This document shows positions 1 through 45,457 of a stretch of 45,457 nucleotides of DNA, one piece after another. Numbering within the stretch: position 1 is the stretch's first letter; every line of letters starts with the position of its first letter. Location of the stretch: NCBI GenBank assembly GCA_023137185.1, contig JAGLPS010000002.1, positions 1-45,457 on the forward strand, read 5' to 3'. The DNA comes from Minisyncoccota bacterium (GTDB lineage Bacteria; Patescibacteriota; Minisyncoccia; Phycocordibacterales; JAGLPS01). A program made the position numbers and the translations under genes. Below the pieces are notes generated by a model that did not search any database, had not been told where the DNA came from, and saw only the letters and a list, made by a program, of their open reading frames with translations.

Positions 1-411
1 GGTGAAATAGTAATACCCCCAACCTCTTCTGGTACAAGTGTTGTGCGGTCTACCTCATATCCCAACTATGATGGATACTATATAAAACCGGTTAATGGAA
101 GAAAAAGTCAGGGGCTACACGGGTATAACGCAGTTGATATCGCAGCACCTTACGGCACTCCTATCGTAGCCGCGGCTTCAGGTGTTGTGATTATTTCTCG
201 CGCGACAGGATGGAACGGAGGATATGGAGGATATGTTGTTATTTCTCACAATAATGGAACACAGACACTGTATGCTCATATGAGCTCTGACATTGTTTCT
301 GTTGGAGATGTCGTCCAACAAGGACAGGTGATTGGCTATGTTGGTTCAACAGGGCGATCCACAGGTCCCCATTTGCATATTGAAGTTCGCGGAGCGAGAA
401 ATCCGTTTTAA
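1..411 (+). CDS. M23 family metallopeptidase, C-terminal part (5' truncated by window)
   Basis: Frame open from base 1. M23 motifs HGYNAVD (HxxxD), YAHM and STGPHLH (HxH). Confidence 0.9.
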   Translation, partial: GEIVIPPTSSGTSVVRSTSYPNYDGYYIKPVNGRKSQGLHGYNAVDIAAPYGTPIVAAASGVVIISRATGWNGGYGGYVVISHNNGTQTLYAHMSSDIVSVGDVVQQGQVIGYVGSTGRSTGPHLHIEVRGARNPF

Positions 412-438
412 AAAATAATCTAGATAATATCCCACGAT

Positions 439-469
439 AAAAGCCTCAACATTTTTTGTTGAGGCTTTT
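439..469. terminator. Bidirectional intrinsic terminator
   Basis: AAAAGCCTCAACA / TGTTGAGGCTTTT inverted repeat between convergent genes. Confidence 0.8.
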
Positions 470-540
470 GCAATTGATGATATAAACTTCTGGCTTTAGT
501 TAAAGCGTGTTAAAGGCGAACTTTTCCAACAATGAAGCTA

Positions 541-2091
541 TTATCTTTCTTGTTTGTGTCTGTATTGGAGCGCTTCAAGGAGGTGGCCGTTCTCAATCTC
601 TTCCGTTTCGTATAGGTCGGCAATGGTGCGGCTTAATTTAACGATTCTGTGATACGCGCGAGGAGACAGCCCAAAAGACTGCGCCGATTTGTCTAATGTG
701 TGTTTTACATCGGGAGAAAGCCGTATAAGCTCAACAAGGTTACGAGAATTCATTTCACTATTCGTTAATATATTAAGCCCTTGTTTTTTGAAACGGTGGG
801 ATTGAATGTCTCGCGCTTTTTGGACGCGCGCCTGAATTACGTCTGCTCGCTCTTTATTTTTTTTGTTTTTGTCCATTAAGCTTTTGTGGTCTATGTTTGA
901 AACTTCTACCCACATATCAATTCTATCCACAATCGGACCGGAAACTTTTCTTTTATATCGCAGAATATCTTGCGAATTACATACGCAGTTTTTTCCACTT
1001 ACTCCATAAAATCCGCATGGGCACGGGTTCATTGCAGCAATAAGAATAAACCGCGCGGGAAATTGCGCTGTTCCACGCGCTCTGGAAATACTCACGACGC
1101 GCTCTTCAAGAGGCTCTCTCAGTGCTTCAAGCACACGGCTTTCAAATTCAGGAAACTCATCTAGAAAAAGAACTCCGTTATGAGCAAGCGTTACTTCTCC
1201 GGGTTTAGGTATGGCTCCTCCGCCAATAAGAGAAACGTAAGAAGAAGTGTGATGGGGGCTTCTAAAAGGCGAGCGCGTGAGCAAATCATTTTTTAGAATT
1301 CCAGCTACTGAATGGATGCTTGTTGTTTCAAAAATTTCTTCCAAAGAAAGTGGAGGAAGAATGTGGCAAAACGCTTTTGCAAGCATAGTCTTGCCAGTGC
1401 CAGGAGGCCCATACATCGCAATATTGTGTCCTCCAGCAGCAGCAATTTCCAACCCTCTTTTTGCGCTTTCTTGACCATTAATATCGTCAAAATTAATCCC
1501 ATGCGGATTTTTAGTGAACACTATTTCTGTTTTTGTTAGTGGTAACAAAAGTTTTCTTGCAGATTTCTCTTCCGCTTCGTTTAAATGATTTACCACTTCT
1601 GAAAGTGACGTGACACCAAATATGTTTATTCCCTCAATGATTGCTGCTTCTTTGGCGTTTTCTTTAGGAACAAAGATGTCTGCGAAGCCTGATTTTTTTG
1701 CTTCCATAACGATTGGAAGCACACCGTTTACTTTTCGTATTTTTCCATCTAATGTCAGTTCTCCCAGGAAAATCTTTTTTTCTGGAGAAAAAGAAATTTC
1801 ATCCGAGGCGAGAAGGTAGGCCAATGCCATTGGAAGGTCGAATAATGGACCCTCCTTTTTTATATCCGCGGGAGCAAGTGAAATAGTAATTTTTTGATTT
1901 TTTGATTTTGGAGATTTCCACCCGGAATTTTTTATAGCGGCAGACATTCTGTCACGCGATTCTTCTACCGCTTTGTCAGGAAGACCAACGACAGTAAAAG
2001 AATGCAGACCTCGAGAAAGGTCTGTTTCTACTGTTATGATATGTGCCGAAAGGAGAGAGTTCTGAGCGCTATATACTTTAGAAAAACTCAT
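541..2091 (-). CDS. comM: ComM/YifB family Mg-chelatase-like AAA+ ATPase
   Basis: VGLPDKAVEESRDR, GPPGTGKT Walker A, RSPHH, GEVTLAHNGVLFLDE, AAMNPCPCG. Confidence 0.93.
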   Translation of the reverse strand: MSFSKVYSAQNSLLSAHIITVETDLSRGLHSFTVVGLPDKAVEESRDRMSAAIKNSGWKSPKSKNQKITISLAPADIKKEGPLFDLPMALAYLLASDEISFSPEKKIFLGELTLDGKIRKVNGVLPIVMEAKKSGFADIFVPKENAKEAAIIEGINIFGVTSLSEVVNHLNEAEEKSARKLLLPLTKTEIVFTKNPHGINFDDINGQESAKRGLEIAAAGGHNIAMYGPPGTGKTMLAKAFCHILPPLSLEEIFETTSIHSVAGILKNDLLTRSPFRSPHHTSSYVSLIGGGAIPKPGEVTLAHNGVLFLDEFPEFESRVLEALREPLEERVVSISRARGTAQFPARFILIAAMNPCPCGFYGVSGKNCVCNSQDILRYKRKVSGPIVDRIDMWVEVSNIDHKSLMDKNKKNKERADVIQARVQKARDIQSHRFKKQGLNILTNSEMNSRNLVELIRLSPDVKHTLDKSAQSFGLSPRAYHRIVKLSRTIADLYETEEIENGHLLEALQYRHKQER

Positions 2092-2093
2092 AA

Positions 2094-2465
2094 TTACTTC
2101 TCGTCATCTTTCATATGAACTTCACATGTCTGTGCGGCGGGGTTTGCTTCAAGCCGTTCTTTCTCAATAAGTTTTCCGCACTCTTTACACACTCCGTATT
2201 TCTCTTCTTCAATGCGCTTAAGGGCGTCTTTGACTTCGTTAAAACGAATTTCAAGCTGTTTTAATATGGCCGTGTTTTCTTCGTATCCTTCAATGGTATC
2301 CGCTGTTTCATTGAAGTCTGCAAATTTTTCATTACTTTCCGGAAGGGCTTCCCAGTCTGCTGGGTTGTCCGGATTTCTTCTCCCTACACTTTTCAGTTCT
2401 CCTTCCAGAATTTTAAGCTCTTCTTCGAGTTTCTTTTTTAGATGCTCTGTTTCTATATGTTCCAT
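2094..2465 (-). CDS. TraR/DksA family zinc-finger protein
   Basis: Coiled coil followed by YGVCKECG...ERLEANPAAQTCEVH. Start taken at ATG 2465. Confidence 0.85.
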   Translation of the reverse strand: MEHIETEHLKKKLEEELKILEGELKSVGRRNPDNPADWEALPESNEKFADFNETADTIEGYEENTAILKQLEIRFNEVKDALKRIEEEKYGVCKECGKLIEKERLEANPAAQTCEVHMKDDEK

Positions 2466-2581
2466 AATTACGTATGATAGCAAAAAAGTATTAAAAAGGC
2501 TCTCTATTTCTCCTAGCGAGGCCTACTCGTCTTACCCGACCAAGGGCGGATAGGCTTTGTATGGCTATAGTTTAGGAATCT

Positions 2582-3712
2582 TTACTGTACTAGTTTTGAG
2601 TTAAAATAACGGTTTAAAATGTTATTAAACACCTTTTCGTTTCCCGCAATAAGTATAATTTCTTTATCAAGAAATGCGTATACAAAAAGCATCTCTCTTT
2701 GGGTATTTCGTATAGCGCGGGTATCCTTATTTTTTATCACTATATCTTCAAATTGAGTTGGGGTCGAGGAGGCCGCGTTAAAAAAGAGCTGCCCTATTTC
2801 TTGAGCGATTGTTTTTTCCCACTCAAGCATTCCAGAAAATCCCGTCTCGAATGAATCTGTTTTCATTAAAATGAAAAGTTCATTAGTGTCTTGCTTAAGT
2901 ATCCCGAACATATAATCTCCCAAAGAACGAAGTAGATATGCCGGAGCAGAAGGGCTGATTTCCAACACAGCCGCTTCAGCAGAAAGCTCAGTTTTAGACG
3001 AACGTATTTCTAAAAATGCGACATCTCCCTCGTCTAAATCAAGTGTCGATAGTTTCTTCTTAATTGAAGATGAAAGATTGTCTTCTTGGATACTTATTTT
3101 TTCTTCTTTTTCCGCGGGAACAATGGTTTGTCTGTAGAATGTTGTGATAGCTTTTTGTTCTTGAGATTTTGCGTACAGGAATATAAATAGCGACCCAATT
3201 CCCGTTACTATAAGCATTAAAGTCAGAAAAATAATGAGACTATTTTGAGCGGTGTTTTCTTTTGCGTACTTTTTCTTCTCCCCGCTTTTCTCTCGTCGCT
3301 TTTTTTCTGCGAGGGCAATTGTTGTAACCGATTCCTTTTTGTTTTGTATTGCTTCCTCAACATCACTGCGATATGTGCGGATAGGTTTTATCGGAGAGCT
3401 AGCAAATTTTCCTTGCATAAATTCCTGAACTGTTGATGGGCTATTATCGAGAGGTGTTTTTTGTGGCAGAGGCTGTTTGATATGTTGTTGTTTTGCGGAC
3501 AGACCAAAAGGGTTTTTTCCAAGAAGTGTGCCTTCTAATTTTCCCAAAGCATCTCTTTTGTTTCCCATGTTTCCCGAACTATTTTTTTCTTTTTTCTTTT
3601 CTACTGGAAAAACTGCGGATTGTATTTCTACGGAAGAAGATGCGTTATCTTGTCGCTGAGATTCCTGTTCAGGTTGCGTTTCTTTTTTAGTAATGTTTGT
3701 TTGTGTATCCAT
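2582..3712 (-). CDS. Hypothetical single-pass membrane protein
   Basis: 376-aa ORF with low-complexity N-terminus and one hydrophobic helix (SLIIFLTLMLIVTGIGSLFIFLY). Confidence 0.75.
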   Translation of the reverse strand: MDTQTNITKKETQPEQESQRQDNASSSVEIQSAVFPVEKKKEKNSSGNMGNKRDALGKLEGTLLGKNPFGLSAKQQHIKQPLPQKTPLDNSPSTVQEFMQGKFASSPIKPIRTYRSDVEEAIQNKKESVTTIALAEKKRREKSGEKKKYAKENTAQNSLIIFLTLMLIVTGIGSLFIFLYAKSQEQKAITTFYRQTIVPAEKEEKISIQEDNLSSSIKKKLSTLDLDEGDVAFLEIRSSKTELSAEAAVLEISPSAPAYLLRSLGDYMFGILKQDTNELFILMKTDSFETGFSGMLEWEKTIAQEIGQLFFNAASSTPTQFEDIVIKNKDTRAIRNTQREMLFVYAFLDKEIILIAGNEKVFNNILNRYFNSKLVQ

Positions 3713-3745
3713 TAATTTCCTTTTGGTTTGAAGTACCTGTGTTTT

Positions 3746-5875
3746 TTAGCTGTTGTCGGTGTAGTGAGAAGGTTTTTTTATGAAGTTCGGGTCTCTATCT
3801 TTTATAGACAGTTTAATCCTTTCTTTCTCGTCAATTTCTTTAATGATAACAGGAATCGTGTCTCCTATCTTCAAAACATCTTCAACTTTTTCTACTCTCC
3901 ATGGCGCAATCTCTGATATATGAACAAGTCCATCAGCCTTTATTCCGATTTTCACGAAAGCTCCGAAGTCGGTTATTTTCACCACCTTACCTTCAAATGT
4001 TTCACCTGCTTTATACTCCTTTGTTATCTCGGAGATTATTCGCGCCGCTTCTTCCGGTCCACTATTTTTTCCCGTAATAAGCACTACCCCATCTTCTTCA
4101 ATATCTATCTCTGTGCCTGTCTTTTCCCTAATTTCATTTATCACCTTTCCGCCTGGCCCAATAACCATACCAATTTGATTCTTTTTTATTTTAATTGGTA
4201 TAATTCGAGGAGCGTTTGGGGAAAGAGATTCTCTTGGTTGCGCAATCTCCTTTTCAATTATATCAAGAATTTTTTCCCGCGCCGTTTTTGCTCCTTCAAG
4301 CGCTTCTTTGAGAATAAAAAGAGGAATGCCGTTTACTTTTACGTCAAGTTGAGCTGCTGTAATACCGTTGCGACTACCTGCTATCTTAAAATCCATGTCT
4401 CCATGATGGTCTTCAGAACCTTGAATGTCAGTAAGAACAACATAATTATTTTTATCCTCCATCATAAGGCCCATAGCAATTCCAGCTACTGGCGCCTTAA
4501 TGGGGACACCCGCGTCCATAAGGGCGAGAGTGCTTCCACATACGGACGCCATTGATGTCGAACCATTTGAGGCCATTGATTCGGACACAATTCGAATCGT
4601 ATATGGAAACTGTTCTTTTGGAGGGATGATTGCGAGTAGCGCTTTCTCCGCGAGCGCGCCGTGTCCTATCATTCTGCGGTTTGTGGAACCAATACGCCCT
4701 GTTTCTCCGCTTGAGAACGGAGGAAAATTATAATGGTGCATAAAGTGTTTGTGCGTCTCTTGAGTTTCCATTGCGTCAATAATCAGTGAGTCGCCCGGGC
4801 CTCCAAGTGTTATTACAGAGAGTACGTGTGTTCCTCCACGATAAAAAATGCCTGAGCCGTGAAGCACAGAGGAAATTCTACCAGCCTGCGAAAAGAGAGG
4901 GCGAAGTTCATTTACCGCTCTTCCATCGGGACGTTTCTTTTCTTTCAGTGCGGTGTGGTGAACGAGTTCGTCAACTTTAGTTTCAAAATATTCCCCAGCA
5001 AATTCCAAACTCTCTTCAGGAAGTTTCTCTCGCACAAGCGTTTTCCACTCATCTTTGAGTACTTGTATTTGATTTTTCCCCGGATCGGAAAAAACATATT
5101 CTGGCATACGATTTTCAATCTCTTCGGAAAACAATGAAACAGCAGCCGCGCTTGTTTCGGGTAAAGAAATTTCTTTTTTTGGTTTTCCAATTTCAGAAAT
5201 AATTTTTTTCTGGAAATCCTGAAGTTTTTCAATTTCCTCAGTCGCTTTTTCAAGCCCTTGCATCACAAGATTTTCTGATGTTTCTTTCGCTCCGATCTCT
5301 ATCATATTTATTGTCTCGTTTTTCCCACAGACAAGAAGATCCATCTGAAAATTGTTATCTTTTCGCAGAGTATATGCTGGATTTATTTCAAATTCATCTT
5401 TCCCCGAAAGTTTTCCTACTCGTACCGCGCTTATTGGACCATCCCATGGGATATCTGAAGTTCCCAACGACAGAGACGCGGCAATTACGCCCAAAATATC
5501 AGGATCGTACTCTCCGAGAGAAAGCACTGTAATCACTACTTGGATATCGTTGCGTATTTTGTGGTCAAAGAGAGGGCGTATTGTTCTATCAACAATTCTT
5601 CCGCTCAAAACAGCTTCTTCAGAAGGTCTCCCCTCTCGCCGCATAAAACGGCTTCCGAGAATAACTCCTGCGGCATAAAAACGTTCCTCATAATCAACGG
5701 TAAGCGGGAAAAATCCAACTCCCTCTTTTGGATTTTTAGAAATTACCGCGGTTCCGAGCACAACTGTATCGCCATAGCGAATAATTACAGAACCGTTTGC
5801 CTGATCTGCCAAATCACTAAATTCAACGATAAGGGGAATACCTGCTATGTCAGTAGAATATTCTTTTTTCTTCAT
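3746..5875 (-). CDS. pnp: Polyribonucleotide nucleotidyltransferase
   Basis: FFPLTVDYEER, RRMIGHGALAE, SNGSTSMAS, GDMDFKIAG; C-terminal KH and S1 domains. Confidence 0.97.
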   Translation of the reverse strand: MKKKEYSTDIAGIPLIVEFSDLADQANGSVIIRYGDTVVLGTAVISKNPKEGVGFFPLTVDYEERFYAAGVILGSRFMRREGRPSEEAVLSGRIVDRTIRPLFDHKIRNDIQVVITVLSLGEYDPDILGVIAASLSLGTSDIPWDGPISAVRVGKLSGKDEFEINPAYTLRKDNNFQMDLLVCGKNETINMIEIGAKETSENLVMQGLEKATEEIEKLQDFQKKIISEIGKPKKEISLPETSAAAVSLFSEEIENRMPEYVFSDPGKNQIQVLKDEWKTLVREKLPEESLEFAGEYFETKVDELVHHTALKEKKRPDGRAVNELRPLFSQAGRISSVLHGSGIFYRGGTHVLSVITLGGPGDSLIIDAMETQETHKHFMHHYNFPPFSSGETGRIGSTNRRMIGHGALAEKALLAIIPPKEQFPYTIRIVSESMASNGSTSMASVCGSTLALMDAGVPIKAPVAGIAMGLMMEDKNNYVVLTDIQGSEDHHGDMDFKIAGSRNGITAAQLDVKVNGIPLFILKEALEGAKTAREKILDIIEKEIAQPRESLSPNAPRIIPIKIKKNQIGMVIGPGGKVINEIREKTGTEIDIEEDGVVLITGKNSGPEEAARIISEITKEYKAGETFEGKVVKITDFGAFVKIGIKADGLVHISEIAPWRVEKVEDVLKIGDTIPVIIKEIDEKERIKLSIKDRDPNFIKKPSHYTDNS

Positions 5876-5930
5876 AAGGCGTAATGAATATCAGCCTTCA
5901 GACCTACCCCGTTGGGATCCTCTAATATAT

Positions 5931-6000
5931 AAGAGAATTCAATCCTTGATTCTACTTTGAGCAATTTCTATAAAAGCAGAATCAAAAACTGAATTTTCTT
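5931..6000 (-). promoter_or_regulatory. Long hairpin in the pnp leader (candidate RNase III site)
   Basis: About 28-bp imperfect helix; most non-Watson-Crick positions become G-U only on the pnp sense strand. Confidence 0.55.
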
Positions 6001-6096
6001 TCGAGGTTACAGACTTAAAATCTCTTTCAAATCCATCTATCTGGAGACTTTCTTTTAGTAATAATGAATAATATTTCAGTCTATCAAATTTTTTCC

Positions 6097-6633
6097 TTAA
6101 TTCAATGTCCGTTTTCTGTATTCTGGACTACCCATTAAGTATCGTCGTGGGTTTTTATCCAAATCAGTAAAATTGTCTGCTGTTTCAATAAGGCGAGATG
6201 AGGAAGATTTCCCAAATGCCATAACTTCCACCTGGCATCCTTTATTGTGTTTAAGGTATTCAACGAGAGGCACGAAATCTCCGTCTCCAGAGATAAGGAT
6301 AACAGCATCGAGTTTGGGCGAGAGATTAATTGCGTCTACAGCAATCCCAACATCCCAGTCGGCTTTTTTAGCTCCTCCAAAAAATATCTGAAGATCTTTT
6401 ATTTTTGCTTCGATGCCTGCTTTCTCCAATGCGTCAATGAAGTTTTGCTCTTCTCCAGACTCGGTTTTCACAACATAGGCAAGAGCTCGCACCAGTGTTC
6501 GCCCTGCAAGCCCATCTTTAACTAATTGTCCGAAATTGACTCGTTTTCGGTACAGATTTTTTGCACTATGATAAAGATTTTGCGAGTCTATAAAAATTCC
6601 GACTCTTTGGCCGGGGTGTTTAATAACTGTCAT
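6097..6633 (-). CDS. NYN domain (LabA/DUF88, PIN-like) protein
   Basis: IFIDSQN, KADWDVGIAVD and ISGDGDFVPLV motifs. Confidence 0.92.
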   Translation of the reverse strand: MTVIKHPGQRVGIFIDSQNLYHSAKNLYRKRVNFGQLVKDGLAGRTLVRALAYVVKTESGEEQNFIDALEKAGIEAKIKDLQIFFGGAKKADWDVGIAVDAINLSPKLDAVILISGDGDFVPLVEYLKHNKGCQVEVMAFGKSSSSRLIETADNFTDLDKNPRRYLMGSPEYRKRTLN

Positions 6634-6696
6634 AAAAAATTAATTTGTTCTATTAAAAATGTACAAAGAACCGCTTCCCACAATAATATGGAGTAC

Positions 6697-6969
6697 TTAC
6701 GCTTTTTTATTAATATTGAGTTTTTTCATAAGCGCATTAAAACGTCTCGCACTTTTTTTCTGAAGATACCCCATTTGGATTTGTCGGTCTGCAACCATCT
6801 GAAGAAGTCCACGACGAGAGTGGTTATCCTTTTTGTTTTTTTTGAGATGTGCCGTCAATTCCTCAATACGTTTTGTTAAAATGGCAATCTGAACTTCGGG
6901 AGAACCAGTATCTGTCCCATGTTTTTTGACATTCTCGATAACGCGCTTCTTTTTTGTTTTGGTAAGCAT
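6697..6969 (-). CDS. rpsO: 30S ribosomal protein S15
   Basis: DTGSPEVQIAILT, HLKKNKKDNHSRRGLL. Confidence 0.97.
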   Translation of the reverse strand: MLTKTKKKRVIENVKKHGTDTGSPEVQIAILTKRIEELTAHLKKNKKDNHSRRGLLQMVADRQIQMGYLQKKSARRFNALMKKLNINKKA

Positions 6970-7046
6970 TAAAAGAAATCATAGCACACGAGAACTCCCT
7001 CTGCAAGGTCTCCTTTTTTCCTCCTTCTCTTTCCCGTATACTGTAT

Positions 7047-7970
7047 ATGTCGCACAATATTATGACACTTGATAAGTTAAAAAGAGAATTTCTTCAATAT
7101 CTTGAAATAGAAAAAGGTCGGAGTCTCAAAACAGTAGAAAACTACAACAGGTATTTAGAACGTTTTCTCACATTCACCGGAGTAAATCAGCCAAAAGACA
7201 TTACTGACTTAGTGGTGCGGGAATATCGTCTCTGGCTCAACCGTCAAACTGCTGGAAAGAAAGAAGGAAGAGAAGAGTTTCTCAAAAAAAGAACCCAAAA
7301 CTATTATCTTATTGCACTCCGCGCGTTCCTGAAATATTTGATTAAAAGAGATGTTTTGTCTCTTTCTCCTGAACGAATTGAACTTGCCAAGGTTGGCGAT
7401 CGTTCACTGGACCTTATTTCGTCAGATGAATTGCACAGGCTTATGGAAACTCCTCAAGGAGATACGGTTAAAGATCTTCGCGATAAAGCTATTTTAGAGC
7501 TTCTTTTCTCGACAGGCTTGCGAGTTTCCGAATTATGCGCTCTTCCGCGTGATATAGATTTGCGTGGAGACGAGCTTTCTGTTAGAGGGAAGGGCGATAA
7601 AGTTCGTGTTGTTTTTATTTCAGAACAGGCAAAAAATGCTTTAAAGGAATACCTTAAAAAAAGGGAAGATATGAGCGATTTTTTATTCGCGCAAGTAAGC
7701 AGAAATAAGAATGAAACGATGAGACTTACCTCGCGTTCAGTTGAGCGAATCATAAAATTTTATGCGATAAAAGCGGGGATTATGAAAAAAGTCACTCCTC
7801 ATATTCTTCGGCATAGTTTTGCGACAGATTTACTGCAAAATGGCGCTGACCTACGTTCTGTTCAAGCGCTTCTTGGTCATGCGAATATCGCAACGACTCA
7901 GGTATATACTCATGTTACAGACAAACATTTGCGGGAGATACATAAACGTTTTCATAACAAAAGGGAATAA
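7047..7970 (+). CDS. XerC/XerD-type tyrosine recombinase
   Basis: TGLRVSEL, GKGDK, HILRHSFAT, LLGH, TTQVYTH catalytic residues. Start may be ATG 7062. Confidence 0.92.
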   Translation: MSHNIMTLDKLKREFLQYLEIEKGRSLKTVENYNRYLERFLTFTGVNQPKDITDLVVREYRLWLNRQTAGKKEGREEFLKKRTQNYYLIALRAFLKYLIKRDVLSLSPERIELAKVGDRSLDLISSDELHRLMETPQGDTVKDLRDKAILELLFSTGLRVSELCALPRDIDLRGDELSVRGKGDKVRVVFISEQAKNALKEYLKKREDMSDFLFAQVSRNKNETMRLTSRSVERIIKFYAIKAGIMKKVTPHILRHSFATDLLQNGADLRSVQALLGHANIATTQVYTHVTDKHLREIHKRFHNKRE

Positions 7971-7987
7971 TTCCCAAAGAATTGCCC

Positions 7988-8015
7988 TTGACAAAGGTTT
8001 GCAATAGTGTATTAT
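7988..8015 (+). promoter_or_regulatory. sigma70-like promoter of the orphan lipoprotein gene
   Basis: TTGACA (7988-7993), 16 bp, TATTAT (8010-8015). Confidence 0.55.
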
Positions 8016-8084
8016 CTAGATTAGATTCATCTGGTGCTTTTTTAAATAAAATTCTGGACATTTAAACTATAAAGGAGGTGCGCA

Positions 8085-8396
8085 ATGTTTAGAAAATGTA
8101 TACTTTTTGTAGCAGTTTTTTGTCTTTTTTCTTTTTGTGGGTGCATTCATCTTTTGGCGCTTATCCCTGTCGCTGCGACTTCAGGCAGTCTTCTATATTC
8201 TCACCAAGAGCAAAAGAAGATGCAGGAAGAGATGCAGGAAGATATGAACAAAAGCTTGGAAAGAATGTCTGAAAACTCGCTTGAACAGCAGAAAAGACAG
8301 CATGAGCATGAAAAAGAAATGCTAGAACAGGAGTTAGAGTATCGTTCAAAATACGACACTCCTCTTGCTGTTCAAACACAAGAGAAAAATTCGTAA
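8085..8396 (+). CDS. Small orphan putative lipoprotein or secreted coiled-coil protein
   Basis: SD AAAGGAGGTG at 8071-8080, signal peptide ending FCGC, E/Q-rich helix, own terminator. Confidence 0.7.
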   Translation: MFRKCILFVAVFCLFSFCGCIHLLALIPVAATSGSLLYSHQEQKKMQEEMQEDMNKSLERMSENSLEQQKRQHEHEKEMLEQELEYRSKYDTPLAVQTQEKNS

Positions 8397-8410
8397 GTAA
8401 CAAAAAACAA

Positions 8411-8446
8411 AAATGCCCGACAATTTTTAAGAATTGTCGGGCATTT
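8411..8446 (+). terminator. Intrinsic terminator
   Basis: AAATGCCCGACAATT / AATTGTCGGGCATTT followed by a T-rich tract. Confidence 0.8.
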
Positions 8447-8492
8447 ACTTTTTTCTACCTCATGATACATTTCAAGAAAATAAGCGTCTTTT

Positions 8493-9263
8493 ATGAAAAT
8501 TATCTCTTGGAATGTGAATGGGATTCGGGCTTGTCACAAAAAAGGATGTTGGGAATGGGTTAAAAAGATTTCCCCCGATATTATTTGCGTGCAAGAAACA
8601 AAAGCTCTATCAGAGCAAATTCCGGATGAAATAAAAAATCAAAAAGAATATATTTCCTATTTTGACTCTCCGAAAGAAAAGAAAGGATACAGTGGGGTTG
8701 GAATTTTAACAAAAAAAGAACCTTGCGCTGTCGAAATAGGCATTGGCTCGTCCTCATTTGACAAAGAGGGCAGGTCTCTAACTGTCCATTTTAAAGATTT
8801 TTCTCTTATCAACACCTACTTTCCCAACGGTGGAGGTGGTGCGGAACGATTTGCCTTTAAACTTGGATATTATGATGCCTTTCTTAAATACATAGAAAAA
8901 TTGAGAAAAAAACAAAAAAATCTTATTTTTTGTGGCGATGTGAATACTGCCCATAATGAGATAGATTTAGCGCGAGCTAAAGAAAATGAAAAAAGTACAG
9001 GTTTTTTGCCAGAAGAACGGGCGTGGATAGATAAGGTCGTCTCCAAAAGGTATATTGATGTATTCAGATATTTTTATCCAGAGACACGCGACGCGTATAC
9101 GTACTGGGATATGAAAACCTTTGCAAGAGAAAGAAATATTGGATGGCGTCTCGATTATTTTTTTGTTACTTCCGAATTAATTAAAAAAGTGAAAAGAGTA
9201 AAAATTGAGGATACTGTTTTAGGTTCGGATCATTGTCCAATATCGCTGGAAATAAATCCTTAA
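8493..9263 (+). CDS. xth: Exodeoxyribonuclease III
   Basis: SWNVNGIRA, QETK, YFPNG, GDVNTAH, GWRLDY, GSDHCP. Confidence 0.95.
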   Translation: MKIISWNVNGIRACHKKGCWEWVKKISPDIICVQETKALSEQIPDEIKNQKEYISYFDSPKEKKGYSGVGILTKKEPCAVEIGIGSSSFDKEGRSLTVHFKDFSLINTYFPNGGGGAERFAFKLGYYDAFLKYIEKLRKKQKNLIFCGDVNTAHNEIDLARAKENEKSTGFLPEERAWIDKVVSKRYIDVFRYFYPETRDAYTYWDMKTFARERNIGWRLDYFFVTSELIKKVKRVKIEDTVLGSDHCPISLEINP

Positions 9264-9615
9264 AATAAGAGACAAAGAGTTATCAACAGGGTGTCCTTTA
9301 ACTGTCTTTTATAGGTGCTATTATAAAAATAGAAATCAACTTTCTGTCCTTTAAAAAATGGAAGTTGTTGGTTCTTTAAAAAAGGCCTTAAGAAAGACTC
9401 TCTGGGTAGAGAGGTTATCATAAAAATATACATATCCGCAATTACATTTAAAATTTTCTCCTAAGATATGTATTTAGGATGACGGTACTGCCTGGTGTTA
9501 TCTTTCAAAATATAAAATCGCCCCACGAGATATCATTTTTACTATCTTACAAGGCGATTTTTTATTTTTATGTTGCGAAAACTTCCAAACTTTCATGGCA
9601 AAGGATATAATCTCT

Positions 9616-11097
9616 TTATTTTACCCAATGTTTTTCTCGAATTTCTTTTACTTTCTTCCCCTCTTCTTCTTCCTTTCTTGATTTTCCTTTTTCCCCAATA
9701 TTTTTTAATGTTTCATCTGAAAGCTTCACTAGTTTCTCGGCTTTTTTTAGCAAAACATTTTTTTTATTTAAAGTAGGGTCTTCCAAAACATTCTCTAATA
9801 GGGCATGTAAAATATGGCCTATTTTAGGTCCCGGATTCATTTTAAGTTCTTTCATAAGAATGTTTCCGTCTACGCGTAACATCGTGACTGAAACAGGGTC
9901 GGCCATAACTTCTTCAATCATAGACTTATACTTACGTAATCTGTAAGGGCTTTCTTTGGGTCTTCCTGTCCCAATACGGTCACACATTCTTACATTTATT
10001 AGATTCCACACATCCTCTTTCCCTACACGTGAAACCAAGCGACGCACTGCGGAAAGCGATATTTTCTCAGTATCAGAGAAAAACATATGCCAACGGACAA
10101 GTTTAAACACCTTTTCCGTAATTTCCTTTGAAAATCTGAGATTTTTTAATATTTTTTCTGTAATTCTAGCCCCAACCACATCATGCCCATGAAATATCCA
10201 GTCCTTTTTTTCTTCTGACCACTCACGTATGTATGACTTTCCGATATCATGAAATAACGTCGCGAGCCTAATACTGATGTCCCATTTTTTATTGACAGCG
10301 TGTTGCAAGCTTTTTAAGCTGTGTGTCCATACATCAAAAGAATGCGCCTTATTTTGTTTTATACCAATTCCTTTTTCTAATTCAGGAACAATATACTTCA
10401 AAACCCCCAATTTCTGGCTTAAAACAATAGATTCTGAGGGATTGTCTGAAAGAATAATCCTTGTAAATTCATCCCGTATTCTTTCTTTTGAGATTTTTTC
10501 AAGTAAATAAGCACTTTCTTTAATTGCTGTTTCTGTATCGGTGTTTAACGTGAAACTAAGTTCCGCGTGAAGCCTTATAGCTCTCAATATTCTTAGGCCG
10601 TCTTCTCTAAACCTTTCTTTAGGTTTTCCGACAGTTCTTATAATTTTTTCTTTTAAGTCTTTCTCTCCACTGTGCAAGTCGATGGTCCCCTTTTGTGGGT
10701 TGTAGGCAATTGCGTTGATTGTAAAATCCCTTCTTTTTAAATCGTCTTCGATTTTTTTGCTGAAGGCAACAGAATCAGGACGTCTATTGTCTGAATATGA
10801 TGTTTCAAGCCGAAAAGGAGTTATCTCAATAATCTCTAGACTTTTGTCCTTTACATTTTTATTCACTACTCCCACTGTCCCATAGTTATTCTCGTAAAAA
10901 GTTTCTTCAAATAAAGATATAATTTGTTCGGGTAATGCGTCAGTGGTGATATCCCAATCTTTGGGTTTTCTTTTAAGTAACAAATCTCTCACGCATCCCC
11001 CAACAATATAGGCTTCAAAACCTTCATTTTCCAGTTTCTCTATGATTCCGAGAACCTCTTTTGGTATTTTTAATTTCTGGTTTTTCAGGGTCTTCAT
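9616..11097 (-). CDS. cca: CCA tRNA nucleotidyltransferase with HD domain
   Basis: VGGCVRD, DWDITT, RRDFTINA, EDGLRILRA, LFHDIGK. Confidence 0.9.
   Translation of the reverse strand: MKTLKNQKLKIPKEVLGIIEKLENEGFEAYIVGGCVRDLLLKRKPKDWDITTDALPEQIISLFEETFYENNYGTVGVVNKNVKDKSLEIIEITPFRLETSYSDNRRPDSVAFSKKIEDDLKRRDFTINAIAYNPQKGTIDLHSGEKDLKEKIIRTVGKPKERFREDGLRILRAIRLHAELSFTLNTDTETAIKESAYLLEKISKERIRDEFTRIILSDNPSESIVLSQKLGVLKYIVPELEKGIGIKQNKAHSFDVWTHSLKSLQHAVNKKWDISIRLATLFHDIGKSYIREWSEEKKDWIFHGHDVVGARITEKILKNLRFSKEITEKVFKLVRWHMFFSDTEKISLSAVRRLVSRVGKEDVWNLINVRMCDRIGTGRPKESPYRLRKYKSMIEEVMADPVSVTMLRVDGNILMKELKMNPGPKIGHILHALLENVLEDPTLNKKNVLLKKAEKLVKLSDETLKNIGEKGKSRKEEEEGKKVKEIREKHWVK
10542..10557. promoter_or_regulatory. 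parS-like site inside cca
   Basis: TGTTTAACGTGAAACT, 14/16 match to consensus TGTTTCACGTGAAACA. Confidence 0.55.
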
Positions 11098-11191
11098 TGG
11101 AATAATTTTAGTACATATTTGGTTTTTTTGCTAACCTGAGCTATTATTTTCTAAGTGGGCTTATATGGTGAAACTCGTCTGCCTAGATTTT

Positions 11192-11263
11192 GCCCCCGTA
11201 GCTTAAAGGATAAAGCGCTAGTCTTCGGAACTAGTAATGGGGGTTCGATTCCCTCCGGGGGCA
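11192..11263 (+). tRNA. tRNA-Arg(TCG), CCA not encoded
   Basis: Acceptor GCCCCCG/CGGGGGC, anticodon arm CTAGT-CTTCGGA-ACTAG, T loop TTCGATT. Confidence 0.93.
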
Positions 11264-11279
11264 CAAATTGAGCGAAGCG

Positions 11280-11432
11280 AAAGCTGTGCCCCCGGAGGCG
11301 CAGCTTTCTTTCTTAAGAAAGCGTAGCGCGGATTCGAAGACCTTTTGAGGTTTTGCCATAAACGCAAAGTAAAAGGTTTAAATCCAACCGGAACAGTGTC
11401 AGGGACATACAGAAGCAAAGGAAGATGAATCC
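11280..11432 (+). repeat. tRNA-trailing structured element containing an antisense copy of the tRNA-Arg 3' end
   Basis: 11285-11298 is the exact reverse complement of 11252-11265. Hairpins at 11280-11307 and 11303-11322. Confidence 0.6.
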
Positions 11433-11528
11433 AAAGGCGTTCAAAGACTGAATGGATAAAATTGAAAAAGCACCATTTTCAGGTTACAATTACTTCTTTC
11501 TGGTAAAAAGGTTTAGCAAAGAGCTTTT

Positions 11529-11599
11529 GCGGGTATAGTTTAGTGGTAGAATGACTGCCTTCCAAGCAGTAGATGGGAGTTCGATTCTCCCTACCCGCA
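11529..11599 (+). tRNA. tRNA-Gly(TCC), CCA not encoded
   Basis: GCGGGTA/TACCCGC acceptor, ACTGC-CTTCCAA-GCAGT anticodon arm, GGGAG-TTCGATT-CTCCC T arm. Confidence 0.95.
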
Positions 11600-11759
11600 C
11601 AAATTAAAAATGTCGATAAAGCTGTTTACAGTGTTGATAAAAGACAAACGTCCTTTGTCCATTTAATAAAGAGCAAAAATATTTTTATGGCTCTAAACAA
11701 GGTTATAAATAAAGTTTTCAAAGACAGAAATAAAAAGGGGCTAGAACAAAAGACTTTTA

Positions 11760-11775
11760 AGTTTCACGTGAAATA
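11760..11775. promoter_or_regulatory. parS-like site
   Basis: AGTTTCACGTGAAATA, 14/16 match to consensus. A weaker copy lies at 11966-11981 within yraN. Confidence 0.65.
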
Positions 11776-11792
11776 ACATCTGTTTGTTTCTT

Positions 11793-12194
11793 ATGAAACA
11801 GAAGACCAACAGAAAAAAAGTAGGCGACATTGGAGAAAATATTGCTACAAAATTTCTTATAAAAAAGGGGTTCAGAGTGTTATCGCGAAACTATCTCAAG
11901 CCCTTTGGGGAAATAGATATTATTGCTGAAATAAAAGGTACTCTACATTTTATAGAAGTAAAAACGGTTTCATGTGAAAATATAGAAACATTTCTCAAAA
12001 AAAGGGATTTTTATAGACCAGAGGACAATGTCCACGCTTGGAAGCTCTCTAGGATATCAAAAACAATACAAGTGTATTTATCTGAAAAACATCTTTCTGA
12101 AGATGTCGAATGGGTTTTTGATGTTGTGGCTATTTATTTAGATGTTAAGACAAAAAAAGCGAGGGTTTCTTTTCTTGAAGATATCATTTTATAA
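11793..12194 (+). CDS. yraN: YraN family (UPF0102) putative endonuclease
   Basis: GDIGENIA, GEIDII and FIEVK PD-(D/E)xK-type motifs. Confidence 0.88.
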   Translation: MKQKTNRKKVGDIGENIATKFLIKKGFRVLSRNYLKPFGEIDIIAEIKGTLHFIEVKTVSCENIETFLKKRDFYRPEDNVHAWKLSRISKTIQVYLSEKHLSEDVEWVFDVVAIYLDVKTKKARVSFLEDIIL

Positions 12195-12253
12195 CTTATA
12201 TTACGCTAAATTTCTGTGTTTCTTTCTTTGTTTATGGTATGCTTGTATGACTT

Positions 12254-12460
12254 TGGGGTATGGTGTAATGGCTAACATACTCGCTTTAGGATCAATTTTT
12301 TGTCGGGGCGTAGTACAATGGTAGTATACACGCTTTGGGAGCGTGAGACCCGAGTCCGATTCTCGGCGCCCCGACAAAGAATTGATCGGATGTTCGGAAA
12401 ATATCCGTGGAATTCCTTTAAGGAACTGAACGACTCCCGGTTCGAATCCGAGTACCCCGA
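12254..12460 (+). ncRNA. Outer tRNA-Pro-like shell interrupted in the anticodon arm (pseudo-tRNA or novel tRNA-like RNA)
   Basis: 5' half TGGGGTA-TG-GTGT-AATGGCTA-ACAT-A-CTCGC-TTTAGG. 3' half GACT-CCCGG-TTCGAAT-CCGAG-TACCCCG-A. Extended -10 TGGTATGCT at 12235-12243. Confidence 0.7.
12304..12374 (+). tRNA. tRNA-Pro(TGG), nested in the outer shell
   Basis: CGGGGCG/CGCCCCG-A acceptor, GTAC/GTAT D stem, CACGC-TTTGGGA-GCGTG anticodon arm, CCGAG-TCCGATT-CTCGG T arm. Confidence 0.9.
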
Positions 12461-12493
12461 TATAATATTTAAAGCAAAGAATTATCGCGCCTA

Positions 12494-12526
12494 GCAAGCC
12501 TGCTTGCGGTAGGCAGGTGTGGGGGT
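12494..12526. repeat. Palindromic repeat plus lone GGTGTGGGGGT element end
   Basis: CCTGCTTGCGGTAGGCAGG hairpin, related to 19973-19992. The terminus matches those at 40317 and 42720. Confidence 0.5.
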
Positions 12527-12542
12527 TTGTTCCGAAAAATCT

Positions 12543-13832
12543 TTATTTTGCTAACCCTCTCTTTAAGATTTCTGAAAAGACAGGGAAACTAATGCGGTAA
12601 AACGCGTTTACATAATTGTTTATATCAGCCTTAACAAAGCTAGAAAGGTCTAGAGAAATCTCTGCATACAGGCTTTGGCTAATATGGGACGCAGTAATTG
12701 CTCGCAAGTCTCGTTCAGATGTCTGTGCTTCTTCAGTTGTTGTAACAACTATGCCTACTATGTTACCGTATTTATTAACAATGGCTCCTCCTGAAGACCC
12801 TTTTTGGGCTAAGATACTGCTACCAATTGAAAAAAGGTCAACAGTTTCGGCGGTAAAAGTAAATATCTCACGTACCGTAACTATAGAAGAAACGCTATGT
12901 AGTTCGTTAAAAACGACAAAACCTCCTAAAAATCCAGCGGGATATCCGGCGACAAGCACCTGCTCATTTTTTTGCGGGGTGGAGGTTACGCCAACTGGTA
13001 CAAAAGGAAAACTCTTAGGTAAAGTCTTCGTTTCAGACACCATAGATGTGATAAAGAGAAAACCGTAATCGTTTTCTCCAGTACCTTTAGGATTTACTTC
13101 CGTGATATTTGTTGCGTTTTCTTGCAACCATTGTGCTGAAATATGGGCTATTTTAGCTTTATACGAAGATTGCGCGGGGCTTCCAGTGCGTATAAAGCAA
13201 TCAGCCAAATCTGGAAGGAGAAAATACTGCGCAATATGAGCATTTGTAAGAATTAAGCCTTTGGGGTCTATGATTACTCCGCTACCGCTGATAGGACTCA
13301 GTATGTTACTTTTTGGTATGCAAAGAATGTTAACAAGAGCCGCTTTTGTTTTTTGGTTTATCTCTTCAAAGTCTTGTTCTAAGAAAGAGGGGAGAGAAAG
13401 AGCGACATTGGCACCACTAGTATTTTTTTCTTCAAAGTCTTGTTTTAAATCGTCGTCGATACTTATTTGTTTCCGCTCGTTTTTTTTAGTGTCTATATCT
13501 GCAACTTCCTTTTCTTGTTGATTTGGAGCGGATGATTCTTCTGTTTCCTTATTGGCTCCGTTTACTTTGGTGTAGTCTTGCGGTAGTAGTGGACTTTCCT
13601 GCGAATATATGTCCCTGCGGTCTTTGTCGCAGGGTAATATCGGTATTCGCTCTGCTCGTTCAACCACCCCGCCGCAGGCGGGGTGGTATTGACCTATAGT
13701 TTGACTTTGCTCGGATGCCATGAAAGCTCGGAAGCTTTCATGGCATCCTCGCTCGTCAAAATAAGAAAACAAAACAGCAATTATGATAAAAATCCCGAAA
13801 CCGAACTTCAGAAAAACATTCATATGCTTCAT
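12543..13832 (-). CDS. Membrane-anchored trypsin-like (S1) serine protease
   Basis: N-terminal TM helix; GSGVII, LTNAHI (His), ENDYG (Asp), KGSSGG (Ser). Confidence 0.88.
   Translation of the reverse strand: MKHMNVFLKFGFGIFIIIAVLFSYFDERGCHESFRAFMASEQSQTIGQYHPACGGVVERAERIPILPCDKDRRDIYSQESPLLPQDYTKVNGANKETEESSAPNQQEKEVADIDTKKNERKQISIDDDLKQDFEEKNTSGANVALSLPSFLEQDFEEINQKTKAALVNILCIPKSNILSPISGSGVIIDPKGLILTNAHIAQYFLLPDLADCFIRTGSPAQSSYKAKIAHISAQWLQENATNITEVNPKGTGENDYGFLFITSMVSETKTLPKSFPFVPVGVTSTPQKNEQVLVAGYPAGFLGGFVVFNELHSVSSIVTVREIFTFTAETVDLFSIGSSILAQKGSSGGAIVNKYGNIVGIVVTTTEEAQTSERDLRAITASHISQSLYAEISLDLSSFVKADINNYVNAFYRISFPVFSEILKRGLAK
13613..13760 (-). repeat. Composite palindromic repeat inserted in frame in the protease gene
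   Basis: Hairpins at 13613-13634, 13663-13687 and 13713-13748. 13685-13760 is homologous to intergenic 19960-20066. Confidence 0.75.
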
Positions 13833-13889
13833 TATACAAGGATTTGAAATTGCGACAGCATTATTTTTTTGGTACTATACGGCTTACTT

Positions 13890-13960
13890 GCGGGTATAGT
13901 TTAGTGGTAGAATGTATCCTTGCCAAGGATAAGATGGGAGTTCGATTCTCCCTACCCGCA
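13890..13960 (+). tRNA. tRNA-Gly(GCC), CCA not encoded
   Basis: Same body as tRNA-Gly(TCC), with anticodon arm TATCC-TTGCCAA-GGATA. Confidence 0.95.
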
Positions 13961-14163
13961 CAAACACAAAAATATTGGGCTTCCTCAAGATTTTGTTGTT
14001 TTTGCGAGGTAGAAGCAAGCAAACTACTTTGCTTGCGTGGAGAATCGAAAAGCGGAGCCATCCCGAGCTTGTCGAGGGAGGTGAGCTCGGGGAGGAAGTT
14101 CTTAACGACCCGCCAACTGGCGGGGAGATTAGAAACTTGACCCCGATTCTCCCTACCCGCACA
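13943..14163 (+). mobile_element. Miniature tRNA-associated element bounded by a 20-bp direct repeat of the tRNA-Gly 3' end
   Basis: CGATTCTCCCTACCCGCACA at 13943-13962 and 14144-14163, with internal hairpins and an antisense tRNA copy. Confidence 0.7.
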
Positions 14164-14171
14164 GAAAATAT

Positions 14172-14214
14172 AAATATAAAATCCCTTCGTCTTGGGCGAA
14201 GGGATTTTATATTT
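14172..14214. terminator. Bidirectional terminator
   Basis: AAATATAAAATCCCTTCG / CGAAGGGATTTTATATTT. Confidence 0.8.
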
Positions 14215-14311
14215 TTCTCTAGAGAAAAGATTATTCCGACAAGTAAACGATGCCGCGGAAAAGTTTTGCTTTTACATGGTTCGCGAGTGATGTCGGAACA
14301 AAAGACGCTTT

Positions 14312-14584
14312 TTATTTTACTGCGTCTTTAAGAGCTTTTGCTGCTCTGAATTTTGGAACTCTCATTGACGGAACCTGGATAGCTTCTCCGGTTCTTGGGT
14401 TTCGGGCTTGGCGCGCCGCGCGAGTTTTTGCGGAGAAAATTCCAAGTCCTGCGATTGAGACTTCCTCACCTTTCTGCAAGGTTGAGACAATGGACACAAT
14501 TACTGTGTCAATTGCTTGTTCCGCTTGAGTTTTCGGAACTCCGATTTTTTCCGCAACTGCGTCGACAATAGCTTGTTTGTTCAT
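14312..14584 (-). CDS. hup: DNA-binding protein HU
   Basis: MNKQAIVDAVA, GLGIF, ARNPRTGEAIQV, PKFRAAKALKDAVK. Confidence 0.95.
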   Translation of the reverse strand: MNKQAIVDAVAEKIGVPKTQAEQAIDTVIVSIVSTLQKGEEVSIAGLGIFSAKTRAARQARNPRTGEAIQVPSMRVPKFRAAKALKDAVK

Positions 14585-14712
14585 AAAAAATAAAGAAATT
14601 TGTTGGTAAATCTTTTTTCGACCCCCCTTCAAACCCTCAAGCACGTTTCGGCCTGAGTATAGTTTGTGTAGAAATAATTATATACAACGGTAAAAAGGTC
14701 GCAAGAAGATTG

Positions 14713-16242
14713 CTAACGAGCAAATTCAATGGCCCGTGCCTCTCGAATAACATTCACCTTGATTTCTCCCGGGTATTTAAGTTCATTTTCTATGCGTAAA
14801 GCTATATCCCTAGCCATTTTTCGGGCATCTGTGTCAGATGCTTCTGCTGATTTTACGAAAATTCTTATTTCTCGGCCTGCAGAAATAGCATACGACTTTT
14901 CCACACTAGGGAATGAGTTAGCAATTGCTTCAAGATCTTCAAGGCGTTTCAGGTAGTTTTCAACTGTGTCACGGCGAACTCCAGGTCTTCCAGCTGATAT
15001 TGCGTCAACAGCTTGCACAATATATGCCTCTGGTATTTCGTATGGGTACTCATCATGGTGTGATTGCATTGCTTGAATTATCTTTGAGTCGGCACCAAAC
15101 TTCTGAAGAATTCGTTTTCCAATTTCAACGTGAGTTCCTGACACCTCATGATCAACAGCTTTACCAATGTCATGAAGAAGTGCCGCCGCTTTTGCTACGT
15201 ATACGTCTGCCCCAAGTTCTTCAGCGATCATTTCAGCTAAATGTGCCATTTCAATTGAATGTTGAAGTACGTTCTGTCCATAACTGGTACGATAATGCAG
15301 CCTTCCTAAAATTGCCACAATTCTCTGGTCAAGATTGAACACTCCGCATTCATATACCGCCTGTTCTCCTTTTTCTTTTATAACCTCATTTATTTCTTTT
15401 TTTGCTTTTTCAATCATTTCCTCGATTTTTGCAGGCTGAATTCTTCCATCAGCAATAAGATTTTCAAGAGCAATACGCGCAACCTGTCTTCGAACGGAGT
15501 CAAATGATGAAAGAGTAATAAAACCGGGGGTATCATCAACAATTACTTCCACGCCGCTCACTCGTTCAAATGTTTTTATGTTACGCCCCTCTTTACCGAT
15601 GATTTTTCCCTTGATTTCATCAGATGGAATAGCAACGGTTGTTGTCATAATATCTGACGAAACAGAATTCGCGAGACGTTGAATTGATGTAGTGAGAATT
15701 TCTTTCGCCTTTCTTTCCAAACTTTCTTTTCCTAGCGTTTCAAGTTTTTGCATTCGTATCATCAGATCTTCTGCTGTCTGTTTTTCAACAACAGACAGGA
15801 GCTCTTTTTTAGCCTCGTCTTTTGTTATTCCCGCAACTTTCTCAAGCTCCGTTTCTTTTTGTAGTTTTAGATCCTCCGTACGTTCGCGAATAGTTTTTAT
15901 TTCAGCGACTTTTTCTTTTACACCTTCTATTTCCTTATCAGTATCGAGTTGTCGTTTGTCTAGAAATTCCTCCTTTTTTATCAAACGCCCTTCAGTTTTT
16001 TTCAACTGGTCTTCTTTTTCTTTAACTTCTATGCGAACTTCTTTTAAAGTTTCTTCGGCCTTTTTCTCTGCTCCGGCAACTGTTTTTGTGGCTTCGTCTT
16101 TCGCTTCAAGCAACATCTGCTTGACCTTAAGCTCTGTTGATCCCCGGTTTCCTAGCGAAATCATCCATCGCAGGAAATATCCAAAAGCGACACCAAGGAG
16201 CGCTGCCGAAATCGCGAAAAGAAGCGCTATTTTTAATGACAT
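14713..16242 (-). CDS. rny: Ribonuclease Y
   Basis: N-terminal TM and coiled coil, KH domain (KGKIIGKEGRNI), HD domain (LLHDIGK), RTSYGQNVLQHS. Confidence 0.96.
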   Translation of the reverse strand: MSLKIALLFAISAALLGVAFGYFLRWMISLGNRGSTELKVKQMLLEAKDEATKTVAGAEKKAEETLKEVRIEVKEKEDQLKKTEGRLIKKEEFLDKRQLDTDKEIEGVKEKVAEIKTIRERTEDLKLQKETELEKVAGITKDEAKKELLSVVEKQTAEDLMIRMQKLETLGKESLERKAKEILTTSIQRLANSVSSDIMTTTVAIPSDEIKGKIIGKEGRNIKTFERVSGVEVIVDDTPGFITLSSFDSVRRQVARIALENLIADGRIQPAKIEEMIEKAKKEINEVIKEKGEQAVYECGVFNLDQRIVAILGRLHYRTSYGQNVLQHSIEMAHLAEMIAEELGADVYVAKAAALLHDIGKAVDHEVSGTHVEIGKRILQKFGADSKIIQAMQSHHDEYPYEIPEAYIVQAVDAISAGRPGVRRDTVENYLKRLEDLEAIANSFPSVEKSYAISAGREIRIFVKSAEASDTDARKMARDIALRIENELKYPGEIKVNVIREARAIEFAR

Positions 16243-16412
16243 ATATGGCGATATTCTCGCTTTTTAGACTACTTCCTTATGACAGAGAGATATGTTTTAA
16301 AGGTGAAATAACCATAAAATTCAATGTTTTCTGACTTTTCAGGTTTCAAACAAAAAGCGGGATATAAACATTAACAATTAGTAACACTGTTATCATACCT
16401 GTTTCTTCTCTA

Positions 16413-16448
16413 ATTGTAAAACTCCTCTTGACAGAGGAGTTTTACAAT
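16413..16448 (-). terminator. Hairpin downstream of clpP
   Basis: ATTGTAAAACTCCTCT / AGAGGAGTTTTACAAT. Confidence 0.65.
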
Positions 16449-16477
16449 GTTCACATCTCTCTTTAAGAGAAAGGCAA

Positions 16478-17068
16478 TTATTTTTTCGAACCTTTTTTCT
16501 GAAGAATTGTATCCACAGCTCCATATTTGAGCGCTTCTTCAGCATTCATAAAAAAATCACGCTCAACATCTTTTTCAATTTGGGAAAGAGTCTTCCCAGT
16601 GTTTTTTGCCATAATCCGATTTAATTTGTCACGAAGTTTGAGAATGTGTCGCGCGGAAATTTCAATATCTGTTGCCTGACCCTCTGCTCCTCCAAGAGGC
16701 TGGTGAATCATTACTTCCGCGTTTGGCAAGATAGCTCGTTTTCCTTTTGTACCAGAGGCAAGTATCCACGCTCCGCCGGAAGCGGCTATACCAACACAAA
16801 CTGTTGCGATATCGGGCTTGATGTGGTTCATTGTATCAATGATTGCGAGTGTCGCGGTGACTGAGCCCCCGGGGGAGTTAAGATATAGAGAAATATCCTT
16901 CTTTGAATCTTCTGATTCAAGAAACAAAAGCTGGGCGATAATAAGATTCGCGACGTTATCGTCAATTGGACCTCCCAGAAAGACAATTCGTTCGCGTAAA
17001 AGACGGGAATAAATATCATACGCCCTTTCTCCGAATTGTGATTTTTCTATAACTGTTGGAATTAACAT
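16478..17068 (-). CDS. clpP: ATP-dependent Clp protease proteolytic subunit
   Basis: [23 protein letters not shown] (Ser), MIHQP (His), ERD. Confidence 0.97.
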
Positions 17069-17289
17069 ATTTTTGAGTCAAAAGTCTAAAGTTTATAAAA
17101 TCTAAAAGCAAAACAGAAAGTCATTGTAGCAAAAAAATAAGCTCTTGACAAATTCTTTTGACTATGATTTGATTTCGGAAGAAAATGGCAGGCTCTTTAA
17201 AAGAGGTGTATCTATGGCCGTCCCTTATTAGCGGACTATGGTTCATTACATAAAGTAGTGGCCCGTAACTGCTAATAAAGGGGGTTAGG

Positions 17290-17574
17290 ATGGATAAAAC
17301 AGAAGAAATAACAGCGACATTGCGACGGATGGATAACGATAGTTTTAAGAAGTTTGACCAGGCGGCCAGCGAAGCACTGCAACTTTGTGTGGATTATTTT
17401 GATGGAGGTCAAAACGATAAAGAGGGAATGATTGACAAACTCATAGACCAGATCATGGACGTTGTGGAAATTAAACATAACTGGATATGCACGCGATATT
17501 TAATGGTACTTCAGCGTAATGGAAAAAAGTTTGATATTCCTCTCAAGAATCGTATTCAGGATCATCTCAATTAG
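17290..17574 (+). CDS. Orphan hypothetical protein inserted between tig and clpP
   Basis: 94-aa ORF with SD-like AAAGGGGGT at 17277-17285 and a terminator at 17588-17618. Confidence 0.6.
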   Translation: MDKTEEITATLRRMDNDSFKKFDQAASEALQLCVDYFDGGQNDKEGMIDKLIDQIMDVVEIKHNWICTRYLMVLQRNGKKFDIPLKNRIQDHLN

Positions 17575-17587
17575 TTTTTCACTACTT

Positions 17588-17618
17588 AAAAGCCCTGTGT
17601 ATTTTACATAGGGCTTTT
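17588..17618. terminator. Bidirectional terminator
   Basis: AAAAGCCCTGTGTA / TACATAGGGCTTTT. Confidence 0.75.
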
Positions 17619-17657
17619 ATTTGTTCTTTTCTTTATCACAGAGTCTATGTGTGGCAA

Positions 17658-18704
17658 TTACTCTTGTTTTTTTGCTTGTGAGAGAGTGGAATTTCCTTCT
17701 AAAAACTCAAACACCTTCTCATTTTTGAGAACCGATTCAATATAAATTTTTACGCGTGTCGGGTCAGCTTCTTTATAGTGGGACAAAAGGTGTTTGACTT
17801 CTTTTTCAACTTGGTCTTCCGCGGGTTCTATTTTCTCATTTGTGGCGACAGTATTGAGGATAAGCTGTGTTTTTGCCCGCTTAATGGCTGTCTCTCTCCA
17901 TGTTTTCTGCAGATCTTCCACACTCTTTTTGATTTGCCCTAAATACTGCTCAAGTGTTATTCCTGATGTCTTTAATTCTCCCTCAAATTCAGCAAACATC
18001 TTTCGTAACTCCTCTTCCACGATAATTTCCGGAAGGTCTATTTTTGATTTTTCAATAAGATTATCAATAATGGCGATTCGCTTTTTTTCTCGCGCCCTTA
18101 CTTTTTTCTCATATTCGAGGTTTCCCCGTATCTTTTTTGTAAAATCTTCTACATCAGAAAAATCACCGAGACTTTTTACAAAGATGTCGTTAACTTCAGG
18201 AAGCGCTTCAAGTTTATCCTGTTCCTTTTTTTGTTGTTGTATTGTTTCAATCACTTTTTCTACTTCTTTGTCTGAAATAGCCAAATCGTCTTTCTGCTCC
18301 ATTATTTTTTTGGCAGTATTTTTGTATTCGGAAAGAGAGATGTCAGGGAAAAGAGCCGTGCGGATTTTGAATCCAAGTGGATTTCTACGGGCAATTTTTG
18401 TGATGGTGATACGAGGAAGTCCGATGGCATTAAGACCGTTCTCCTTTAATATTTCCGGATATGCGTCTCCAAGAGCAGTTTCAGCCGCTCTGTGGAGGAT
18501 ATTCATTTCGCCAACTTTTTTGATTACAACATCTTCCGGTACATGCCCTTTTCGAAAACCGTCAACTTCTGTTTCGGTGACAGTTTTTTTAAGTGTTGTT
18601 TCCCAACATTTTTCTAAAAAATCTGCTGGAATCTCTCCTTCAATTTCTATCTCTGACTGGGGAAGATGGTTAATTTTAATGTTTTGATGCAGGTGTGTGT
18701 TCAT
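17658..18704 (-). CDS. tig: Trigger factor lacking the FKBP PPIase domain
   Basis: VDGFRKGHVP ribosome-binding motif, C-terminal chaperone domain, about 348 aa, upstream of clpP. Confidence 0.9.
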   Translation of the reverse strand: MNTHLHQNIKINHLPQSEIEIEGEIPADFLEKCWETTLKKTVTETEVDGFRKGHVPEDVVIKKVGEMNILHRAAETALGDAYPEILKENGLNAIGLPRITITKIARRNPLGFKIRTALFPDISLSEYKNTAKKIMEQKDDLAISDKEVEKVIETIQQQKKEQDKLEALPEVNDIFVKSLGDFSDVEDFTKKIRGNLEYEKKVRAREKKRIAIIDNLIEKSKIDLPEIIVEEELRKMFAEFEGELKTSGITLEQYLGQIKKSVEDLQKTWRETAIKRAKTQLILNTVATNEKIEPAEDQVEKEVKHLLSHYKEADPTRVKIYIESVLKNEKVFEFLEGNSTLSQAKKQE

Positions 18705-18768
18705 TTCCGTATAATTACAAACTAGTGTACTTGTATCTCCACAAATTGGCAAGTAAAGATTAACGTAA

Positions 18769-18807
18769 ACAAAAACCCCTCTGCCAGTTGGCAGAGGGGA
18801 TTTTTGT
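18769..18807 (-). terminator. Intrinsic terminator
   Basis: CCCCTCTGCCA / TGGCAGAGGGG with A- and T-rich flanks. Confidence 0.75.
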
Positions 18808-18808
18808 C

Positions 18809-19174
18809 TTAGAGGTCAATCGTATCAAGCTCTGATTCTATCAACTCAAGCTCTTGGTCAAGATTTTCTAAATCTGTTGAATCTAAGTCTTTTTCAATGT
18901 CTGTGATTTCATCTGAAGAGCCCTGTGTCTCTAGAAGCTCTATTGAAGTATCGGCTGTGTCACTTCCTTCCGACATCGCGCCTTCTTTTGTTGCCATAGA
19001 CTCGTCTGCATTTTTTTCTACCCTTTGACCCCAAAAATATAAGCCTCCAAGAACAATGACAAGAATAACAATAATAATTCCGATAAGTGGTCCGATGGAA
19101 GAAGGTTTTGGTGTCTCTTCTGGCATTTGAGGCATTGCATTCACAGGGTTTTGATTGGTGTTTAGATTTTCCAT
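18809..19174 (-). CDS. Small membrane-anchored acidic hypothetical protein
   Basis: One TM helix (IGPLIGIIIVILVIVLGGLYFW) and an acidic tail. Confidence 0.75.
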   Translation of the reverse strand: MENLNTNQNPVNAMPQMPEETPKPSSIGPLIGIIIVILVIVLGGLYFWGQRVEKNADESMATKEGAMSEGSDTADTSIELLETQGSSDEITDIEKDLDSTDLENLDQELELIESELDTIDL

Positions 19175-19193
19175 AATAATATTTTTTGTTTTT

Positions 19194-19919
19194 TTAATTT
19201 TCAGAATCAGTTTCCGCGTTTAATTTTAGTTTTACTATTTCTTTGAGGCTTTTGATTGCTTCTCGTAGATGGCTGTATACACTATGAATTTTTTCCTTTG
19301 CCTCCTTAACAAGTTCCCGAGCTTCTTCAAATGCTTCGCGTAAGGTGTCTGCGGTTACAATATCTGTAATGGCTTCTGGTATTTTCTCAACGATTACGAG
19401 AGCTTCTTCGATCTCTGCTTTTGCCGTTGTTAAATGTTCCTCTGGATCTGATGTGTCTACACCTTCTTCTTTTAATTTTTCAATTCGTGAGAAAATTCTT
19501 CCCGCTAATAATTCTGCTCTGTCAATAGCTGCAAGCAAACGCCTTACAATCTGATTCAATGAGACGTCAATTCCGTGTCTAATACGCCTCCGCGCCTCTT
19601 CCCTTGTCTCATTGGCTTGGTCAGTAATTTTTTCTTTCTGCTCTTCTAATCTCTCCCGCGCCTCTTCTTGTCTTTGTTCAACATCTATCTTGAGTGCCCT
19701 TACTCTTGTTTCAATTTCTTCACGCACCGTTTCTCTTTTCTGTTCTATCTCTCCCGCCTGTTTTTCCATCTGTTTTTTAAGTTGCTGAGTTTCCCCGTTG
19801 GAATTTAACTTTATTTGAATAGTGTCTTTCGTATTTTGGGCGTATGTGTTTAGTGCGGGGGACAGTAACAATGTTATTACAAGAAACAGCGAAATAGAAA
19901 TTTTGTTAGGTTTTTTCAT
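19194..19919 (-). CDS. Secreted coiled-coil hypothetical protein
   Basis: Signal peptide ending TYA and E/R/K-rich helices. Confidence 0.75.
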   Translation of the reverse strand: MKKPNKISISLFLVITLLLSPALNTYAQNTKDTIQIKLNSNGETQQLKKQMEKQAGEIEQKRETVREEIETRVRALKIDVEQRQEEARERLEEQKEKITDQANETREEARRRIRHGIDVSLNQIVRRLLAAIDRAELLAGRIFSRIEKLKEEGVDTSDPEEHLTTAKAEIEEALVIVEKIPEAITDIVTADTLREAFEEARELVKEAKEKIHSVYSHLREAIKSLKEIVKLKLNAETDSEN

Positions 19920-19959
19920 ATATATAATTTATTTTAATAAAATAACGGGGCTGTTTATA

Positions 19960-20066
19960 TTTGACGAGCGAGCCTGCCTATCACAGGCTTGCCCAGCCAG
20001 GGGAGACCGCGAAAACTTCTAAATTTAATGGCGTCCGAGAGCGAAGTCAAACTATGAGTCAATACC
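19960..20066 (+). repeat. Intergenic copy of the repeat in the protease gene, with a nested CCTGCCTA..CAGGCTTGC unit
   Basis: TTTGACGAGCGAG ... GTCAAACTATGAGTCAATACC matches the reverse complement of 13685-13760. Confidence 0.7.
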
Positions 20067-20175
20067 TCGCGGTCTTTGCCACAATGGCTCGTGTACAGTT
20101 TTCCTAGAAGAATTATACAAAAAAACACCTCAACGAACAATGTTGGGGTGGTACACAAAAAATTAGGCTCTTTCT

Positions 20176-20222
20176 CTTCCATAAAAACAGCCCGGGCGAC
20201 GCCCGGGCTGTTTTTATGGAAG
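20176..20222. repeat. 47-bp palindrome (may serve as ppa terminator)
   Basis: CTTCCATAAAAACAGCCCGGGCG-A-CGCCCGGGCTGTTTTTATGGAAG. Confidence 0.8.
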
Positions 20223-20275
20223 CGACCATTCATCCCCGTCCGCTTGCGGCGGGGATTGATGAACGGCAAACTTTA
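20217..20275. repeat. Short copy of the repeat at 38431-38588
   Basis: TGGAAGCGACCATT...CCGTCCGCTTGCGGCGGGGAT...CGGCAAACTTTA is shared between the two loci. Confidence 0.75.
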
Positions 20276-20797
20276 TTTCTTGAACTTCTTGTTGTATAAT
20301 TCTTTTCCTTCTTCAAACGCTCTTTCTGCGTCCTCTTTATTTTTGAAGCCGATGACAGACACTTCCTTGTCCTGAAGTTTTTTATATGTGCTGTAAAAAT
20401 GTTCAAGTTCTTTAAGTGTGTGTGGGTTGATATCCGAAAGTTCTTTTACCTTTTCCCATCGCGGATCGTCAATAGGAACAGCAATAATTTTATCATCTGC
20501 TTCTCCATCATCCGTCATATTCATAAGCGCGATAGGTCTGGCACGCACCAGAATACCTGGAAGAAGCGGGTATGTGGTAAGTACTACAACATCAATCGGG
20601 TCGTTGTCGTACCATAGGGTTTGTGGGACAAAACCGTAATCAAATGGAAAGTCTTGAGTGGTATGGGTGACGCGATCTAAGGCAATGAGGCCAGTCTTTT
20701 TATCAATTTCGTATTTATTTTTTGATCCTCGATTGATTTCGATAATAACGTTTATGTTATTTTTTTCTCCGGGATCAATTTCATGCCATAAATTCAT
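20273..20797 (-). CDS. ppa: Inorganic pyrophosphatase (family I)
   Basis: KNKYEIDK, YGFVPQT, DNDPIDV, DDKIIAVP. Confidence 0.95.
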   Translation of the reverse strand: MNLWHEIDPGEKNNINVIIEINRGSKNKYEIDKKTGLIALDRVTHTTQDFPFDYGFVPQTLWYDNDPIDVVVLTTYPLLPGILVRARPIALMNMTDDGEADDKIIAVPIDDPRWEKVKELSDINPHTLKELEHFYSTYKKLQDKEVSVIGFKNKEDAERAFEEGKELYNKKFKK

Positions 20798-20828
20798 ATT
20801 GTGTTATTTTTACTATCTTATAATTTCA

Positions 20829-22049
20829 TTATAGCACTTCTTTTTTTGCGTCTTCTGCATCTTTACTTTTTTCTGTGTTATTTTCATCTTTCTCTTTTTC
20901 CTCAAGGACGGTATCTTCAATGTCGGCTTCCTTATTGCTTTTGTCACTCTGAGGGGATTGGATATCAATTTTCCATCCGGTCAGTTTCGCCGCAAGGCGA
21001 ACATTTTGCCCTCCTTTCCCGATCGCGAGAGATTGCTGATCTTCTGACACTTCAACTCGGGCTTCTTTTTCTTCCTCGCTAACGATTCCAACTGAGAGTA
21101 TCTTGGCAGGAGAAAGAGCGTCTTCTATAAATTCTTGAGGAATGTCAGACCATTCAATGATGTCTATTTTTTCTCCCCCAAGCTCGCTCATTACCGTAGT
21201 TACTCTCACGCCACGTTGACCAACCATTGAACCAACAGGATCGATGTGTTCATCGTGGGAATACACAGCAATTTTGCTACGGGAACCGGCTTCACGAGCG
21301 ATTGACTTTATTTCAACCACTCCTGAACCGATTTCAGGAGTTTCAATTTCGAACAGTTTTTCCAAGAATTTTGGATGTGAACGTGACAAGCGCAAAAATA
21401 CTCCTCTAGGGGTTTCTTCAACGCGATAGAGATATGCTCTAATTCGCTCTCCGGGACGGTAATGCTCTCCACGTATTTGCTCTTCAAGTGAAAGTAGGCC
21501 TGTCGCTCTTCCCATATCAACAAAAATATTACCTCTTTCCATCCTTTGAACTACTCCGGTAACAATTTCGTCTTCGTGTTTTCCGTATTCGCCAAGTACA
21601 GAAACTTTTTCTGCTTCACGAATTTTCTGAATAATCATTTGTTTCGCGGTTTGAGCTGCGATACGGCCGTAATCACCCTTTGTTTCAAGAGGGAATACTA
21701 TCTCTTCACCTACTGTCGAACCCTTTCTGATTTTTTGAGCATTGGAAAGAAGAATATGTTTTTCAGCATTAAGCACCTCCTTTTCTGTATCTATATCTCC
21801 GCTTGCAAGTTTTTCTTCTTCAGTCATAAACACTTCAGATTCGTCCACGATTATTTTAACCTGGAAAAAATTTGTTTCACCATTTTCTGGGTTAAATTGA
21901 GCGCGAATGATTTGTCCTCGTTTCCCGTACTCTTTCTTGTATGCGGTTGCGAGGGCCATTCCAATTGCTTCAACGATTTTTTCTCTTGGAATACCACGTT
22001 CTTCTTCAAGCTGGTCTAATACAGAATGAATAACTTTTAGATCAAACAT
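20829..22049 (-). CDS. nusA: Transcription factor NusA
   Basis: GRIAAQTAKQ, S1 domain, AREAGSRSKIAV, GKGGQNVRLAAKLTGWKIDI. Confidence 0.97.
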   Translation of the reverse strand: MFDLKVIHSVLDQLEEERGIPREKIVEAIGMALATAYKKEYGKRGQIIRAQFNPENGETNFFQVKIIVDESEVFMTEEEKLASGDIDTEKEVLNAEKHILLSNAQKIRKGSTVGEEIVFPLETKGDYGRIAAQTAKQMIIQKIREAEKVSVLGEYGKHEDEIVTGVVQRMERGNIFVDMGRATGLLSLEEQIRGEHYRPGERIRAYLYRVEETPRGVFLRLSRSHPKFLEKLFEIETPEIGSGVVEIKSIAREAGSRSKIAVYSHDEHIDPVGSMVGQRGVRVTTVMSELGGEKIDIIEWSDIPQEFIEDALSPAKILSVGIVSEEEKEARVEVSEDQQSLAIGKGGQNVRLAAKLTGWKIDIQSPQSDKSNKEADIEDTVLEEKEKDENNTEKSKDAEDAKKEVL

Positions 22050-22141
22050 AATAGTTTTGTTATGAACAAAGCGAATTTCAAAATCATCACTTACCAAAAT
22101 TTTGACGAAGAAGAAAAATATCTCGCTCTGCTCGTTTTTTT

Positions 22142-22172
22142 AAAAAAATAAGCCCGCCGAATGGCGAACTGA
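22142..22172 (-). promoter_or_regulatory. Terminator-like attenuator hairpin in the nusA leader
   Basis: Minus strand reads AGTTCGCC-ATTC-GGCGGGCT-TATTTTTTT; G-U pairs form only on the sense strand. Confidence 0.55.
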
Positions 22173-22259
22173 CTATATTTCTATAATATATGTTTGCCAC
22201 CTTTTGTCAAATAGGCGCTTTTCTTACCTACTTAACCCTTAAAACTTGGAAACTTAACT

Positions 22260-22286
22260 AATTATCGAGGTTCAACCTCGATAATT
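22260..22286. repeat. 27-bp palindrome (family P), left of the pilus cluster
   Basis: AATTATCGAGGTT-C-AACCTCGATAATT. Confidence 0.85.
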
Positions 22287-22431
22287 TTTAGATGGAGACG
22301 TAATTTTGTTTTGTAATTTGTGCAGATTTGGAGGCTGGACTTCCAAGCTGGAGTTTTTAAGTATAGATAGTGACAAAATACTATGCCAAAAGAGGCGTAG
22401 GGGGTATAATTTAATAAAATATATAACGATT

Positions 22432-24186
22432 ATGTACATTGAGGAAGCCCAACTTAAAGATTTTATTCTTGACTCTGATTTAATTTCTCGATCAGATTTT
22501 GAAAAAGCAGAAAAGAAGGCCGTCGCCGAGGGTTCGAGTATTGGGAAAGTTCTGGTTGATCAAGGAAAAATCAGTGAAGACGATCTGCGAAAAGTTCAGG
22601 CGCATATTCTGGGTATTCCATTTGTTGATCTTAAGAACGAAAAGATTGATTTTGAAGTGTTGTCCCTTATTCCAGAACCAATTGCGCGAAATCACAACAT
22701 TGTCACCTTTCGCGCCGTCGAAGGATCTCTTGAAGTTGCGATGTTGGATACTGAAGATTTAGCGGCTATTGACTTTGTTAAAAAGAAAACTGGTCTCAAA
22801 ATTCTTCCCCGCCTTACTGATACTGAGTCAATGAAAAACGCTTTGTTGCAATATCAGAAGAGCCTCAAGGCGGAATTTGGGGACATTATTCAGAAAGAAG
22901 CGTTGTCATTGAAGATGGCGCCTGAAGGTGGGGAAGGGGAACTTTCAGAAAGTGATTTAAAGGAACTTGCTGAAGATATTCCTGTTATTCGTATTGTAGA
23001 TACACTTCTCAAACACGCCATCATTCAGAATGCTTCTGATATTCATATAGAGCCAATGGAAACTCAGGTTTTGGTGAGGTATCGGATTGACGGCATTTTG
23101 CATGACGCGATGGTACTTCCTAAAAATGTTGCTGGCAGTATTACCGCTCGCATAAAAGTGCTTTCTAATTTGAAGCTTGACGAAAAACGACTTCCGCAGG
23201 ACGGACGCTTCAAAGTGGAGGTTAACAGTGAAAGTGTTTCGTTTCGTGTCTCAACAATTCCAACGTATTTTGGTGAAAAAACAGTTATGCGTGTTCTTCG
23301 TGAGAGCGCGTCAGGTTTTTCCCTTGAAGTCCTTGGTTTCCACGGTGAAGCACTCGAATATATTCATAGCGCGACTAAGTTGACTACCGGTATGATTCTT
23401 ACCACAGGACCAACTGGCTCAGGTAAAACAACCACGCTCTATACTGTGTTAGATATTCTCAATACACCAGATGTTAATATATCAACCATTGAGGACCCTA
23501 TTGAGTATCAAATGAAGCGAGTAAATCAGACGCAGGTAAAACCAGATATAGGATTTACATTTGCGGGTGGTTTGCGCTCACTTGTTCGACAGGACCCCGA
23601 TATAATTATGGTTGGCGAGATTCGTGACCATGAGACGGCATCACTCGCAGTTAACGCTGCTCTTACCGGGCATCTTGTGCTTTCGACACTCCATACGAAC
23701 TCCGCGGCAGGAGCAATACCACGTCTTATTGATATGAAAGTCGAGCCGTTTCTGCTTGTGTCTACTCTTAACGTTATTATTGCGCAGCGCCTTATCAGAA
23801 AACTTGCGGAAAATAAAGAAAAAAGGATGCTCGGAAAAGATGAGATTGTAACTCTTGAAAAAAGTATTGATCTTAACAAGGTTCTTGAGTTTCTTAAAAA
23901 AGAAAAAGTTGTAAAAGAAGATGCGACATGGGAAAAAATTCCCTTTTATAGCGCTGTTGCTTCCAATGACGCCCCTGATGGATACAGCGGTCGGGTGGGC
24001 ATTTATGAGGTGCTTCAGGTCTCATCCGCGATAAAAGAATTAATTCTTAAAAATGAGACAAGTTATGCGATTGACGAACAAGCAAGAAAAGAAGGTATGA
24101 TGACAATGATAGAAGATGGTATTTTTAAAGCGGTTCAAGGATTAACAACAATAGAAGAAGTACTTCGTGTTATTTCTTCAGAGTAA
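22432..24186 (+). CDS. pilB: Type IV pilus assembly ATPase PilB/GspE
   Basis: ASDIHIEP, RLPQDGR, GPTGSGKTT, EDPIEY, RQDPDIIMVGEIRD, TGHLVLSTLH. Confidence 0.95.
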   Translation: MYIEEAQLKDFILDSDLISRSDFEKAEKKAVAEGSSIGKVLVDQGKISEDDLRKVQAHILGIPFVDLKNEKIDFEVLSLIPEPIARNHNIVTFRAVEGSLEVAMLDTEDLAAIDFVKKKTGLKILPRLTDTESMKNALLQYQKSLKAEFGDIIQKEALSLKMAPEGGEGELSESDLKELAEDIPVIRIVDTLLKHAIIQNASDIHIEPMETQVLVRYRIDGILHDAMVLPKNVAGSITARIKVLSNLKLDEKRLPQDGRFKVEVNSESVSFRVSTIPTYFGEKTVMRVLRESASGFSLEVLGFHGEALEYIHSATKLTTGMILTTGPTGSGKTTTLYTVLDILNTPDVNISTIEDPIEYQMKRVNQTQVKPDIGFTFAGGLRSLVRQDPDIIMVGEIRDHETASLAVNAALTGHLVLSTLHTNSAAGAIPRLIDMKVEPFLLVSTLNVIIAQRLIRKLAENKEKRMLGKDEIVTLEKSIDLNKVLEFLKKEKVVKEDATWEKIPFYSAVASNDAPDGYSGRVGIYEVLQVSSAIKELILKNETSYAIDEQARKEGMMTMIEDGIFKAVQGLTTIEEVLRVISSE

Positions 24187-24192
24187 TATAAT

Positions 24193-25410
24193 ATGACTCT
24201 TTTTTCATTTAAAGCAATCAGAAAGGACGGAGAATCGTACGAGGGGACGATGGAGGCCTCAACGAAAAATGTGATACACGAAAAGATTTCCAAAGATGGC
24301 GATACCATAATATATGTCCGGGAAATGGCAAAACGTCCCTCACTTTCTTTTCGGAGTTTTGAAAGTTTCTTTATGAAGGTGAAAATGAGTGACAAAATTG
24401 TCTTTGCCCGCAACTTGGCTTCAATGGTTGAAGCTGGTCTTTCACTTTCCCGCGCGCTCTCTGTGCTGGAACGACAAACAAAAAATAAACAGATGGAGAA
24501 AATTCTGCAGTCGCTTATTGAAAGTATCAACAAAGGGGAGCCACTAAGTGAGGCAATGAAACATTTCCCTTCAATTTTTCCAGCGCTGTTTGTTTCAATG
24601 GTGCGCGCTGGTGAGGAGAGCGGGAATCTTGTTGAATCTCTGCGAGGAGTTGCTTCGCAACTTGAAAAGACATATACGCTAACGCGCCGAATTCAGGGAG
24701 CAATGATTTATCCGGCAATTATTCTTGCTCTTATGTTTGTTATTGCAATTTTGATGCTTGTCTATGTTGTGCCGACTTTGGCAAAAACCTTTCTGGAACT
24801 TGGTGTTGAATTGCCGCTCTCAACACGAATTCTTATTTCCGCGAGCAATTTTTTAAGTCAGAATTTTATTTTTGTTGTTCTTGGTTTCGTTGCCACTGTT
24901 TCAGGTTTTATGTTTGTGGCTCGCACAAAAAAGGGAAAACGGACTATCGATTTCGCGCTGCTTCGTCTCCCGCTAGTTTCTCCTATTGTTAAGGAAGTAA
25001 ATTCAGCTCGGACGACACGAACTCTTTCTTCCCTTCTGTTGGCTGGTGTGGATTTGATTATCGCGATACGGATTACAGGAGAGGTTTTGCAGAATTCATT
25101 TTATAAAGACGTATTGAAACAGATGGAAATACGTGTGGAAAAAGGAGAAAGCATTTCTTCTGTCATTTCTGAGCACGTAGACCTCTATCCTGTATTTGTA
25201 TCTGAAATGACAAACGTCGGGGAAGAAACTGGGAAATTGTCGGAAATGCTTATGGGGGTCGCGACATTCTATGAAAATGAAGTTGAACAACAGACACGCG
25301 ATCTCTCAACTATTGTTGAACCGGTTTTGATGATAATTATTGGGATTGCTGTTGGATTTTTTGTACTTTCAATGATTGGGCCCACTTACTCTCTCGTTGA
25401 TATACTTTAG
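24193..25410 (+). CDS. pilC: Type IV pilus platform protein PilC/GspF
   Basis: GEESGNL, AMIYP, GEETGKL and EP motifs; three TM segments. Confidence 0.93.
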   Translation: MTLFSFKAIRKDGESYEGTMEASTKNVIHEKISKDGDTIIYVREMAKRPSLSFRSFESFFMKVKMSDKIVFARNLASMVEAGLSLSRALSVLERQTKNKQMEKILQSLIESINKGEPLSEAMKHFPSIFPALFVSMVRAGEESGNLVESLRGVASQLEKTYTLTRRIQGAMIYPAIILALMFVIAILMLVYVVPTLAKTFLELGVELPLSTRILISASNFLSQNFIFVVLGFVATVSGFMFVARTKKGKRTIDFALLRLPLVSPIVKEVNSARTTRTLSSLLLAGVDLIIAIRITGEVLQNSFYKDVLKQMEIRVEKGESISSVISEHVDLYPVFVSEMTNVGEETGKLSEMLMGVATFYENEVEQQTRDLSTIVEPVLMIIIGIAVGFFVLSMIGPTYSLVDIL

Positions 25411-25411
25411 T

Positions 25412-27214
25412 ATGTTGAATAATCGTCAACGCGCGTTTACATTAGTTGAAACACTCATTGGGGTCGCGCTTTTTTTAATGATTATGATGGGAGTGTATCG
25501 GGGATATTTCGCTGTTGTTAGCGCCGCTAGGGCGGCAACAGTGCGCCTAACTGCCGCGAATCTCGCAAACGAGCAATTCGAAATTGTCCGTAATCTACCG
25601 TATGCAGATGTGGGTATTGTCAATGGTATTCCTTCTGGAAAAGTCCCATATACGCAGACGCTTGTACGAGGAGGGCAGACGTTTACTGTTACCGCTATAG
25701 TTCGTGATATTGATCTTCCCTTTGATGGTACTGTCGGAGGAAGTCCTAACGATCTATCTCCGGCGGATAACAAACTTATTGAATTTACTATTCTATGTGA
25801 CTTATGCGCAAACTTTTCTCCACTTACGTTTACAGGTCGTGTCGCTCCAAAAAATCTTGAAACTGCCTCTACAAACGGAGCTCTTTTTATAAGAGTTTTT
25901 AACGCCAATGGAGTTGCAATACCCGAAGCTTCTGTTCGAGTACAGAGTACTACCTTGACTCCTGCGATTGATATCCAAGATGTAACCAATAATTCTGGTG
26001 TATTACAGATAGTTGATATTCCTCCCGGATTTAAAGAATACAAAATTACTGTCACTGAAGAAGGATATTCTACTGCAACTACCTATCCGCCGGATGATCC
26101 AGAAAATCCCAATCCGACGAATCCTCATGCAACTGTTACCTCTCAACAAGTGACTCAGATCAGTTTTAATATAGACGAATTAAGCACTATCTTTGTTTCA
26201 AGTGTAAATGATACATGCTCTCTGATTCCGGATGTGGATTTTTACATTGCTGGTAGTAAACTTGTGGGGGAAGACCCTGATATTCCGAAGTACAGTTCTG
26301 TTGGAGAAACTGACATAAATGGGCAACTTACCATAGATGCACTGGAATGGGATACCTATAATCTATCTCTTGTGGATTCTACTTATGACCTTATTGGGCT
26401 AAACCCGTTGAGTCCGCTTTTTCTTATTCCAGGCTCAATTCAAAATCTTAAGATTATCGTTGCTCTCAAAGATCCTAAAAGTCTTCTCGTTACTATTGAA
26501 GATGGAGCAACACAGTTACCAATTTCAGACGCTTCCGTTCTTCTTGAAGATGAATACTCATATTCAGAGACTCTTTTGACGGGTAGAGGGTTTATTACTC
26601 AAACTTCCTGGTCAGGAGGAGGTGGCCAAGCAATTTTTGTTGATCAAGATAAGTATTTTACGTCGGATGGTAACATCGACATAACAGATACTCCAGGTGT
26701 TATCTCCCTTAAGGAAAACTTTGGGGAATATACTCCTTCGGGATGGCTTGAGTCTTCTACCTTTGACACCGGTTCCCCAAGTAACTTCCATGAGATTGTG
26801 TGGCTTCCCAAAGACCAACTTCCACAGACAGGCACTGACAATGTACGTTTCCAAATAGCTACTGGAAATGATCAAGCAACTACCACGTGGAATTACAAAG
26901 GACATGATGGCACAGCGACAACACACTATACAATTTCAAATTTTAATATAGATCCTGTACATAATGGTGACCAGTATTTTCGTTATAAAATCTATCTTCA
27001 GACAGCGGATGTTAATTATACTCCGAGCATTTCTGATATTTCTTTTACCTTCACATCCGAATGTACTCCTCCAGGCCAAGTATTATTCGGCGGTCTTTTA
27101 GATGGAGTATATACAATTACTGTAAACAAAAACGGGCATCAGCAGTCAGTTGCGGACCTAATTACTCTTCCAAATGACTGGCAGGAAGTAAAAATAACAT
27201 TGTATCCTGAATAA
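25412..27214 (+). CDS. Large pilin-like protein with beta-rich (carboxypeptidase-regulatory-like) domains
   Basis: Prepilin motif RA/FTLVE followed by a hydrophobic helix; about 600 aa. Confidence 0.8.
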   Translation: MLNNRQRAFTLVETLIGVALFLMIMMGVYRGYFAVVSAARAATVRLTAANLANEQFEIVRNLPYADVGIVNGIPSGKVPYTQTLVRGGQTFTVTAIVRDIDLPFDGTVGGSPNDLSPADNKLIEFTILCDLCANFSPLTFTGRVAPKNLETASTNGALFIRVFNANGVAIPEASVRVQSTTLTPAIDIQDVTNNSGVLQIVDIPPGFKEYKITVTEEGYSTATTYPPDDPENPNPTNPHATVTSQQVTQISFNIDELSTIFVSSVNDTCSLIPDVDFYIAGSKLVGEDPDIPKYSSVGETDINGQLTIDALEWDTYNLSLVDSTYDLIGLNPLSPLFLIPGSIQNLKIIVALKDPKSLLVTIEDGATQLPISDASVLLEDEYSYSETLLTGRGFITQTSWSGGGGQAIFVDQDKYFTSDGNIDITDTPGVISLKENFGEYTPSGWLESSTFDTGSPSNFHEIVWLPKDQLPQTGTDNVRFQIATGNDQATTTWNYKGHDGTATTHYTISNFNIDPVHNGDQYFRYKIYLQTADVNYTPSISDISFTFTSECTPPGQVLFGGLLDGVYTITVNKNGHQQSVADLITLPNDWQEVKITLYPE

Positions 27215-27224
27215 ATAGAAGAAT

Positions 27225-27839
27225 ATGAAAAGGCTGTTTATTAACAAAGGAATATCATTGGTTGAAACTTTAATTGTTGTAACAATTGTTTCTTTTCTTG
27301 TTCTTGCCATCGGATCATTTCAGAGAAATATACTCTTTTTTGCGGGATTTCTTGAGGATTCAATTTCTGGCGCTCAGGATGCTCGAGCGGTATTGCGGAC
27401 AATGGCTTGTGAAATACGAACTGCGTCGCCGTCAAATCTCGGTACTTATCCTGTAGCAACAGCATCTCCGCAGACGTTTACATTTTATAGCGATATAGAT
27501 GATGACGGTCTTAAAGAGCGGGTGCGTTACTTTCTTGATGGCGTAGACCTTAAAAAGGGGATTGTAAAACCGTCAGGAAATCCGTTAATGTATGATCCTG
27601 CTTCAGAAACAGTTGTTGCGGTTCTTGTTCACAATGTGCGAAACGACGCTCAAAATATTTTTGATTATTACGACACTAATTATGACGGAACAACTGACCC
27701 TCTTCCTGAGCCAATTGACATTATTTCTGCGCGATTGGTAAAAATTACTATCATTATTGATGCCGATCCAAACCGCGCGCCGTCAGCAAAAACGTTTACA
27801 AGTCAGGTTTCTATGAGAAATCTTAAAGATAATTTATGA
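27225..27839 (+). CDS. Minor pilin (PilW/GspJ-like)
   Basis: KG/ISLVE class III signal peptide; C-terminal VSMRN. Confidence 0.8.
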   Translation: MKRLFINKGISLVETLIVVTIVSFLVLAIGSFQRNILFFAGFLEDSISGAQDARAVLRTMACEIRTASPSNLGTYPVATASPQTFTFYSDIDDDGLKERVRYFLDGVDLKKGIVKPSGNPLMYDPASETVVAVLVHNVRNDAQNIFDYYDTNYDGTTDPLPEPIDIISARLVKITIIIDADPNRAPSAKTFTSQVSMRNLKDNL

Positions 27840-29275
27840 GACACAGACGCCTCCACAACAAAGGCATTGCTATCGTTAACACACTTGTGTTCGCTTTCAT
27901 TGCTATCGTAATAACAACTGCTTTCGTAAGTTGGGTGTCGCGGCTTATATACAGTATCAGACATCTTACGCTTCGGGAGCAAGCGTTTCAGATTGCGGAA
28001 ACGGGAATTGATTATTACCGCTGGCACCTAGCTCATGATCCAAATGACTTTCAAGACGGCACTGGAGAGCCGGGGCATTATGTTCATGATTTTGAGGATA
28101 AGGACGGAAATGTAATAGGGCAGTTTAGTTTGGAGATTGTTCCGCCTTCCGTAGGTACTACGATTGTGACGGTTCGTTCAACAGGAATTATTACGGAGCC
28201 GATAACGGTGGAACGCACTATTCAAGTTCAATTTGCCATCGCTTCGCTCGCAAAATATGCGGTTGTAAGCAATTCCAATATCAGATTTGGGGAAGGAACG
28301 GAAGTTTTTGGTCCAGTTCATTCAAACCACGGTATTCATTTTGATGGATTAGCGCACAATATCGTATCGTCCTCTTTGGAAGAATATAATGACCCGGATC
28401 ATTCCGGCAATAAGGAGTTTGCGGTACATACTCATATCCCTCCAGTTGATCCTCTTCCTCCGCTACCGATGCCTGACAGACCGGATGTGTTTGAAGCAGG
28501 AAGATTTATTGGCGTACCAGAAATTGATTTTGCCGGTATTACATTTGACTTAGCCCAGATTAAAGTTGCGGCTGTCGAGGAAGGGGTGCACCTAGAAGAT
28601 TCCGGGTCACTTGGATGGTTATTGTTACTTAAAACTAACGATACTTTTGAGGTTTATCGTGTGGATTCTCTGGAACCAGTTTCATTGGGTTGTACTACTG
28701 TCTTAGGACAAAAATGGTGGGGGACGTGGAGTGTTAAAAACAAGACATTCATACAAACTTATAATGTTCCAGAAAGCGGCCTGGTGTTTGCGGAGGATAA
28801 TGTCTGGGTTGAAGGTCAAATTGATGGTACGCGTATTACTATTGCTGCTGGTGTGTTTCCTGATAATCCAAACCAAAGGAAAAGTATTACTGTCAATAAT
28901 GATTTACTTTATTCAAATTACGATGGGCAAGACGTTATCGGTCTTATTGCCCAAGGCAATATCAATGTTGGACTGGTTAGCGAGGATAATTTGCGTATAG
29001 ATGCTGCTGTTGTCGCTCAGAATGGCCGAGTGGGTCGCTATTATTACAAGCCGCCCAGTGGCGAAAATAATCGTTGTGACCCTTATCATATTCGGGAAAC
29101 AATTACTTTTTATGGCATGATTCTAAGTAATGAACGATATGGTTTTGCTTATACCGATGGAACTGGATACGAAATCCGTAATCTTATATATGACAGCAAT
29201 CTTCTCTATGGCCCGCCCCCATCATTCCCTTTAACATCTGACCAATACTCTATCCTTTCGTGGGAAGAACTTTAG
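27836..29275 (+). CDS. PilX-like minor pilin
   Basis: KG/IAIV start lacking E5, AFQIAETGI motif, C-terminal SWEE. Confidence 0.75.
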   Translation: MRHRRLHNKGIAIVNTLVFAFIAIVITTAFVSWVSRLIYSIRHLTLREQAFQIAETGIDYYRWHLAHDPNDFQDGTGEPGHYVHDFEDKDGNVIGQFSLEIVPPSVGTTIVTVRSTGIITEPITVERTIQVQFAIASLAKYAVVSNSNIRFGEGTEVFGPVHSNHGIHFDGLAHNIVSSSLEEYNDPDHSGNKEFAVHTHIPPVDPLPPLPMPDRPDVFEAGRFIGVPEIDFAGITFDLAQIKVAAVEEGVHLEDSGSLGWLLLLKTNDTFEVYRVDSLEPVSLGCTTVLGQKWWGTWSVKNKTFIQTYNVPESGLVFAEDNVWVEGQIDGTRITIAAGVFPDNPNQRKSITVNNDLLYSNYDGQDVIGLIAQGNINVGLVSEDNLRIDAAVVAQNGRVGRYYYKPPSGENNRCDPYHIRETITFYGMILSNERYGFAYTDGTGYEIRNLIYDSNLLYGPPPSFPLTSDQYSILSWEEL

Positions 29276-29422
29276 GTAGCTGTTAGCAATTAGCTTTTAG
29301 CTTTTAGAAAATTTAATTTCTAAAAACTTGAATTTGGAAACCGAGTTTCCAAGTTTCCTGTAGACAAAATTTCTCATTCTTTTTCTTACTTTACAAACTT
29401 GCGAAGGGCAGTGGTAGCGGCA

Positions 29423-29455
29423 CCCAATTATCGAGGTTGAACCTCGATAATTGGG
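29423..29455. repeat. 33-bp palindrome (family P), right of the pilus cluster
   Basis: CCCAATTATCGAGGTT-G-AACCTCGATAATTGGG; the inner 27 bp equal the reverse complement of 22260-22286. Confidence 0.85.
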
Positions 29456-29575
29456 ATACAATACAACGGCTTTATTATTTTGATGAGCGAGCCTTTTTGT
29501 TGTAGGGGCATATATTTTAGCTTTCTCCGAGTTTTTTACTTTGTTATGGCTTTTCACACGGGGTATAATAGAAAA

Positions 29576-30349
29576 ATGAGTAATAAATCTAAAAAAATCG
29601 TTGTTGCAAACTGGAAAATGAATCCGGAAAATGAGGAAGCGGCAAAAAGAATTTTCCTTTATACAAAAAAAATCTCCAAAAAAATTAGAAAGACAGATAT
29701 CATTGTTTGTCCTCCGTTTGTGTATCTCCCTCTTCTGTCTTCTTTTGCACGAAAAGTTTCTCTTGGAGCACAAGATGTGTTTTGGGAGGAGAATGGTTCG
29801 TACACAGGAGAGGTAAGCGCTCGTATGATAAAGGGTGTGGGGGCAAAATATGTGATTATTGGACATTCCGAACGGCGGGCGCTTGGTGATTCTGATGAAA
29901 TTATCAATAAAAAGATAAAAGCGGCTCTTAAAACTGGTCTTTCTGTCATTCTCTGTGTTGGAGAAAAAGAGAGAGACCCTCATGGCGCGTATCTTGAATT
30001 TCTTTCAAATCAAATTCATCTATCACTTGGAAAAGTTTCAAAAAAAGAATTTTCGTCCATTATGGTTGCGTATGAGCCAATATGGGCTATCGGCGCGAAA
30101 AGTTATAAGGCGATTGACGGGCAAGAGTTGCACGAAACAGCGCTTTTTATACGAAAAACACTTTCTGATATGTACGGATATACAGAGGCAATGGATACTC
30201 CAATTCTATATGGGGGGTCAGTTAACGCAAAAAACGCCAACGAAATTCTTACAGAAGGCGGAGTACAAGGCTTTTTGGTGGGGAGACAAAGCCTCGAAAA
30301 AGAACTCAAAGATATTATTGATATAGCAGAGTCTTTTAAGACTATATGA
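29576..30349 (+). CDS. tpiA: Triosephosphate isomerase
   Basis: ANWKMN, IGHSERR, AYEPIWAIG, LYGGSV. TATAAT lies 6 nt upstream of the ATG. Confidence 0.96.
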   Translation: MSNKSKKIVVANWKMNPENEEAAKRIFLYTKKISKKIRKTDIIVCPPFVYLPLLSSFARKVSLGAQDVFWEENGSYTGEVSARMIKGVGAKYVIIGHSERRALGDSDEIINKKIKAALKTGLSVILCVGEKERDPHGAYLEFLSNQIHLSLGKVSKKEFSSIMVAYEPIWAIGAKSYKAIDGQELHETALFIRKTLSDMYGYTEAMDTPILYGGSVNAKNANEILTEGGVQGFLVGRQSLEKELKDIIDIAESFKTI

Positions 30350-31464
30350 TTTCCGTCGGGATGAAATTAGTACAAGATATTACAAATCTTTCAGGGAAAC
30401 GAGCGCTTGTTCGGGTTGATTTTAATGTTCCTGTTTCTGCTGGAAAAGTAATAGATGATTTTCGCATAAAAGAAAGTCTCCCTACGATAGAGCTTCTTCG
30501 AAAAAAGGGCGCTTCGGTTATTCTTATAAGCCATTTTGAAGGAGGAGGGAAAACGCTTGCGGTAGTGGCAGAGTACCTAAAAAAATATTTTCCTGTTTCT
30601 TTTATTCCCAACTACTCTTCACCTGATTTTTCTAAAAATTTGCAAGAAGGAGAAGTGGTGTTGTGCGAAAATCTTCGCCAAAACCTTGGCGAAAAAGAAA
30701 ACAGTGAAGAATTCGTAAAAAATCTTGCGGCGCTCGGGGATATTTTTGTAAACGAAGCCTTTTCAGTATCTCACAGGGAGCACTCATCTGTTGTCGGTGT
30801 GCCAAAACTGCTTCCTTCATACGCGGGACTGCGTTTTCAGAGTGAGTATGAAAATTTATCAGACGCTTTTCATCCAGTACAACCGTTTCTCTTTGCGCTT
30901 GGTGGTGCAAAATTTGATACGAAGTTTTCTCTTATAGAAAAATTTGTTTCTTTAGCGGATTTTGTGTTTGTCGGAGGCGCGCTAGCAAATAATTTCTTTC
31001 TAAAAAAAGGCTACTCGATAGGAAAGTCTTTGCATTCAGAAGGCAATTTTAATATAGATAATCTACTTTCAAACCGTAAGATTGTTCTTCCGCTGGATGT
31101 TGTGGTGCAAGATGGCGAGAGTGTGTCAGTAAAAAAACCAGAGGAGGTTACGAACGGCGACATAATAGTAGATTGCGGAAAAGAAACTGTGGAGATGTTG
31201 AAGCAGTATCTTAAGCAATCAAAAACCGTTCTGTGGAATGGTCCGTTTGGAGCGTATGAAAAAGGTTTCAAAAAGAGCACGAATCTTTTTGCGGAAGCGA
31301 TTGCGCAAAGTTCCGCGCGTTCAATTGTCGGAGGGGGAGATACTATTGCTTCTGTTTCTTCTTTAGGAATTTTTGATAAGTTCTCCTTTGTCTCTACCGC
31401 TGGAGGCGCAATGCTTGACTTTCTCTCAAAGGGCACGCTTCCGGGAATTGACGCGCTTAACTAG
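30346..31464 (+). CDS. pgk: Phosphoglycerate kinase
   Basis: RVDFNVP, GGAK, WNGPFG, GGGDT, STAGGA. Start may be 30361. Confidence 0.95.
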   Translation: MISVGMKLVQDITNLSGKRALVRVDFNVPVSAGKVIDDFRIKESLPTIELLRKKGASVILISHFEGGGKTLAVVAEYLKKYFPVSFIPNYSSPDFSKNLQEGEVVLCENLRQNLGEKENSEEFVKNLAALGDIFVNEAFSVSHREHSSVVGVPKLLPSYAGLRFQSEYENLSDAFHPVQPFLFALGGAKFDTKFSLIEKFVSLADFVFVGGALANNFFLKKGYSIGKSLHSEGNFNIDNLLSNRKIVLPLDVVVQDGESVSVKKPEEVTNGDIIVDCGKETVEMLKQYLKQSKTVLWNGPFGAYEKGFKKSTNLFAEAIAQSSARSIVGGGDTIASVSSLGIFDKFSFVSTAGGAMLDFLSKGTLPGIDALN

Positions 31465-31517
31465 TGTGATACGATTTTCTCAGACTTTTCTAAAATCAAA
31501 TTTAAAAAGGGGGTTTT

Positions 31518-31808
31518 ATGGAACTACCGAATAACGCGGTGACGTTAGATAAGTTTGAAAAACTGATTGAGAAATTCATCACTACAGATAGCAAAAAAGA
31601 GGGAGGGCGTCTTGTTCACAAAAAATGTGGAGGGACAATCAGAATCGGCTTTGTACCTCTGTTTTATCTTGGCGAAGATGGTTCTCTAGATCCTGGTCCA
31701 GATGGATTTGGTATAGGCAAGAAACGTGTTCCTTACTGCGAAAAATGCGATCCTCCAGACGGTTTTAATTTTTCCTATGCCAGACGAATTCCCATTCTTA
31801 AACAATAA
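31518..31808 (+). CDS. Orphan small protein with possible Zn ligands
   Basis: SD-like AAGGGGG, HKKC and CEKC motifs, terminator immediately after. Confidence 0.65.
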   Translation: MELPNNAVTLDKFEKLIEKFITTDSKKEGGRLVHKKCGGTIRIGFVPLFYLGEDGSLDPGPDGFGIGKKRVPYCEKCDPPDGFNFSYARRIPILKQ

Positions 31809-31812
31809 TCTC

Positions 31813-31839
31813 AAGCCCCTTCAATTGAAGGGGCTTTTT
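31813..31839. terminator. Terminator between convergent genes
   Basis: AAGCCCCTTCAA / TTGAAGGGGCTT followed by Ts. Confidence 0.75.
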
Positions 31840-31847
31840 AGTTGTCA

Positions 31848-32279
31848 TTATAAGGATTTTCTAATCTTCTCCGCGGCTTCTTTTAAAGTATCTTCGCGCA
31901 CTTCTTTTCCAGGCCAATGTTTGAAACCATCATCTGTAAAGCGGGGAACAATGTGAAAATGAGTGTGGAAAATGAGCTGTCCCGCTGGGCTGTCATTGTT
32001 GTTGGTGATATTGATTCCATCGGCGCCAGTCCCTTTTTTGACGGCAACGGCAACCTTCTTTGCTGTTTTTATCACAGCGCATAGAACATTATCAGGAGTT
32101 GAGTAGGTGTTTTCATAATGTTCTTTAGGCACAACAAGCGTATGCCCTACATTATTGGGACGGATATCTAAAAAAGCGAGTGTGTCTTTGTCTTCGTACA
32201 CTTTTTCAGCAGGGACTTCTCCTCTGACAATTTTGCAAAAAATGCAATTTGTTTTGTTAGAAATCGATTCGTCTGTCAT
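31848..32279 (-). CDS. HIT family hydrolase
   Basis: CIFC, GHTLVVPK, GQLIFHTHFHIVPR. Confidence 0.93.
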   Translation of the reverse strand: MTDESISNKTNCIFCKIVRGEVPAEKVYEDKDTLAFLDIRPNNVGHTLVVPKEHYENTYSTPDNVLCAVIKTAKKVAVAVKKGTGADGINITNNNDSPAGQLIFHTHFHIVPRFTDDGFKHWPGKEVREDTLKEAAEKIRKSL

Positions 32280-32338
32280 ATATATGCTTATATAATATCA
32301 TTAACGGTCTCAATGTTTCCATACTTCTCTTGCGTTAT

Positions 32339-32365
32339 GCCCCGCCCTCGTTGCGAGGGCGGGGC
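32339..32365. repeat. GC-rich palindrome between divergent genes
   Basis: GCCCCGCCCTCG-TTG-CGAGGGCGGGGC with no T tract. Confidence 0.7.
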
Positions 32366-32410
32366 TATCCTTAATGGAGCCAATTTTCTATGTGATACAC
32401 TAAACTCACG

Positions 32411-34114
32411 ATGAAACGATACACTGTATATGAAGGTGACGCGCCCTTGCTTGCACACCCAAGCATTGTTCGAAAACTGCTTGCTCGTAGGGGTTTTACT
32501 TCTCCAGAAGGCGCTGACGAATTTTTAAGTCCAGACTATGAAAAACATACGCATAGCCCATTTTTGATGAAAGGAATGGAAAAGGCGGTTGAGCGAATTC
32601 TGAAGGCGATTGATCGCAAAGAAAAAATTGTCGTCTATGGCGACTACGATGCCGATGGTATCCCCGGCGCTGTGGTGCTCAACGATTTTTTCAAACGCAT
32701 TAAGTATCCGATAACAATTTATATTCCGCACAGAAGCGATGAAGGCTATGGTCTCCATAGTGACGCGGTAGCAGAATTTGTAAAAGATAAAGTATCGCTC
32801 CTTATCACTGTTGATTGCGGAACGAGTGATTTCGAAGCGGTTAAAAAAGCGCAAAAATCAGGAATTGACGTGATCATAACTGACCACCATCTCCCGCAGG
32901 AAACGCTTCCTCCGTCGTATGCGATTTTGAATCCCAAGCAAAAAGATTGCAAGTATCCGGAAAAAATGCTGTGCGGCGCCGGTGTTGTTTTCAAGCTTAT
33001 GCAGGCGCTTCTTTCCGCTCGCGACTTTGCGCTGCCAAAAGGAATAGAAAAGTGGTCGCTTGATATGGTTGCACTCGCAACCCTCTCGGATTCTGTTCCT
33101 CTCGTGGGAGAAAACCGTGTTTTTGCGAAGTACGGGCTTCTTGTATTTCAAAAGTCTCCTCGCAAAGGCCTTAAGGCTCTTTTCAAAAAAACAAAACTCT
33201 TCCAAACACACATCTCGGAAGATGACATTGTGTTTATGATTACGCCTCGTATCAACGCGGCTTCCCGAATGGGAAATCCGTATGACGCATTCTCCTTGCT
33301 TTCTACCGAGAGCGATGAAGAGGCAAACAACCTTGCCGAACTGTTGCATACAATGAATGACAAACGAAAAGGAGTGGCCGCGTCAATCGTTCGTGAAATT
33401 CACGGGCGATTAAATGGAGATGAGGAAGGCAAAAAAGTTATTGTGATGGGAAATCCTTCATGGAAACCGTCTCTTTTGGGGCTTGCTGCAATGCGTATTT
33501 CAGAGGATGTGGAGAAGACGGTGTTTCTTTGGGGAAGAGATGATGATGTGATACGTGGTTCGTGTCGCTCTGACGGATACACTGATGTTGTCGCGCTTAT
33601 GACTTCCATAAAAAATTCATTTGTGCGTTTTGGAGGACATCGTTTTGCCGGAGGTTTCACGCTCTCCCACGATGAAGTGCACACTCTTGAGGAAAATCTT
33701 TTGAAGGCTCATCAAAATCTCCCCCAACTTTCGGAGAACAAAAGCGGATACACTGCTGACGCGCGACTTTCTCTTGATGATGTGAATTGGGGGATGCACA
33801 GACTTATTGAACCGCTTTCTCCCTTCGGTTTAGAGAATCCGAAACCAGTTTTCCTGTTTGAAAATATCTCTGTAGAGAAAATAAAACATTTTGGAAAAAA
33901 CGGCCAGCTTCATCTTTCTCTTGAATTTCTTAATTCACAAAACTCTCGTGTTTCTGCTATCGGATTTTTTATGAAGAAAGAGGATTTCTCTTTCCCTATT
34001 GAAGAAAGGAAAAACGTAGACCTTGTTGCCTCTCTTGAAAAAAGTATGTTTCGCGGTTTTCCTGAATTGCGTTTGAGAATTATTGATGTCCTTCCGTCCA
34101 TAGCTGTTTCTTGA
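32411..34114 (+). CDS. recJ: Single-stranded-DNA exonuclease RecJ
   Basis: YGDYDADG, TVDCG, TDHH, PRINAASR, GGH, PFG. Confidence 0.95.
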   Translation: MKRYTVYEGDAPLLAHPSIVRKLLARRGFTSPEGADEFLSPDYEKHTHSPFLMKGMEKAVERILKAIDRKEKIVVYGDYDADGIPGAVVLNDFFKRIKYPITIYIPHRSDEGYGLHSDAVAEFVKDKVSLLITVDCGTSDFEAVKKAQKSGIDVIITDHHLPQETLPPSYAILNPKQKDCKYPEKMLCGAGVVFKLMQALLSARDFALPKGIEKWSLDMVALATLSDSVPLVGENRVFAKYGLLVFQKSPRKGLKALFKKTKLFQTHISEDDIVFMITPRINAASRMGNPYDAFSLLSTESDEEANNLAELLHTMNDKRKGVAASIVREIHGRLNGDEEGKKVIVMGNPSWKPSLLGLAAMRISEDVEKTVFLWGRDDDVIRGSCRSDGYTDVVALMTSIKNSFVRFGGHRFAGGFTLSHDEVHTLEENLLKAHQNLPQLSENKSGYTADARLSLDDVNWGMHRLIEPLSPFGLENPKPVFLFENISVEKIKHFGKNGQLHLSLEFLNSQNSRVSAIGFFMKKEDFSFPIEERKNVDLVASLEKSMFRGFPELRLRIIDVLPSIAVS

Positions 34115-34129
34115 TATTCTGAATTTAAA

Positions 34130-34858
34130 ATGACTAAAACAATAATCTTTTGTGATGGCGCATCAAAAGGAAATCCGGGTCCGGGCGGATGGGGAGCGGT
34201 TATCGTTTACCCCGAGCATAGCCGAGGGGGCGGGGAAAAAGTGAAAGAAATAGGCGGGGGCAAAAAACATACTACAAATAACGCGATGGAATTGACCGCG
34301 GCACTTGAAGGACTCCGCGCGACCTCTTCTTTCAAAGTTCTCGTATATACGGACTCAAGTTACCTTATAAATGGCATTACAAAATGGATTTATCTATGGG
34401 AAAAGAATGGTTGGAAAACAAGGGATAAAAAAGAAGTTGCAAATTCCTTGTTATGGGAGGCTCTTGTCATAGAGGCAAGAAAAAAACAAATAGAATGGAA
34501 ACACGTCTCTGGGCATTCGGGTGTGTGGGGGAACGAGCGCGCGGATGAAATAGCTTCGGCTTTTGCCGAGGGGGCACAGCCAAAACTTTTTTCAGGAAAT
34601 CTTAAAAATTATGGCGCCGACCCGCTAAAAATTGTTGTGGACAAAGTAAAAAAAGAAAAACGGGACAAAAAACGTTCACGAAAAAACGGCCCGATTTATT
34701 CATACGTGAGCCTAGTAAACGGAGTTTTAAAAATCCACAAAACGTGGGGTGAATGCGAAAAAAGAGTAAAAGGAAAATCAAATGCTCGTTTCAAAAGAGT
34801 GGGGAGCGCGGAAGAAGAGAAAGAAATTGCGGATGAATTTCTAAATACTGCTCGCTAA
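34130..34858 (+). CDS. rnhA: Ribonuclease HI with C-terminal hybrid-binding (viroplasmin-like) domain
   Basis: DGASKGNPG, TNNAMEL, TDSSY, GNERAD; C-terminal TWGECEKRVKG..ARFK. Confidence 0.9.
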   Translation: MTKTIIFCDGASKGNPGPGGWGAVIVYPEHSRGGGEKVKEIGGGKKHTTNNAMELTAALEGLRATSSFKVLVYTDSSYLINGITKWIYLWEKNGWKTRDKKEVANSLLWEALVIEARKKQIEWKHVSGHSGVWGNERADEIASAFAEGAQPKLFSGNLKNYGADPLKIVVDKVKKEKRDKKRSRKNGPIYSYVSLVNGVLKIHKTWGECEKRVKGKSNARFKRVGSAEEEKEIADEFLNTAR

Positions 34859-34862
34859 ACAT

Positions 34863-36332
34863 ATGCACTCATTTCTGTACTCCGTATTTTTTGGATTTCT
34901 TGGGGGAATCCTTTTTCATTCGTTTATAACCGTACCGCTTTTTGAGTATCTCGTGTTTGTATGCGCGGCGGTGGTTGGTTTGTACGCGCTTTTCCTTTCT
35001 AGAAGGGAAGTGGAGGCTTTCAAATTTCCAATTCATCTTTTTCTCATTCTTCTTGCCTGCGGATTTGGAATGTTGCGATTTGATTCAGCTTCGCATTTCC
35101 CTCTTATTTTTGAGGACAGAATTGAAGAAAGGGTTGTAATGGAGGGAATCGTCGTGAAAGAGTCGGAAAAACGCGACGAATATGCCCGTGTGGTATTTCT
35201 TCCCGATACTCTTTCAGGTGAGGACATCTTAAACAAAAAAACAAAAATTTTATTTCAAGCCGCGTATCCCGCGCCTTTTGAATATGGAGACAGAATTTCT
35301 GTGGCAGGAACGCTCAAGAAACCGTGGGAAGGGGAAGGAAACTTCAATTACCCGATGTACTTGGCAAAGGACGGCGTTTTTTATGAAATAAAAAACGCCG
35401 AAGCGGAATTGCTGCAAAAAGAGGCGGGAGGCAATTCAATAAAAAGATTTCTCTTTTCAATAAAAAACAAATTTCTCAAAAACATTCAAATTTCTTTGTC
35501 AGAACCGGGCGCGTCTTTGATTGGCGGGATTCTTTTGGGAATAAAAGGCTCTCTTGGAGAAAATTTTACCGACGCGCTTCGCGCCGCGGGAGTTATTCAC
35601 ATTATTGTTCTTTCCGGTTTTAACATCACGATTGTCGCTTCTTCAATGATGTGGCTCTTTTCCTATTTCTTTTCAAAACGAATTGCGCTTACTGCCGCGA
35701 GTATGGCAATTGTCTTGTTCGCGATAATGGTGGGGGCAGGCGCGACAGTTGTTCGCGCGTCCGGAATGGCGCTTTTGGTTTTGCTCGCAAGGTTTCTAAA
35801 CCGCAGAAGCAGTATCATAAATCTTCTGCTCATTACCGGAATCATAATGAGCGCAATAAATCCCTTGATTGTCGCGTTTGACGTCTCTTTTCAACTTTCT
35901 TTTTTGGCGACTTTAGGGCTTATTCTCTTGTCGCCTGTTTTTGAAAAAATGTTTTCATTTATTACGCAAAAAATAGGATTGCGGGAAATCGTTTCAGCGA
36001 CAGTTGCGACGCAATTATTTGTTTTTCCAATTCTTCTGTACAACGGAGGACAGTTTTCGCTCGTCTCTCTTCCCGCAAACATTTTGATTCTGCCCTTTAT
36101 TCCTCTCGTGATGTTTCTCGGATTTCTCACTGGGCTTTTCGGTTTTCTCGGCACGGCGCTTTCATTTCCATTTTCTTTTCTCACATCCCTTTTCCTCTCA
36201 TATATGATTGCTGTTGTTAATTTTTTCGCGTCTTTTCCTATGTTTTCTTTCACTCTCACTGCGGGAGGGTTATTTCTGCTCTACATTTTTCTTGCGATAT
36301 TTGTGTGGTTTCTGTACAAAAAGGGAAATTAG
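34863..36332 (+). CDS. comEC: ComEC competence channel (OB and competence domains, no MBL domain)
   Basis: HIIVLSGFNI, VVRASGMA and SFQLSFLAT motifs; many TM helices. Confidence 0.92.
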   Translation: MHSFLYSVFFGFLGGILFHSFITVPLFEYLVFVCAAVVGLYALFLSRREVEAFKFPIHLFLILLACGFGMLRFDSASHFPLIFEDRIEERVVMEGIVVKESEKRDEYARVVFLPDTLSGEDILNKKTKILFQAAYPAPFEYGDRISVAGTLKKPWEGEGNFNYPMYLAKDGVFYEIKNAEAELLQKEAGGNSIKRFLFSIKNKFLKNIQISLSEPGASLIGGILLGIKGSLGENFTDALRAAGVIHIIVLSGFNITIVASSMMWLFSYFFSKRIALTAASMAIVLFAIMVGAGATVVRASGMALLVLLARFLNRRSSIINLLLITGIIMSAINPLIVAFDVSFQLSFLATLGLILLSPVFEKMFSFITQKIGLREIVSATVATQLFVFPILLYNGGQFSLVSLPANILILPFIPLVMFLGFLTGLFGFLGTALSFPFSFLTSLFLSYMIAVVNFFASFPMFSFTLTAGGLFLLYIFLAIFVWFLYKKGN

Positions 36333-36392
36333 GGTAATGTAGTGATAGATTTTCTTTTTGTAAATTTCTAAGGGAAAGGAGGTGTTTGTGAT

Positions 36393-36821
36393 ATGAAAAA
36401 AATGAATTGTGTCTTTTGTGAAATTGCGAACAAAGAAACTACTTCACCCAGGATATTTTTTGAAGACGAAAAAGTTTTAGCAATGCTTAGTGCTTATCAG
36501 GCAACAAAAGGTCACACGCTTATTGTCTGGAAAGACCACGTAAACAATGTGTCTGATATTTCGGAGGATGATTTTATTCATTTTTCACGTATCTTTAGAA
36601 AAGTAGAATTGGCGCTTCTCCGCACGCTCAATCTAGACAAGTCTGTTGTTCTCAAAAATGAGGGGATTATTTCTCACTTCCACTTTCATATTTACCCCCT
36701 TTCGAAATACACGCCATGGAACACTATCAGGAGTATGTTTGATAAGACCGTTTGGTATTATGAATCAGTGAAAGGCGAGGAAAAAGAATTAGTACATATT
36801 CTTTCTGAAATACTATATTAA
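36393..36821 (+). CDS. Second HIT family protein
   Basis: CVFC, GHTLIV, HFHFH; strong SD AAAGGAGGTG. Confidence 0.85.
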   Translation: MKKMNCVFCEIANKETTSPRIFFEDEKVLAMLSAYQATKGHTLIVWKDHVNNVSDISEDDFIHFSRIFRKVELALLRTLNLDKSVVLKNEGIISHFHFHIYPLSKYTPWNTIRSMFDKTVWYYESVKGEEKELVHILSEILY

Positions 36822-36831
36822 AGCAATCACC

Positions 36832-36863
36832 CCCCTTCTCAAGCTATTTGAGAAGGGGTTTTT
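36832..36863 (+). terminator. Intrinsic terminator
   Basis: CCCCTTCTCAA / TTGAGAAGGGG followed by TTTTT. Confidence 0.8.
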
Positions 36864-36991
36864 GTATAAAAGGAGGAATGTAACTAAAGTTGAGTTTTGT
36901 CTTTAAATTTGAGAAAGTTGGTTATCGCAAAAAATGACGGTACCCTTGCCCATTTTTGTTTTTGTCTATTACGAGAACTCTTCTAAGCAAA

Positions 36992-37035
36992 ACACACGTA
37001 CGTACGAACGTAAGTACGTTCGTACGTACGTGTGT
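36992..37035. repeat. 44-bp palindrome built from CGTA units
   Basis: 21-bp perfect arms ACACACGTACGTACGAACGTA with spacer AG. Confidence 0.9.
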
Positions 37036-37103
37036 AATAAGGTACATATATTACTCGGGTTTATGCTACGCTTTAGTTAATTAGTCAGTAGGTTAATCTA
37101 TAT

Positions 37104-37559
37104 ATGAACATCCAGGAACACACGACTCCGGAAAAGCTGGAAAAATACAGTTTTTTGTGGTCAGAGGCGCGGTTGGTTGTCACGTCCATTGCCTTGTTTA
37201 TGGGCGGAGTTTCTCCCTTATTGTTTTTTCTTCGAATGCCGATTTTCTATGGACTTATCGGCTCACTCCTCACATTCTCTTGGATTATTTCCGGCATTTC
37301 CGCGGGATATCTTTTATATCGCTGGGACAGAGGCGGCAGAAAACTTTTTGGCAAGAAAAAACAGCAAGACACTATTTCTTTTTTCGTGATGGTTGTAACT
37401 GGCCTTAATTTGGGACTTGCCGGGCTTTTTGGGATAAATATTGGCATTTTTATTTCCTCAAACAGGATAGTATTCGCGCTCACGGGTATTTTGTATCTCG
37501 TAACGGCCTTTTATCTCTACAAACGCTGGAACGAGTCAGGGAAGAGAATTTTTAAATAA
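37104..37559 (+). CDS. Hypothetical four-TM membrane protein
   Basis: Four hydrophobic segments; internally repeated YRWDRGGRKLF / KRWNESGKRIF motif. Confidence 0.75.
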   Translation: MNIQEHTTPEKLEKYSFLWSEARLVVTSIALFMGGVSPLLFFLRMPIFYGLIGSLLTFSWIISGISAGYLLYRWDRGGRKLFGKKKQQDTISFFVMVVTGLNLGLAGLFGINIGIFISSNRIVFALTGILYLVTAFYLYKRWNESGKRIFK

Positions 37560-37563
37560 AAAT

Positions 37564-37899
37564 ATGAAACCCATGACAGAATTTAAGAATTTTGAGGCGC
37601 TTGATATTAGGGTCGGAAAAATCGTGAATGTTGAAGACGCGCGGACAAAGAAACCGACATATCGTATTACAGTGGATTTTGGTTTGGAAATTGGAACTAA
37701 AATATCCTGCGGCGCGTATCGCAATTATTCAAAAGAAAGTCTGATTGGGAAATTGGTGGTTGCGGTTGTGAACTTCGGCACAAAACAAATGGGTCCTGAA
37801 AAATCCGAAGTTCTTATTTTGGGTATTCCGAACGAAAAAGGAGAAACTATTTATCTTACTTCAGAATCAGATGTATCTCTTGGTGTTGAAGTTTTTTAA
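37564..37899 (+). CDS. CsaA/Trbp111-like tRNA-binding protein
   Basis: LDIRVGKI, VDFG, VVNF and SEVLILG OB-fold motifs. Confidence 0.88.
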   Translation: MKPMTEFKNFEALDIRVGKIVNVEDARTKKPTYRITVDFGLEIGTKISCGAYRNYSKESLIGKLVVAVVNFGTKQMGPEKSEVLILGIPNEKGETIYLTSESDVSLGVEVF

Positions 37900-37924
37900 A
37901 AGTGACGATGGTTATATCTTGATT

Positions 37925-38404
37925 ATGTCAAAAATGAAAATCAGCGCGGGAATTTTAATGTACAGAATAAAAGGAGGTAGCCCCGAAGTTCTTTTAGTGC
38001 ATCCGGGCGGGCCGTTTTATGCGAAAAAAGACGATGGAGTATGGAGTATACCTAAAGGAGAAGCCGACAGTGGGAAAGACGGAGAGCAATTACTTGATGT
38101 TGCGAAAAGAGAATTTGCAGAGGAAACGAGTTTTAAAATACAAGGTCATTTTACATTTTTGGGAACGGTGGAAAGAAAGAGCTACAAAATTGTGCATACG
38201 TGGGCGCTTGAAGGAGACTGCGACCCCGCGCAGATAAAAAGCAATATAATATTCATTGACTGGCCTCCGCGAACAGGAAAGAAAATGAAAATTCCTGAAG
38301 TTGATAGGGGGGCTTTCTTTGCTTTGGAGGAGGCAAAAAAGAAAATTTCTCCATATCAAGTGGGGACTATTGAAGCGTTTGAAAAATTGATTTTGAAAAG
38401 CTAA
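37925..38404 (+). CDS. NUDIX family hydrolase
   Basis: VHPGGP, WSIPKGE, AKREFAEET, PEVDR. Confidence 0.9.
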   Translation: MSKMKISAGILMYRIKGGSPEVLLVHPGGPFYAKKDDGVWSIPKGEADSGKDGEQLLDVAKREFAEETSFKIQGHFTFLGTVERKSYKIVHTWALEGDCDPAQIKSNIIFIDWPPRTGKKMKIPEVDRGAFFALEEAKKKISPYQVGTIEAFEKLILKS

Positions 38405-38430
38405 AAAATTCTTCTTACCCTCTTTTTTAT

Positions 38431-38588
38431 TGGAAGCGACCATTTATCTCCGTCCGCTTGCGGCGGGGATGAATGGTCGCGCAATAATCGGGGCGAGCGG
38501 AGCTCGCTCCCATCCAACAAAGTTTCCCCGATGCCGTCCGTGAATACTCCGTCAGCTTGCTGTGGGGATCGACGGGCGGCAAACTTTA
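38431..38588. mobile_element. Non-autonomous palindromic element with two related hairpins
   Basis: Hairpin units CCGTCCGCTTGCGGCGGGGAT and CCGTCAGCTTGCTGTGGGGAT; both ends shared with 20217-20275. Confidence 0.6.
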
Positions 38589-38614
38589 TACGCGAAATTG
38601 ATATACTTCCTAAT

Positions 38615-39088
38615 ATGCCAGACGCAAATTTAGAAATATCACAAAAAGAAACATATTTGAAAGCCATTGAAAACAGCGCGGGAAGCAGGCAGTACAATTC
38701 TCTATATGTTAGATTCAAAAATAGCGGAAAGACGAAAGATATTTTAGAGAATGGAGAGTATTCTTGCGCTGTGTTTGTAAGCTCACTTCTTTTTCTTGCT
38801 GGTATTATAGATAAACAGCGGGCGACTGTAGAAAGTTTAAAAAAATTTTGCGAAAGGAGTAATAATTGGAAACAAATAAATAATGATAAAGTGCAAGCGG
38901 GAGATGTTATCTTCTGGGAAAAGAAAAAATATAAAGAAGAAACAGAGCACTCTCACGCAGGATTCGCGTTGAATGGCAAAGAAGCGGTTTCTACTTTTTA
39001 TAAAGAGAAAAAAGTTATTAAACATTCAATATACGAGAGAGATGTTGATGTTGTGTATAGACACTTGTGGTTTGCCGAGAGTAATTAA
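38615..39088 (+). CDS. Hypothetical protein with NlpC/P60-like Cys-His motifs
   Basis: SCAVFVS, AGDVIFW, HAGF. TATACT lies 7 nt upstream of ATG 38615. Confidence 0.65.
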   Translation: MPDANLEISQKETYLKAIENSAGSRQYNSLYVRFKNSGKTKDILENGEYSCAVFVSSLLFLAGIIDKQRATVESLKKFCERSNNWKQINNDKVQAGDVIFWEKKKYKEETEHSHAGFALNGKEAVSTFYKEKKVIKHSIYERDVDVVYRHLWFAESN

Positions 39089-39139
39089 AGATTTCCACGC
39101 AGGGGATATGTATTAATTACTTTTAGCCGTTTACTACTA

Positions 39140-39302
39140 TCTTCAAGGTTGAACCTTGAAGAACAGAGTGACATCAATTATGCACGAGCGTGCATAATTG
39201 ATGTCACTACAAATTACAAATATAAGTCCTCGCGACAGACTTCTCACAGAAGTTAAAAGTCGAAAGTTTATATACCACAACTTGGAAGCTAAGCTTTCAA
39301 GT
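39140..39302. repeat. Cluster of palindromes
   Basis: 39140-39162 (family P core AGGTT-G-AACCT), 39167-39208 (20-bp arms, spacer AG), 39280-39302 (family Q). Confidence 0.8.
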
Positions 39303-39387
39303 CCATTGTTTTATAAATTTTGTAGTAGTATACTTAAAAGAGATTTGTATCTTGCGTGAAGTTTTCCTTCAGAAAGGAGGTAAGTCT

Positions 39388-39438
39388 ATGAAATGTTGTC
39401 AGTGTGTTTTTGACCATTGGCGTATCTTAGCGAAATGA
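39388..39438 (+). CDS. Candidate 16-aa micropeptide MKCCQCVFDHWRILAK
   Basis: Promoter TTGTTT-17-TATACT, SD AGAAAGGAGGT, terminator at 39455-39487. Confidence 0.4.
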   Translation: MKCCQCVFDHWRILAK

Positions 39439-39454
39439 CAAACCCTCGCTGGGT

Positions 39455-39487
39455 AAAGGGCGGTTTCCATCAAAACCGCCCTTTTTT
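39455..39487 (+). terminator. Intrinsic terminator
   Basis: AAAGGGCGGTTT / AAACCGCCCTTT followed by Ts. Confidence 0.8.
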
Positions 39488-39578
39488 ATTTAAAAACATT
39501 GTTTAAAAACTTTTTTGTGCTACTCTCTTAGCCAGTAGTTCTTACATATTGAAACCAATAATAAAGGAGGTGGAGCTG

Positions 39579-39896
39579 ATGGAAAGAATGACTAAATCAG
39601 AATCTTCTAGACATTTCTTAATTCGATTTATCCGATTATTTTTGTGGTTGCCTCTGGTTGTTCGGGAGGCAAGAATTCAAGGTAGACGCACTGTATATGG
39701 TTGCTTTTGTTTTGCGGCTGCTGAATCTGGTTGTATAGTTTTTACGCTTGTTTTTTTCATTTCTGCTGCAGCCGCTTTCAATTCCTCTTTTCCTCTGGTA
39801 GCGATGCTTTCCACTGTTTTTTTAGGCGCTTATCTTTATGTTGGTTTGGTTATCCGATCTGATTTGCTAAGCAAATTTGGCACCAGTCCTTTCTAA
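39579..39896 (+). CDS. Orphan membrane protein
   Basis: SD AAAGGAGGTG before ATG 39579; hydrophobic segments; terminator at 39903-39936. Confidence 0.6.
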   Translation: MERMTKSESSRHFLIRFIRLFLWLPLVVREARIQGRRTVYGCFCFAAAESGCIVFTLVFFISAAAAFNSSFPLVAMLSTVFLGAYLYVGLVIRSDLLSKFGTSPF

Positions 39897-39902
39897 GGAT
39901 AC

Positions 39903-39936
39903 ACCTCGTTTCGCGGTATCGCGAAACGAGGTTTTT
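39903..39936 (+). terminator. Intrinsic terminator
   Basis: ACCTCGTTTCGCG / CGCGAAACGAGGT followed by TTTT. Confidence 0.75.
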
Positions 39937-39940
39937 GTTT

Positions 39941-40326
39941 ACCCCCACACTAAACTTTGGCATTGTCGTGTCCCTTCGGTCGTCCCTACGGCAGATCTCC
40001 CGTAGGGACGACCATAGGGAGACAGTATTTTCAAGGACAATGTAACTGTAAAAAGTATGGCTGTGCTTCCCGATATTATGAATACATCGGCTTAGGCGAC
40101 AAAATACTATGTGTCTGTGGACACGGCGTGTCCACAGGTCTACATACAAAGGGGTTTACGGAGGCGAGGTTTTTGGAAAGGCAAAAGAAGTTAGAATCGT
40201 TGAAGCTTTTTATTAACCAGAATCAGACGATCGTCTGATTCTGGTTAAAGAGATTCTGAAAGAAAGTTCAACAGTGTTACGAGGTTGAAAAGTTGTTCTT
40301 ATTGAGGTTTACAAAGGTGTGGGGGT
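39941..40326. mobile_element. MITE-like element with ACCCCCACAC / GTGTGGGGGT termini
   Basis: 10-bp inverted termini. Contains palindromes at 39978-40013 and 40213-40248 and a core (40022-40109) repeated at 42615-42704. Confidence 0.6.
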
Positions 40327-40340
40327 GTACAATAAAGATT

Positions 40341-41189
40341 ATGAAAAATTTTCTGATTCGATTTTGTGTTCTTGTTTTTCTCGTTGTCGCGAATGTTTTT
40401 ATATGGACAGCTGAAGCAGGGAGTAAAGAATTAACTGTCGCGTTTTTAGATATCGGGCAAGGAGACGCGATTTATATTGAAACGCCCAACGGAACACAGG
40501 TTTTGATTGACGGTGGAAGAGGGAAACAAATACTGCGCGCTCTAGGAGACGTGATGCCTCTCTCTGACCGTTCAATTGATATTGTTATCGCGACACATCC
40601 CGACGCGGACCACATAGGCGGGCTTTCTGACGTGTTTGAAAGATATGATATAGGAGTGTTTCTTGAATCGGGTGCGGTGAATGATACAAACATCGCAAAG
40701 GAATTGGAAAAGTTTGTTTTAGGTGAAGGATTAATTCCCATTCTTGCCCGAAGAGGAATGAAACTTTCTCTTGATGAGAATGTTTTTCTCCATATTCTTT
40801 TTCCTGACAGAGATGTTTCGCGTACAGACCCCAATGACGGCTCAATCATTGCCCGTCTTGTGTATGGCGAGTCCAGTTTTCTTTTTACAGGAGACGCATC
40901 GAAGGGGGTAGAAAATTATTTAGTGAAATTGGACGGTGTAGCGCTTCAAAGCGATGTTTTAAAAACGGGGCATCACGGCTCTAAGACATCCACATCAGCG
41001 CTTTTCATTTCCACTGTGACTCCCCAGTACGCGATAATTTCTGCGGGAAAAAATAATTCATACGGACACCCTCATCAGGAGGTGCTTGACACACTTTCTG
41101 ATTTTGACGCGCAGATTCTCAAAACCTTTGAAGAAGGAAATATTATTTTTACTTCAAACGGAGGAGAACCAGTATGCAGAAACAAATAA
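40341..41189 (+). CDS. ComEC/Rec2 C-terminal metallo-beta-lactamase-fold nuclease
   Basis: LDIGQGDA, THPDADHIGG, FTGD, GHHGS, NSYGHP; N-terminal TM helix. Confidence 0.92.
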   Translation: MKNFLIRFCVLVFLVVANVFIWTAEAGSKELTVAFLDIGQGDAIYIETPNGTQVLIDGGRGKQILRALGDVMPLSDRSIDIVIATHPDADHIGGLSDVFERYDIGVFLESGAVNDTNIAKELEKFVLGEGLIPILARRGMKLSLDENVFLHILFPDRDVSRTDPNDGSIIARLVYGESSFLFTGDASKGVENYLVKLDGVALQSDVLKTGHHGSKTSTSALFISTVTPQYAIISAGKNNSYGHPHQEVLDTLSDFDAQILKTFEEGNIIFTSNGGEPVCRNK

Positions 41190-41271
41190 CTTGTAACTGG
41201 AAACAAATAACAAATAACTTATAACAAGTAACGTATAACTAAGAACAAATAACTTATAACAGATAATAAAT
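41181..41271. repeat. Heptamer tandem array (13 units, AACNNNT-like)
   Basis: aacaaat aacttgt aactgga aacaaat aacaaat aacttat aacaagt aacgtat aactaag aacaaat aacttat aacagat aataaat. Confidence 0.8.
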
Positions 41272-41353
41272 TAACTTTTGACTAAATTTCTTTATGATGA
41301 TATAAATAATTTCAGAAATAACCTGTTCGTAAAAATCAAAAAAGGAGACTGGA

Positions 41354-41644
41354 ATGAACAAAATTATCAAATTTCTTATCCCGTTGGTTTTTTGGCTCTT
41401 TATGGTTTCTGACCATGTTGTTGTCATTAATGAATCTGGCAGTAAAACGGAATTGAATTTCTTTCTTACTTTCAAAGTACTTGGGCATCTTGTTTTTGTT
41501 GGGGGCGTAGTTTTAGCGTTTTTTTCTTGTAAGTTAGTTTTTACCATTTTCGTTATGTTCATTGCATATCTGGTCTTAGGACTCGCACTTGAACTTTTCT
41601 GGCGGTGTATATTTCGCAATCCGAGTTTCTTATTTTTTGAATAA
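41354..41644 (+). CDS. Orphan membrane protein
   Basis: SD AAAGGAG, three hydrophobic segments, terminator after the stop. Confidence 0.6.
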   Translation: MNKIIKFLIPLVFWLFMVSDHVVVINESGSKTELNFFLTFKVLGHLVFVGGVVLAFFSCKLVFTIFVMFIAYLVLGLALELFWRCIFRNPSFLFFE

Positions 41645-41646
41645 GT

Positions 41647-41682
41647 AAAAACCGCCTCGTTTTTCACGAGGCGATTTTTTTT
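41647..41682. terminator. Bidirectional terminator
   Basis: CGCCTCGT / ACGAGGCG with A and T tracts between convergent genes. Confidence 0.75.
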
Positions 41683-41684
41683 AT

Positions 41685-41927
41685 TTAAATTATTCCTGCT
41701 TTTTTGAGAGTGGCGTAGGCGCCGTTTTTTTGGATTGTTTTTATTGCTTTCGTGGAGAGATTCAGTGTAATAGATTTCTTAAGTTCCGGAACATAAATTC
41801 TTTTTCTCTGAAAATTAACAAACCTCCGTCTTTTCCCAGTCGGATTAAATTGTGTTGCGCGAGTACGGTTGCTGTATCCGCCGCCAACTTTTGAAGATTT
41901 ATTCGTAACGGGGCAAACTTTAGCCAT
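41685..41927 (-). CDS. rpmB: 50S ribosomal protein L28
   Basis: MAKVCPVT, KRRRFVNFQRKRIY, LSTKAIKTIQK. Confidence 0.9.
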   Translation of the reverse strand: MAKVCPVTNKSSKVGGGYSNRTRATQFNPTGKRRRFVNFQRKRIYVPELKKSITLNLSTKAIKTIQKNGAYATLKKAGII

Positions 41928-41965
41928 ATTTGTATAAGGACACATAGTATCATACTATATAGACT

Positions 41966-42583
41966 ATGCAAGGCATTGATTTTGTATTTAGTATCGCGAT
42001 TTTAATAATGTCTGTGGTTGCCCACGAGGTGGCACACGGATATGCGGCATATATGCTTGGGGATAAAACCGCTCAATATGCCGGTCGTCTTACTCTTAAT
42101 CCTGTAAAACATTTGGACCCTATCGGTTCGTTTCTTGTGCCTCTTATTTCATATACATTCGGTGGACTTATTTTTGGATGGGCTAAACCTGTGCCGTATA
42201 ATCCATATAACCTTCCTTCTAAAAAATGGGCAGAACCGTTTGTCGCTTCGGCTGGAATTTTGGCAAATCTTCTTATTGCTCTTGTGTTTGGGCTTATTCT
42301 GCGTTTTGGTGTTGGCTCGTTTCTCCCAGAAACTTTTGTACAACTCACCATAACATTGGTGGCTATAAATCTTGTGTTGGCGGTATTCAATTCCGTGCCA
42401 ATCCCGCCTTTAGATGGTTCAAAAATTCTTTTCGCGTTTCTACCCCCTTTCCATAGTGTTCGTCAATTTCTTGAGCAGAACGGCTTTTTTATTGTTCTTT
42501 TCTTTATCTTTTTCCTCTGGAGATTTATTATTCCGGTTGTAGGATTTCTGTTTTTTCTTATTACGGGCATTTCGATATTCTAA
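41966..42583 (+). CDS. Site-2 protease (M50 family)
   Basis: HEVAH, GRLTLNP, WAKPVP, FNSVPIPPLDG. Confidence 0.93.
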   Translation: MQGIDFVFSIAILIMSVVAHEVAHGYAAYMLGDKTAQYAGRLTLNPVKHLDPIGSFLVPLISYTFGGLIFGWAKPVPYNPYNLPSKKWAEPFVASAGILANLLIALVFGLILRFGVGSFLPETFVQLTITLVAINLVLAVFNSVPIPPLDGSKILFAFLPPFHSVRQFLEQNGFFIVLFFIFFLWRFIIPVVGFLFFLITGISIF

Positions 42584-42595
42584 AAAGGGACTTGT

Positions 42596-42728
42596 CCCCG
42601 CACCTGTTTTCCCGTAGTATTTTGTCGCTTAAGCCGAGATATATTCATAACATTGGAAAGTATAGCCATACTTTTTACAATTACATTATTCCTGAAAATA
42701 CTGTGACAACGGGGAAACAGGTGTGGGG
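42596..42728. mobile_element. MITE-like element, second copy
   Basis: Inverted termini CCCCGCACCTGTTTTCCCGT / ACGGGGAAACAGGTGTGGGG (18/20) around an inverted copy of the 40022-40109 core. Confidence 0.7.
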
Positions 42729-42852
42729 GCTTGCGTTTTTAAGCTTCTCATATTAAAGTATCCCTAATTGCTTTCAGAGCATTTTTTGTTTCCGTGGATT
42801 TTCTAGGAAACTAAAAGCTAATCCGCTGACTGGCGGACTAACAGCTATCCAT

Positions 42853-43269
42853 ATGTCAACAGTCAATCAATTAGTAAAAAGAAAAAGAAAGAAAAAAATA
42901 AAGAGAACAAAAACTCTGGCTCTTGCGCGTGGCTTTAATACAATAAAAAATTGTCCCTCGCTGTATGATTCTCCGTTTAAACGAGGTGTGTGCACGAAAG
43001 TTACCACAAAAACTCCGCGAAAACCCAACTCTGCTATTAGAAAAATTGCTCGTGTCCGTCTTACAAACGGGCAAGAAATTACCGCTTATATTCCCGGAAT
43101 GGGACACAATCTTCAAGAGCACGCGGTAGTGCTTGTTCGCGGAGGAAGAGTTCGTGACGTCGGACTTCGTTACACGGTAGTGCGTGGAGTTCTCGATACT
43201 GCTGGAGTTGAGGGCCGTAAAAAAGAAAGAAGCCGTTATGGTACAAAGAAACAAAAAAAAGAAGCGTAA
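42853..43269 (+). CDS. rpsL: 30S ribosomal protein S12
   Basis: [37 protein letters not shown]. Confidence 0.97.
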
Positions 43270-43272
43270 TTT

Positions 43273-43743
43273 ATGCGAAGAAAGATAACAAAAAAACTTG
43301 AGATTCAGCCTGATTCGGTATATAACTCCGTAAAAGTAACGAAGCTTATTAATTTTGTAATGAAGAGCGGAAAGAAAAATACCGCGCGCAAAATTGTGTA
43401 CGGCGCCTTTGACGTAATTAAAGAGAAGGTAAAAGAGGAAGACCCGCTTGAGATATTTGAAGCGGCACTCCGAAACACCGGACCAACAGTAGAAGTTCGT
43501 TCTCGCCGCGTTGGCGGAGCAAATTATCAGATTCCTCGCGAGGCGCGTCCCGAACGTCGTCAGTATTTGGCTATAAAATGGATTATTGACGCGGCGGGAA
43601 GTAAAACAGGTTCTCCTATGCAGGAACGTCTTGCTGAAGAATTTTTGCTTGCAAGCAAAAATGAAGGGGAGGCAGTAAAGAAAAAAGAAAATACTCACAA
43701 GATGGCAGAGGCAAACAAAGCATTTGCTCACTTCGCGTGGTAA
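43273..43743 (+). CDS. rpsG: 30S ribosomal protein S7
   Basis: [29 protein letters not shown]. Confidence 0.97.
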
Positions 43744-43748
43744 GAAAG

Positions 43749-43818
43749 GCAGCTTTCAGCCTTTAGCTCTTAGTTTTTAGGGTTTCCTAAAAGCTAGAAG
43801 CTAGAAGCTAAAAACTAA
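43749..43818. repeat. Inverted heptamer arrays between rpsG and fusA
   Basis: (tttcagc ctttagc tcttagt ttttagg) facing (ctaaaag ctagaag ctagaag ctaaaaa). Confidence 0.75.
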
Positions 43819-43822
43819 TTGA

Positions 43823-45457
43823 ATGAATAGAGATTATCCTTTAGAGAAAGTAAGAAACTTCGGAATTATCGCGCATATTGATGCTGGAAAAACAACAACA
43901 TCCGAGCGCGTGCTTTTCTATACTGGAATGAGCCACAAAATTGGTGAAGTCCATGAGGGAGATACGATTACCGATTGGATGGAACAGGAACGGGAGCGTG
44001 GAATCACCATTACTGCGGCGACAATCACTTGTTTCTGGAATCCAACATATATGCCGATTGAGGATATCTCTAAGAAATGCCGTTTTAATGTTATTGATAC
44101 CCCCGGGCACATTGACTTTACCGCTGAGGTGAAACGTTCTTTGCGCGTTCTTGATGGAGCCGTCGTTGTTTTTGATGGAGTTGCCGGGGTGGAACCGCAG
44201 TCGGAAACAAACTGGCGCTATGCCGATGAAGGAAATGTCCCGAGAATCTGTTTTATAAACAAAATGGATAGAATGGGAGCCAGTTTTGAAAAATCATACA
44301 AGTCAATTCTTGATCGTCTAAGCAAAAACGCCGTACGACTGCAAATTCCTATTGGCGAAGCGGAAAATCACAAAGGAGTTATAGATTTGCTCAGAATGAA
44401 AGCATACTATTTCGAAGGGAAAATGGGGGAACAGGTAAAAGAAGAGGAAATTCCAGCGGAGCTTCTGGAAGACGCAAAAAAATATCGCGCCGAGCTTATT
44501 GAAAAAATCGCTGGACAGGACGATGAGCTCACACACGCTTTTCTTGAAGGGAAAGATATTTCTCTTGAAGACTTAAAAAGAGTGCTACGAAAGGCTGTTG
44601 TTGGAAATAAAATTTTTCCTGTAATGACTGGTTCCGCGCTTAAAAATAAAGGGGTACAACTTATTCTGAACGCTGTTATCGACTACTTGCCTTCCCCTTT
44701 GGATGTGCCTCCTGTTAAGGGGATTGATCCGAAAACCGGTGAAGAAATTTTACGTCACGCAACTGATGACGAGCCCTTTTCAGCACTTGCGTTTAAGCTT
44801 CAGAGTGATCCGTTTGTCGGGCAACTGACTTTTTTCAGAGTATATTCAGGGTCAATTGACGCGGGAACATATGTGTATAACTCAACAACAGAAAAAAAAG
44901 AAAGACTATCGCGTATTGTGCGTCTTCAGGCAGACAAGCGTGAAGAAGTGCAGCGCGTGTATGCTGGAGAAATTGCTGCGGCTGTCGGTTTGAAAGATAC
45001 CAAAACATCTCACACTCTCTGTGATGAAAATAATTCTATTCTTCTAGAAGAAATTAAATTTGTTGACCCAGTTATCTCTCTTCGTATTGAACCAAAAACA
45101 AAAGCTGACCAGGAAAAAATGGGGCTTGCACTTAAACGACTCTCTGACGAAGACCCAACATTTAAAATTAGTTCTAATTCTGATACTGGAGAAACACTTA
45201 TTTCTGGTATGGGAGAGCTCCATCTTGAAATTATGGTTGACCGTCTCAAGAGGGAATTTACTGTTGAAGCAAATGTTGGCAAACCTCAAGTCGCTTATAG
45301 GGAGACAGTTATGATGGAAGCCGAAGCTGAAAATAAATATATCAAGCAGTCTGGAGGTAAGGGCCAATACGGGCACGTCAAAATTACAATTCGTCCGCTT
45401 GACAAAAATATTGATAAAGAAGCCAAAGTGTCTAAGAATGTTACGCGCGAAGTTGGA
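43823..45457 (+). CDS. fusA: Elongation factor G (3' truncated by window; absent from the ORF track)
   Basis: Hand translation gives [33 protein letters not shown]-type motif, [34 protein letters not shown]. Confidence 0.97.

Follow-up and report, generated by a model that had tools for sequence, protein, structure and literature searches.

In a 45,457-nt stretch of the genome of a Minisyncoccota bacterium (order Phycocordibacterales), a complete tRNA-Pro(UGG) gene lies between the two halves of a second tRNA-Pro gene, and this nested locus is real, neither a one-off nor an assembly error. It is one member of a widespread, conserved family of nested tRNA-Pro genes, which is undescribed within the extent of our literature search: no publication in the literature covered was found to describe nested tRNA genes or, for Patescibacteria, tRNA insertions. 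We favor, with a probability of about 55%, the interpretation that a resident tRNA-Pro gene was split by an ORF-less cassette carrying a working tRNA together with its own processing structure and that the outer tRNA is now a largely vestigial shell. Below, "the window" is the whole stretch, G000 is the genome to which it belongs, and the other G-numbers are compared genomes.

Every feature of the nest lies on the forward strand of the window. The inner gene (12304-12374), taken for an intact tRNA-Pro(TGG) inside a second tRNA in a previous reading made from the letters alone (the sequence-only reading), was called by ARAGORN as tRNA-Pro(tgg) at 12304-12375 and by Rfam at 63.1 bits (RF00005; threshold, 29), and its four stems are all fully paired in a full-length alignment. 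The outer 5' half, corresponding to positions 1 to 37 of the tRNA, occupies 12254-12290 and contains, as direct reading confirms, TGGGGTA as the acceptor strand, a D arm that is paired, CTCGC as the 5' strand of the anticodon stem, and TTTAGG as the loop, in which the anticodon reads TAG, mutated from TGG. Over 37 nt, this half matches the 5' part of a tRNA-Pro(tgg) gene in G002 at 89% identity. The outer 3' half, positions 41 to 73, contains 3 nt of the anticodon stem (GAA, positions 41 to 43), the variable loop, a T arm containing a single C-A mismatch, and an acceptor strand, TACCCCG, that pairs with TGGGGTA at 7/7 positions, including U1-G72, and is followed by A73 at 12460. The T arm, its mismatch, and the acceptor pairing had all been recognized in the sequence-only reading; the start of this half had been placed at 12432, and homology to the uninterrupted G002 gene (80% identity over 46 nt of its 3' part) moves it to 12428. 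Positions 38 to 40 of the outer tRNA are absent.

The insert between the outer halves is 137 nt long (12291-12427) and has no ORF, and 71 nt of it is tRNA. The inner gene is flanked by the two strands of a helix, P1, of which the 5' strand (13 nt; 12291-12303, with G12290 pairing too) is defined by an inverted repeat and the 3' strand (12375-12387) by the inverted repeat, the fold, and leader/trailer pair counts. Since A73 of the inner tRNA (12374) pairs with T12303, P1 and the inner acceptor stem make up one continuous helix, which a repeat search returned as a single inverted repeat of 21 nt (12290-12310 with 12367-12387; 95% complementary), in agreement with the previously proposed extension of the acceptor stem. 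The two hairpins that had been seen after the inner tRNA are likewise present, HP1 at 12388-12406 and HP2 at 12411-12427 (core, 12413-12425), and are joined by a G-Y-G-G linker (GTGG in the window; 12407-12410) whose two trailing G residues are invariant in our seed alignment. The covariance model described below scores 70.2 bits at this site. The nested shape is also the fold of the whole 207 nt (-82.9 kcal/mol; z = -4.44), and none of 200 shuffled sequences folded as well.

Upstream of the nest, the UPF0102/YraN gene (11784-12194; PF02021, 70.1 bits) is a conserved neighbor, and the four neighboring ORFs encode a CCA-adding enzyme at 9616-11097, UPF0102 itself, a trypsin-like protease, and RNase Y. 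About 10 nt before outer position 1, the extended -10-like motif TGGTATGCT (12235-12243) is a candidate promoter for the whole nested transcript. Its presence upstream of the outer 5' end, noted previously, is borne out by direct reading, but it received no score in a simple -35/-10 promoter scan; motifs of the TGnTAnnnT type also occur upstream of tRNA-Pro genes in relatives. Downstream of the outer 3' end, direct reading suggests, with low confidence, a weak 13-nt copy of the P1 3' strand (12475-12487, with one gap relative to 12375-12388) that falls under the repeat-search threshold; clearer trailer copies are present in G528 and G082.

G000 is a metagenome-assembled genome and the locus is repeat-like, as might be expected of an assembly artefact or a chance resemblance. 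The probability of such an origin is negligible. Misassembly had been raised as a concern in the sequence-only reading, and contigs from four DNA runs (cold-seep metagenomes) cover 12100-12600 with zero differences; one contig spanning 12183-12600 comes from a run that was not flagged as a possible source. This base-for-base agreement and the spanning contig show that the locus is not an assembly artefact, and homologous nests occur in dozens of independent genomes.

The G000 genome, that of a CPR (Patescibacteria) bacterium, is 699 kb long with a completeness of 100 (relatives range from 0.4 to 1.4 Mb) and has 43 tRNA genes. For proline it has just two, the inner UGG gene and a CGG gene located on another contig, and the inner gene, being the sole tRNA-Pro(UGG) of the genome, must therefore be expressed, released, and matured. 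The genome encodes RNase III (PF14622, 132.7 bits; G000:C24), a reduced form of RNase P RNA (39.8 bits), the CCA-adding enzyme, and RNase Y. In the same tRNA set, the Lys and Ser genes have partial 3' copies after them. Searches for EndA (PF01974) and RtcB (PF01139) gave no matches in G000, with positive controls in 4 archaea and 10 genomes, respectively. Splicing is thus unlikely in a genome that has neither enzyme, and the earlier assumption that no archaeal-type splicing operates here stands.

These results bear on whether the insert is a true tRNA intron that is excised, with the outer halves ligated to give a second tRNA-Pro. The insert does start after position 37, the canonical tRNA intron site, and it is a structured RNA. 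However, positions 38 to 40 are missing in every nest that we read, so that the 5-bp anticodon stem cannot reform; the outer anticodon in the window is TAG; and shells are eroded in relatives. ARAGORN in intron mode (-i0,400; on the genome and on the window) does not call the outer tRNA, which agrees with the prior claim that removing the insert would yield no canonical tRNA. A bulge-helix-bulge (BHB) was not found by direct reading or in the fold: G36 and G37 are paired as part of P1, HP2 directly adjoins position 41, and a 4-bp helix flanked by 3-nt bulges is absent. Rfam searches of the window at gathering thresholds and of eight loci at E values up to 1 returned tRNAs and obvious false positives overlapping tRNAs, with no group I intron or ribozyme match. 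A group I intron in the anticodon loop was also rejected on size, as such an element should reach at least 200 nt and the insert has 137 nt. Taken together with the absence of EndA and RtcB, these observations make a true intron very improbable. The archaeal intron at 37/38 is nonetheless the nearest structural analogy. Archaeal and eukaryal tRNA introns at this site (with BHB, EndA, and RtcB) likewise place a structured insert after nucleotide 37 and a functional RNA inside a tRNA gene, and some tRNA introns carry functional RNA, the box C/D guide of the tRNA-Trp intron being an example. The nest differs in having no BHB, no EndA or RtcB, a 3' exon without positions 38 to 40, and an eroding shell, and its cargo is a full tRNA that, we propose, is freed by the usual tRNA-processing steps and not by splicing.

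The sequence-only reading had allowed for a unique locus; instead, the same nest is present in many genomes of the order. A BLAST search across the order took in 401 genomes. In G003 (same family, other genus), the nest is 90% identical over 156 nt spanning the outer 5' half, P1, the inner tRNA, and HP1, and in G033, from another family, a nest is present whose P1 sequence is different but compensating. Many further nests were recognized on inspection of the fetched loci. A covariance model was seeded with 16 loci and runs from the 3' strand of the inner T stem through the P1 3' strand, HP1, GYGG, and HP2 to the outer 3' half; with matches accepted at E values of 1e-5 or better, it found the module in 22 of the 151 genomes sampled from the order, and these 22 fall into 21 families by a hand count. 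In a class-wide sample of 151, four genomes labeled as belonging to the same class matched, three of which read as nested tRNA-Pro(CGG), and in a phylum-wide sample of 151, no module match was found in genomes from other classes. No Rfam family was found for the P1/HP1/GYGG/HP2 module.

The module accompanies all three proline anticodons (UGG, CGG, and GGG). Nests of three levels occur in G055, G106, G057, and G001, with inner and outer P1 sequences that are unrelated within each triple nest, and G079 and G098 have the module, together with the 3' half, in tandem arrays. Among the matches listed, public records with the module are labeled Patescibacteria group, Paceibacterota, Kaiserbacteria, and Saccharibacteria. 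An exact-pattern scan of genome contigs returned at least 120 stretches and proved too loose for a census, as the covariance model accepted 6 of 80 loci and the other 74 were chance matches in large genomes; in viral contigs, the pattern had nine matches, none of which was true when checked. The loci examined throughout were picked from BLAST or model matches, and relatives are not independent of each other.

The layout of the nest is constant across these genomes. Of the 26 loci that have P1 and a recognizable 5' half, 20 have an outer 5' half that stops at G37, some 14 nt short of the inner tRNA, and in 20 of 26 loci a P1 of about 15 bp adjoins the 7-bp acceptor stem; longer P1 stems occur in three loci. 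On the other side, HP2 abuts outer position 41, with positions 38 to 40 missing, in every nest that we read. At the base of the junction, the 8-nt pairing of 12426-12433 with 12281-12289 that had been proposed to close it is not conserved in relatives, where only a 2- to 3-bp remnant of the anticodon stem (positions 27 to 29 with 41 to 43) recurs.

Leader/trailer pairing was bimodal among the 96 tRNA-Pro genes of the fetched loci, with at least 12 of 15 pairs formed in 37 genes and 3 to 8 in most of the others. Those 37 P1-type genes contain 484 Watson-Crick pairs, 39 G-U, 4 A-C, and 28 other combinations, and the -1/73 pair is T-A in all of them (37/37). The excess of G-U over A-C (39 versus 4) indicates that P1 is selected as an RNA helix on the strand of the tRNA and not as a DNA palindrome, with some of the wobbles inherited, so that there were fewer events than cells counted. 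For HP1 and HP2, a model-fitted alignment of 52 matches (51 distinct sequences) showed double (compensatory) changes at 13 of 13 modeled pairs, 7/7 in HP1 and 6/6 in HP2. In all, 94.3% of HP1 and HP2 cells were paired, compared with 74.6% in shuffles (0 of 500 shuffles reached the observed values) and 26 to 53% in slid controls, and all of these figures are generous because of the relatedness of the sequences and the use of a model-fitted alignment. The seed MAFFT alignment alone gave seven covarying HP1 pairs. P1, HP1, and HP2 are thus clearly under RNA-level selection.

The stem sequences and the two G residues of HP1-GYGG-HP2 are conserved enough to suggest a contact with a protein or a tertiary contact. 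Several specific roles were considered and rejected. GYGG does not behave as a T-box-like UGGN motif binding the CCA end of a tRNA, as Y is C in about half of the cases and the next base mismatches A73. Pairing of GYGG with outer-stem positions 28 to 31 and a reading of the P1 ends as integron-type core sites were both inconsistent between genomes, and folding the module with the 3' half into a cloverleaf fails because HP1 is too long for a D arm.

The outer tRNA has fared differently from the inner one. We judged shell integrity from local alignments and from a full-length alignment of 12 nests picked for uninterrupted shells (HP2 and 3-bp anticodon-stem counts, depressed in this alignment by MAFFT misalignment, were left out). 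The inner stems of these 12 nests are 100% paired, whereas the outer acceptor stem is paired at 7/7 positions in 7 nests, the D stem at 4/4 in 7, and the T stem at 5/5 in 7. Genomes of one genus can differ in their lesions: G170 and G385 have identical inner tRNAs and different lesions in the outer 5' half, and G147 and G280 each have a different uncompensated acceptor break. The outer 3' half of G385 also contains a 75-nt insertion. Hairpin insertions in the D loop or an approximately 80-nt element in the T loop were seen in the shells of G003, G280, G382, G385, G528, and others (BLAST found two further copies only of the 80-nt element among the fetched loci), and conserved T-loop bases are mutated in the shells of G147, G215, G055, and G270. 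Among 39 P1-bearing genes, both outer halves are kept in 16, only the 5' half in 10, only the 3' half in 4, and neither in 9, in a nonrandom sample where divergent halves, such as the 3' half in the window, fall below the score threshold.

Other shells show compensation. In G000, G003, G033, G294, G076, G090, and G502, the outer acceptor stem differs from the inner one and is nevertheless perfectly complementary. The earlier statement that the nest is not a simple recent duplication holds for the window. By hand reading of the 12-nest alignment, 6 of 11 informative nests have compensated acceptor differences, amounting to 11 to 12 pairs in total, against 7 uncompensated breaks. Within each of G033, G090, and G294, the inner and outer tRNAs are identical in the D arm and anticodon stem and differ in the acceptor stem.

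Such compensation is what would be expected if the whole nest were a functional composite RNA, which we regard as the main rival to a cassette-split gene and as possible, if doubtful. The outer tRNA would then be a tRNA-shaped scaffold with its anticodon arm replaced by a four-way junction (P1, HP1, and HP2); RNase P or the CCA-adding enzyme would recognize the scaffold, which would protect the passenger tRNA or time its release and might persist as a two-piece tRNA-like RNA with a role of its own. The structured nature of the hairpin insertions in D and T loops, the constant 37|41 junction with HP2 abutting position 41, the retention of the nest in very small genomes of at least 21 families, and the nested minimum-free-energy shape of the window's 207 nt (z = -4.44) all speak for this explanation. 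On the other hand, many genomes that retain P1, HP1, and HP2 have an eroded or truncated shell or none at all, the T-loop mutations listed above affect conserved bases, and the acceptor breaks in the congeneric pairs G147/G280 and G170/G385 are independent and uncompensated. Moreover, the plain tRNA-Pro at the same locus in close relatives indicates that the shell is dispensable. The compensated acceptor differences are better explained by two parental tRNA-Pro genes, with gene conversion of the interior and not of the edges, than by selection on the shell, and in our preferred reading the shell is largely vestigial. Engineered tRNA scaffolds for recombinant RNA expression, reportedly developed by Ponchon and Dardel, similarly hold a foreign structured RNA in place of the anticodon arm; those are man-made, and the natural shell here does not look strictly conserved.

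The history of the site can be followed beside yraN. By tblastn, at least 45 loci, both nested and plain, have this gene directly upstream of tRNA-Pro, which makes the loci orthologous. At the yraN-linked locus of G002, tRNA-Pro is uninterrupted, and the outer halves of the window match it as two BLAST pieces 2 nt apart; G003, of the same genus as G002, has the nest. At the yraN locus, G001, of the same genus as G000, carries a plain tRNA-Pro whose sequence is of a third type, and it has a nested GGG gene elsewhere. YraN of G000 is 57% identical to that of G001, 53% to that of G003, and 51% to that of G002, whereas between G000 and G003 the cassette is 90% identical. The pattern of filled and empty sites, together with these identities, indicates insertion or allelic exchange at the site and not simple vertical descent. 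The sequence-only reading had considered that relatives with only a plain tRNA-Pro, or a shell decaying without covariation, would make the nest a one-off pseudogene. Relatives share the nest; plain tRNA-Pro genes do exist in G002 and G001, and shells are eroded. Of the two alternatives it had offered, a native tRNA-Pro inactivated by a cassette with a replacement tRNA fits best, given the uninterrupted G002 gene and the eroded shells, and the carrier RNA is kept as a rival.

We therefore prefer the splitting of a resident gene by a tRNA-carrying cassette. The cassette would consist of the P1 5' strand, a complete tRNA-Pro, the P1 3' strand, HP1, GYGG, and HP2 and would have entered the anticodon loop after position 37 of the tRNA-Pro downstream of yraN, with the loss of positions 38 to 40. 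The inner tRNA is the working gene. One precursor of about 210 nt may be transcribed from the promoter of the old gene, and P1 would pair the leader of the inner tRNA with its trailer from -1/73 outward, giving with the acceptor stem a continuous helix of about 22 bp. This helix may cause the inner halves to pair with each other instead of with the look-alike outer halves and is probably also the entry site for RNase III, ahead of RNase P, 3' trimming, and CCA addition. The outer halves would presumably not be ligated, and HP1-GYGG-HP2 is a conserved structured element of the trailer. Recombination with the inner copy (gene conversion or unequal crossover) may keep the outer halves recognizable, and recurrence may give rise to two- and three-level nests.

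A processing helix of this kind is familiar from bacterial rRNA operons, in which leader-trailer stems are cut by RNase III. The nest resembles them in a helix of about 21 to 22 bp that is formed from the flanks of a stable RNA and is continuous with its terminal stem, in a genome that encodes RNase III, and P1 with the acceptor stem has the length of about two helical turns expected of an RNase III stem. The helix of the nest flanks a tRNA rather than an rRNA, and its cleavage by RNase III is our inference.

The empty site in G002 and the filled sites in G003 and G000, the plain tRNA of G001, the inner gene's status as sole tRNA-Pro(UGG), the constant 37|41 junction, the selection on P1 as an RNA helix, the covarying HP1 and HP2, the eroding shells, and the triple nests and tandem arrays all argue for a gene split by a cassette, as does a gene content that lacks EndA and RtcB and includes RNase III and RNase P RNA. 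Several observations fit it less well. The compensated acceptor differences could mean selection on the shell instead of two parental genes, and the insertions in the shell are neat hairpins in loops, as would be expected if the fold of the shell were important. The retention of about 140 nt flanked by direct repeats in a tiny, streamlined genome argues for some benefit. No inserting enzyme or autonomous parent element was found; an extended locus of G051, which has the 5' half and P1 and no 3' half, showed no distal 3' half and no obvious mobile gene. Finally, inner and outer P1 sequences are unrelated in triple nests, so that no single mobile sequence explains them.

A mobile origin of another kind would make the outer halves attL/attR-type scars of a phage or other element that brought its own tRNA-Pro and has since been deleted down to the tRNA. 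Anticodon loops and T loops are classic targets of integrases, which is in keeping with such scars, as are the partial 3' copies behind the Lys and Ser tRNAs of G000. The topology also fits tRNA-dependent lysogeny in actinobacteriophages, in which the host tRNA is disrupted and not rebuilt and the insert supplies an isotype-matched tRNA (Guerrero-Bustamante and Hatfull 2024, PMC10865867). An archaeal precedent is found in Caldiarchaeum, where a 5' fragment of tRNA-Thr, left by a mobile element, is described beside the complete gene (PMC3293823). Against scars of this kind, the four neighboring ORFs include neither an integrase nor any other mobile gene, the insert is only 137 nt long, none of the nine pattern matches in viral contigs was true, and the covarying P1/HP1/GYGG/HP2 layout is kept across the order, unlike random deletion remnants. 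In addition, att duplication repeats only the 3' part of a tRNA and keeps the native 5' part, and here both 5' and 3' halves flank the complete gene. We consider this origin improbable.

Even so, tRNA-dependent lysogeny is the nearest concept to the nest. It shares with the nest a host tRNA that is not reconstructed and an insert-borne tRNA of matching isotype, and it differs in involving a whole prophage, a tyrosine integrase, and a 10-bp core. The nest, in contrast, has an insert of about 137 nt without an ORF, a conserved RNA structure, order-wide inheritance, and repeated nesting. The disrupted tRNAs of archaea (split, permuted, and multi-intron) are similar in that fragments adjoin a complete gene of the same isotype and are attributed to mobile DNA, with insertions in D, anticodon, and T loops. 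The nest differs from them in being bacterial, in being nested rather than split or permuted, and in having no recombinase.

More tentatively, and as something that we regard as possible rather than probable, the cassettes may represent an undescribed class of ORF-less, intron-like elements in Patescibacteria, a "matryoshka tRNA." Such an element would enter tRNA-Pro at the canonical intron site and, because it brings its own tRNA, would need no splicing. It would be matured by tRNA and double-strand RNases and would spread between genes and species by recombination, with the conserved tRNA halves as homology arms, and the leftover shell and HP1-GYGG-HP2 would form a functional two-piece tRNA-like RNA.

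The nested arrangement adds a fourth layout of tRNA gene disruption to the intron-containing, split, and permuted genes. To our knowledge, bacteria have no tRNA splicing machinery. The P1, HP1, GYGG, and HP2 elements constitute a new conserved structured RNA that is restricted, among the sampled genomes, to one class of Patescibacteria, and standard tRNA finders report such loci as plain tRNAs, so that their context is missed. If the cassette is mobile, it would be a minimal selfish element that spares its host by supplying a replacement for the essential gene that it breaks; if the shell is functional, it would be a natural tRNA scaffold. Either way, the processing of pre-tRNAs in organisms with reduced RNase sets becomes directly testable.

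The nest, in which a complete tRNA-Pro lies between the two halves of an outer one, is directly followed in the window by a GC-rich imperfect palindrome (12487-12520). Similar palindromes recur next to tRNA-Pro loci of relatives (L006, L080, L081, and L082), and the one in the window could act as a terminator or belong to the REP-like repeats. The nest belongs to a group of four clustered tRNA genes (Arg, Gly, Pro, and Gly), which is flanked by genes for the CCA-adding enzyme (9616-11097) and RNase Y (14713-16242), both on the minus strand.

In two related genomes, the unit made up of P1' (the 3' strand of the leader/trailer helix P1), hairpin HP1, the GYGG linker, hairpin HP2, and the outer 3' half is arrayed in tandem, in two and three copies (L089 in G079:C1 and L081 in G098:C10), with one array unit being miscalled as tRNA-Ala by ARAGORN. 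The 5' unit is likewise tandem in L089, and such arrays are as expected for unequal crossover between repeated halves. At L006 (G030, minus strand), an older P1-tRNA-P1' unit encloses a newer one, and the 3' remnant of the older tRNA persists beside HP1 together with its own P1' strand, an arrangement that suggests successive replacement from inside.

Some outer and relic tRNA halves carry insertions of their own. A hairpin of ~33 nt with a 4-nt loop interrupts the D loop of outer tRNA-Pro 5' halves in four loci (L064 in G280, L059 in G185, L092 in G098:C11, and L097 in G528), and its stems vary among these genomes through compensating changes. Relic tRNA 3' halves are interrupted, between the 5' strand of the T stem and the T loop, by an ~80-nt element with three hairpins and no match in Rfam. 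This element is found downstream of tRNA-Pro(CGG) (L071, G000:C10 about 22530-22620, minus strand) and tRNA-Lys(UUU) (L072, G000:C17) in the window's own genome (G000) and within the outer tRNA-Pro of a relative (L002, G003 about 1475-1395, minus strand). Judged by eye, T-loop inserts in G382, G135, G090, and G528 resemble it.

Elsewhere in G000, the covariance model of the P1'-HP1-GYGG-HP2 module (R1) detected an HP1-GCGG-HP2 module with a P1'-like lead-in (L094, G000:C10 about 21343-21407, minus strand; 23.6 bits). It has no tRNA-Pro joined to it, lies directly upstream of tRNA-Ala(GGC), and is probably a relic of a lost nest. On the same contig, ARAGORN reports a "tRNA-???" of 92 nt whose anticodon has four bases (ccag; G000:C10:19962-20053), probably spuriously. 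For RNase P RNA, the match (L070, G000:C26:1714-1937, minus strand) extends over just 224 nt, and its score of 39.8 bits falls short of the Rfam gathering score of 100; so short and low-scoring a match suggests that this RNA is strongly reduced.

Leader/trailer helices of 8 to 17 bp, continuous with the acceptor stem, also occur at G000 genes (L072-L075) for tRNA-Ser(UGA) (C6 6459-6546), tRNA-Ser(GGA) (C16 11662-11748), tRNA-Ser(CGA) (C26 23147-23234), and tRNA-Lys(UUU) (C17 1518-1591). Downstream of each of the four, its own tRNA recurs as a partial 3' copy, and the phenomenon in this genome therefore extends beyond proline.
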